A stretch of 60,119 nt of DNA, the filler included, from Sphacelaria rigidula (lineage: Eukaryota): NCBI GenBank assembly GCA_964200075.2. It is 7 parts of 7 records of this genome, joined end to end, with 100 filler letters (N's around TTAATTAATTAA, not from the genome) between each part and the next. Parts side by side here need not be neighbours in the genome. Positions count along the whole stretch, not along the records: positions 43,016 to 51,517 come from CAXNAA020010957.1; 6 more parts are not named here. The stretch is one strand, 5' to 3'. Numbering within the stretch: the first letter of the stretch is position 1; each line of letters opens with the position of its first letter. Positions 1 through 60,119 of this stretch are shown here, piece by piece. Under the pieces are notes generated by a model. It ran no database searches. It was not told the origin of the DNA and was given only the letters and a program-made list of their open reading frames with translations. The position numbers and the translations under genes are program-made.

Positions 1-247
1 AACACAGTGCCCAAGTCAGTGCCAGTTGGTGTTATCGGGCGAAACGAGTAAAGACCCCGTTTATCAGGAGGGTGTTATTCACCGTGAAACACAGTTTTTC
101 GGCCCTGGTGCAAGAAACAGGCAGAATTTCTCAAAACTAAAACTGTACATTTCTTCACAGATGTGATCGGGACAGGCTCGATCGACCTAAAATACAGAAG
201 AGTAGGAATCTGGGCTGAAACGTGGCAGGCCCCCCGATAACCGGTCA

Positions 248-430
248 GCCCGTAAGTCACTCAATATTGAGTACATACGTTTTTTTTCTTGGAATGTGGA
301 GCGGATACAAATATCTTCAGATCCCCGATGCGATGAGTGATGTCAAGCGAAAAGAGTCCGAGAAAATCGCCAATTACGAAAAAAATAACAAAATGCCACA
401 AAAGGAATAGTTAGACCGCCCACTACTGTA
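248..430. repeat. Dispersed repeat ending in CCCACTACTGTA (probable Tc1/mariner-type terminus); second copy 9015-9197
   Basis: GCCCGTAAGTCA...TCTTGGAA(T/C)GTGGAGCGGATACAA...CCCACTACTGTA is shared by contigs 1 and 2; the end reads TA-CAGTAGTGGG on the minus strand. Confidence 0.6.
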
Positions 431-649
431 GCTTCCCGGTGATGCGTGTTGCAGATCGCTGCTGCGAATCCGCAAAATATCCTGGATGATCTACGGGTGA
501 CTTCCAGTTTCTAAGAATATCGCGTGGATCTGCAGGGAGCTAGTAGATCGATCTTCAAGGGGTTAAACTGGTTACGTGTGAGGACAGTCTTGAGTTTCAA
601 CATGGCGCTCGCGCGGTGGCTTCTGTGACTGACACTTGGCATTTGTTAC

Positions 650-1877
650 ATATATACAGGCCGGTTCACGCTTATCACCCGAAAAACACTCATCGGCAAA
701 ATCTCACGCCGTATTAAGGAGTTGAACGCTGAAATTATGCACAGATGCTCTATGGGGCATTACGCAACTTCCCAAGGTCGATTTTGTTTTTCTTCTCTTC
801 CCATTTTTTTCGGGGAACCATGGATCCAATCGGACGTCCGTAAAACAGTGAAAAAAACAAAAACTGAAAAAACCTTGTTCATTCAAAGTTGCGTCATGAC
901 CCATAGCGCAGTTGTGCAAAATCTCAGGGTCCAACTCCTTGAAACGGCGTGAGGTTTCTCGCTTTTGTGCAATGAACTTTGCCGAGCCGCGGTGAAACCG
1001 CAAACTACTTGATTTTAGTACGAAAACGGCGTTTTTGGGCCTTTTTGACGTGAAGATGAAGATTGAAGCACCAGTTAATCGAGTTTTGCGACGAAATTTT
1101 GTGGGGCTCTTCCATGGGTTATGCAGCGACAGCCCGTTCTCGAACAAATCGAAAAAACATATATCGTAGTGCCGGTTTTCTGGGGTCCCAGAATGGAGAC
1201 TACAGCAAAAAACGACTTGGATCCCGTCGGACCCCCACAAAACTGTGAAAACCTCAAGAAGTAAAAAAACCTCGTCCATAGGAAGTTGCGCAATGACACA
1301 TAGCATATTTGTGCAGAGTTTCAGGTTCTAATTCCTAATAACGGCATGAAGGTTTGCGCATTTGTGGAGGATGTAAGCTTGAAACGTGCAACTCCTATCT
1401 ACTGGTTTTAGTATGGAAACGTCTTTATCGGTAAATTTCACGTCAAGGCAAGAAGCACTGTATGCGGTGTACGAGTTTCTCGATCAAACTTTGTACATGT
1501 GTTCCTTGGACTACCTCCGGGACGCATCATTTTATTAATTTGTTTTGGGGTATTCTGTACGGCTTTTCGGGGGTCTTCACACTGGGACCCCCGGAAGCCG
1601 GTAGAGAACGAAAAAACTATGAAACATAGGCAAGAGCGCTATTTTTCCATCTAAAGCATCAATACCTACGCAACTGCCAAGTTTGAGGGCGATCTGAGCT
1701 TTTCTGCAACAAATATAGGGGACACCGTCACAAGGCTACCTGGGTCTCTCATGCGTATCACTGGTGGAAATTAGACGACACCAACACCCGACATCACCGA
1801 AACATCACGGTTTTGGGTATAATTCGACCCCCGCAGTAACCGTTTAATATATGTATATATATATATATATATATATA
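650..1877. mobile_element. Non-coding element with internal inverted/direct repeats, bounded by (TA)n
   Basis: 700-772 is inverted relative to 886-957; 886-1100 repeats directly at about 1281-1500; TATATA at the left end and (TA)n at about 1848-1877. Confidence 0.5.
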
Positions 1878-4748
1878 CAAGGTTCCCCTTCGGGAGGTTG
1901 ATACTGGCCTCCCGGGCGTGACGCGAGTCGAAAATATACTGTTGTAGTGCGATTCCTTTTTCATAATATGGAGGCAATTGTGTGGGAGGATTTGTACCTT
2001 CCAGTAGATACTCGTACTGTCACATTTCGCAGTTTCGAATGTCTCAGACCAAGAGTGGCGGCAAGAGCGGTGGACACTTCCAGCATGAAGAGCTCGCTTC
2101 ACGGGCGGTGTGCGGAGGTGAAAAAAACACCATCACGCACGAGACCCGTCACAGCGCACATCGCAAGTGATTGCTACCGAAATAAGGTCGCGTCCCGGTA
2201 GTACACGGCGAACTCGTGCAGGGTTCTCTAAATGCCGGCCAGACCCCGCGCGCACGGATTTCAAATCACACTTGTATACAGTATATATGCATGATATTGC
2301 TTGCTGTCTGTGTGTACGTGGTATACCACCCCTCGCTCTGCCACATCTAGTACAGCGATCGGTGTCACAGCTAAGTGTGCATTCGCCGTAGGTGGCCTAC
2401 GCAAGAGTAATAGGCCGCTGTAATTCCTGCCTGTATCTTGAGCGGATGGTAACACAGCCGCTATGGCGCGCAAGCCGGCTGTAACAATTCATACCGCGTG
2501 GAGATTTCTACACTGTCTTGAAGTCATACTGCGCGCAGTTCCCACTTTTGTACGAATTTTGTGCACGTTGCAGAAGGCAATAGCTTCCATATTGTGCGCA
2601 GTACATGTTTTTAAATTGTATACTCGCTGTAGAAAGCTCTTGTCTGGGGTGTAATACATTTCCATACATATCAGGCGGTGAAATTGTGAAATAAGCAAAT
2701 AATCCACAGCACATGGCCGAAGTGGCAGTGAGGCAATCACCGAAATATTCGCGTGCAAAGCCTGTGCGGCGGTACTCTAAGTTGTTAACGCTAGAAGAAT
2801 ACCAGTGCAATGGCCATTCCGGCTGCCGGCCTGTGCACGGCCGTCCCGGTAATGTTGGGACTGTCTGTACCGGGATGTCGCCCCCAGTGCCAGGTACGCC
2901 GGCAGGGGTCCGCAGCACTACCCACTGGTCGCGCGACAGGAGCTCAATCTTAGACTGTCGAGATTTTAGAAGCGGAAATGTTCAGCTCCCAACCCTCACA
3001 TATATAGCGGACCATAAACGATGCTTATTTGCTGGGTTTCTTCGAGGGTTCGTCCATAACTGGGCGAAGATAGATGATGAGGCCGGCAGGATCCGTCGTA
3101 GCCTGCGTGATCAACTATCACTGTACCCACTCTATCTACAGTAGCCGTCATCAGACAGCAGGGTGTTGAAAAAACAAAATCCCACGCACCGTGGGTATCC
3201 ACCGTACGTATCAATGCACACTGGGCCATCAGCGACTTCCCCTGCTGCAGCTGTGACTGTGACCCCTTCCTCTAATACCAATCTACACATTCTTCAGTGT
3301 TCTTCACGATGCTTTTTTTGTGGATTGTTACGTTCGCATAATTGGGGCACATATTACGCAGATATGACCGTGTTAGAGGCTTCACGTCAAAACTAAATGA
3401 TAAGGGATCTCAGATCATTCGACTTGTGTTTGCTGCTGACTAAGTCAAGGCAATGTTCAGCTGTTTTCAACTGCTTTGCTCTCATGTTCTCGTGACATTC
3501 GCTGCATAACCACTGTCTTCGTGTTCCCAAATCATCGAGAACGCAAAGAAAATCACGGTGAAAACATACCCCGCCATGAGCGGGCTTTTGTGGCTCTTGT
3601 TTGAAGTTTTCGATCTTGGAAAGGCTTTTGTGGTTCGGGATCGACACCCCGCGAAAAAGAGCCAGTGTGGACGACTTCTGATGGCAAGAACATGCGCCAC
3701 AGGTATCAGATGACACCTAAACTCCAACTGTAATGTACCGCTGACCCTCTTTCGTGCACTGCAAAACAAAGCGCGGGCTAAGATGCCTTGCAGCCAGAGA
3801 ACACTCGGCAAAAGTGGTGAAAAATGCGAAATGATACATGTGCATATATTCGTGAGATTCCCGAGCCAACGGCGGTTACTACGATTTGAAACATGTGAAG
3901 ATTGGGTGAAAATTTGGCTTGAAATTCGTACTTTCAATCTCGGAACAGTTTTACGGGCGCTGATTGGTCGATATACCTTTTCGCCCCTAGCGCTACGACT
4001 GTGGCCTTACACACAAATCCGGCTATGTTACGCTCTTCAGCTGTCCATGGCGGTCAGTATGATATCATGAATACGACTACTGGGTAGGTATTACGGAAGA
4101 TATTTGCTGATGACACAATTTTGGGTGATGGGCGTGAACCAGCCTGTATTGGTTATCGATGTGAGACCCTCCTCGTATGGATTGGGAGCATTACACGGGT
4201 CACTGTATTTGGTGGATACAGTAGTGGAAAGTGCTCACGTGCAAAAATACTGTAAGTCGCACAAGTTTTTCCCCAAGTTGCCTCAATTCCGCCCATATCT
4301 GCGTATCCCACTTGCACAATATCGCACACCTTCTACCGCTTCCCTTGCTCTTGTATGTGTGTAAAAAACATTTGCAAGCGTGAAACTCTCAATAGACGTA
4401 CCGAGTACAAGAGTACCCACGACAACTGCCGGCAACGGGCGTCTCAAGTTCGCACTGCTGTATGCCGACGTGCGCTGCATCGCCACCCAAATTGTAGTCG
4501 ACGCGTCGCTTTGCCCTGCTTTACTGGCCTACCGAGCATCATCTCCTTCGCCTTTATCCTTTTTTCATGGAACGTGTTACTGTATCCCCATATCACCGAT
4601 ATTTCTCGCCGTGATGCCATGCTACATTCATTCTCGCAGTCCCGCCAGTTGGAGAACTCACGGTCACAGCCGGCAGAGCACGTCACACTGGACGGTGCGT
4701 GTGTTTTGAGACAACCGCCATCGACTGTTGTACGGGCCTTGAGCTCGA

Positions 4749-6305
4749 GTGAAGAACGAAGTGTACGGGCCGGAGTTTTGCTCCCTGCACGCCGAGGACG
4801 GGATGGTAAAGATCGTCCGTAGAACGTGCTCCCGTGTGGGCTGCTCCAAGCAGCCGTCGTTTGGGTTGGCGTACGGCAGGAGACCTGAGGTGTGCTCACT
4901 GCACGCCGAGGACGGAATGGTGAATGTGGTCACGAAGAAGTGCTCCCGCGCGGGCTGCTACTTTGTACCGTCGTTCGGGTTGGCGGGGAGCAAAAGGCCG
5001 GAGTTATGCTCCCTGCACGCCGAAGACGAAATGGTGAATGTCAAGGCAAAGACGTGCTCCCACGAGGGCTGCCCCAAGCAACCGTCGTTTGGGTTGGCGG
5101 GGAGCAAAGTGCGGGAGATTTGCTCGCTGCACGCCGAGAAGGGAATGGTGAATCTCAACATCAAGACGTGCTCCCACGAGGGCTGCTCCAAGCGACCGTC
5201 GTTTGGGCTGGCGGGGAGCAAAGTGCGGGAGTTTTGCTTGTTGCACACCCAGAAGGGAATGGTGAATCTCGACGGCAAGACGTGCTCACGGGAGGGCTGC
5301 TCCAAGCGATCGTCGTTTGGGTTGGCGGGGAGCAAAGTGCGGGAGTTTTGCTCGCTGCACACCCAGAAGGGAATGGTGAATCTCAACGCCAAGACGTGCT
5401 CTCGGGAGGGCTGCTCCACGCGATCGTCGTTTGGGCTGGCGGGGGGCAAAAGGCCGGAGTTTTGCTCGCTGCACGCCGAGGATGGAATGGTGAATGTGGT
5501 CACGAAGAAGTGCTCCCATGCGGGCTGCTACTTTGCACCATCGTTCGGGTTGGCGGGCAGCAAAAGGCCGGAGTTTTGCTCCCTGCACGCCGAGGATGGG
5601 GTGGTGGGTCTCAGGGCGAAGTCGTGCTCCCGCGATTACTGCTCCAAGCGGCCGTCGTTTGGGTTGGCGGGGAGCAAAGTGCGGGAGTTTTGCTCGCTGC
5701 ACGCCGAGAAGGGGATGGTGAATCTCGACGTCAAGACGTGCTCCCGCGATGGTTGCTCCAAGCGGCCGCTGTATGGGTTGGCGGGCAGCAAAGTGCGGGA
5801 GTTTTGCCCGCTGCACACCCAGGAGGGAATGGTGAATCCTCACGTCAAGACGTGCTCCCGCGAATACAGCTTGAAGGAGCCGATGTTTGGCTTTGCGGAC
5901 AGTAGAAAGCCGGAGTTCGGCAAGAAGCATGCCAAGCAAGGGATGGTCGACGTCTGTCTCGGGAAATACGTCACATCAGCAGCCCATCGTTCAGAGAAAC
6001 CGGCGAGTCGCTCAGAGGTAGTGAAACTAGAGATTGCTGCGCAACAGTCTGACGGTGAGGAAGGATATGCAATACGGCCACCCATGGGCACGAAGCGCAG
6101 GTCCGAGCAGGCTGTGCATTCAAACAGCAGCACCATTTCAAGGAGAGCTAAGCTAGCCCACACGACTGATGGACTAGTTCCGGCGCAAGTCGCTCGTGGC
6201 GCAATTACCACAAGGATGTTACTGTGCCGGAGTGGAGCAAATGTCAAGCCCGAGGTAACCATTTCACCGTACCCTTCGTCCGTGTCGGCTTCACGTCAGA
6301 AGTAG
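4749..6305 (+). CDS. EsV-1-7 cysteine-rich repeat protein (9 complete 38-aa C-x4-C-x16-C-x2-H units, an N-terminal half unit, a degenerate 10th unit and a basic C-terminal tail)
   Basis: Consensus CSxxGCSKRPSFGLAGSKxxEFCSLHAExGMVNxxxKT matches the EsV-1-7 motif of brown algae and phaeoviruses. First in-frame ATG is 4803; the true start is uncertain. Confidence 0.92.
   Translation: MKNEVYGPEFCSLHAEDGMVKIVRRTCSRVGCSKQPSFGLAYGRRPEVCSLHAEDGMVNVVTKKCSRAGCYFVPSFGLAGSKRPELCSLHAEDEMVNVKAKTCSHEGCPKQPSFGLAGSKVREICSLHAEKGMVNLNIKTCSHEGCSKRPSFGLAGSKVREFCLLHTQKGMVNLDGKTCSREGCSKRSSFGLAGSKVREFCSLHTQKGMVNLNAKTCSREGCSTRSSFGLAGGKRPEFCSLHAEDGMVNVVTKKCSHAGCYFAPSFGLAGSKRPEFCSLHAEDGVVGLRAKSCSRDYCSKRPSFGLAGSKVREFCSLHAEKGMVNLDVKTCSRDGCSKRPLYGLAGSKVREFCPLHTQEGMVNPHVKTCSREYSLKEPMFGFADSRKPEFGKKHAKQGMVDVCLGKYVTSAAHRSEKPASRSEVVKLEIAAQQSDGEEGYAIRPPMGTKRRSEQAVHSNSSTISRRAKLAHTTDGLVPAQVARGAITTRMLLCRSGANVKPEVTISPYPSSVSASRQK
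4827..5966 (+). repeat. 114-bp coding tandem repeat, 10 units
   Basis: Units start with TGCTC at 4827, 4941, 5055, 5169, 5283, 5397, 5511, 5625, 5739, 5853. Confidence 0.97.
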
Positions 6306-8504
6306 TTGGTGCTACTCATGATGAAGGTGCTCGATAATTATGTAGGCAGGTGGTGGTGTGATGTGTCCCTCAACGTCTTGAGTTTCACTGCCATCTAGGG
6401 ATCATTCTGAGCAGGCATCTGAGGAGCACACTAGGCACCCGGGGATCACGCTTTTGTCACGCAGAAACCGGTCTTGTTCCGCGTGATTGGTAACGTATGG
6501 ATATTCTTGCTCAGTTTACTGATTCTCGTGGTGGTGCAGCTTTTCGTTGGTGTTATACGCGAGGGAAGTGCGGGTGTTGCCGTACCTGCCGATGTAAGCA
6601 ACACTCGATCGAACGATCGACGCTTTTTGGGGAGGGTGTGCGAAGGGCAGCATACCACCTACGCCATCAATGATCCTTCATTACACAGCGCATGTTTGGG
6701 GGTGGATATTCCACCGAAGGACACTTGTGTTTTCGCGGGTAAATTTTTACTCTGCCGGGTTCCGTGAGACATATCCATCAAACCGTGAGCAGATGATTTT
6801 CGATGGGGTGCCATTCATGCATCATTGTCGTCGTGACGATGGTGGTGAAACCATGTTTTGCACTTGGCAGGGTAGCGCTCAACCCAGGCGGCCGAGGTTG
6901 ACCCCCAACGCATCTTGCTATCTCCGCTTCAACGGATCCAAGTACGCTATGCGCATTACGCGATTATAAGGTCCAATACGTACTGCTGATAACCGGCCTG
7001 GGAACCGGCGACAGCAGCAGCAGCGACTACGAGGCCGTATGAAGTATGCGATGTTTGAAGGCTTGGGGCAGTGTTCAGAGAAATGTAGGTGGTCGTTTTT
7101 GACGACTGTGAGATACTGGGTTCGTGCGCTTTTTGAGCGCACGAAGGACATGGGCTTGACCCGATTTCAATCGTGATTGACCCGTCCACGAAGTTTTGCT
7201 TATTTACATACATGTACCGTAAGCGAAAACGGGTGATCACAAGCAGATGGTGCTTTTCACGGCAGCAAGATTGTGGGTAGTCCACCAGAGCTTTCTTCAA
7301 GCAAAAAGTGGCCCAACATGACAAAGTGTCTCTCTTGCTTGCCCTGAACTTATTTCCATTCACGAATTTCCGATCTCGACCGTTGTTGGCGTGGACAACA
7401 ATGTTTTCGTGCACCGTAGAAGATTCACGTTGATTTTTTTTGCCTCGTGCAGAACGTCGCGGACAGTGGTAGCGTGGACTGGCCAGAAGCGACGAGGTAT
7501 ACCTTGTCTTGCGCAGACTGCATGGCAACAGCATCACCATGCAGGAGGACTGGTTTTGCGCAGATCCGCGCGCTCCGGTCGAATTTCAGGTATTTGACAT
7601 CTAACATACCAGGGGGTATCTACATGACTGTGTGCTTGGCGCAATCTGTGAAGTTGTTGCTGACGTATGCTTTTTCAGTTGCAAAAGGGTGGACTCGCCA
7701 CTCTTCAGAGTATTGCGAGATCTTGCAGCGGAAATGCCGTTATTGTGATCGTGGCCAACGAAAAACGTGTATACCGAGCACACCCTCGACAATATAAACG
7801 ATAGTGGTCTATTGTCAAATAATAGAGGCGGGGGAAACCTATCGATGTACAGTGTCGAACATGGGAGATCACGTATGTATGAGTGTAATTAACATTAGAA
7901 TACACATGTAAGCCGGAGAAACAGTCTCAGGAACGGGGTTCGCCAGTGGCATACGCAAGCGGACCCGAAACGTTCAAACCTGTGGAACTTGATATTTGGC
8001 AACCTAGGCAACGGGGTCTCCGGTAGAGAGAGCTCAGAACAATAGAGCCACCGCATGAGCCCTGGTTGAACGTCGCCGATACTGCCATACATGCTCGTTA
8101 ACTTCTTCTTGCCTACCATCGGTCGCGGCCACATCCTTGCCTAAATGACAAGAGAGATAACTACGTCTAGCTTTGGAGATCCTTCGGCAGCAGGGTACAA
8201 CAACGTCCTTCGTCGGAACCCGTAACTCTACAGCAGTCGAGACCTAGTCCACACGACGAATGGTGGCATCAACTGCATTTGCGAATGAATTCGGGCACAA
8301 CCTGGCTAAATCGTATCTTTGACTCGAACCGCACGACTCACACTACTTTGGAGATATCTTGAACCGTGCATTTTTCCACAAATGCGACCTGTGGGCCAGC
8401 GCGCAATTTTTTTCAATATTATTCTGCCATTCCATTCAGGCAACGGGTGGCATGAATGTTTCAACATGCTACACATGTAAAATTTTCGTCTCATTATCGG
8501 AACC

Positions 8505-8604
8505 NNNNNNNNNNNNNNNNNNNNNNNNNNNNNNNNNNNNNNNNNNNNTTAATTAATTAANNNNNNNNNNNNNNNNNNNNNNNNNNNNNNNNNNNNNNNN
8601 NNNN
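8505..8604. other. Artificial contig linker N44-TTAATTAATTAA-N44 (also 17108-17207, 25711-25810, 34314-34413, 42916-43015, 51518-51617)
   Basis: Six identical 100-bp spacers whose core gives stops in all six frames, spaced 8602-8603 bp apart. Confidence 0.97.
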
Positions 8605-11600
8605 TTAGTGTCGATCCGACGATTTTAATCCTCCGGGTTCTCATCCTCAATGAAAATCTCCATCCTCAATTTCGATGATCGGCTGTTGTATCGCGCATGA
8701 TCGCAAGTTTCAGACTTCATTAAGTAAGTGCCTCATGTGACTGACATCGATGAAGACGATCCCAAGCAAGGTGGGAGTTCCCAGCCGGTCGGTGTGCTCG
8801 GCCTCCATCATTTGATGCAAATGTAGATTTTGCCTCCTCAAACCAGCCTTGTTTCGCGGGGGGGGCTTTCGCAATGCCCCATCACTCACAAATGTCGTCG
8901 CCTTCAAGGCATGTTTGACGAGTACTAGATTAAGTATTATTTTAGAAGAAACAGTTTCGACCTCGGTTCGTCCCCGCAAAAAAATCCCATTCCCATTTTC
9001 CAGTGGTGACGATCGCCCGTAAGTCAAGCAATGTTGAGTACATTATTTATTTATTTATTTTGTCTTGGAACGTGGAGCGGATACAAGTATCTTCGGATCC
9101 TCAATGTGATGAGCGGTGGCAAGCGAAAGAACCAAAGACGATTGCCGGTTACAGAGAAATTATAGAATGAACAGTCATCAAGGCGCCCACTACTGTATAT
9201 CCGCACAGTGTAGGCGAAAACCCCCCCACTAATTGCAAAATTGGTGGAGCTCTAGAGCGAATAATAAAATTCACTTCAATCAATCCAATACTTGCAGTCG
9301 CACGAAAATGACGTGAGACGCGTAGTAGGCACCGTTGAAGATAACAAAGAAGACGTAGCAGCAGAGTGGGAGGGGGGAAAAATCGCGGAGCGGAAGGTGA
9401 GAAGACGTCTTGCTGGCGTTACTGTTCAGAAAAGGCTACTCCCTGCTGTCAAATGGTCAGAATGCGGAGTCTGGCGAAACAAATCATTGTTAGGAACGCA
9501 GAGTGAGCACTTGTCGTACAAATGCATCACCAAAAAAAAAGTCATGCTAGCCGAGAAAAACAGATGGGGGGAAAATACGATAGGAAGAGGAAGTGTGCTT
9601 CAAGGCGTAGACCGAAATCTCAGCGGCGCCCATGAAGCGTCGGTTCGTTACCACCAGGCTTTTTCCGCGGTGGAGGGCTCTCGAACATTTCTTACTACAA
9701 TCATTTTTCATATGTTCCTAGACCAAACCCTGCATTTTGTTCTTTCAGAAAGTTCAAGAGTTAGAGGTTCACCCTACACGGTACCACCTGCTCGCAGTTC
9801 GAGCTTGTTGCCTCACTTTCAATCTTGTATTTCTTTTAGCTGTTGTCACGAAAAGTGGCTCCAAAACCATGAGGGAATGATGAAAAAACGAAATCCGTGA
9901 GCTTGGGGGAAAATACGTTATTTGGCGACATTTCCATATGGCGCCGCACACGTGCCCGCAAATCTGTGACTCGAAGTGCGCCTCCGCGGCAGCAACACGC
10001 ATGTATCGCGTTTTTTGCCTCGTGTGACATGCGTGAGTGCTAATGCATCGTACGACAGACACGCATCTGCCGCAGTGTAGTACGCAGGATGGGAGGGCAC
10101 CGTCTCCCAACCGTCAGCCCAAGAACTGGGTAGCGGGACGGAACATACATCCACCGTCGCGCTTGCAGAACTCGTGGGTACTACGCTAAGTGTACCTTCA
10201 TTGGCTACACTTTAAATGCCGGCAGGAGAGCTGCATAGCCGAGTGGCTGGAAAATATGAGAAAGTGTCGGGGTGCAAGCCCACATGGTGACAAAATATCC
10301 AAAGAATAGACATAAGCTTATACTCCCGGCTGGACGCTTGGAACAAAAATATCGCTGTAAAATTATGCGTCATAGCAACAGGATCACAGTGCAACATACT
10401 TTCGCGCGCGTAAACGAAACATTCGCACCGGTCCAACGCGCTTCGAGTATTTTGAGCGAGACTACAGTAATGTACAAGGGAGCCTGAGTCGCCCTCTTTC
10501 TTCAACACAATCTCTACTTTACCGTAAGTGTTTCTCTCAACAGCACAATTTTCGACACCATAACACTGTCCACCATGTCGCCATTGGAACCGAAATCAAT
10601 CAAACTTTCGGGTTTCGCTTTTGACTCCCTCAATATGCTGAAGCGACCAACCTCCTAAAGATTGTTTTAAACATTGATCAACATGTCCCGTTTTTTTGCT
10701 AAAAAAGGCATCTCCCCTCCCTCCCCTCTCGGCGACGCAAGATATCCAACAAAAACGTTTCTCTATGCATACAGTGGCTTCGCCTTCAATACATTAATCG
10801 AGTATGTACCGGCTGCTGACGCTAGAAACGACAGTGCGACCGCTGGGCACAACAAAATTACTAGCGGCTCTGCTCCCGTCCTGCTTTTTTTTTCTTCTCT
10901 TTCGACGGTTTGTACGTGTCGCAGCGGTTGACGTAGAGTGTTGCAGTAGTGGTACGTTACCGACAGCATTACTCAACTACACGTGATACACATCGACATT
11001 CGTTCACACAATCTTCGCTTCCGTGAGTGGGCTTTGAAAAGCGTCTACCGCGACGAGTCTCAAGACTCTCCGCAGGCCGCCAAAATGGCTTCCATAGGGG
11101 AAAATGTTGAAAAAAACAACCGCTCGGAGTATTTAATGTACCAACCAAAAATACGTCGTGTGTTGTGTACACGCCCAACCCGAGTGATTATGTGCCACAC
11201 CGCGGAATGATTCAATGACTACAGCACTTGACTCTCACCCCTAAAGAATAGACCATAAACATGTGTTCCTCAACGTACTTTGTACGGAATAATGGTACTT
11301 CTCCTGAACAAGATAACCAGTTCCTGTCTCCCCTTGTCTGCATAGATATCCACTCCCCCCCATGCGTAGGAAACGCTTGGTAATTCTATCGTCCTCTCGA
11401 GCAATGCAACCAAACATACATAAACCGAGATATCGTACCATGGCGTACAGTAGTCGTTGACTGTTCAAGCATGTCTACCGTCTGTACCTGAGGTCAAAAG
11501 CGAGAGGCAAGGTTACCAACCGATGCCTTCCGCTGCCGCGAACCGAAAGATCGGAGAGCGACGCAACGCGGACCGCAAGTAACCTCGTCCCGGAAAATCG

Positions 11601-11673
11601 CGAGCCAGAACATCCACCGAACCGCGATACACCACAGACTGGAAATTCCGCGAATCGGAACATCTCGAGGCGG

Positions 11674-24048: not shown

Positions 24049-25613
24049 GGCAGCGGTCAGTAATTATTTTTCACTATTCTTGTGATCAGCAGGAGAGGTA
24101 CTAGATCTATTTTGGCGCCATTTCTTCTTTTCGAACTTATTCCTCCCTCCGTTTCTTCTCTCGTTTCTTGATTGTTTTGTTTTGTTGATGCCATGTGTTC
24201 CGTTTTGCAATTCACTATGTTGGATCTCCCTTTGTCTCTCTCTGTTATCCTCACTTTTCTCCCTTTCTCGAGATTTTTTTGCCGAGCGCTTCCGTTTCAA
24301 TCATCCTTGGACAGGGCAATCTAATGACCACAACTGAACACCTCGGAGATAATTGAATTGAGACAGTCATTCAATCAGTCAATTGATCAATCGCGCGTAC
24401 GAGTGGAGAACGGCTTGACCTGGGAATGGGGGCAAGAAAACACCCAGCGCCTTTGACAATGACAAGTGGAGTGCGGAACGACGCCAGGTGCCGCCGCGAA
24501 GGAACATGAGACGGTTCTAAATCTCTCGGAGGCGTTTTGAGACTCTCGGACAGATTCGGAGGTCCTCGGGGGGGCTAATGTTCTGAAAAATAACAAATTT
24601 CTACAGGATCAGAATTGAAAAACGTTAGGGTGGAAGCTTTCAAAAACCTCAGGACGGAAAACTGAAGTGACGTGTCTTGATATTACTTCATTGACCGCGG
24701 GTACCCTGTTCGCAGTGATCGGCCGCAGGTCGCCCCACTGAATGTGCGATCAACCATCGGATTCGCAGAGGCGCAAGTCAGGACAGCATTGCACAGTACA
24801 GTAGCGAGTTTCTACAAGCAGTACATCATCGCTGTAATGTACCCTGCCATAGCGTAACATACACTGCACCTACACTGCAGTGCAATATAGAGTATAGTAC
24901 ATCGCTGTACGGTACGGTTTGAAGGTACGGCACATGCAGCACGGGAGTGCTATCGAAGAACAAACAAAGCCGCATGGCAACGATTATGCAACATGCCGTT
25001 CATTGTGGTGGTGACAGAAGTCATGAACTTCAACGGAGCGCCAGTGCAGTCAGGTAACAGCACTGTTGCTGTGGGGTAGACTACGAATCGTTCCCACCGT
25101 CTTCTTCCAGCTGAACCTACACGAGGCTGGCAAAAGTGAGGAGCCGTACCCAGGGCAACGTCTTGTGCGCACCGAGCGTCCGAACTTCACGTAACACAAA
25201 TAAGCGAATACTGATACCATGGCGGCGGTAGGGGAGTCCTCTGTCTGCGATGTCAAGTGTTGCTACTTGGTGACTGGTCCATTGTGACAAGGATGACAGT
25301 CTCGACGGATGTCCCACATTGCTTGTTAGGGTCGTATTGGCTGTGAACGAGCTATAATGGTGGTGGTCGGAGCAGAGGTGATTCCTCTTTGTTCCATTCT
25401 GAGCTCTGAAGCGGCACTTCTGACTTCAGGATGGAAGGCTCAAAGTAGGGCTCTGATCCTGAAAATTTGATCCTGAACTTTTTTTCAGAGTGGAATTTCG
25501 GCCGGCACCGGCTTTTCCCCCTTCCGTCCTGATCCTGGAGTGCAAAAACAGCTTCCGACATCTCCAATGTCGAAACAGAACATAAATCCGATGATACAGA
25601 AGAACATAATCTC

Positions 25614-25710
25614 GGGGGGGGGGGGGGGGGTACTCATGACCATGCATGCCATAGCCATAGGACCATTGACCTCGCATCCCTACAAAGCCGGGACGGAGCA
25701 CGCCGGGTTT
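25614..25710 (-). mobile_element. LINE/SINE 3' tail ending in poly(C); another copy 37840-37930
   Basis: Minus strand GCTCCGTCCCGGCTTTGTAGGGATGCGAGGTCAATGGTC...ATGAGTAC then a C-run; aligns to the LINE tail at 33059-33122. Confidence 0.75.
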
Positions 25711-27502
25711 NNNNNNNNNNNNNNNNNNNNNNNNNNNNNNNNNNNNNNNNNNNNTTAATTAATTAANNNNNNNNNNNNNNNNNNNNNNNNNNNNNNNNNN
25801 NNNNNNNNNNGTGTGCAACAAAATCTTGCCGACCCCCGCCAGTTTGCCCAATAACCTGTAGAGATCGCCTCAGATTTTGTTGCACACGGATTTTTGTTCA
25901 GCGGCCAATCTCGAAATCTTGCAGCCAAGCGAAACTGAAACGTGGGCCAGGCTCCTCTCTGTGGGGCGGTGCAAAGCGTCTAACATGTGTGTTGGCGATT
26001 TGCCCTGTTTGGAGGTCGAAAAGTGGCTAAACGCCGCAAAAGTGAACAATCCGTGGGCCAAAAATCTGTGTGCCATAACATCCAGCCTGAAAATGGAAGT
26101 TTGGCCAGAAGTTAAACTGCGGCCAGTGGGCAACGTGAAGTTGCCCTGGGAAGGTCTCAGCGAGTAGGAGAGCAAGCGATAGTCGTTCCAATGCGTCAAC
26201 ATCCGCCTGGCTCTCTTTCGGGCGTAAAACGACGGAGAAGAGCCCGAAAAATGACAACATGTAATGAATGCACAGGATCACCGAGCAGCTGGGAACTCCT
26301 CCCATGTTTGGGATCGTTTTCAACAATGTCGGCCATATTATGAGGCGCTTCGTGAAGTTTGAACCCAGCCATCATAATGATACGTTGTACGGCCATTTTC
26401 TCCCTGACATATGGATTTGGGGCTATGGTTTCGGGAGGGGCTACCATGGCATCACACAGCAGTATTGTAGTGAGTGGCACAAGGAGCGCGTCGTTTATCG
26501 TGTCCCACCACAGTTATTGAAAAGTACTCGTAATGACAAGGGGGCCCACATCGGAACGTCACGGTACCAGGGCCGCCACCCCCCCCCCCCCCCCCCCCCC
26601 CCCCCCAAGGGGGCGGAGAGGGGGAAAGAACACCACCCCACGTCAAAAAAACGACAATATTTCCCCTCTTNNNNNNNNNNCCCCCCCCCCCTCCCCCTCC
26701 CCCCAAGGGGTCGAGAGTGAGGAAATGACCACATCAGCTGTGCAAGAACCGTATTATTCTTCCCGTTTCTCTACAAATATACGGAATTAAACGATCAATC
26801 GCATCACCTAGGGTCCTCCTCGATATGAGCAGCCCAAAACCGAGGATTTTCGGTGGGTCAGTCGTTCGTGTGGTCGTAGGGGAGCAAATTTGACGGCTGG
26901 ATAATGACTTTGAAATCGCGATGACCGCTGAATAATGAGGATGGAGTGCGCTAGCTCCGGCGAGACCGGCGGTCACCGACCTCGTACTTCCGCCAAGCTG
27001 CTGCAGTGGTACGGCCGCCATGCTGGGGAGGGCGGAGTCCGACGAGTACTTTTTGTGCTGCTACCGAATGATATGTAATATTTTGTGCAATATATATTCT
27101 GTGCTTGTTGTGATGTAACCTGACTTCAGGATTACCTACCGGCATGGAAATCTTATGATTTCTATAAATGTAAAGTACAGGATGTGAATTTTAAATGATC
27201 ACGTAGTTTGCCCGCGTTTGAGCAGACAGCGACGTTCATCCATGGTGCATCTCTAGATGTCGTAATCATACTGCACTGCGACACAACACAAGGAGAAGTT
27301 GCGAAGGGAATGTTTTCCTTTTTTTTCTTATTTTCAGTCATTTATTATCATTCATCATTTTTTATTCATTTTTTATTATTTCAGTACATCAAGTACTCTC
27401 GCTATCATCCAACGATCAGTGGAGTACCCCCTACAGAGTTGGGAATCCCCCCCCTCTCCTCCTGCCGTGACATTCCGATGTAGGGCCCCTTGGTAATAGT
27501 AT

Positions 27503-27708
27503 AGGTATCTCAAACTCGGCTTCCGGTATCCTGGTTTATTCGCTGGCTCTGAGCTGTGTACTATTTTTCAAGTGAAAGTGATCGCGATTCATAGGAGGAC
27601 CTGACCTGGCGGTCAAATGGTCTCATCATCTGATGAATCGGCACCACTTTCAATTGACAAAATGGAACAGAACAAACCAGAATACCGGGAGCCGAGTTTG
27701 AGATACCT
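27503..27708. mobile_element. MITE with about 35-bp TIRs
   Basis: AGGTATCTCAAACTCGGCTTCCGGTATCCTGGTTT / AAACCAGAATACCGGGAGCCGAGTTTGAGATACCT. Confidence 0.8.
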
Positions 27709-27825
27709 CTTATACGACTATCCGTTTGACCGCGGTCTGAGCGATTGAACTATTGTGGTATTTTCAAAAACACAACATATTTCCCTTTTGCGGTATCTCA
27801 CGCAGCTGCTCCTACAAGAAGCAGC

Positions 27826-28467
27826 ATGACCTGTGGTGCATCAACACGAGCGACAATGGTGGGAGGTTTAGTAGGTGTGATAATGCTTGCAGTACCTACG
27901 TGTGGCTTCGTCGTCCTGCCCACACTGCGCCAACACGCTCACGTTTCCACAGCCGACATAGCTGGGGAGTCCAGGAACACGGTCAGACCGGCCCGGCCAG
28001 GCTGCGGGGTTGGGTCGCACTGGCAGGGTGGTCGACGGAGTACACGCATGCACTCAGGTATTGAGTGTACTGTGCTTGTATTACTCGTAAGTGGTTCGAT
28101 GATATCGTTGTAGGCATGCTAGCTCTATCAAAATGTTGTGGATTCGACCTTCAACTATGTGCAGTTGGTGCAATACCGTACTGTTGTGTCTCATGTTTTC
28201 GTATCATGAGCATGCATGCCTGCGGGGTGATACAAGTACTGTGCAGTGACCATGTATCGACTATTACATCACTCTCACCCACCGCCCTTCGCACGTATCC
28301 GTGTCGGGAGCTCGCTGTGGACTCTCAAAGCGATGGCGCAGACTCCGACCTGCATGCTGTGAACTTGGTGGAGTTGCTCGCAGTGTCAAAACAGTCAAAT
28401 GGCTCTGCTTTACGCACAATGTGCCCTCATCGAGTGGTGCTGCACCTACATCTACAGTTGGGTGCAG
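27826..28467 (+). CDS. 5' exons (27826-28057, possibly 28311-28467) of a probable plastid-targeted protein; product unknown
   Basis: Signal peptide MVGGLVGVIMLAVPTCG^FVVLP (ASAFAP-like Phe at +1) followed by an R/S-rich transit peptide; donor CAG|GTATTG; a phase-compatible second exon. Confidence 0.55.
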
Positions 28468-29007
28468 GTCGGGAGGGGAGAGGGTGTTGTGTTAGCCCCC
28501 GAAAAGTGTCCGGGCCGTTCGACCTTTTACGACCATACAAGTAGATAGCTTATCTTCTCTTATTTTTCTCCCATATGTCTACACTTGATTTTATAATACA
28601 TCCTTTTAATGGAGAAATCGTGCGTTTAGGCGACGCCCTCCTTGTTCAGATACTACATACACCTCCACACCGCGAACACATAGTGGGCTGTGAGCTCTTT
28701 CAAGTGCTTTCAAGGCGTATCCTCAAACCTACAACAAACAGACATTTTCTGTTTTATTTTTTTGAGCGCGGAACATTTCGTTCATAGTTAGAAAGAATCC
28801 CACAGCCTTCTGCATTCGGATTTGAAGCACACGGCGCAAGAAACAGCGCTCGAAACGCACCCGTCGCCGAGGAGAACTGGGCTGCCAAAGTCGGCCGCAC
28901 GAAGGAAGCTCCCAACCAACCCGCGGTCCTGAACAAAAACAAATGAAAAAAAACACAGAGGGAGCTAATCAAACTTCCGAGGAGAGGTCCAAGTGGGAGT
29001 AACTTTG

Positions 29008-29887
29008 CAAGGTCGTGTTCTGTAGGGTACGGGTATGTAGGATATATGAGATTCCGTACAGAACTCACAGAAATATCGCGTACCGGTATAAAAGTCTTAC
29101 AGATATGGGGCCGGTCGCCCCGGTGTCTCAGTTGGTAACCTCGAACCCTTCTGACTGTTGAGTCGTGGGTTCAAATCTCGGAGCGATCTGGGATATTTTC
29201 TCACACCATGTCCAACAGTGGAGAGCGACCATGTCGTGGGTACACAAAATCGACTTAGCGGTTGACGAGGGAAAGGGACTGCTGTACCCCTCTCGCGATA
29301 AAAAGGACAGGCAAGCACCGCAGAAGGAAGGAGGGGTACCAAAAACTAATAAAGAAGAAAAAAGCTCTTGTGTTGACCTTCCTCCTGTGTGACCCCGGCT
29401 GGTGCGTCCACATATACCGAAAGGTGTAGACTGGCGCCCAGAATAGATGGGACGACAACACACACACAGATATTACAAAACTGTCGGGTACCGGTTTGAA
29501 AGTCTTGCAGAAATTACAGAACTTGTCGAGTACGGTATGGGAGGCTTACAGAAAACTGTACCAGCAATGGGGTATTCCTTAAAGAGCATTCCCGCGCTCC
29601 GGGTAAGGGTGTGGAAAGCGCACAAAACTCACAGAAATTGTCGGGCAGGGTATGGAGGCTGCTCAGAAAATCGTACCCTCAACCGGGTATCTGATCAAGA
29701 GCATACCCGTGCCCCCGGTAACGGTATGGGAGGCTTACAGAGCTCACAGAACTATCGGTTAAGGGTATTAAGATATTACAGAGTATACAGAACTGTCGGG
29801 TACCGGTATGAAAGTGTCGGGTACGATAAATACCGGGGAAAATACCTGGGCAGACGGAAAACCCGTACCCTACAAAACACAACCTTG
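29008..29887. mobile_element. hAT-type non-autonomous element with GGGTACGGGTAT/ACAGAA subterminal repeats; degenerate relative at about 57330-57655
   Basis: TIR CAAGGT(C/T)GTGTT(C/T)TGTAGGGTACGGGT; 8-bp TSD TAACTTTG at 29000-29007 and 29888-29895. Confidence 0.88.
29107..29465 (+). mobile_element. tRNA-derived SINE with (CA)n tail, nested in the hAT element
   Basis: A-box TCTCAGTTGG, B-box GGTTCAAATC, (CA)n tail; TSD ACAGATAT at 29099-29106 and 29466-29473. Confidence 0.88.
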
Positions 29888-30179
29888 TAACTTTGTTCCG
29901 GTGCGTGCGTGTCGCAATGTATAGTGCACTCCGACACATTTAAAAGAGAACGCTGCCGCTTGTGTACCCAACCGCACAGTGAACCCAAGGTAGAGAGCAT
30001 GGCGTGTACTGGAACAACCAACATCATTGCGGCTGTATTACACGGTTCTGTTCGTAAATTCTGTTGAGTCTATCGGTACCGCATGTACGCCGTGCCGTTT
30101 GTACAGTATCCCGTCCGCTGCGATCAAGCTCGAGCTTTGTATTGGGGAAAACATGGAGCAAGCATCTCAAACACGTTGA

Positions 30180-30760
30180 GTAACGTGTTGCATTGGCATA
30201 ATTTTCACTTGAAAAATGAGTGCAGGACCCAGATGACACCACCGTGACGAGTCAATGGGTCCACTTTTAGAGCTGACGACAGCAAGAGGTCACGCTCTCC
30301 AAAAGTTTGGTGTAGTCTAATCCTTGGTGATATGCGTAGACAAAGGGCAGGAATGCGGCGTGGGGGAGAGAAAAGACAGCACTGTAGTGTGCTGTGCTGT
30401 GCATTGTAGTTCAGCTTTGTCGATCTACACGGACAACAGTAACCCCCCGGGTGGGTCATCTGCGTTGCATTGGCGTGTATTTCACTCGAAAAATGAGTGA
30501 AAGACCCAAATGACCCACCGGGGCAGTTCAAGGGTTTCATTCTAGAGTTGGCAGGAAACTGTGACGCTCATCCTAGGTTATACCCATACACAAGGGGGAG
30601 GAACGTAGCCGGGGGAAGAGAAAAGACAACACGGTACTGTGCATTTTAGCTTGGCTTTGTCCACCCGCACACACGTCACTCCCAGGGCGGGCCATCTGTA
30701 GTGGATTGGCGTAAACTTCGACTTGAAAAATGGATGAACAGACAGTCCTGCCGTGAGCAA
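30180..30760. repeat. Degenerate tandem repeat of about 240-280 bp, 2-3 copies
   Basis: ATTGGC...ACT(T/C)GAAAAATG recurs at about 30190, 30468 and 30705. Confidence 0.65.
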
Positions 30761-31030
30761 TGCACGCGGGCAGTGTCTGTGTCATACGCGAAGAAGGCCG
30801 TCTGAGGTTCTCTTAGCACCGACCGGAGGGATCCTTCGTTTTTGATTGGCTGGCTTGATTTTTCCATGAGGAAGAGCCGGGATACAGAGTTGAAATTTGA
30901 AGGAAATAAATAAAGGAAGAAACGGGCGGATCCTTCGTTTTTGATTGGCTAGCTTGACTTTACTATTAGGATGAACCGGGGCAAATTTTCGAAAAATCTC
31001 CCCGTATGTTTTGAGCGGTTCGCATCCCGA

Positions 31031-31443
31031 ACAGTTCAGTGGTAGACCCGGTGCTGAGGCGGCATGCTGAAGTGACAAGCCGAACACGTCGGCCTTTTTC
31101 GTAGTCCTGCCTTCACTCGGGTTGAGGCGAGCACCGCCCTACTGTGGGTTTCGGCAAACTGTATAGTGCTGTACGGTCGTACGTCGAGGTGCGAAGTGGC
31201 GGCGAAAAAAACAGAAGAACTCGCCTTATTATTGGCCGGGACCCCGCCTGATTCTTGGCCGGGGTCCGCCAACAAAAACGTCTTGCTGTTAGCAGGGGTG
31301 CACAAAAAGGCGGGTGATGATGGACATGACCAAAACCCTACCCTGTTGGGGGAAATGCGTGACGAGCCGGAAACACCCGCCTTGTTGATATAATCGTCCA
31401 GCCTCATTAGATACCGCCTTCACACGGATCCACCACTACTGTA
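31031..31443. mobile_element. Degenerate Tc1/mariner-like MITE
   Basis: ACAGTTCAGTGGTAGACCCGGTG...GGCGG versus the reverse complement of the right end, TACAGTAGTGGTGGATCCGTG...GGCGG. Confidence 0.45.
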
Positions 31444-32039
31444 ATGCTGCTTGTCATACTGAGCTACGGAGGTACGTCGGACTGTACCATTGTACAACTC
31501 ACCGTGAATGTTCTCTACCCGCACCCTCCGCAACTATTTTAGTTGCCTGCTGATCACTGGCTACCGGTGTACCAGACTACTAGTTAGTTGTCACCACCAA
31601 ATAGGTTACTGTACCCTCAAACGGCCTGTGTGCTTGTTTTGCTGTGCGCGTAGCAGGGTTTGCGACAGCTTGAAGAAGGTCAATCGTGACTAGTCTTTAG
31701 CCAAAGCTCTTTTTTTGTCCAAGGGCATCCCAAAAAAACTCTACTTTGGTGTTGGTCTAGATGCACAGAAACGTTCGTTTTCATGGGCGGACGATCCTGG
31801 TTTACACAGGGTACGCTCCTTTCATAGCTGAGTATTCTGTCGTCATGCTGTCTTTGCTAGTGCAGGGCTGAAGATATGCACCATATCCTCATGTTTATGG
31901 CCTGTAAAAAGCCCTGGTCAATGAAATAGGAACGCTGCGGCGCAGCTGCTTTCACACTCTGAAAGGACGCCCCCGTGTCTGGTATCTCTCGGCGTCAGCA
32001 CTGTACAGGCAGTACGCAGTCCTGTACAATCCATGTCGA

Positions 32040-33125
32040 TTGAAATAATATAAAGGGGTAAGGCACAAATATGCAAGATGGATGTGGTCCTAAGAGACTC
32101 GTATCTAGATACTAGGATCAAGATATGTATCATGATTCATGCGATTGCACCGAAGCTGGCATATGCAGGAGGAGTATGGGAGGGAAACGCGAAGTTGGTT
32201 AAGAATCTGGAGACAGTACAGATGGCAGCAGCTGAGAAAATACTTGGATGCTCAAAAACGACGAGCGATAAAGCATTGAGAGCACAATTCGGAATGCACC
32301 CACTTGAAACAGAGACACGAGGAAATTGAAATGGCAATATAACGTAAGGCTTATGGCAAGAAAGAGATTGTCAGCCCTAGTTGATGAGGCTGTATGGCAG
32401 AAAGTGACGAAAGGGCAGGCTGGAATAAGGTGGAATATCGTAGTCGAGATATTATAAAGGATATAGGAGGAAACCAAGACGAGATAATGTCCGTAGGTGA
32501 AGGTGGGGGGCTCAAGACAAAAGTAAGAGACAAGATAAAAATAAAATAAAAATAAACGCTGAGAAGCAAAGTAGACGAGGAAGAACACCTGAAGATACAC
32601 GGGGGGGTGAAAGACGGGATAGGGATGAAACCGTATCTGCACGGTACAATGGACTCCACGAAAAAAAATGAAACTGCGATTTCGGGTGGGGGACCTGGAC
32701 CTGCCGGAGAATAGAAGGAGATGTACCAGTAGTCGAGTGGAGGAGGAAGTAGATGCACATGAGTGCTCCCGTGGTAAAGCAATAGAATAGAACTCATGAA
32801 GCGGCAGCATGTGAGCCACGCAACGAGGAATGGGACGTGTTAGAGGGGGAAATGCGGGACGTAAACGAAGGTGGCATAAAGTCGTTTGACAGATAAGACA
32901 CTAGGAAGAAAGCGATGGCCATACTAGGAGATGGATGGTGGCCAGAAACGGCGAAACAGGAAGGGGATAAGATGTATAAAAAGTTTTTGTGTAACGTAAG
33001 GAATAAACGTGATGAGCGCCGGAATGTTGGAGGTGTCTCTTGTAGGCGTAGGAACGGCGCTCCGTCTCGAAAGGGATGCGCGGTCAATGGTCAAACGACT
33101 GAGGCAAGCAACAAATGAGTACGTC
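32040..33125 (+). mobile_element. Decayed LINE ORF2, C-terminal half and 3' end
   Basis: PKLAYAGGVW...LETVQMAAAEKILGCSKTTSDKALRAQFGMHPL (post-RT region); frameshifts; ends ATGAGTAC plus a C-rich tract. Confidence 0.85.
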
Positions 33126-33169
33126 GCCCTCCCCCCCTCTCATCTGCAAGAGTAAGGAGAGAGGCCCAC

Positions 33170-34180
33170 GCAAGATGCCTATCGTGTAAAACTGCGGTAG
33201 GATTGGAGGAGTGTACTAAAAAGAAGTAAAAAATATGGTGGACGAGAAAAAGAAGGAGTATGGGAAGATATAGTGAAAAAAATAAATGAAGATCTCGACA
33301 GCGGGATGAAGTAAATGTGGGTAGGGATAGGAGGGGTAATGGGTAACAAGGCAGGAAATATAGGCAAGGGGATAACCACACTACGGGCGCAGAACGGTAG
33401 AATGGTTAGTAGTTGGAAGAGGAAACGAGAAGTGCTAGTAGAGCACTACCGTAAACTAGGAACAAAAACTGACAAGACGTTCGACACGGAATTCGAAAAA
33501 CAAATCAACGCGTGGGCAGAGGCAAATGTAGAGGCGTCAAAACGGGACGATGGTGGCTCGAAAGAATTGCAGAGAGAGATTTACCAGAAAGGAAGTAAAG
33601 GAGTATGTAGCTGAACTCAAGAACAGAAAGGCAGCAAGGGCAGACAGCGAAGTGCATGGATTTCTAAAGCTCGGTTGAGAGGGAAATTATTACCATGATG
33701 GTTATGCTGCATAGCTAGATATGGGGAATACGAGTACACACCCCAAGAGGTGGAGAGAAGTAGTAGTCAACCTCTTGAAGAGTGGAGACAAGGCTGACCA
33801 AGGGAATTATAAAGGAATAGCTGTACTTAGTACCGTAGGGAAAAAATTATGTAAGATTCTTAACGATAGAGTGGGAACGATGTTCGAAAAGGAAGAAAAA
33901 AACAGCGACGGGAAAGCAGGTTCTAGACCAAACTGTAGTCGCGTATACCATGTGTAGACTAGGTAGGATTATTCAAAGTAGGAAAGGCGCCGGGCTGACA
34001 ACGAACTCTTTATTTCTGAACGTTTAAAAGGCCTATGACACAGTATGGAGAAATGTGTTGTGGAAAAATATGTGGGAAACTGGGATCAGAGGAAAGATGT
34101 AGAGAATGGCGAAGAAGATGACAGAATGTGCCACAAGTGTTGTGATGCTAGTCGGGGAAGTATCGAGATATTTTGAGTTA
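33170..34180 (+). mobile_element. Decayed LINE ORF2, N-terminal RT region
   Basis: LKNRKAARAD, PKRWRE, GNYKGIAVLSTVGKKLCKIL and KAYDTVW (RT domains 0-3), with stops and frameshifts. Confidence 0.85.
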
Positions 34181-35159
34181 CGCGAGGGAGTGATGCTACG
34201 GTAGGGGTGCAGAAATATTTTCTGAGGTTAGAATTGTTAGGAGCCCTTTTTCTCATGCAAAACACGACCTATGGACATATGTGAAAGTACTCCAGGATTA
34301 CTACTCCAATGCGNNNNNNNNNNNNNNNNNNNNNNNNNNNNNNNNNNNNNNNNNNNNTTAATTAATTAANNNNNNNNNNNNNNNNNNNNNNNNNNNNNNN
34401 NNNNNNNNNNNNNCCAAAGATTCGCCGGCGCATCCGCCTGCAAACGTTCATGCAGCCTCTAGGCTGGCCCAGCTCGTAGCGGTTCTTGGGGGAAAAAAAA
34501 CCCATGTCTCCTGAGTGTACTGTTGTACTGTGCTGTCCTGTTCATGTATGACACAACGATTGCCCCGAAGTTCGTCGAAACAGATGATACTCACCCTTCC
34601 ATTGTTGTGGGTTATTGTTGTTGTTGTCTTCACGTTAAAAGCCGCTCCGGCATATGTCCGTTGTCGGTTATTGTTGTTGTTGTCTTCACATTAAAAACCG
34701 CTCCGGCATCTGTCCAGTACTCTGTACTGGGCATCTGATGCGGATGCCTTCCGTGGTCACAGGCTAACTACCCCAAGCTAAGGGAAATTAAAATCATAAA
34801 ATAACATCGGACCCAGAAAAAATCCCGGTAGAGTAAACCGGCATTGGGCTACAAATGTCCATGGTTGATAATTACTTGATTTTTTGAGTGTGTACAACGA
34901 GACTCGCATGTTCAGCAGGGCTGACAGACCCGTGTGTCCCTCGCGCGCGCAGAACGCGCTTTCGTTGACATCGGCGCCACAGGCGCTGATTTGGGGTCTA
35001 CCACGCCTGCGCGTTGTCTAGGGAATGCTATGTACCGCCCTTGCCCGAGGGTTCTCGGTATGAGTTCGGTTGGGGTTAGGGTTACTCGGAGGGGGTAGCG
35101 ATACTTACTTCTGAAATTGTATCAACCATGGACATTTCTAGCCCAACGCCGATTAACTG

Positions 35160-35257
35160 TTTGTTGTGCGTTATCGTCCCATGTATTCTGGACGCCGGTC
35201 TACACCTTTCGGTATATATGGGCGCACCAGCCGGGGTCACACAGGAGGAAGGTCTAC
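35160..35257 (-). mobile_element. 5'-truncated copy of the (CA)n-tailed SINE
   Basis: Reverse complement of GACCTTCCTCCTGTGTGACCCCGGCTGGTGCG...CCAGAATA.ATGGGACGA. Confidence 0.8.
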
Positions 35258-36799
35258 CTAGCCTCAACATTTCACATAGATACGATACAAGAGAAATAAA
35301 AAACAAATACAGGTATAAAACAAAAATAGATCGTGCTGTACAGCATGTTTTGTCTCTCAGTTTTTTAGTGAGCCAGTGAGACAACGCCGAAAAACAACCG
35401 GCAACAAGTACGCGTCCTTGGTGCATGTTTCATGTCACAGCTACGCGACGCGAGGAATACCCGACGACAATCGTATCATAAGTACAAGCGTCGTGACTAG
35501 ATTCCACGGCGTATGGCAGTGATGACAACTGCCGAAGAAAATCATACACACGCATGTTCGTCCACAGTGCGGTACAGTGAAACAAGCCAGCCTACTCTCC
35601 GTCATGCCGTCTGTTCAACTACCACGCTAACATACCTTTGCACCCGATCGACGACAGTCAGCGGACCCTTGCTCGCTACTGTAAACGGCGCTCCTCGGTG
35701 CACCAACAAAGAGAGCCTGCGGCTGCATCCCCTCCCCTACTGCGAATGCCATCAGGGTAAAGAGCACATGACACGCTCGAGCAGCACCTGCCGTCGTAGT
35801 CGGCGCATCATTCTTCATATAAGACTCGATATGCTGAGACCGGCGAAGCCTAGACGAAAGACGGCCCAACCTGCTCGTACAACTGCTTATCCCGGCTGTT
35901 TTTATCGCCAGTATCAACTGTCTGTGCTCTGATACTTGTGCCCTCCTTGCAGCTGTCGGAAATGGCTATGCTGAAGGACTGTCGTGAAGGAAACCCTCGT
36001 AGACGCTTCATGAACTGAAGCGTACAGCAAGGACAGTCAATACAGCGCAGCACAACACTGCTGCACTTCCAGCGCAGGCTGCAACAGCCATAGTAGCAGC
36101 ATACCGACGCATCTACAAATCTAATTGTCATTTTCCAGCTTTGCTCACATACTTCGAGTTGTTGCTTTCTCGCTCACAGGAAGTGCTGTAGTCTTCGCCT
36201 TTTTTAGGCACCTGGAATGCGATGTTGACCTCTCTCGGGTGCTTGAAACAGCGAAGTGTGAGTGAGTGCCATTGACCAACTAGTCGAGCTCAAGTCGTTT
36301 CGACGATTATGCTGTGTACAGAGTTCCCACGCTACATGCTAGGCTCATATCTTTTTGGATCCGCTGGTCGATCAATACAATTGGTGCACAGCTGAAACCT
36401 GTTGGAGTGGCACGGGGAAGATTCAAGAGTTCGAATCCCAGTAGAAGCATACGGTCTATGTTGTGAGGGGCATCTGATTCCAACCGCTGAAAAAGTGAGC
36501 ACACGAGTCGCAAAAAAATACATTCGACAAGAGTCGGCGCGGTACGGGAGAGCTGATCCAATCCTCGTTGCCAGAGGCATATGAGGGTATGTGCCGGGGG
36601 AGAGATGGCTGTTCCATCGAGATCAACAGCCCATCCCCATGAAGGGGAGGACAGGTGGGATGTATGACAAACAAACAAAGGGCAGCTCCGGGCTTATATA
36701 TTCTTCGTCCTAGTTTCAACCCCTCCCACTCCTGGGGACGAGTTCGTTGTGTCAAGGGATCGACCCATGTCTCCTCCGTACATATCAGATATTTGTAGA

Positions 36800-37023
36800 C
36801 CGTGGATTGGATCAGCACTCCCGCACGGCGTTGATTCCTGCAGTCGGATGCCCTTTGCTATCGCACGTACTGTACTAACGCCCTCACGTGTTCAACGACC
36901 GACACCGGGTTCTGCTCAGCAAAACTGCATGTGTAGGGATTTGAACCCGTGACCCTTCTGCTCTATGGTCGAGCTGGCAGTTGCTAGTAGTGGGTGAACC
37001 AGTTGGACCACCGGGACGCGGCG
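36800..37023 (-). mobile_element. Second tRNA-derived SINE family; diverged convergent copy at about 36360-36565 (+)
   Basis: A-box TGGTCCAACTGG and B-box GGGTTCAAATCCC; 3' GGGAG.GCTGATCCAATCC shared with the plus copy, whose B-box is GAGTTCGAATCCC. Confidence 0.6.
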
Positions 37024-37370
37024 GTACATCATACGGGACTTCAAAGTCTTCACCCATACACTGTAGTAGTAGTGGTTTTCCGTTCGAACCCCCTTCACAC
37101 GGGAACGTGCCGGCACACGCCATCGAACCCTGTAGCCAACAGCTAACGATAACAAGCCTTTGGAAGGGGTAAATAAATATGTGATACTTGAGCCAGTGCC
37201 CCCCGTGAATTGAGATCAAGACGACACATAGCCTCGAAAGCTGAAATTGAGTCGGTTTGGGGAAATGAGGAGGCGGGGAGGTGGGGAGGTGGCGGGGTTC
37301 ATAACTTCAGTGCACAATGTGCTGACATTCCCACACACATACGCACGTTATTTTCTCGCATACCAGGCGT

Positions 37371-37733
37371 GAGCCGGTCGCCCCGATGGCTCGGTTGGTA
37401 ACCTCGAAACCCTCTGACGGTTGGGTCGTGAGTTCGACTCACGGAGAGAGGTAGGTTTTTTCTCACACAATGCCCAGCAGTGGAAAGCGGCTGTGTCGTG
37501 AGTACACAAAATTCGACTTCATGGTCGACGAGGGGAAGGGACTGCTGAAACCATCTCGCGATAAAAAATAGAAAAGCAAGCGCCGCAGAAGAAAGGTGTG
37601 GCACTGAAAACAAACAAAACATAAAAACTCCTGTGTTGACCTTCCTCCTGTGTGACCCCGGTCGGTGCGCCCACATAATACGCCGAAAGGTGGAGACCGG
37701 CGTCCAGAATAGATGGGACAACAACACACACAT
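37371..37733 (+). mobile_element. Full-length (CA)n-tailed tRNA-derived SINE
   Basis: Colinear with 29107-29465; A-box TGGCTCGGTTGG and B-box GAGTTCGACTC. Confidence 0.88.
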
Positions 37734-39191
37734 ACACGTTACACAGTGACTTCACCAATCCCTTCCCCACGAGGTTGTGATTCAAACCCTGACTCGTTTC
37801 GCTATTCTCGTGCCTCACCCTGTGAAGGCGGCGGGGATGGGGGGGGGGTACTAATGATCATGCATGCCATAGTCATAAGACCGTTGACCTCGCATCCCTA
37901 GAAAGCCGGGACGGAGCACGCCGGGTTTTCGGGGAGGGGGGGGGGGGGGGTGGTCCAGGGAATGTCGTGCTATCCCAAAGTGCATGTGGTTGTGCTCCAG
38001 TCAAGACTAACTACTTGTAGTCCAAAGTACTTGAGTACGAACTACGGAACAAAAATTTATTCAGAGTACAGGCATTCAAGTCACTGAGCTTTCTTGGGCT
38101 CACTGATCACTTGGGTCAAATATAGCCTGTCTTATCCACTTGAATACATTATGGTCAGTATATATCGGAGGCAATAGCCAAGTTGATTTTGGCTACAGTA
38201 TACCAAATTACGTGGGTTTAGTGTGCCTTGTATCAGAGTTTCTAGAATTTAGTATGGGTCCACAATCACTCGGATCACGTATGGTCTGTCTTAATCACTT
38301 GACTGCAGTATCGTCGGTATATATGCAAGACAAAAGACAAAAGTATTATACAATATGAGGGCACGAATGCTTACACACCTGAGCTTACAAATACACTACT
38401 TGAGTTACTGCAAGTGTAGGCACTAGTGACTCACATTAATCATGGCCGGTATTAATCCCTTGACCAGAGTATGGGCGTTCTATATCCAGGACAACAGGTA
38501 TATCTACTGGACTAAAGACTATAAGAAACCAAGATACCTGTTTTCTTTTCGAGTGTTTACGTATTACTTTGGTTTAATGTGGGAAAATCGGGCACACGAG
38601 GAGGGGGCAATGGTGTCCGGAATTCCAGTACACTGGCCCCACATGTGTCTCTCGAGTTCTCCCCACCTTTTCACAATGGCGACACCGGTGAGATAAATCT
38701 GGCCACTTGATGAGCAGGAAGTCTAGAGGTCGAATCCCAGCCCACCCATTGCGGTAGATGAGCGAAAGTCTGCCAACCTAGCGAGTGATGGAAAGTAAGA
38801 AAGATAGCAGGGGCAAGCAAGCAGAGTTGACTAATTCACGAAGAAATCATACACGGAGATTATTGACTTCCGAGACAAGCAGCGAACAGTGGAGTGGCTC
38901 GAAATATCCTTCCTGCCCACCAGAGAGAAGGAATACACCCCAATCCTCTTCTAAGAGCGCCTTCGCTCGAAGTACCCCGTAAAAAGGACGGTAATATAGA
39001 TACTACCCTATAGAAGGGGTAAATCACCGAATTTGTCTGTCGAGGATGCCTCCCCTTTTAAGTTTTCAACCTCTAGGTTTACCCCGTTCCCCGTGCGGTT
39101 GCTTCTCCCAGAAGCCTTTGTTGGTCGCCGTTAGTTGCGTACCTTGTTCACGGATAAAAAGAGCAACGCATGCGTGATGCCCAATGCTCAG

Positions 39192-41270
39192 ACACCACCA
39201 TCAGCCGCGGAAGCGAAGAAATATCCACCACTGCTTAGACTCGGCGCAAGTGTATCGGCTACAACGGGGGAGAACGCTCGATGGGGTTCATTGCGACCGC
39301 TGCTTGCTCGGAAGCGAAACTCTCGGGGTACACCCCTCTGCCATGCCCCTTACGGCTACCGGTAAGGTCAATGGCGTTCGGTTTCCAAGTCCGCAGAACA
39401 TGACACATAGGCACATATTCGTAAGTTGATGATTGCTGTGCCGCAGGGGACATTGCCCCGCTGTAATTTGCGCGAGATTGGCGAGGTGGGCGATGTAATC
39501 AAGGACTATAGTGCACAGTAGTGCGGAGGTGAAGGGAGAGGTCCCTGTGCAAGGTGTGAGGAACGGGCTTTGACATACTGAACAATTTTGGCGGGGGAAG
39601 ACGATGAATAGTCTTGTCGCTTCTCGTTTTCTTGGGGAGATTCGCTTCCATAGCAGATTTCACGTGACAGGAGCTCAAAACTTGGGGGAAAGGTTGGGCA
39701 CCTTCCCAGGCCCATTATCATCCATTATCATTCAATTTTGATAAGATCAGCCCGGCTAATGCAAATTCGAAAGAGCATTTTTTCTTCCAATTTGGTGTCA
39801 AGAATGCGTCGGTAGGAGCGATTTTCGAGTCAAGTTCCGGTGCTCTGTCATTCCGAAATGGAGCACTTTTCGACGTCAATGCCATACTCCGAGCGGTTTT
39901 TGAGGGTCTACATGTGTAGACACACGTCATATGACGCACATGCGTTCGTTCAAGACTCCCGCGCGATATACCGACACAGCATATACACGCATATTACTCG
40001 TCTCCCGCCTTTTATTTTGGTGGGTTCCTCTTACAGAAACAACGGTCAGCATGTGCGACGGTGGGTGCTCCACTGCCGCTCGATCGCCCAAGATAGAGTC
40101 TTCAGGAAAACTCTCGAAGAAAAAGAAAAGGTAGGATAAGCAGAACTAACGTTATGCGATCAAATCTTGTCAACGTGATGTCATCTCATAAGGGAGCGTC
40201 CACGCGCGTCTTCCAGGCCCACGATTTGTCGACTCACTCTTAATTATCGTCCACATGTATTCTGCGCGACGTAGACACCAGTGTCGACCCTGTTGTTTAT
40301 CGTGATCACCCCACAGTATTCCATCGCCATGGCGTATTGTGTCGTCATCATCATACGCCGCTGGCGCAAGTGGTCCCGTCGGATGGCAGGACTCCGCAGG
40401 CTGTCCGATCAGCAAGCAGCAAGAGGTGCACTGCGGCGTTGGAGGCATGTGATGAGGGTTGAAGCTTTGTTACTGCTGTTGCGCCGCGGCTTGATACGTG
40501 AAGCATGGTACGATTGGAGGATGCAGGCGGAAGACGGTATCACCATGCAAGCGGGAAGTGATTTCTACTCGCTCACACTCATCGCTAAGGTGAGGGACGG
40601 CCCGATGCCGGGACCGCCGCCGCCGGTCTTCATGAGGTAATGTGGGGAAAGTGTACCCTATCATCTTGGCATTATAGTGGGCGCGCTCACATGAAGGAAG
40701 TGTGCGCGCGCAAATCCCTGTCTGGTGTTTCTTTTTCATGTGAAGAACATATGTTGCCTACATAAACATTACTTTTGTGTATTGCTGAATACATGAGGTA
40801 TGCGCATATTACGCCAATGCTCCCTTGATCAGGGGCATGGGAAGTTGGATCCGAAGTCCGATCGTCCGACTTCCGTGCGTACTGTCACGGTGGGGTGCAG
40901 GCTTTGGTTGACAAATCGAAGCAGGTACGCACACCTCAATTGGTTCGAGGACCACTGAACCAGCTCTCGCAACCTCGAAACAGTTTAGGACAAGCGAATC
41001 AGGCATCATGTTCAACGCTGGAGACGGTTGCTTACCAGTTCATCATCGACCTTGCGAAAGGTTTTTGGCTTCTCTTCCTCGAACAGAGCGAGTGCACTGT
41101 CTCGGCATGACGCTCGTTTGTCCGGCGATGACGGACCTCGCAGCGGTTGTAGTTGGCGAGTCGAAACCGGTGTTGCCTCGAGCACAAGGTGTGCAGTGTT
41201 GAGTTTGAAGGTTGCCCGAATTAGGCGCGACTTGAGGGAATCTTGCACGATTGTGCAAGACTCCATCTAG
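39192..41270 (+). CDS. Trp/Arg-rich helical protein, possibly Sfi1-like (exons 39192-39361, 40037-40130, 40317-40589, possible 40901-40924, 40989-41270)
   Basis: GT-AG sites with matching phases (2, 0, 0, 0); recurring VRRW, IRRWRKW, LRRWRH, AWYDWR and VQRWRR motifs. Confidence 0.6.
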
Positions 41271-41884
41271 GATATCATACTCATCTGGGATATCCACTTA
41301 AGTTCTCGCACCCATCCAGGGTGTAGATGTCCCTCTGATGTCCATCTGGGAGATTAGATCAATCTGGGACATCCCCCCGGGATATGGATATCTATCCGGG
41401 ATATCCACATCCTGATGGAGCTTACACGATAGTTCAAATCGGCGGACTAGGGTGCAGGTAGGTGTTGAGTACATGGTGCTGTGCGAACTGGCTGTGCTGT
41501 CCGCACTGTCTGCGTGCACAAGCAGCCAGCAGGCGGGTGCAGAGCGTGGATTGGCCAGCTGGTGCTACGTACTATTGCTACTAAACAACTTCATTCAACG
41601 CTCAGTACTCGCCTTCGAAGCTGCAAGTCGGTTGCACGATGGGGCTGTGGTACTGGATAGTGCAGGGGGTATGGGGAAGAATTACACTCTCATTTGATGG
41701 TTCGACCTTAATCTGACGACTCAAGTCCAAAGCCGGACCTTCAAGTTGGAAATCGAGCCTTGAAAGTCTAGGTCTCAAGTTGAAGACCCCGCGCTCAAAT
41801 CGAAGGCCGACGCGTTGGAGTTAAGAGTCGGAGGTACAACTGAACGGGAGCTGACTCTTAATTTGAGCCTCCGGATCTTCATGC

Positions 41885-42000
41885 TAAACCGCAGACTCTG
41901 AACGTGAACCTCTGACCCTCATGTTGAACCGCAGACTCTCGACTTGAACTTCCGACCCTCATGCTGAACTGCAGACACTTAACTTGAAGCTTCCACTTGA
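41885..42000. repeat. About 40-bp minisatellite, 3 copies
   Basis: AAC(C/T)GCAGAC.CT...TGAAC...GACCCTCATG repeated. Confidence 0.7.
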
Positions 42001-42821
42001 ATTCGTTACAATGAAGGATCGTGCAAAAAGGGCACCTGAGGGCGCTTCTGTAGCTTTGATAGTGCGAACATTTCCACCGCGTTTTGTTTACTAGCCACAA
42101 GATGGTGTTGCCACTCAAAGTTGGTGCAGGTAGTATTGCAGGTTGCACATTCAACGAGCATTCTTCTGTCTGTATCTGGTATACTTGCGTCACAAGTAGA
42201 AGGACGAGCACTCAGGGTCTGGAGTGTTCAGAGAGTGGCAGCCCAGTGTCGTATCACGAAACAGTTGCATATCCGCACTCCCGCACTGTACAGTACCTGC
42301 GAATAACCCTTGACACTAAGCCGCTGACGTATCCCATTCATTCTGCTTGTAACGAACTCCGTTCGCGCGTATCTTGTGTCGCATGTCCTATGCCATATAT
42401 ATATATATATATACATACAGGGGGCTATAGGGAAAATATTTCGGGACACGTAGGCCCCAAGATCAAAAACTTGAGTTTTTGAGGGGGGGGGGGGGGTGCA
42501 CACGACCTGCTGTCCCCTAGTTTATTGCCGAGACGTTGGCGGATGCAGTCAGCTGTCGTGTACAGAGATCCTTGGCATGGAGACCGCTGAGATGGCGAAC
42601 ACGCCACGCTCTCCAAGCTGATCACTTACCATGACTGCATTTATGGGATCATGTTTCGTGTCGTGTGCCTCGAGTACCTACCAGTAGTCCGGGCAAGTTT
42701 GGCGACGCGTGAGATATTGTTGCTACTTTCGCTACAGGCTGTCGCTACCGTGCGCTCGTGCACATACCTGTGTGTGTGAGTGGCCGGCATCCGAGGCCAT
42801 TGGGACAGAGCGGGCAAGGAG

Positions 42822-42915
42822 GACACTTTCTACGATAGCCCCCCCCCCCCAAACCAGCTGAAAGTGTCACGAAAAAATGGCCATACAGCGCCTGATGTTC
42901 GGGTTCAGGCTGTAT
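42822..42915. mobile_element. End of a TIR element GACACTTTCTACGATAGCCCC (other ends at 43095-43119 and 60048-60119)
   Basis: Same terminal sequence near three contig ends. Confidence 0.7.
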
Positions 42916-44338
42916 NNNNNNNNNNNNNNNNNNNNNNNNNNNNNNNNNNNNNNNNNNNNTTAATTAATTAANNNNNNNNNNNNNNNNNNNNNNNNNNNNN
43001 NNNNNNNNNNNNNNNTCCTACTCCTAATAGAGACACCTCCAACATTCTGGCGCTCATGACTTTCCTTCCGTAGCTCATTACGTTTCACCTTCGTGGGGGG
43101 GGCTATCGTAGAAAGTGTCCCCTCTGGAGTTGACATAAACAGATCCTCTGGAGGGCATCTGATGCTCCAGTGACTTCTGAGGTCTGAATACCCTGTAGGG
43201 GTGTTTCATCCCTCTAGAATAGACATCAACGAATCCTTTGGAGGGCATCTGATGCTCCAGTGAGTACTCCTCGAGTTTTCCGAATCAGTCCGACATATAC
43301 ATGACCATCTCGCTGCTGCTGTGAAATGCATACGCCAGCAATCTTGCGGTATATTATCTCCCGCCGCGTCCACAGACCAAACCATGCAAACCCCGCACAA
43401 CACTTATTTCCAGCTACCACCATAACCCTGCAGGAAAGAGCAGGGGTTAGGCACAGGCGCGGCGGCGGAAGCACGCGGGGTACATAGGGTGCGGGGAATG
43501 ACCAGCTTACTCCCTACACACTCGAGTGATCATGGACAGTTCAGCCATAGACAAAGCTGCGCACGCTGTTCAAGTCATTTGCACGTCTCACTGTGAACAG
43601 AACACAGATATAGTCCCGCGCTGTCTGTACTGTACTTTGTCCGCTTCCCTTTCACGTCTTACTGACGGCGGTTGTGCGCATGCTGCAAGAATACGCGTCG
43701 TGGTCTATACTGCAGTAGCTGACGGTATATGACACCCCCATGCACCCAAAGTTACAGGCATCCACTCTTCATAGCCATACGTAGCCCATATGCCACATTA
43801 TAACTCTGCAGTATATTGCATCGTACGTGTATAAGCACGATATATGGTACTGTCCTGTACGGTATTGTACAGTCTAGTATACAGCACCAAACCGCGTGCT
43901 TATTCTCGTTGTGATCGTCATATCAAAGTACATGCATGAAAAAAAAGTTTTGCGGTTTTCATTCTGTTCGCATACCATGGACTACGGGGTTTTGAGAACC
44001 TATATCAATACAATAGCGAGGCATTTCTACTCAGTGCACCATATACCCACTGGCTAAAGCTGTATAGCGCGGCCGTGTGAACATGCAGCCGTATGTGGGA
44101 CTTGAACAGCAGAGGCTGCTCGCAAATAAGTCTTTCTTTTGCCCAATTACAGGATAAAACAATGGGCAACAGGAATATTTTTTTCGGACAGATTTTGCTT
44201 CACAGATTCCACCCACCAGTGTATATGGGATTTGTACAGCCTATGCTGTTCGAAATAAATCCTTTGCTTTATGCCCGACGTTGGGCATGAAGGATTTATT
44301 TCGAACAGCAGAGGTTGTCCAAATTGCGTTTTCCATAG

Positions 44339-44590
44339 GAGTGATGCTACGGTAGGGTTGCACTTTTTGTTTCTGGGTCTCGTTTTTGTAGGAGCTCAAA
44401 TATATGGAGTTTACTGTGCAACCCAAATCTCCGGGGACAGGACATGGAGATGCACACAGGGATCTTTTCGTGAATCGGCATCATTTTCAGTCTTTTCCAA
44501 GTGAAAATGATGCCGGTTCTGAAAATGATCCGTGCAACACCCCGAGAAACATTTTCGCTCAAAATGTGCAACCCTACCGTAGCATCACTC
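44339..44590. mobile_element. Sola2-like MITE; another end at about 34188-34215
   Basis: TIR GAGTGATGCTACGGTAGGGTTGCAC, GAG..CTC termini, 4-bp TSD ATAG. Confidence 0.8.
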
Positions 44591-45316
44591 ATAGCATGCG
44601 CGTGCCTTACAAAACAATCCAAACGATTTCGATACTGACGCAGACCTTCGAGGGAGACCCCAACCTTGAGAACCCTCTAGAGGATTACAAATGCCCAATA
44701 TCCTCTGGAGGGCATTTTAAAAACGGACGCTAGGTAGGGTTTCGTTTTCCAAAATCCTCTACAGGTAGCCGAATGGCCGAGTGTGTAGTTTCGGTAAAGA
44801 TTCGAGTACTACTAACTGATCGCGGAAATCGCGGCGGCGGCGTAAGTGACCAGGGCGGTCAGAACGATGTAGTAAATCATCGTGGACGAAAAATTTGCTC
44901 ATACTCGATTTCGATTGTTGGGCTGGGACAGGAGCTGGGTTAGGCTCGAGAAGATATTCCAAATATTGATTGAGTTCATTTTCTGTTGTTCGAGTAATAT
45001 CACTGAATCAACAGTAGGAAAAACAGATACTGCACTCGAAAATAATTCACAGTCGCTTCCCACGGGTACTATATCGTCTAAGTTATAGGCGGATACTTCG
45101 TATTCTCTAGGTGCAGGGGGATGAAATGTTGTATTTTCTGGTACATTCCGACAGATTGCTGCTAACCTAGATTCAGAAGATATTTCTTGGCCGTTTACTT
45201 CTTTGAAAAGAGGAGACAGTGAGTCGGGTACGATATTCAATTTTCCTGGGACATGCTTGACAGTGAAATCGAAATTGTGAAGTGCGATAGCCCAACGTGT
45301 CAACATGTTAGATGTA

Positions 45317-45609
45317 CACGGGTGGCCACTGGGATCTGTAACCTGGCCATTTTGGTACCTTATCCACCTTTGGTAAGATCCGCGGATTAGGTGGACAACT
45401 GAAGAGCATTCGCACAGCATGGACAGGTTCGAAACAAAGCGTGTTCCAGTCTACGGGGGAGTCACCCGCCTATAGACTGGGACATGATTTGTTTTGAACC
45501 TGTCCATGCTGTGCGAATGCTCTTCAGTTGTCTACCCAATCCGCGAACCTTACTAAAGGTGGATAAGGTCTCAAAATGGCCAGGTTACAGACCCCAGTGG
45601 CCACCCGTG
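45317..45609. mobile_element. Foldback MITE (about 137-bp arms, TA TSD) inside the gypsy RNase H
   Basis: CACGGGTGGCCACTGGG...CCCAGTGGCCACCCGTG; removing it and one TA restores MQDTSNMLTRW. Confidence 0.93.
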
Positions 45610-47492
45610 TATCTTGCATGTTATACAAGTATGTAAGAGGTTGATGGTCTGTATGACACGTGACATTTTGACCCCACAAATATGGTCTCCAGTGTACAAA
45701 AGAGCAGACAACAGCAAGACATTTTTTTATAGTTGGGCTGTAATGGCGTTGGCTTTTAGAAACGCGTTCGCTATAATACCCCACTATATCGATTTCTTTA
45801 CCGTCGACACTATCCTTGCGTGGCTGAGCTAAAAAACCGCCTACGCCAATGTCGGAAGAATCGGTATGAACTACAAATTCTCTCGAAAAATCAGGAAAGG
45901 GTAGGACAGGGACAGAAGCTAGCACTTGTTTAATTTTCGTAGAGGCTGCGTCTTGTGCTGTACCCCAAGCTCTCTTAAAATTTCTTTCAGGGGCAAATTC
46001 TTTGCGAGTTAGATCAACGAGTGGTGCTGTGATGTCAGCATAATCTTTGACAAACGCCGGACAAAATTGTGCATGCCCAAAACTGATCTGAGATCTTTGA
46101 TGCATGTTGGCGTGGGCAGCTTTTGGGTGGCTCCTATGCGATTGTTGCTGGCATAAACTTCTTTCGCAGAAATAATGTGTCCGAAGTTATTCAATTACTT
46201 TCTATCCGAATTGAATTCTCGATGGTTTTAGAGTCAAGCCTACTGCTTGAAGGACTGAAATTTTTTTATCCAATGATTGAAGATGATTTTCAAATGTGGA
46301 ACTGATACAAATTAAATCATCCATGTATGACAGAACACCAGATTCGGGGCCAAGATGACCCAGAGCCATTGACATCATATGTTGGAAAGCCAAGGTGGAT
46401 TGCATACTCCAAAAGGCATACGCTTAAAACAGTACTTGCCGTTTGGTGTGACGAATGCAGTCCGGTCTACATGTTCTTCGGCCACTGGAATTCGTCAGAT
46501 TGCGCTGAGGACATCGCATGCAGTAATGTATACAGCTTCACCCACTGCGCCAAGGCAAGATTCAAGATTTGGCATGGGTCAACTCTTGCGGACAATATGG
46601 CGGTTAAGAGTGTGACGATAATCGACGCAGAACCGTGGACTACCATTGTGTTTAGCTACAATGGTAGATGGGCTACCCCACGAGCTTGGTCTTTTTTCAT
46701 TAATATCCCAATCCAGCATTTCCTTGACACATTTGTCAATTACTGCGGAAGCACGTGGGTTCGGGCGATGAAGAGGTCTGTCTACAGGACGAGTATCAGG
46801 GGGGAGAGGAAAAGTTGCCTCTGTAATAGTACAACGACCTAATTCTGACATAGACATAAAAAAACCAGGTCGAAATTTAGCACACAAATTTAGAGCAGAC
46901 GCCTGTTGGTCGGTGGTACGCGTTGTCGTTGAAAGTGCTTTGGATAAAGGACCTTACAGTTCTGATCTTGCATGCTTGACTTCTTGGGCTGTCTGTGGAG
47001 TTCTGACGACTGCACTGACATTGATTTGTTTTGGAGTTGTGACTGTAACTGTGAACAGGAGTCCGAGACATAGTCCTGCATGCAGAGCTACATCATCTGT
47101 AGATGGGTTGGCTATTTGTACAGTTACAGACCTATCCGATGCTCTCCACGTAGAGAGAGTGCGGGCTATCACAATATTCTCGAATGGTATCAGTTGTGGG
47201 CCATTTGAAAATGCATCCTCAGTTATTATTCGCGGCTCGATTAGTACTGTACAGTCTTCAGGTGGAAGATAATCTGTAAACCTACTGCAAGAGCTTCGTG
47301 CATTTGTTTTAAATTTACACGTTCACACAGAGTAACCTTAATTGCCTCAGCATTGCCATTGACGGTAGCTACAGATTTCGAGGAGAAATTTGGTGCTGTA
47401 GGATAGGCACTAGTGTGACGTTGTGTAGCAGTATTTTCGCCATGAATAGCTGGGATTGACAGACCCGTTGATGTGAAAGAAAGTGTTTGATT

Positions 47493-47690
47493 AGAGAGTT
47501 TCGGAAAACGCTTTTTGTCATTTCAGAGTGCAAAAATTTCAGGATCAGAGCGCAAAATAAAAAAAACAGATCACCGAAAAAAATTGAGGCGGTACCGCAT
47601 TTGACGGAGGGGGAAATAATTTATCGCTACAATCTGATTTTGCGATATTTGCACTCTAAAATGACAAAAAAGCGTTTTCCGAAACTCTAT
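47493..47690. mobile_element. MITE (about 42-bp TIR, 3-bp TSD ATT) at the end of the gypsy protease region
   Basis: AGAGTTTCGGAAAACGCTTTTTGTCATT / AATGACAAAAAAGCGTTTTCCGAAACTCT; removal restores FGAILNWGNQTLSF. Confidence 0.88.
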
Positions 47691-49721
47691 ATTTCCCCAA
47701 TTTAATATTGCTCCAAATTCAGACATGACTTGGTTGTCTAGAAGTATAGAATCAGGTCCAAGTGATGCAACAGCAAGTGCGGTAACTGTACGAGTGACTC
47801 CACCTAGAGTCAGAGAAAACTCGATGAAGCCTAAAACATTCATTCATTGGTGAACCGTCCGCTGCGCTCAATGAAAAAGCAGCAGTTGCAACAGGTTTGA
47901 GTGGCATGTTTCGCATTGTACGGTGGGTTCTCAGCCATCCTAGTGAAACAATAGACACGTCAGTAGCAATGTCGATAGTCACGTCATCAACGTGACGGTC
48001 ATCGACGTATTCGGCAACACGGACACGTCGTGACGAAAAAGAGAGAGATACAGATTTGGGTTTATGGATCAGCGAAGATTTGAACCAAATTTTTTCATTA
48101 TGTTTATTTTCCTTCGTACACACTTTTTCTGCTTGAAAACACTCCCGACTTTGCCTACTGATAGACTCAAGTAATCTGCCGGGAAAAGCTACACGCTTCA
48201 GCGATTTACAAACCGTAGTTGTGGAAACATCAACGGTATTTTCTAACGAAGGGACACTCAAATCATGTACTCTTTTGACTCCTCTCTTTGTATCCTGCGT
48301 ACAGTCACGAACACAAGGTATGACATACTGTTGATTTCGAACACGAACACGGGGCACAACTGAAAAACTGGTGCCAACTGCTACTGACGTGGAGAGGGAC
48401 TTTGTCCTCTTCACGTCTTTCCTGTGTGAATCAGGAGACAACCCAACTATATCGGACGCCACAACAGCTGGGCAACACCATTCACCTTCGCTACCTGTAC
48501 TATCTTTATTATTAGACACAGGACGCTTAGCTGAACTATTCGCTCTCTTGTTCTTGTTCTGTTGCAGCTGCTGTTGTTGGAGTTCATACCGTTGCCTCTT
48601 AAAACACAGTTCTTGTGCAGTGCGGGCGCCCCTTCCGTTCTTCTTCGCTAGAAGAAGTAGGTTGGTCATTGTGGTTGGCTTTCGCTTTTACTTTGAAAGA
48701 TTGGTGGCGTTGGTTGTTCTTCTTATGGTAGGCGTTATAACCCTTTGAAGCAGCATCATCAGCGAGGTGTCGTTGAGCAAATGCGCAGCGGTTGGGTATG
48801 TGTGTGAATGATAATGCATTGGTTGTGGCACCATCGACGAGAATAGCAGCCTCGTGGCGTCTAGCACGATCTACAGCCTCACGGAAAGAGGTGACCGGCT
48901 TTTCTGACAGTTGAAGGCATTGAACGGCTGGTGCGAGGCCATTTTGCCACGAAATGACAGAGATGGCAGCCCAGGGCGTGCGGCCAGGGGTTGCTCTATC
49001 AACAGATCTCTCGACACGTGTCAAGACAGAACGAAAACGAAGAGCGTAGTTTTGGACAGATTCCTTTTTTTCCATCTTGAACGAAGCGAGACGAAGAGCG
49101 CACTCTTCGACACTGTTACTAGGCATCAAAGTATCTAGTACAGCATTCTACAGTTCTTTCCAGTTGGAAGGGGGAGTAAACGAACCGGCTGTATCATTGG
49201 TGTCGATGTCTATGACAGATGTCTGTCAATTGATGCATCCCGACATTACTTGTTGATACATTGTGACAGCTGGACCATCCAAAATAAGACTGAAATACTC
49301 AACAGCGAGTTGGTCAGCATATTCTGGGTCCTTTGGTCTGACAGATTGAGCGCGAAATCCTGCAACCGTGCGATATTGATTTAGTACAGACTGTACACCT
49401 ACATCGCTCGCATTGTCAATATCTATACTACCAGATAATCGAGGCAAGCGTTTAACATCTGCTTGAGTCAATGTGACAGTTTTCGGTCTGGACAGTATTT
49501 TAGGATAGGACAACTGCTGGACAAAATTCTCGGTTGTGCCTGAGGGCGCCGAAATTGATGATACACTAGAATTACTATGTCTACTGGACGCGGTTAGACT
49601 TGCCAGTGTGTTCATTATTTGCAGTCCCCATTCCGGGATGTCCTCTCCCGGCCCGCGGCTGTCCAGGAGATCATTCAGCTTGGTTTGCAGTTTTTCGATG
49701 GTCATCTGCATGTTCGTGTAG

Positions 49722-50858
49722 ACTCTAGTCACGAATGTTACCTAAGGTTGGGGACATTGTGTACGTGGAGGTGCGGGCCTGATTGCCGGACTCTGTGATG
49801 GGTGGCCTCCTTGACGAGAGAGCCCGGCTTTGCTGCTCTGGTAGAGAGAGGCTATGGTCCTGTTCTCCTGTACTATGCTAAGGGCTAATATATGAATAAC
49901 TGAAGCTGTTGAAGACCATGTGCCCGTGATGGGAGGAGTCCACACGGCAATCTGATCTTGAGTGACAGAAGTCTATAATGAACGTTCATGAAGTCCGCTG
50001 ATGGCGGTAGTTCCGCTGAAAAGCAGCTGACATTTCAAGATAGGGAAATCTGCAGGCCTGATCAGTTTGCAGCAAACAAGACCAGCTCAAGGCGAGTTAA
50101 CGTCGCGAGGAGTTGGAGAAGTAGAGCCGAGGAGGTTCTGAGGCAGTGCTAGGGTGGGCTGTGGTATCGCTCGTGCGAGAGGTGCGGGGGGTTGACCGAC
50201 AGCTGGCGAGCCCGTGTACGTGCCAGAAAAGCGGCGGAATTACTGTCTGGTGGAGCCAGCGAGAGTTGCTTGTTCCACGCGTGGCCAGGTACGGTCAGGA
50301 AAAGGAGTCTAAGGACTTCAAACACGTGGTGAGACTTGCGTAAGGAAGAGGCGCTGTGGCTATTGTCGTTTGGTGGCCAAGAGCGTCTTGGTGTAAGGAG
50401 AGAGTTGTTGTTCCTGTGAGTGGGAGGCGACTCCGTTTTTAAAAAAGGCGGTGTTGAGTGCTGTACTGCTGACCGTAATGTACGAGGTGCAGGAGTATGT
50501 CGCGGTGGACAGCCATGTTGTCCTATCAGGCACCAATGATGTCTGAGTTTGTCAAGCTTTGATGTAACTACTTATTGGTAGTAGAGAGCTTTGGGGGTGC
50601 TGTTAACTCTAGTCACCATTGTTACCTAAGGTTGGGGACATTGTGTACGTGGAGGTGCGGGCCTGATTGCCGGACTCTGTGATGGTTGGCCTCCTTGACG
50701 AGAGAGCCCGGTTTTGCTACTCTGGTAGAGAGAGGCTATGGTCCTGTTCTCCTGTACTATGCTGAGGGCTAATATATGAATAACTGAAGCTGCTGAAGTC
50801 CATGTGCCCATGATGGGAGGAGTCCACACGGCAATCTGATCTTGAGTGACAGAAGTCT
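49722..50858. repeat. 253-bp direct duplication (49722-49974, 50606-50858) flanking a 631-bp insert
   Basis: Near-identical copies, about nine substitutions by eye. Confidence 0.92.
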
Positions 50859-51055
50859 GTTTTCGTCGTCGTTGATGAGGACGTTTCCGATGGAGTAGAA
50901 GGAGTGTTCTGCTTTTTTTCTTCAGTACCTCTTTCGACAGTGGAATTCGAGTCGACGTTGTTGGATACGTCAACATTTTCACTCGTAGGCATGTTTTATT
51001 CAAGATCAGATCCTCAGATCGTGCAGACTGACAAGACAGGTTCGATTCTAAAGTA

Positions 51056-51067
51056 CCGTCGAAGCCA
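51056..51067 (-). promoter_or_regulatory. Putative primer-binding site TGGCTTCGACGG
   Basis: TGG-initiated motif about 75 bp upstream of the presumed gag ATG (50992); complement ends ...CGTCGAAGCCA. Confidence 0.6.
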
Positions 51068-51090
51068 ATAAGAGTCGTATACGGTTAGAA

Positions 51091-51178
51091 GGCCGACGAA
51101 GGGATTTGAACCCTTCCTTACACTCTCTGCGAAACGCAAGCGAAACGCAAAGTGCTCTTCCAGTTAAGCTACGTCAGT
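51091..51178 (-). ncRNA. tRNA-like cloverleaf inside the presumed gypsy LTR (Pol III A and B boxes; 11-nt duplication in the anticodon arm)
   Basis: Acceptor ACTGACG/CGTCGGC; D-arm GCTT..GAGC with TAGCTTAACTGG; T-arm AAGGG-TTCAAAT-CCCTT; anticodon stem CTTTG/CAGAG. Confidence 0.7.
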
Positions 51179-51617
51179 AGCGTTGAGTGAACAGGACAGA
51201 GCTCGAGTGAGTTTGACAGACAGGGTGAAGGGGGGGAGAAGAAGAGTGGTTGTGATTGTTGTGTGATGAGGTGAGGATGATCTGTGATCTATCCATGCAG
51301 CTCATCTCAGACAGAAGAACATGGATCAAGGGACCATGTACCGACAGACATTAGCCTGGAGTTCAGTTCAACGTGTAGATCACCTTGGGTTTGGTGTGTA
51401 CAACGTTCTATGGCTCTTGGGCATATTCGGTCTGATATTGTCCTGATATCTCTTTGAACAGCACTCCAGACAGTAGATCTATTTTGGGATTGGTCTCTGT
51501 TCTATGCGACAGTTTCGNNNNNNNNNNNNNNNNNNNNNNNNNNNNNNNNNNNNNNNNNNNNTTAATTAATTAANNNNNNNNNNNNNNNNNNNNNNNNNNN
51601 NNNNNNNNNNNNNNNNN

Positions 51618-51750
51618 GCGGGTACTCATTTGTTACTTGCCTTAGTCCTGTGACCATTGACCACGCATCCCTTTCGAGACGCAGCACCGTTCCCACTCCC
51701 AATAGAGACACCTTCAACATTCCGGCGCTCATGACGTTTCTTCCATAGCT
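51618..51750 (-). mobile_element. 5'-truncated LINE 3' end next to a G-run; further fragments at 43016-43090 and about 54170-54215
   Basis: Reverse complement of 33010-33122. Confidence 0.8.
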
Positions 51751-51959
51751 GGGGGGGAGGGGCACTAATTTAGCCCTCACCAACGAGACTGTGCTTTGAA
51801 GCGTAGCTCGTCACTGCTGTCGTGCATACCCTTTCTCCCGTTGGGGGGGGGGGGTTCAGCCGTTAAAGTGAAATTTCTCCACCTTTAGGAGGTATTTCGC
51901 ATTTCAGAAGGTCCTCAGCGTTTTAGAATACCCTCGGCACTTCAGAAGGCCCTTCGTAC

Positions 51960-54900
51960 TCAAGAAGCAGAAGTAGACTCAGCGACCACATCAATCGTGT
52001 CAAACACGTAGGGCGCGTAGGCGCCGAGAGAGAAGATGAGAGCGCACGTTAATGCACAGATGACGATTGTCAAGACCCAGCCCATCACTGTCTTGCCGAG
52101 AACTGTGTAGTTGACACCCCCCGTACCCTCCAGCAGAGCCACACCGGTTGTGGATCCCACCTGTAGCAGCAAAGCGCGGGGACGTTCACACCCACAAGTT
52201 GCTTTATTACGAAAAGTGCATTGTGACGAGTGGAGAGGTTGGACAACCCCACTCCGAGTTTTCTTCGTCATTTCCGATTGCGACTTGCGTTCCGTGACAG
52301 TTTAGTACAAAGTATATGCACTACTGAAGTAACCCGCGGAATTCCTTGGAACGATGATGCGGCCATGAGGGCAAGAAGTAGTGCAGGCACGGGGGTTACG
52401 GACAGCAATGGACAACGCGCTGAGCGGATGTCAATTGTCGTCACCAACTAGCAGTCGACTACTGCATTGTGCTGAGTAGAGAGTTTGGACAACTCCACTT
52501 CGAGTTTTCGTTCGAGACTTGCGTTCCGATACAGTCGAGCACGAATCATGTGTACAATACTGGAGTAACCGGCGAAATATCCTCTGGAAACGATCATGCG
52601 GCCATGAGATGGCAAGAAGTAGTGCAGGCAAGGGGATTACGAACAGTAAACGACAACGCGCTGGGCGGATTACAAGGCCGTCACCAGCTAGCAGTCCCGA
52701 TCCCTGTGTGTACTACTACGTGGGTGAAAAAAATGCACATCAAACACATGTGACTCAATCATCGCTGATAAATCTTGAAAGGACAAAATAAACCGTCTGA
52801 AAAGCAATAATGGTTTGCACGAACCACGCCGCCACGCCACGCAGGCTGTAACGTGACACCACTATAGAATAGTCCACTCTCATCTCGGTTACACTGCGAA
52901 AGGGTACAAGGAGTTTCGCAACTAAAACCCATCCAGATCATGAGCGCATCCATGTAAGCAACTATCGTCAATACCGCTCGAAAACAGAAGCCGTGTGCAT
53001 GAGGGAAGGTACGGCATATACACAACTACAACGATGCTCTCCCCCTTCCCTTTTCCAGAGGCGATTCACCATGAATCCTTCAGCTCCGCCCTACTATCTA
53101 GGACTCTCGCAAATAACTCCGGATACCAGATATACCATTGCATCGTTAGAGACTGGCTACCGTGAGGGTTGTATCGGTGCTAGCTGTCGAGTCTGGTCAT
53201 GGATATAGCGTACACCACACATGTACCGAGAGCCCTTCAAGAGGGCCAGTCCGCCCTTGCCGACCGGACAGCTAGCAAGTTGGTGGTGGTAAGAGATGAT
53301 CCCCCGTAGATTTCATTCAGGGGTCCGAAATGACGGAACTCCTGGAACGTCAGAAACGTGCTCTACACAGTTGCACCAAACCGACCTCACGGGGCTGTTT
53401 CATTTCACACATGGCCGACTAAAAACCCTGATGCGAACGGCTTACACATGGTATGCTCGAATCTTCTACACACCTGACAGTGGGTAGTGGACAGCGGGAT
53501 CTCGAGACGGGACCCGATGATGACCATCATGGCGGACCCGAGCTCGATCGCGAATCCGCGAGACGGGGTGATCTTGGCGATCTTCACGCCGATCGCAGAG
53601 ATGATCTTGTACCCGTATAGGGCGAGACCCACCACGATACCCGCGCCGCCCAAGGCGAGGATCCAGAACGCGTCGTCCCCGAGATCGCTCTCGGAGTCTA
53701 CGCCGCCGTTCACGTAGGTGGCGTAGATGGCCGCGAAGGGACCCATGGCGTTCGCTACGTCATTGGCGCCGTGAGAGAAGGAGTCACAGATGGCGGTGAA
53801 AACCTGCACGTACTTGAATACCTGCAGTAGTGCGTAGGGTAAAATCATCCATGCGGGCAGAGTTGTAGTGATGCAGGAAAGTAGGGCGTGGAAAGATCAG
53901 AGGATAAAATGTGAAGAGTGTTGGGAGGCGGACGTTGTTGGGAGTATAGATGATGATTCTCACCGGGCCAAGCGATACGCGCGCCGAATGAAAGAATTTT
54001 CGGGCTTCTTCGAAAATTGGAAAAGAAAGAAAAAAAAACATGTCGAGTGCGCCAAACGAATATTTGTGACGAAATTGATCTATCTACTTTGTTACCATGC
54101 ACCTATTCTTCCGCGCTACATCACTGCACGTACCCGAACACAACCGCTGTTGCCTCGTGTGATCCGGTTGTGACACCTCCAACATTCCGGCACTCACTAC
54201 ACTTCTTCCATACATTGCACAAAAACACGTAACAAGCTGGGGGTGGGGAAAGGGGCACAACGTAGGAATGTCATCGGAAACAATGAAATAGCGTGCTCCC
54301 ATCACATGACGATTTTACCCAAAACCGCCCCTGGCGCGCCTTTGGTGACACGAAAACACGAAGAAAGCCAGGATAGAGAGAGGAAACGAAAGAAACACAC
54401 TGCGATTCCCCGTTTTCTGGTTCAGGAAAGAAGGAAAAGGAAGGCGAGAAGGACATAGTACACTAAATTAGGACATCATCCACCCCCTCCTGCAGCCATT
54501 CGCGGCCACTCACCTCCTCGGCGCGGGGGTCGAATTTCTCAGCGTTGTCGTGGATGCTGGACACGTACTCGGAGTCCTTGATAGACGCATGGATATCCTG
54601 GTTCAGTTGCCGGTTGACGTAACCAAATACGCCGGTCTGCACCTGAGAGGTCCCCTTGGCTTCGACCGTCTGTTTCGGTTACAAAACCATATCGTCAAGG
54701 TCATCATTCACGGCGGGCGAAAACCTCGAGAGGGTGAATCGACGGCGTGGATGACGCCTTGTTATAGTGGCGATACACAGCCCTGATAATGGTGTCAAAC
54801 CCAATGCGTGCATTTATCTACCTCAGGACCACTTCCAGTCACATGGAGGTATACACCGAAAACCACTGAGGATTTCGTGACACAACGAACGAACAGTTAA

Positions 54901-56797
54901 ACGTTTTACTCCGGTCTCATCCGAATCATAAACCAACCCTATACTGTGCAACTGCTTCATTCAAACGGATCTGGGATCAACACATCCAGTTTTGTTTCAT
55001 GTTTTTCTTTCGTTTCCCTTCAAAAGTAGCACTACATAACTCACCACTTCCTGTGCGCACAGACACTTGGAGCTCTACATTGCAACACATATCTTCTCAT
55101 GAATACATGGATGATCGCGCGAATATTGCGTATCGGGATGCACTCCATGGTACTCACAGCCCGACGGGTACCGTCTTCGTTGAAGACGTTCTCGACGTTC
55201 CTCCTGATGTAGGGGAGCACGGTCGGAATCATGAGGAGACCCAGCCCGACCCCCAAAGAAAACGCCCAGATGAAGGCAGTGGAGATGGAGGTGTCATCAA
55301 GGTCAAGGCCCGAAGCACCCTTGTACACGATGAAGAATACTGTTGCGCCGGTTCACGACGGGAGAGTGGGCCAGTCACGGGCAATGAAAGCAGAAACAAA
55401 CGGAGGGCAGGCGGGACAGGACCCGGGTGAGCCACCCGTGCATGTATGAGGTGCCACTAACAATACGCTCATGATATTGACTACTGTACGTACTGCGTTG
55501 TAGACATGTTGATTCAAGTATGGGGTTCTCAGTCTGATTGTCTGTCCCAGCTTGTCATTTGCCCAGCTTCTCTTGCTTATGTTGCCCCTCGTTTTCAAGG
55601 GTCCTTCGGCAGGTTTCTCGCCGTTTTGTTGCCGTGGATGCGGTTACTTTGCGGCCACGGCTGAACTCCCGACAAGCCATGGATCAACAGGTCGACATGT
55701 ATATATATATATATATATATATACATGTGTGTAGTGTACACATGGTACTGTCGGGAGTTGTGTTGTGAGAGGCCTACGATTTCGGTGATCAATCACTGGA
55801 ATCCACCATCACTATAGGCTAAGCTTTCACGGTAATTTCGACGCTCTCGTGGGACACAACTGCTGTTGCAGTGAAATTCCTTTATTTGGAAGATGACGGG
55901 TGGATTCTTCATTCCACGTTTAGAGCAGTACACGCTTCTCGAAATCCGTCTTCTATCGTACGTCGTAAGTTGTACACTTGATACACATCGCCCGGCGGTT
56001 CATTTTGGATTCGAGGAGTCAGCATGACCGCACACCATGAATTATTTTTTTCATGTACGCTCGTTGGAAAAGTTCGGACAACCGTTAAATCTGATGATCC
56101 GAAGCATAAACACTGTTGTATGCCATTTATTACGAAGGAGAACGACGAAAAACACATGCTATTACAAAGGAGAATCGAAGAAGATGCTTCGTGCGTCTTC
56201 GAGTTCAAATCACATTGCTCCCTTCATCGTATGAAGCTTGATTATCCTTTTTGTTTCGTCCATCGCCCGTAAACTGCAAACGAAGTGCACACCCGGGTCA
56301 ACGTGGTGTGTACTGTGTACTGGGGAAAGTGACAAGAGCGCACCGTAGTTGTTCACATCATTTTAAAATTCTTCTTCGGCTTAGTGTCGCGTGGTGAAAG
56401 CAGACCCCTCACCATTCACGGCAACCGTAGCCACCACCAGCAGAGGGAAGACATAGTATGACCTGTTGTACGAGTTCTCAGACCTCAGCACGAACGTACG
56501 CACGAACAGGAACAACGCGACGGAGAAGCAGCCGGAGAACACGGGAGACAGAGCCCACGACGCGACAATGGAAGAAATTCCTCCGACGAAAGGGAACGTG
56601 TTGGTGTCCTCGTGCCAGAGCACGCAGTCCGCCCCGCGGTAGGCCATAGCCATGCCGACGATACCGCCCACGGTGGAGTGGGTGGTGGACACAGGGAGCT
56701 CCAGCCACGAGGCCAGCAGAAGCCACAGACCGGTGGTATACACGACGCACATCATACCGTACATCAGGATCCCTGGGTTATCTTCGAAGCAGTCCAC
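51960..56797 (-). CDS. PiT/PHO4-family (SLC20) sodium-phosphate symporter, last five exons (56797-56413, 55339-55158, 54669-54514, 53821-53474, 52160-51960); N-terminal exon(s) not in the window
   Basis: LPVSTTHSTVGGIVG, SFSHGANDVANAMGP, ITPSRGFAIELG and PLSTTHCQVGS signatures; all GT-AG introns with consistent phases (1, 0, 0, 0). Confidence 0.96.
52225..52700. repeat. Intronic tandem duplication of about 245 bp
   Basis: GAGAG.TTGGACAAC.CCACT...GTCACCA.CTAGCAGTC occurs twice. Confidence 0.85.
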
Positions 56798-57978
56798 CTG
56801 TCATATTGTCATCATATGTTCGGGCCGGGGGGGGGGGGGAAGGGGGAGTGAGCCGGGAACATGAAACAAGTCGCAAGTTATCATTTGCGGTACTCTATAG
56901 GGTGTCAAGAAAACAATTTTCAGACCCGTGGATGTCGAGACAACCGCGAGAGGAAAAAGAGGAACAACGAGTAATGAACACAGTGCTGGCCGACAGGGTA
57001 CTCGCTTACTGTGTAGGACATATGTGGAACACTTGAAAGGTTCCCGCGACAGGGCACGTATCCTGAGTTACCCTGGGTTTCGAGGGTATATTTGAGTGTC
57101 CATAACTCAAGGATATGCAGGGTATTGGCTGCCAAAACTGGTGAGAATTCTGCAGTGCCTGGAGCATCGAGAGATGAAGTACCAAGAATACCCGAGTACC
57201 TACGAGTACCTTGTACCTCACCCTACCCGATACATCTTTTGAATATTTCGTCATTAGAAACACGACGAGTGGCCACGTGTGAGTTTCACTATATTCCCCG
57301 AGGTTTTGTCCGATACATGGGGAACGGGCATGTCCAGTAGGGTACAAGATTTCTCACAGAACTATCGAGTACCGGCATGAAGTCTCACAGAACGTACAGA
57401 ACCTGACGGGCACGGTATGGAGATTGTACAGAAACCCTTATTCGCAATCGGGTATCTCTACAAGGGTACAGCCGTACCCCCGGGTACGGGTTAACATTCG
57501 TATAAATCGGGTACGGGTATGACAGGCTTACATAACACGGAGAACCGTCGGGTACGGGTGTTAACCGCTGACAGAACGCACAGAACTGTCGGGTACGGAT
57601 AACGTGTGGGTAAATACCCGGGATATTTACAAAAATCGTACTCTACAGAACACAAGTACTCGCGCAGCGATAGCAGCGTGGTACCATGGAGTAATTTATG
57701 GGATGATATTATGGCATGCAGTGTTCCATCAAAATGTGTCGGACGCGCGCCAGCAACGCCTTGAGAGCACCAAGACTCTAGAGGAAGGCGGAGATTGTAT
57801 CGCTAGATTACATCGCAGGAGTACAATGGTATTAGATCTTCCCCCGCATGCACCACCACTTGATTGTGCATGACAGCGGGTACCGCCTACTCACCATACC
57901 GAAACGCGCACCTACGTGTTCGGCCAGAAAAATGTAGTTATTGCCGCATAAACACTCAACATCCCCCTATTGAGATGA

Positions 57979-58450
57979 GACCCACTTTTATGGCAACGAA
58001 TCTCGATTTGTACAAATATGAGGATTACAGCCCGTCTACAGGCGATTTTCTCTCGTGGGTTGATTTTTCGGACGCCAGTCCGTTGGGGAATGTTTTTCGG
58101 CTAGATGTGAGCAAACCAGATCACTTCTCCGATTCTCTGGACGTTACTTTCGGTATACCACATCTCAGCTCAAATCGGGAGACACCCGTATCTTCCCCGA
58201 TTTTTGAAAAAATCGGGGAAAGCCGGGGGAGATGCGGGAGTGTCCCGATTTCAACGGAAAGGTGATGTATCGAAAGTCAACGCCCAGAAAATCGGAGAAT
58301 CGATCTGGTTTTCTGACAGCTACTGTAGCCGAAAAACATTGCCAAACGGACTGGGGTCCGAATCATCAATCCACGGGAGAAAACCGTGTGCAGACGAGCT
58401 GAAATCACCATATTTGTACAAATCGAGATTCGTTGCCATGAAAGTGGGTC
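57979..58450. mobile_element. Long-TIR foldback MITE, possibly PIF/Harbinger
   Basis: GACCCACTTT.ATGGCAACGAATCTCGATTTGTACAAATATG arms extend about 180 bp; flanks TGA and TAA. Confidence 0.85.
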
Positions 58451-60119
58451 TAAATAGGCGCATTGTGCCACGTGAAAAACAACAGATCCGAGTCCAAAGT
58501 TAACCATGGACAATGTTCGGCGATCTGTAGGGTAGGGCATGTGGGGCAGAACATTTCAAGATGTATACGTATTATGCTGATCGGATAGATCGTTTATGTA
58601 CCCTGGCAGTAAAAGGGACAATTTGCCGAGTAGGTCATCCGCTGGACTTGCATCACATCACGCAGAAAAATTATCATGATCCAGATGGCGTACCCTGCCT
58701 GGTGGTCAAAGAGGCGAGTGCTCGTTTCTGTAGAATATGTAGAACATATCACTAGTGTGATATACTACTGTACATGTGCTTCCTATTCCGTTTAGTGACA
58801 GTGATTTGCAGGAGCACGCAAAATATTCCCGCACACATATGTACCCCTTTTGGGGGGACCTCTCACGGGGGGGGATAGGGTAGGGTAGGGTACTCAACCC
58901 CCCCCCCCAAACGCCATACAAACTCTTATACAACATGAGGCAGCGTCGGAAGTGGTACCCCCCCTTCGTGTGTGTGTGGTTAGTATACGATACACGTACC
59001 CCCCTGATACGTAGCTGCAGAACTACAAATTAATTAACATGAAAATAAAACATAAACATAACATATATAAGGTATACGATGAAAAGAAATCAAGTACTAA
59101 GTAAAAGAGTTGTAAGACAGAAAGATGAGTAAACAAAAAGAAAAAATATCTAAAGTTGATAGAAATAAAATACTGCTTCGTATACTGTAACAAATTGAGT
59201 ACGAGCTGGGCCAGCTTGAAAGCTAACAGTTGCTCACACCACAGCTTCCCCAGTTTCCCGAATCAACCCGATGTAAGCATATCACTGTGAACTGCTGATC
59301 CACCTGATGACAAAGGACTGCGTCACAGGTCGATTGACGTCGTATTGCCGATGACGTTTTTGTACTGCATAGAGTACAGGATGGGTCTGATATCGTTGAG
59401 CGATAGCGTGTCGGAGTGCGTTTTTTTCTTTTTTATGCGGCGGGTTCACCTCAGCAATCACCCCGCACTGGGTATTAGTGGGTTGCAGCAGCCTCACGGA
59501 AAATGTCAAATGCACGGCCCGATTCGACGAGTCCTAAGCTGAAATTTCAGGAAGACCTTCTGCACCCAAGGAACTGGTACTTCACGAGTCCAGCTGCAGA
59601 TTCCCTTTTCTTCCTGGACTTATGGCATTATCTAGTTTTTTTTTTCTGAAATTCGAATCCCCATAACTTCCTTTTTTTTCTTCTTATTTGCTGCTCTCGC
59701 GATCTTCTGCATTTCAATCATAGAAAGCTGCAGTCAAAATTTCAGCGTCCAACTCCTAATATCTCGTCGTGCGTCGCCTGAGGGAGGTTCGCGCCTACTC
59801 TTGGCTGGCCCAGCTCCGTAAGGAAGATAGGAAGAAGAAGAAGACATGTCAGCGCTGTGAACTCTCAAAACAAGCCATTTTGAAGCGACTTGAGTGAGGT
59901 AGCGCCCATGATTGTTGGCTCTATCTGTCACCACAAGATGAGACGCACGTTGGATGCTAACTGGCAGTGGAGATAGATGTATTGCCGAAACTCATGAATA
60001 TAACTTGGCCTTGGCTCCGAAGGTATGCAAAGAATTGAAGCGTCATTGACACTTTCTACGATAGCCCCCCCGCAAAACCAGCTAAAAGTGTCACGGAATA
60101 AATGGCCAAACAGCGCCTG

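Follow-up and report, generated by a model that had tools for sequence, protein, structure and literature searches.

The window that we analysed, 60,119 nucleotides of Sphacelaria rigidula DNA with filler included, appears to hold an intact gene of brown-alga type encoding an array of zinc modules, in which residues at the junctions between units could form a unit-specific surface for a ligand, most likely DNA. We give this reading as a whole a probability of about one half. Judged by its sequence, the gene is a new member of the already known EsV-1-7 family. The window protein (P0001) matches Pfam PF19114 EsV_1_7_cys at 465.9 bits (cut-off 25; E 2.6e-143) in 11 stretches, and no other Pfam domain was found in it above cut-off. 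Its nearest relatives are 46-56% identical, the top one 56% over 31% of the query. The cysteine-rich motif, the tandem layout and the absence of other Pfam domains are all shared with the EsV-1-7 proteins of brown algae and phaeoviruses.

According to the literature, no orthogroup across brown-algal genomes is larger than that of the EsV-1-7 genes, to which the Ectocarpus developmental regulator IMMEDIATE UPRIGHT, or IMM, belongs. The study 10.1101/2024.02.19.579948 presents the family as a possibly new zinc finger class, with 2018 members in 31 genomes, and describes IMM as five repeats plus a unique N-terminal domain. Compared with IMM, the window protein carries nine intact units and a degenerate one.

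Locus and gene model

The 114-bp tandem array (Table 1) sits inside the longest ORF of the window (4749-6305, + strand, 518 aa); the next longest ORF has 305 aa. We put the start of the coding sequence at 4803 because this is the first in-frame ATG past the last in-frame stop. It is the probable start codon, and the Pylaiella homologue P0022 starts in a matching register (MVNVRSRK, then C). The unit HMM also matched 4770-4817 to model positions 20-35, corresponding to the partial unit 0. At the other end of the array, unit 10 scores 28.6 bits with the HMM, as compared with 75-84 for units 1-9, and its DNA is 56-66% identical to that of the other units.

Table 1. Features of the EsV-1-7 gene, in positions of the window.
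Feature	Position	Strand	Basis or remark
114-bp tandem DNA array	4768..5863	+	Tandem Repeats Finder: single array reported, period 114 bp, 9.6 copies, 81% matches, score 1146
Probable 5' untranslated exon part	4640..4802	+	Two in-frame stops, no ATG (sequence and three-frame translation)
Proposed CDS	4803..6305	+	500 aa plus stop: MVKIVRRT followed by units 1-10 and a 112-aa basic tail
Partial unit 0 (repeat positions 13-38)	4749..4826	+	Unit table; all but the last 8 codons precede the proposed start
Nine intact 38-aa EsV-1-7 units	4827..5852	+	Unit k starts at 4827 + 114(k-1)
Codons 35-36 of units 1-9, six bases each	4929..5846	+	At 4929 + 114(k-1); most variable pair of the array
Codon 9 of units 1-9	4851..5765	+	At 4851 + 114(k-1); second variable site in the array
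Degenerate tenth unit	5853..5966	+	C6 -> S, C23 -> G
C-terminal tail, 112 aa, pI 10.27, then stop codon	5967..6305	+	No recognised domain

Hints of a transcript come from three runs of one study, which we guess to be RNA. Their contigs fit the window from 4637 on and are preceded by 98-131 foreign letters, which places a junction at about 4637-4640 (cag/tccc) joining the exon to sequence not found in the window; 24 letters taken from this foreign part had no match there at up to 2 mismatches. A DNA-like run, by comparison, gave one contig that is uninterrupted across 4120-4797. Contigs of the same three runs also include pieces of the 3' part of the gene. Most run pieces that align to the array are 95-99% alike and derive from paralogues, and the stretches left uncovered in the three runs (4228-4636 and parts of the array) were kept out of the evidence. 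A retroelement fragment is also present in the window, and high-copy sequence lies directly upstream of the gene.

Fixed and variable positions of the units

The first-pass annotation had described nine 38-aa units on a fixed scaffold, and translation cut at 4827 + 114k bears this out, with C1, C6, F/Y12, G13, C23 and H26 intact in all nine. Units 1-9 all show the pattern C-x4-C-x16-C-x2-H, which unit 10 has lost, and the period is 38 aa throughout, 37 and 38 being the dominant periods in the family. All 36 candidate zinc ligands (C1, C6, C23 and H26) are kept in units 1-9, each of which would bind one zinc. The description of the protein as a basic EsV-1-7 family member with evenly spaced C3H repeats likewise holds, given the ligand pattern, the fixed period and an array pI of 9.35. 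Positions 35-36 read VT, KA, NI, DG, NA, VT, RA, DV and HV, and positions 7-9 read SKQ, YFV, PKQ, SKR, SKR, STR, YFA, SKR and SKR, both exactly as first recorded.

Per-position entropy is highest at positions 35 and 36 (2.50 and 2.20 bits), followed by position 4 (1.84 bits) and position 9 (1.66 bits). Twelve columns of the nine-unit alignment are invariant, while positions 4, 9, 22 and 29 vary as well as the pair. The variable positions stand out because the units of this array are unusually alike (78% mean column identity). Across the nine units, 6 different codons are used at position 35 and 7 at position 36, and on the unit tree the two codons account for 6 and 5 amino-acid changes, against at most 4 at every other codon. 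In nucleotide identity, units 1 and 6 (83%) and units 2 and 7 (85%) form pairs, units 3, 4, 5, 8 and 9 form one group (83-92%), and the array resembles itself most when shifted by five units (identity 0.804 at 570 bp, compared with 0.792 at 114 bp). The nine units are thus not independent, and part of the variable pattern is inherited from a block duplication.

The hypervariable dipeptide singled out by the first-pass annotation is genuine, and independent young arrays vary at these positions too, though position 9 is the more variable site in related arrays. In 15 non-redundant young arrays, the unit-to-unit mismatch at 35/36 is 0.74 vs a background of 0.30 (Wilcoxon p 6e-5), and reaches 0.84 at position 9, the member of the proposed 7-9 patch that recurs alongside 35/36. 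Left out of this test were P0001, P0030, P0142 and P0125, which are the query itself or close relatives of rows that were kept. In 52 other arrays (369 units), units of one and the same array mismatch at a rate of 0.84 at position 9, of 0.78 at position 35 and of 0.77 at position 36; position 9 ranks first of eight positions (2, 4, 7, 9, 25, 29, 35 and 36) with a mismatch of at least 0.67. The array counts cover only units that have C1, C6, C23 and H/C26 and at least 35-36 mapped positions.

Positions that differ more between units also tend to change faster between close relatives (Spearman 0.65), and in a regression of unit-to-unit difference on that rate the largest positive residuals fall on 35 and 36 (z 2.2 and 2.1). 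The fastest change between relatives is at position 29 (0.365 events per site, compared with 0.179 and 0.194 at 35 and 36), yet this position is less different between units (0.48 vs 0.74 for 35/36; Wilcoxon p 0.003, Fisher p 0.004). The choice of residues in related arrays is restricted, to V/R/K/I at 35 and S/N/H at 36, and K/R is favoured at positions 8, 18, 19 and 37. The distance from H26 to the next C1 is 12 residues in 143 of 167 unit pairs, and the difference between periods of 37 and 38 arises in the C6-C23 loop (core length 25 in 64 pairs and 26 in 99). By mutual information, covariation of positions 35, 36 and 38 of one unit with positions 7-11 of the next was no stronger than the same-unit control.

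These positions do not behave as a neutral linker, a possibility which the first-pass annotation had itself raised: the spacing is fixed, and both residues are under purifying selection in viral pairs. In 18 independent giant-virus gene pairs, pN/pS is 0.60 at position 35 and 0.47 at position 36, and the highest value at any position in the viral genes is 0.77 or below. Three Ectocarpus protein pairs kept all 22 residues at 35-36 of 11 units, and the pair P0026/P0030 changed 9 of 12. Positions 29, 9, 28 and 25 evolve faster than 35-36 when close relatives are compared. Pattern-based unit finding gave no units in P0049, P0057 and P0060, which are therefore absent from the pairwise 35-36 comparison; an HMM-based map was used in later counts.

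Within the window array, replacement changes are proportionally fewer than silent ones outside codons 35-36: over all unit pairs pN is 0.171 and pS 0.245, and for the young group the two values are 0.090 and 0.157. At codons 35-36, the comparison of replacement and silent changes gave no robust excess. The four block-duplicate unit pairs have a pN of 0.266 at 35-36 and a pS of 0.246 for the rest, a ratio of 1.08 that fits a simple lack of constraint; in the young unit group the ratio is about 2.5, with a Poisson p of 0.002 to 0.026 depending on the method. A neutral rate from strict four-fold sites, of which there are only 4, was not relied on.

Predicted structure and domain fusions in relatives

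A four-unit AlphaFold2 model of the window array (pLDDT 87.4) consists, according to DSSP, of short strands with one 3-residue helical turn only. In a Foldseek search of BFVD it matched the EsV-1-7 protein of EsV-1 (Q8QNQ2; E 4.2e-16, TMq 0.76, rmsd 3.5 over 148 columns, 47% identity), both being predicted models. DSSP assigns single bridge residues on either side of the unit boundary, to position 38 before it and to position 9 after it (residues 76/85 and 114/123), so that positions 9, 38 and 36 would share one face, as read from the secondary-structure string only; the variable residues may thus lie together at the junction in the model. By sequence, P0001 had no match in the PDB at E up to 10, and the unit profile gave one chance row (E 1.4). 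By fold, the four-unit model gave no Foldseek row at E 0.001 and a best VIA-align Z of 2.4 over 48,161 chains, a result that speaks neither for a new fold nor for a known one. The weak rows are to RING domains (Z 2.1-2.4) and to PZP/PHD and the coronavirus nsp13 zinc-binding domain (Foldseek E 1.4-6.4).

An indirect pointer to a ligand comes from relatives of the window protein. ExDExxH and RxNPD motifs lie C-terminal to the array in 27 of 59 homologues; neither motif was found in P0001, which falls outside these 27. A search with the single protein P0013 retrieved 78 giant-virus loci, on which 80 of 81 array ORFs carry both nuclease motifs, with 1 to 11 units. The giant-virus proteins are homologous to the window protein at E 1e-54 or better (for example P0009, P0012 and P0013). 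In these proteins the EsV-1-7 units are followed by a C-x2-C...C-x2-C stretch and this in turn by a Vsr/PD-(D/E)xK-like domain, in which columns of E, D, E, H, R and N are invariant; several of the proteins are named 'Endonuclease' in UniProt. With the whole 443-aa model of P0009 (pLDDT 84.5) as query, the top Foldseek rows are all PD-(D/E)xK nucleases (best E 4.2e-3), and VIA gives Vsr (1cw0_A) as best match (Z 6.3, rmsd 4.0, 109 aligned), with 29 chains at Z of at least 5 and none at 8 or above, which makes the resemblance to the nuclease fold a moderate one. The C-terminal domain of the relatives matched no family in Pfam (E up to 10), PHROGs or NCBIfam. Two further fusions are known: PMC12477816 reports a Tc1/mariner transposase with an N-terminal EsV-1-7 domain, and in Klebsormidium one homologue combines three EsV-1-7 units with a TFIIB repeat. 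The nuclease fusions together with the published transposase fusion favour DNA as the ligand of such arrays, as far as domain architecture can tell, while the TFIIB-repeat fusion could equally well reflect protein contacts.

The viral array-nucleases have in common with the window protein the repeat, its fixed spacing and overlapping variable positions (9, 35 and 36). They differ from it in the C-terminal nuclease-like domain, which the window protein lacks, in having N rather than G at position 13, and in having mostly K at position 35 (110 of 221 units in the nuclease-coupled arrays, where positions 4, 9, 11 and 8 are as variable as 36). Since neither a nuclease, nor a transposase, nor any further domain is present in the window protein, its ligand could differ from that of its viral relatives.

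The explanation that we propose is that an intact nuclear gene of a brown-alga-like genome would yield a basic protein of about 500 aa, with nine EsV-1-7 zinc modules held in a rigid 38-residue register. The array would have grown by recent single-unit and five-unit block duplications that kept most of each unit alike, with differences mainly at position 9, just past the first zinc knuckle, and at 35-36, just before the knuckle of the next unit. Lying at the unit junction, these positions would make up the unit-specific part of a ligand-binding surface, through which the array may read its ligand unit by unit. The ligand would most likely be DNA, since giant-virus relatives attach such arrays, in varying unit number, to a Vsr/PD-(D/E)xK-like nuclease; for the window protein itself, DNA is thus suggested by analogy.

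Other modular binders and rival readings

TALE units are 33-35-aa helical hairpins, free of metal, with one variable pair at residues 12-13. The TALE-like analogy that the first-pass annotation had drawn breaks down on fold, repeat length and number of variable sites: the window units are of 38 aa, have C3H ligands and are mostly strand and coil in the model, and they show three recurrent variable positions, with more in older arrays, in place of a single pair. There was no TAL-effector Pfam match in the window protein, and no sequence or fold match to TALE. What remains is a likeness in possible working only, in that near-identical tandem units concentrate their differences in two adjacent residues.

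Arrays of C2H2 fingers, such as those of KRAB-ZNF proteins, offer a closer functional analogy: their tandem modules bind one zinc each, conserve a basic residue at the junction and vary at a few positions. In C2H2 arrays the variable residues are the DNA-contact residues. The two nonetheless differ in pattern (C-x4-C-x16-C-x2-H vs C-x2-4-C-x12-H-x3-5-H) and in period (38 vs 28 aa). No zf-C2H2 family appeared among the Pfam matches at E up to 1, the C2H2 pattern is absent from the units, and Foldseek rows to WT1 fingers were at chance level only (E 5 and 9). The first zinc site of the SBP domain of plant SPL factors has the spacing C-x4-C-x16-C-x2-H. Membership of the SBP family was rejected (Pfam PF03110 at 10.5 bits, E 0.8, vs a cut-off of 27); the sub-threshold alignment places unit 1 (residues 27-60) on profile positions 1-34, and no SBP chain appeared in the PDB sequence and fold searches. 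A link to SBP proteins, drawn only from the spacing and the sub-threshold Pfam row, is a lead only.

The ratio of 1.08 at 35-36 in the block-duplicate pairs invites a different reading, in which these positions, and position 9, are simply the least constrained ones of the surface. They would diverge first after duplication and confer no specificity, any ligand being read through conserved residues. The Pfam model stops at position 35, the positions that differ most between units tend to be those that change most between close relatives, several of the changes lie in CpG contexts by our own reading of the codons, and viral pN/pS nowhere rises above 0.77, all in keeping with it. However, the viral values at 35 and 36 themselves denote constraint, and the unchanged Ectocarpus residues, the restricted residue choice and the fixed inter-unit spacing are hard to accommodate, as is position 29, which evolves fastest between relatives without differing most between units. 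We consider this account unlikely, although it deserves serious attention.

The junction residues could also tune the choice of a partner that is not a nucleic acid, the array being a scaffold for a protein or other ligand in the manner of tandem LIM, RING or PHD-type modules. Against this, nucleases and transposases are the usual places for DNA-targeting modules, and the array is strongly basic, with K/R favoured at four positions. The only weak structural rows obtained for the four-unit model, which do point to zinc modules mostly used for protein contacts (RING, PZP/PHD and nsp13), all lie far below significance. A sub-threshold CoV_NSP13_ZBD match in P0004 (24.9 bits, below the Pfam cut-off) and the Klebsormidium fusion agree with a scaffold role, and IMM, the only member of the family studied genetically, has no known biochemical function according to the literature; on balance such a role seems rather doubtful. 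It is far less credible that the gene is a decaying or non-functional duplicate of a large family, its pattern devoid of functional meaning. The truncated first unit with two in-frame stops just upstream, the degenerate tenth unit, the distance of the closest relative, the retroelement fragment in the window and the high-copy sequence upstream of the gene could be taken as signs of decay, but an open frame of 518 codons, the full set of ligand residues in nine units, pN below pS outside codons 35-36 and three presumed RNA runs with the junction at 4637 and 3' pieces all speak for a gene that is maintained.

Taken with these alternatives, modular DNA recognition through a recognition code is plausible but unproven. 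It is tempting to go further and to suppose that EsV-1-7 arrays, like C2H2 fingers and TALEs, read DNA in modular fashion and form a further natural class of such proteins, each 38-aa zinc unit contacting a short stretch of DNA through its position 9 and the 35-36 of the unit before it. Giant viruses would then possess native array-nucleases with a target set by unit number and junction residues, whereas in brown algae the array by itself would have been domesticated for sequence-specific regulation, the gene in the window being one such regulator whose junction residues are diversifying soon after unit duplication. We regard this wider scenario as improbable, if worth stating.

Three handles on the EsV-1-7 family nevertheless result: positions 9, 35 and 36 hold most of the unit-to-unit differences in independent young arrays, these positions are constrained between close relatives, and numerous giant-virus genomes couple such arrays to nuclease-like domains. 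Should binding not be modular, the array would be a tidy case of tandem repeats that diverge first at their least constrained surface positions. If binding is modular, the expansion of the family would have an explanation, and a new zinc-based scaffold for recognising sequences would become available.

The EsV-1-7 gene and its surroundings

With only 27 ORFs of at least 150 aa in 60 kb, the window reads like eukaryotic nuclear DNA, and by far its longest ORF encodes an array of EsV-1-7 repeats. When the translation is cut at 4827 + 114k, nine 38-aa units appear, each with C1, C6, F/Y12, G13, C23 and H26, followed by a degenerate tenth unit and a basic 112-aa tail. Pfam assigns the repeat to EsV_1_7_cys (PF19114; 465.9 bits, 11 stretches), and the array is basic (pI 9.35). 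The gene belongs to the EsV-1-7 family, all testable defining features of which were found. No further EsV-1-7 units were found elsewhere in the window, the only other recognisable coding remnant being an RNase H fragment.

The frame carries two stops a short way upstream. Its first ATG, at 4803, corresponds to the conserved M31 in a truncated unit 0, and the protein would begin MVKIVRRT and continue into unit 1. A Pylaiella homologue begins in the same register as this putative start. Contigs from three runs of one study, guessed to be RNA, start to fit at 4637, beside an acceptor-like site (cag|tccc), and carry before it 98-131 letters that are absent from 3800-7000; this junction hints at a spliced 5' leader. 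One contig of a DNA-like run passes straight through it, and a 24-letter piece of the foreign leader sequence was not found in the window. All four runs also have one contig in which 4927 and 5640 are linked through 28 letters of other sequence; most likely it stems from a shorter, paralogous array in this organism and not from a variant form of the locus.

Features of the window with their coordinates
Feature	Position	Strand	Details
Longest ORF	4749-6305	+	518 codons
Proposed coding sequence	4803-6305	+	500 aa; predicted start
114-bp tandem array	4768-5863		9.6 copies (Tandem Repeats Finder)
Candidate repeat of very high copy number, close upstream of the gene	3800-4227		Pointed to by summed contig depth of 18,000 to 102,000 in the DNA-like run vs ~71 in single-copy flanks; loose contig ends numerous at 3846-3849 and 4147-4149
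(AAC)n microsatellite	18866-18984		39 copies, within a 237-codon ORF without Pfam match
Strand-asymmetric stretch	32001-34000		GC skew 0.334, AT skew 0.330; strong vs rest of window
Retroelement remnant with reverse-transcriptase RNase H-like domain	45524-46105	-	PF17919, E 5e-26

Variable residues in the window array and in the family

The first-pass annotation had described a variable dipeptide at unit positions 35-36 and a second patch at 7-9. All the residue strings it listed are correct against the translated units, and entropy per position, which it had proposed as a check, is highest at 35 and 36 (2.50 and 2.20 bits), followed by positions 4 (1.84) and 9 (1.66). The nine units are not independent: 1/6 and 2/7 form pairs, 3, 4, 5, 8 and 9 form a young group, and unit identity is maximal at a five-unit offset (0.804), which indicates block duplication. 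Outside codons 35-36, pN is lower than pS both over all unit pairs (0.171 against 0.245) and within the young group (0.090 against 0.157), and at codons 35-36 it reaches 0.608 and 0.401, respectively. On the unit tree, 11 changes fall on the four sites of 35-36 at which every change is a replacement, as compared with 0.95 per third position (Poisson p 0.002); counting minimum changes without a tree gives 7 against 0.71 per site (p 0.026), and the four block-duplicate pairs have a pN(35-36)/pS of 1.08. These pN/pS values and tree counts indicate that, from unit to unit, codons 35-36 change no more slowly than silent sites. Taken together, the substitution data give a mixed picture, as lack of constraint and diversifying selection are inseparable with two codons and nine related units.

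Two homologue searches returned 59 and 55 proteins, with no close relative among them; the closest homologue is 56% identical across 31% of the query. The unit junction has a fixed length: 12 residues separate H26 from the C1 that follows in 143 of 167 unit pairs, and the difference between 37- and 38-residue periods sits in the C6-C23 loop. An HMM-based map gave 968 units, from which we used 369 clean units in 52 arrays, leaving out the window array. Within-array mismatch is highest at position 9 (0.84), followed by 35 (0.78), 36 (0.77), 7 and 25 (0.72), and 2, 4 and 29 (0.67-0.68). Among 15 non-redundant young arrays, whose units are still alike, it reaches 0.84 at 9 and 0.74 at 35/36, where the background is 0.30 (Wilcoxon p 6e-5). 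The top three positions include 9 in 13 of these arrays and 35 or 36 in eight, and a reading of the units by eye agrees with this pattern. The variable dipeptide is thus real and a recurrent feature of the family, as is position 9 of the 7-9 patch. Variation is not confined to 35-36, nor do these positions rank first, and in older arrays it spreads over many positions. At ligand position 26, 164 of the approximately 960 mapped units have C instead of H (C-x2-C), for example in the homologue P0006, a count that includes near-identical members of clusters.

Fusions to a nuclease-like domain and predicted structure

In 27 of the 59 homologues, conserved ExDExxH and RxNPD motifs follow the array and a C-x2-C...C-x2-C stretch. 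Scanning IMG/VR with one nuclease-type homologue returned 166 relatives among 177 candidate stretches; on the 78 giant-virus loci kept, 80 of 81 array ORFs, with 1 to 11 units, carry both motifs, the exception being an ORF truncated by a contig end. Some of these loci have two array-nuclease genes a few kb apart (L035 at 102 and 4010; L029 at 3989 and 6640). The model of one such homologue, P0009 (pLDDT 84.5), matches only PD-(D/E)xK nucleases: Foldseek rows include BstEII, McrC, Hjc and the R2 endonuclease (best E 4.2e-3), and a second comparison gives Vsr at Z 6.3 (rmsd 4.0, 109 aligned) among 29 chains with Z of at least 5. The scores are moderate; we describe this C-terminal domain of the giant-virus proteins as Vsr/PD-(D/E)xK-like, and none of the profile libraries names it. 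The homologue P0048 (Klebsormidium nitens, 524 aa) has three EsV-1-7 units, a leftover RYNPD without ExDExxH and a TFIIB repeat. Either a virus-type gene has genuinely fused with a transcription-factor domain here, or the gene model merges separate genes. Zf_WRKY19 (PF24906, 24 positions) aligns at 31-36 bits with the leading 11-13 residues of units in three brown-algal homologues (P0116, P0125, P0141), which suggests that this land-plant motif and the EsV-1-7 motif may be related families.

EsV-1-7 has been presented as a possible new zinc finger class with 2018 members in 31 genomes (10.1101/2024.02.19.579948). According to another study (10.64898/2026.04.27.720984), the Ectocarpus members have no Pfam domain besides this one. 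A literature search that did not cover the founding paper (Macaisne et al., 2017) found no paper on EsV-1-7 nuclease fusions or per-position variability.

Local confidence is good in a four-unit AlphaFold2 model (pLDDT 87.4), and the arrangement of units is not confident (pTM 0.48). Within every unit, the model shows short strands at 12-14 and 31-33 plus a bridge residue at 22, and two of three junctions have single bridge residues at 38 and at 9 of the next unit. If these two pair, as the secondary-structure string would allow, positions 9, 38 and 36 would share a junction face. Against solved structures, the model gave no Foldseek row at E 0.001 and a best Z of 2.4. Among predicted viral structures, the top match is the EsV-1-7 protein of EsV-1 (E 4.2e-16, TMq 0.76), followed by models from pithoviruses, marseilleviruses, a cedratvirus, klosneuviruses and Tetraselmis virus 1, several of them named Endonuclease.

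Maintained differences and candidate ligands

A neutral linker at 35-36 was the case that the first-pass annotation had named as refuting its proposal. Between close relatives (16 groups), 35 and 36 undergo 0.179 and 0.194 events per site, position 9 0.299 and position 29 0.365, as compared with an average of 0.135 over all unit positions and 0.210 outside units. Position 29 is the fastest between relatives, yet differs less from unit to unit than 35/36 (Fisher p 0.004; Wilcoxon p 0.003), and a regression of unit-to-unit difference on this rate leaves its largest positive residuals at 35 and 36 (z 2.2 and 2.1). At 35-36, three Ectocarpus protein pairs keep 22 of 22 residues, and one other pair has changed nine of 12. 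In DNA of 18 independent giant-virus gene pairs, pN/pS is 0.60 at 35 and 0.47 at 36, the highest value being 0.77 at position 25; within these proteins, the arrays as a whole change faster than the remainder (pN 0.130 vs 0.067, pS 0.38-0.39). The rate, regression and pN/pS results argue against a free linker and fit residues that diverge between units and are maintained afterwards, with modest effect sizes. Junction residues that are unconstrained and without a role in specificity, which the changes in the window array would allow, appear rather unlikely. A decaying gene copy, in a gene whose codons outside 35-36 have pN below pS, is very improbable.

Variable-length arrays fused to a nuclease or transposase are the usual setting of DNA-targeting modules. 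Because of such fusions, including a Tc1/mariner transposase with an N-terminal EsV-1-7 domain (PMC12477816), and the basic charge, DNA is the preferred candidate ligand; for the window protein, itself without nuclease or transposase domain, this would hold by analogy with its relatives. A scaffold that binds proteins instead is an unlikely alternative to this nucleic-acid reading. The array, whose dipeptide the first-pass annotation had called TALE-like, is not a TALE, since repeat length, metal ligands, secondary structure and the number of variable sites all differ. C2H2 finger arrays offer a better analogy: each module holds a single zinc and has a few variable residues, and the junction is conserved and basic, although their ligand pattern and fold are also different. 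At its first zinc site, the plant SBP domain presumably has the C-x4-C-x16-C-x2-H spacing too, and the one support for this likeness is a sub-threshold Pfam SBP row for the window protein (E 0.8).

The observation of variable residues is thus confirmed and extended, and its interpretation partly supported. That the variable junction residues constitute a reprogrammable code is doubtful. Our preferred reading, to which we assign a probability of roughly one half, is an array of zinc modules with nucleic acid, probably DNA, as its ligand; the unit-specific residues at 9 and 35-36 would form part of the contact surface.

Follow-up and report, generated by a model that had tools for sequence, protein, structure and literature searches.

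A tRNA relic in the probable long terminal repeat of a Ty3/gypsy family from the stramenopile alga Sphacelaria rigidula

A tRNA-derived cloverleaf on the minus strand of a Sphacelaria rigidula contig probably represents a family-wide relic borne by a long terminal repeat (LTR), as far as its structure and distribution are concerned. In this reading, an old, low-copy Ty3/gypsy family would have inherited the cloverleaf as a component of its 5′ LTR; the cloverleaf would be neither a tRNA gene nor a private insertion of the copy at hand. The stretch of DNA analysed, here called the window, comprises 60,119 bases and consists of seven unrelated chunks of ~8.5 kb, which are joined by N44-TTAATTAATTAA-N44 linkers (8505-8604, 17108-17207, 25711-25810, 34314-34413, 42916-43015 and 51518-51617); features are not readable across these joints. 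The cloverleaf is located in chunk 6 (43016-51517), 339 bases from the chunk end, and the context of the LTR is cut 70 nt beyond its 5′ edge. The features of the element are compiled in Table 1.

The segment at 51091-51178 is a genuine tRNA-derived sequence, yet a relic and not a working tRNA gene. The Rfam tRNA model RF00005 matches exactly these coordinates on the minus strand and is covered completely (model positions 1-71 of 71), with 31.8 bits at a gathering score of 29. The E-value amounts to 0.0096 for the 60-kb window and 4227 families, and to 8e-05 in a 501-base search; no other Rfam match in the window attains gathering level (1 of 1). The minimum-energy structure predicted by RNAfold is a four-arm cloverleaf of -27.6 kcal/mol, the fold energy of which is ordinary (z = -1.47, equalled in 17 of 200 shuffles). 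The acceptor stem contains an A:C mismatch (1-72) and a U:G pair (3-70). An initial annotation, made from the sequence alone, had described a tRNA-like cloverleaf with four pairing arms, an 11-nt duplication and a non-canonical anticodon loop, followed by neither a SINE body nor a tail. All of these features were recovered, and the duplication is exact (51129-51139 equals 51140-51150). The same annotation considered the A and B boxes intact, which is true of their loose forms, TAGCTTAACTGG for the A box (tRNA positions 8-19) and GGTTCAAATCC for the B box (position 67), whereas the strict consensus patterns find no match within the cloverleaf.

The segment is classified as a relic rather than a tRNA gene because of the 11-nt duplication in its anticodon arm, the non-canonical loop and the absence of a T-run terminator. 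No Pol III terminator is present near the 3′ end of the cloverleaf, the nearest run of at least four T being located 732 nt downstream, and the 3′ end does not encode CCA. Hence, of the hallmarks of a functional tRNA the segment displays the score and the full cloverleaf; it lacks a 7-nt loop with U33 and a purine at position 37, an anticodon arm of standard length and a terminator. ARAGORN at default settings reports no tRNA gene at the cloverleaf. With introns allowed, the program calls one tRNA, “Ala(cgc)”, at the cloverleaf coordinates by means of a 15-nt “intron” at the non-canonical position 30/31; the isotype “Ala” was rejected, since it hinges on an impossible intron. A 21-base string of the D arm recurs exactly in six metagenome contigs from other organisms, in four of which it lies inside a tRNA called by ARAGORN (Thr-GGT, Arg-GCG, Arg-TCT and one of unknown type) and in two of which it lies outside; none of the six loci found in this metagenome scan is a member of the LTR family. 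The cloverleaf of the copy described here is dead, since the 11-nt duplication is accompanied by a CpG-to-TpG change in its acceptor stem, and the host element is broken.

Table 1. Features of the cloverleaf-bearing element and its surroundings (window coordinates)
Feature	Position	Strand	Basis
Flank: end of a very abundant unrelated repeat abutting the 5′ edge of the LTR	51448-51517		Jump in contig depth
Putative 5′ LTR, ~379 nt, of a decayed Ty3/gypsy element	51069-51447	-	3′ edge by homology to L007; 5′ edge by contig ends at 51443-51449
tRNA-derived cloverleaf	51091-51178	-	LTR positions ~270-357 of 379; Rfam tRNA, RNAfold, box motifs
Exact 11-nt tandem duplication in the anticodon arm	51129-51150	-	Two copies, 100% identical
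Primer-binding site TGGCTTCGACGG, slightly decayed counterpart of TGGCGTCGAATCGG in L007	51056-51067	-	Alignment with L007
gag start: ATG at 50992, then 43 open low-complexity codons	50862-50992	-	Open frame, phase; layout
Nested LTR-type element (1144 nt) from a very abundant family, interrupting gag	49718-50861	-	Terminal direct repeats, ACGAA flanks
Rest of gag, two frames	48599-49717	-	gag relatives, tblastn
pol (protease, reverse transcriptase, RNase H, N-terminal integrase), several frames, cut off	44786-48402	-	Alignment with P0008
292-nt palindromic MITE-like insertion in pol	45316-45607		Alignments on both sides join at P0008 residue 883

Read along the minus strand, the element follows the order flank repeat, LTR (51447-51069), a single T, primer-binding site (PBS, from 51067), a 75-nt leader and the gag start codon at 50992. 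The cloverleaf falls within the last 110 bases of the 5′ LTR, 22 nt of which still follow it. This 22-nt trailer and the single T precede the TGG at 51067, which agrees with the distance of 23 nt between cloverleaf and PBS given in the initial annotation. The 3′ edge of the LTR was defined by comparison with an apparently intact relative, L007, a 7292-nt contig with a single gag-pol frame that runs from 3018 to 7292 and continues at 1-1152, and with ends that overlap by 51 nt. The overlap indicates that L007 is a collapsed assembly of one LTR plus the internal region, closed to a circle across the LTR. The contig, whose gag-pol frame spans ~1800 codons, is filed in a bacterial metagenome-assembled genome (MAG) labelled as an alphaproteobacterium, where it almost certainly represents algal contamination. 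The MAG in question contains no copy of the window LTR (best E 0.235).

In L007, the LTR ends with CA at 2964, followed by one T, the PBS TGGCGTCGAATCGG and a gag ATG 70 nt after the TGG; the corresponding distance in the window is 75 nt. Positions 51069-51035 of the window align with 2964-3007 of L007 such that 33 of 35 window bases are identical, with four small gaps. The score of this alignment against the whole of L007 was reached by 3 of 200 shuffles, and its best placement is the exact LTR/PBS junction. An alternative MAFFT placement, in which the L007 PBS faces the acceptor strand of the cloverleaf, was rejected, given a local score of 17 versus 33 for the PBS-to-PBS alignment. Some 20-30 nt past the PBS, both elements share a conserved leader motif, GAACCTGTC (51035-51045 in the window, 2997-3007 in L007), the GAACC of which is complementary to the GGTTC of the tRNA T loop. 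In analogy to Ty1 and Ty3, the primer tRNA could be contacted a second time through this motif. A G73 discriminator, along with the paired acceptor of TTCGACG type, would point to tRNA-Asp as the primer that fits the PBS.

On its 5′ side, the LTR is delimited by the listed contigs, which cease to match at 51443-51449, where a different and very abundant repeat starts. At 51448 the contig depth, a sum that does not equate to copy number and to which other organisms may contribute, rises from ~1e3 to ~4e5, and loose ends “before 51448” were found in four of four runs. The repeat at 51448-51517, with a summed depth of ~4e5 in three runs, differs before 51448 in its other copies, and no copy of it was found elsewhere in the window.

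There is no second copy of 51038-51447 within the 60-kb window and hence no LTR pair in this copy, in which two direct LTRs with target-site duplications are not seen; the element is cut at 44786. A checkable 3′ LTR is missing because pol is broken and the element is cut off at this position. The PBS directly after the 5′ LTR is established by homology to the L007 junction. The window LTR does not have TG...CA ends, and its end reads TA. The 18 short inverted pairs detected around the ~380-nt LTR include no convincing terminal inverted repeats, nor was a convincing target duplication seen, and a scan for sigma-70 promoters and intrinsic terminators, which is not designed for eukaryotes, gave 0 and 0. 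The status as an LTR therefore relies on where the segment lies, on the homology of its PBS junction and on the cover by contigs, since no second LTR is available. Together these data support the placement of the cloverleaf inside a 5′ LTR at 51447-51069 that heads a Ty3/gypsy element with gag and pol. The earlier assignment of the cloverleaf to a gypsy LTR accordingly stands with respect to the 5′ LTR, based on the L007 junction and on contigs bridging it, whereas a paired 3′ LTR is not demonstrable, as the 3′ end is lost.

The cloverleaf appears to be confined to the family of the window element, because the LTR of L007, the one relative in which it is readable, is devoid of a tRNA-like part: the 1.9-kb non-coding region of L007 yielded 0 Rfam matches at E<=1 and 0 ARAGORN calls at relaxed settings. 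No similarity was detectable between the L007 LTR and the window LTR (scores reached by 16 of 200 and 49 of 200 shuffles), and the pol DNA of the two elements is 67-72% identical. The cloverleaf module was therefore either gained in the line of the window family or lost in that of L007.

The host element is recognizable as Ty3/gypsy by the order of gag followed by reverse transcriptase, RNase H and integrase, the core of the latter missing in this copy. Its best pol relative, P0008 (1533 aa, 72% identical), comprises RVT, RNase H, integrase zinc-finger and rve domains. Residues 4-1059 of P0008 are collinear with 48402-44786, and because residues 1060-1533 find no match, the integrase core is missing together with all downstream parts, including the 3′ LTR. 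The pol open reading frame matches RT_RNaseH_2 (E 5.7e-26). Ten of 284 candidates were longer relatives at E<=0.001, and three of the ten are named Ectocarpus sp. (54-65% identity). Viral contigs contained no relatives of P0008. The palindromic insertion in pol matches itself in inverted orientation (45302-45622, 87%). It also yields a sub-threshold Rfam match to the plant miRNA precursor MIR847 (50.6 bits at a cut-off of 184), which surely reflects just the hairpin.

The gag gene is supported by 59 relatives at E<=0.001 for the open reading frame 49226-49741 in an exhaustive search, and tblastn of gag relatives spans 49798-48614. Its 44 N-terminal residues show no significant match among 76 relatives, so that the argument for this part is one of layout, owing to the lack of sequence homology; the gag proteins of the relatives likewise place ~33-88 low-complexity residues ahead of the conserved block. 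The upstream frame from the ATG at 50992 and the conserved gag frame past the nested element share one phase. The nested element is bounded by terminal direct repeats of ~253-260 nt (96% identical) around ~630 nt, and it is flanked in the same codon phase by the 5-nt duplication ACGAA (50866-50862 and 49717-49713). Its family reaches a summed contig depth of 1e4-6e5 over 50300-50873, compared to ~30-75 for single contigs. Relative to most copies, the nested element harbours an internal breakpoint at 50522, and elsewhere the repeat occurs in tandem at one locus with a period of 265. The abundant 253-nt repeat was also considered as the true LTR, with TGGTGACTAGAG as the PBS. This assignment was rejected, as TGGTGACTAGAG lies inside both direct repeats; it is ruled out as well by the presence of ACGAA on both sides in one phase and by L007, which places the PBS at 51067.

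Further copies of the LTR were surveyed in Logan contigs from three studies (four runs, labelled “algae metagenome” or with a coded organism) at a likeness of at least 80%. Public contigs of the same organism contain many diverged copies of the ~380-nt LTR together with the cloverleaf. Among the listed records, X2-12, X2-13, X4-19 and X6-29 carry the cloverleaf plus upstream LTR sequence, with 8-20 differences each and a divergence of ~10%. Two more contigs, X1-6 (50887-51115, 26 differences) and X4-18 (50862-51115, 29 differences), bridge the T arm, the trailer, the PBS and the gag start. The cloverleaf is thus not limited to this copy, which bears on the proviso attached to the initial annotation, and its T arm is continuous with PBS and gag start in two diverged contigs. 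The match of X2-12 ends exactly at 51069 while the contig continues, as would be the behaviour of a solo or 3′ LTR. A family-specific gapped pattern gave 0 matches in viral contigs and 0 in genome contigs.

Since summed contig depth is no copy number, only the shape of the cover curve and the bridging contigs were used. The total cover, which may include other organisms, amounts at 51084, 51065, 51048 and 50917-50972 to 5019, 530, 241 and 97 in X1, to 5920, 870, 551 and 172 in X2, and to 1073, 256, 172 and 38 in X4; it drops about tenfold from 51084 to 51065 in the three data sets, and its peak at the T arm (51079-51119) is perhaps inflated by real tRNA genes. The number of distinct contigs with a listed variant declines in parallel from 19-28 to 6-7 and 1-2.

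The same curve might be taken to mean that the ~380-nt repeat is an independent tRNA-bearing repeat, be it a Helenus-type TRIM, a solo LTR or a SINE-bearing unit, which replaces or abuts the true LTR upstream of the PBS. We regard this explanation as unlikely. The cover of the repeat exceeds that of the gag start ~25-190-fold (again in depth, not in copies), but an excess of solo LTRs explains such a ratio. The repeat has no partner in the window and does not resemble the LTR of L007; however, at a pol identity of 67-72% LTRs have normally diverged beyond recognition. Moreover, its motifs fit the description of Helenus given by Kojima (TRGCY...YGG and GGTTC; PMC10886601). Against an independent repeat, the 3′ limit of the ~380-nt unit falls no more than 17 nt from the position that corresponds to the final LTR base of L007, and the alignment makes the two coincide; in addition, T arm, PBS and gag start occur together in the two diverged contigs. 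A tRNA-derived SINE as such is not in evidence either, as the upstream LTR sequence is common to other copies (X2-12, X2-13 and X4-19) and no tail is present.

Another explanation that the layout renders extremely improbable is that the cloverleaf represents a real or recently dead host tRNA gene, which lies outside the element and served as a Ty3-like integration target. Certain gypsy elements do target Pol III genes (PMC5911963). Yet, the 22 nt to the PBS leave no room for an LTR, 270 nt upstream are repeated along with the cloverleaf in other copies, the anticodon loop is non-canonical and no terminator follows for 732 nt.

As an inherited component of the LTR, the cloverleaf is not uniform between copies. 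At 51176, most other copies (94% of the depth in X1, 11 contigs) specify C:G at pair 3-70, where the window copy has U:G, a difference due to CpG-to-TpG decay in the latter. Some copies are devoid of 4 nt beside the T stem, and one rearranged copy (joint from 51114 to 51280) contains a single 11-mer and the loop CUAUUCG, which still is no standard anticodon loop. The differences listed include a single change on one side of a stem and no two-sided compensatory changes in the cloverleaf. Breaks at 51087 and 51115 recur in the contigs of many copies, which points to a T arm and a B box that are the same in a large number of them.

Such conservation, along with the position of the cloverleaf, might reflect a role at the RNA level. 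According to this proposal, the cloverleaf would act within R-U5 as a tRNA mimic in the recruitment of a synthetase or the primer, in packaging or in cutting by RNase P/Z, and the tRNA-like element near the HIV-1 PBS as well as mascRNA processing provide analogues. The cloverleaf is indeed found 23 nt from the PBS, and the T arm forms a shared node of the contigs of many copies, the listed records starting at 51087 or ending at 51115, in agreement with high conservation. We nevertheless consider a role of this kind quite unlikely: a cut by RNase P/Z in the 5′ leader would separate the cap and R from the body of the RNA, conservation is lowest in the anticodon arm (with a duplication in this copy and a different loop in another), and L007 manages a homologous PBS without any cloverleaf.

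The initial annotation also proposed that the cloverleaf supplies its own primer, the 3′ end annealing to the PBS and priming reverse transcription. The two sites are close to each other, and a CGTCG/CGACG core is common to the acceptor stem and the PBS. Nonetheless, the predicted duplex between them reaches -10.8 kcal/mol, a value matched by 59 of 500 shuffles, CCA is not encoded, and the PBS is homologous to that of the cloverleaf-less L007. Helenus elements are likewise free of such complementarity in Kojima's account (PMC10886601). Self-priming is thus very improbable.

The preferred reading, an LTR-borne relic shared by the family, calls for an origin by capture. In this scenario, a tRNA-derived retro-sequence, e.g., the head of a SINE, a tRNA pseudogene or the product of a template switch onto a tRNA, would have entered an ancestral LTR. 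The captured sequence would then have been copied with the LTR through the ordinary, Pol II-based cycle of the element. A capture is envisaged because of the models put forward for Cassandra and Helenus (PMC10886601), and a tRNA-derived SINE is a likely source. tRNA-derived SINEs (SINE2) resemble the cloverleaf in having a tRNA-related head, A and B boxes and many interspersed copies. In contrast to the cloverleaf, which is preceded by 270 nt common to other copies and followed by neither a body nor an A-rich or LINE-derived tail, the head of a SINE2 is situated at the 5′ end of the unit.

Regarding function, two possibilities appear about equally probable, each of them tentative. Judged by the retained A and B boxes, and as proposed for Helenus TRIMs, each LTR copy could constitute a TFIIIC/Pol III unit that gives rise to short transcripts of ~0.5 kb or marks chromatin; alternatively, the cloverleaf could be a silent passenger. 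A Pol III promoter for the full-length genomic RNA, which had been among the initial suggestions, is disfavoured because the sense strand of gag-pol contains 34 runs of at least four T in 4936 nt (shuffle mean 18.9), the first of which, at 49526, would end the transcript after ~0.5 kb. A more far-reaching and rather improbable idea is that the LTR of a gag-pol Ty3/gypsy lineage in a stramenopile alga still contains a functional Pol III/TFIIIC module, which would make this lineage an autonomous progenitor of TRIMp3 elements.

The system most similar to the window LTR is Helenus (TRIMp3), described by Kojima in 2024. This article (PMC10886601) portrays TRIMs of 311-1263 bp with tRNA-like parts in LTRs of up to 323 bp, found in fungi, animals and Selaginella. 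Similar to the window LTR, that of Helenus includes a tRNA-derived part with a box A core (TRGCY...YGG) and a box B (GGTTC) that is not a functional tRNA; a PBS matching the 3′ end of a tRNA follows the LTR, as in the window element, with no complementarity between the tRNA part and the PBS; and the LTR copies outnumber the internal parts, as in the window family. In contrast, Helenus elements as depicted there are non-coding and smaller than ~1.3 kb in total, whereas the window LTR of ~379 nt heads a PBS, gag and pol; short derivatives of it were not observed, though the genome may contain some. Moreover, Table 1 of the article does not list Helenus from stramenopiles. According to the same article, “not a few” Repbase LTRs show partial similarity to tRNA, just TRIMs below 1000 bp were pursued, and the role of the tRNA parts in recruiting TFIIIC/Pol III is proposed, not shown. 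Autonomous partners, it is argued there, necessarily rely on Pol II promoters and are not expected to have the same LTR.

A second comparison concerns cqgypsy_1 of Culex quinquefasciatus, a member of the Osvaldo lineage (Marsano et al. 2012), in which two perfect, CCA-ended tRNAs are situated at the LTR/PBS border, as set out in PMC3286476. Like the window element, cqgypsy_1 is of the autonomous gypsy type and contains tRNA sequence where 5′ LTR and PBS meet, and its relatives lack the tRNA part yet share the stretch of LTR end and PBS, as L007 does here. The same article reports a Lys and a Glu tRNA, which replace the PBS with 149 bp, are flanked by a 26-nt LTR duplication and were detected as a single copy. 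In the window element, by contrast, a single decayed cloverleaf without CCA lies 22 nt within the LTR, the PBS is normal, and the feature occurs in many diverged copies.

Cassandra TRIMs, finally, contain a 5S-derived Pol III promoter in both LTRs; they are non-autonomous, occur in land plants, and their transcription by Pol III has been shown, as summarized in PMC10886601. They have in common with the window LTR that sequence going back to a small-RNA gene is found within the LTR, though theirs is 5S-derived, and the window element gives no Rfam match to 5S. The background given in the initial annotation, in which the known LTRs bearing small RNAs were those of non-autonomous elements such as Cassandra, was incomplete, as it lacked the Helenus TRIMs of 2024 and the Culex gypsy element of 2012. 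In the openly accessible literature (subscription journals and Repbase lie outside this scope), we found neither a gag-pol element with a whole LTR cloverleaf common to many copies nor a Helenus-type element in stramenopiles.

Small-RNA-gene relics in LTRs, namely those of Cassandra, Helenus and Ajax, belong to miniature non-coding elements, and their origin has been attributed to a SINE landing in a TRIM. A gag-pol gypsy family with a whole LTR cloverleaf, found outside of fungi, animals and plants, would show that autonomous elements can carry such modules and could be the source of the miniature ones. If the module indeed worked, any derivative with an internal deletion would immediately become a Helenus-type TRIM driven by Pol III, which would open a route to TRIMp3 other than a SINE landing in a TRIM, and some of the large excess of LTR over gag copies would consist of such derivatives. 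On a practical level, cloverleaf-bearing LTR copies would inflate tRNA gene predictions in algal genomes, and solo LTRs would scatter potential TFIIIC/Pol III sites, one with each.

Elsewhere in the window, chunk 1 contains a 114-nt tandem repeat at 4768-5863 (9.6 copies, 81% matches) inside an open frame of 520 codons, which could encode a repeat protein of 38-residue units or could be a minisatellite.
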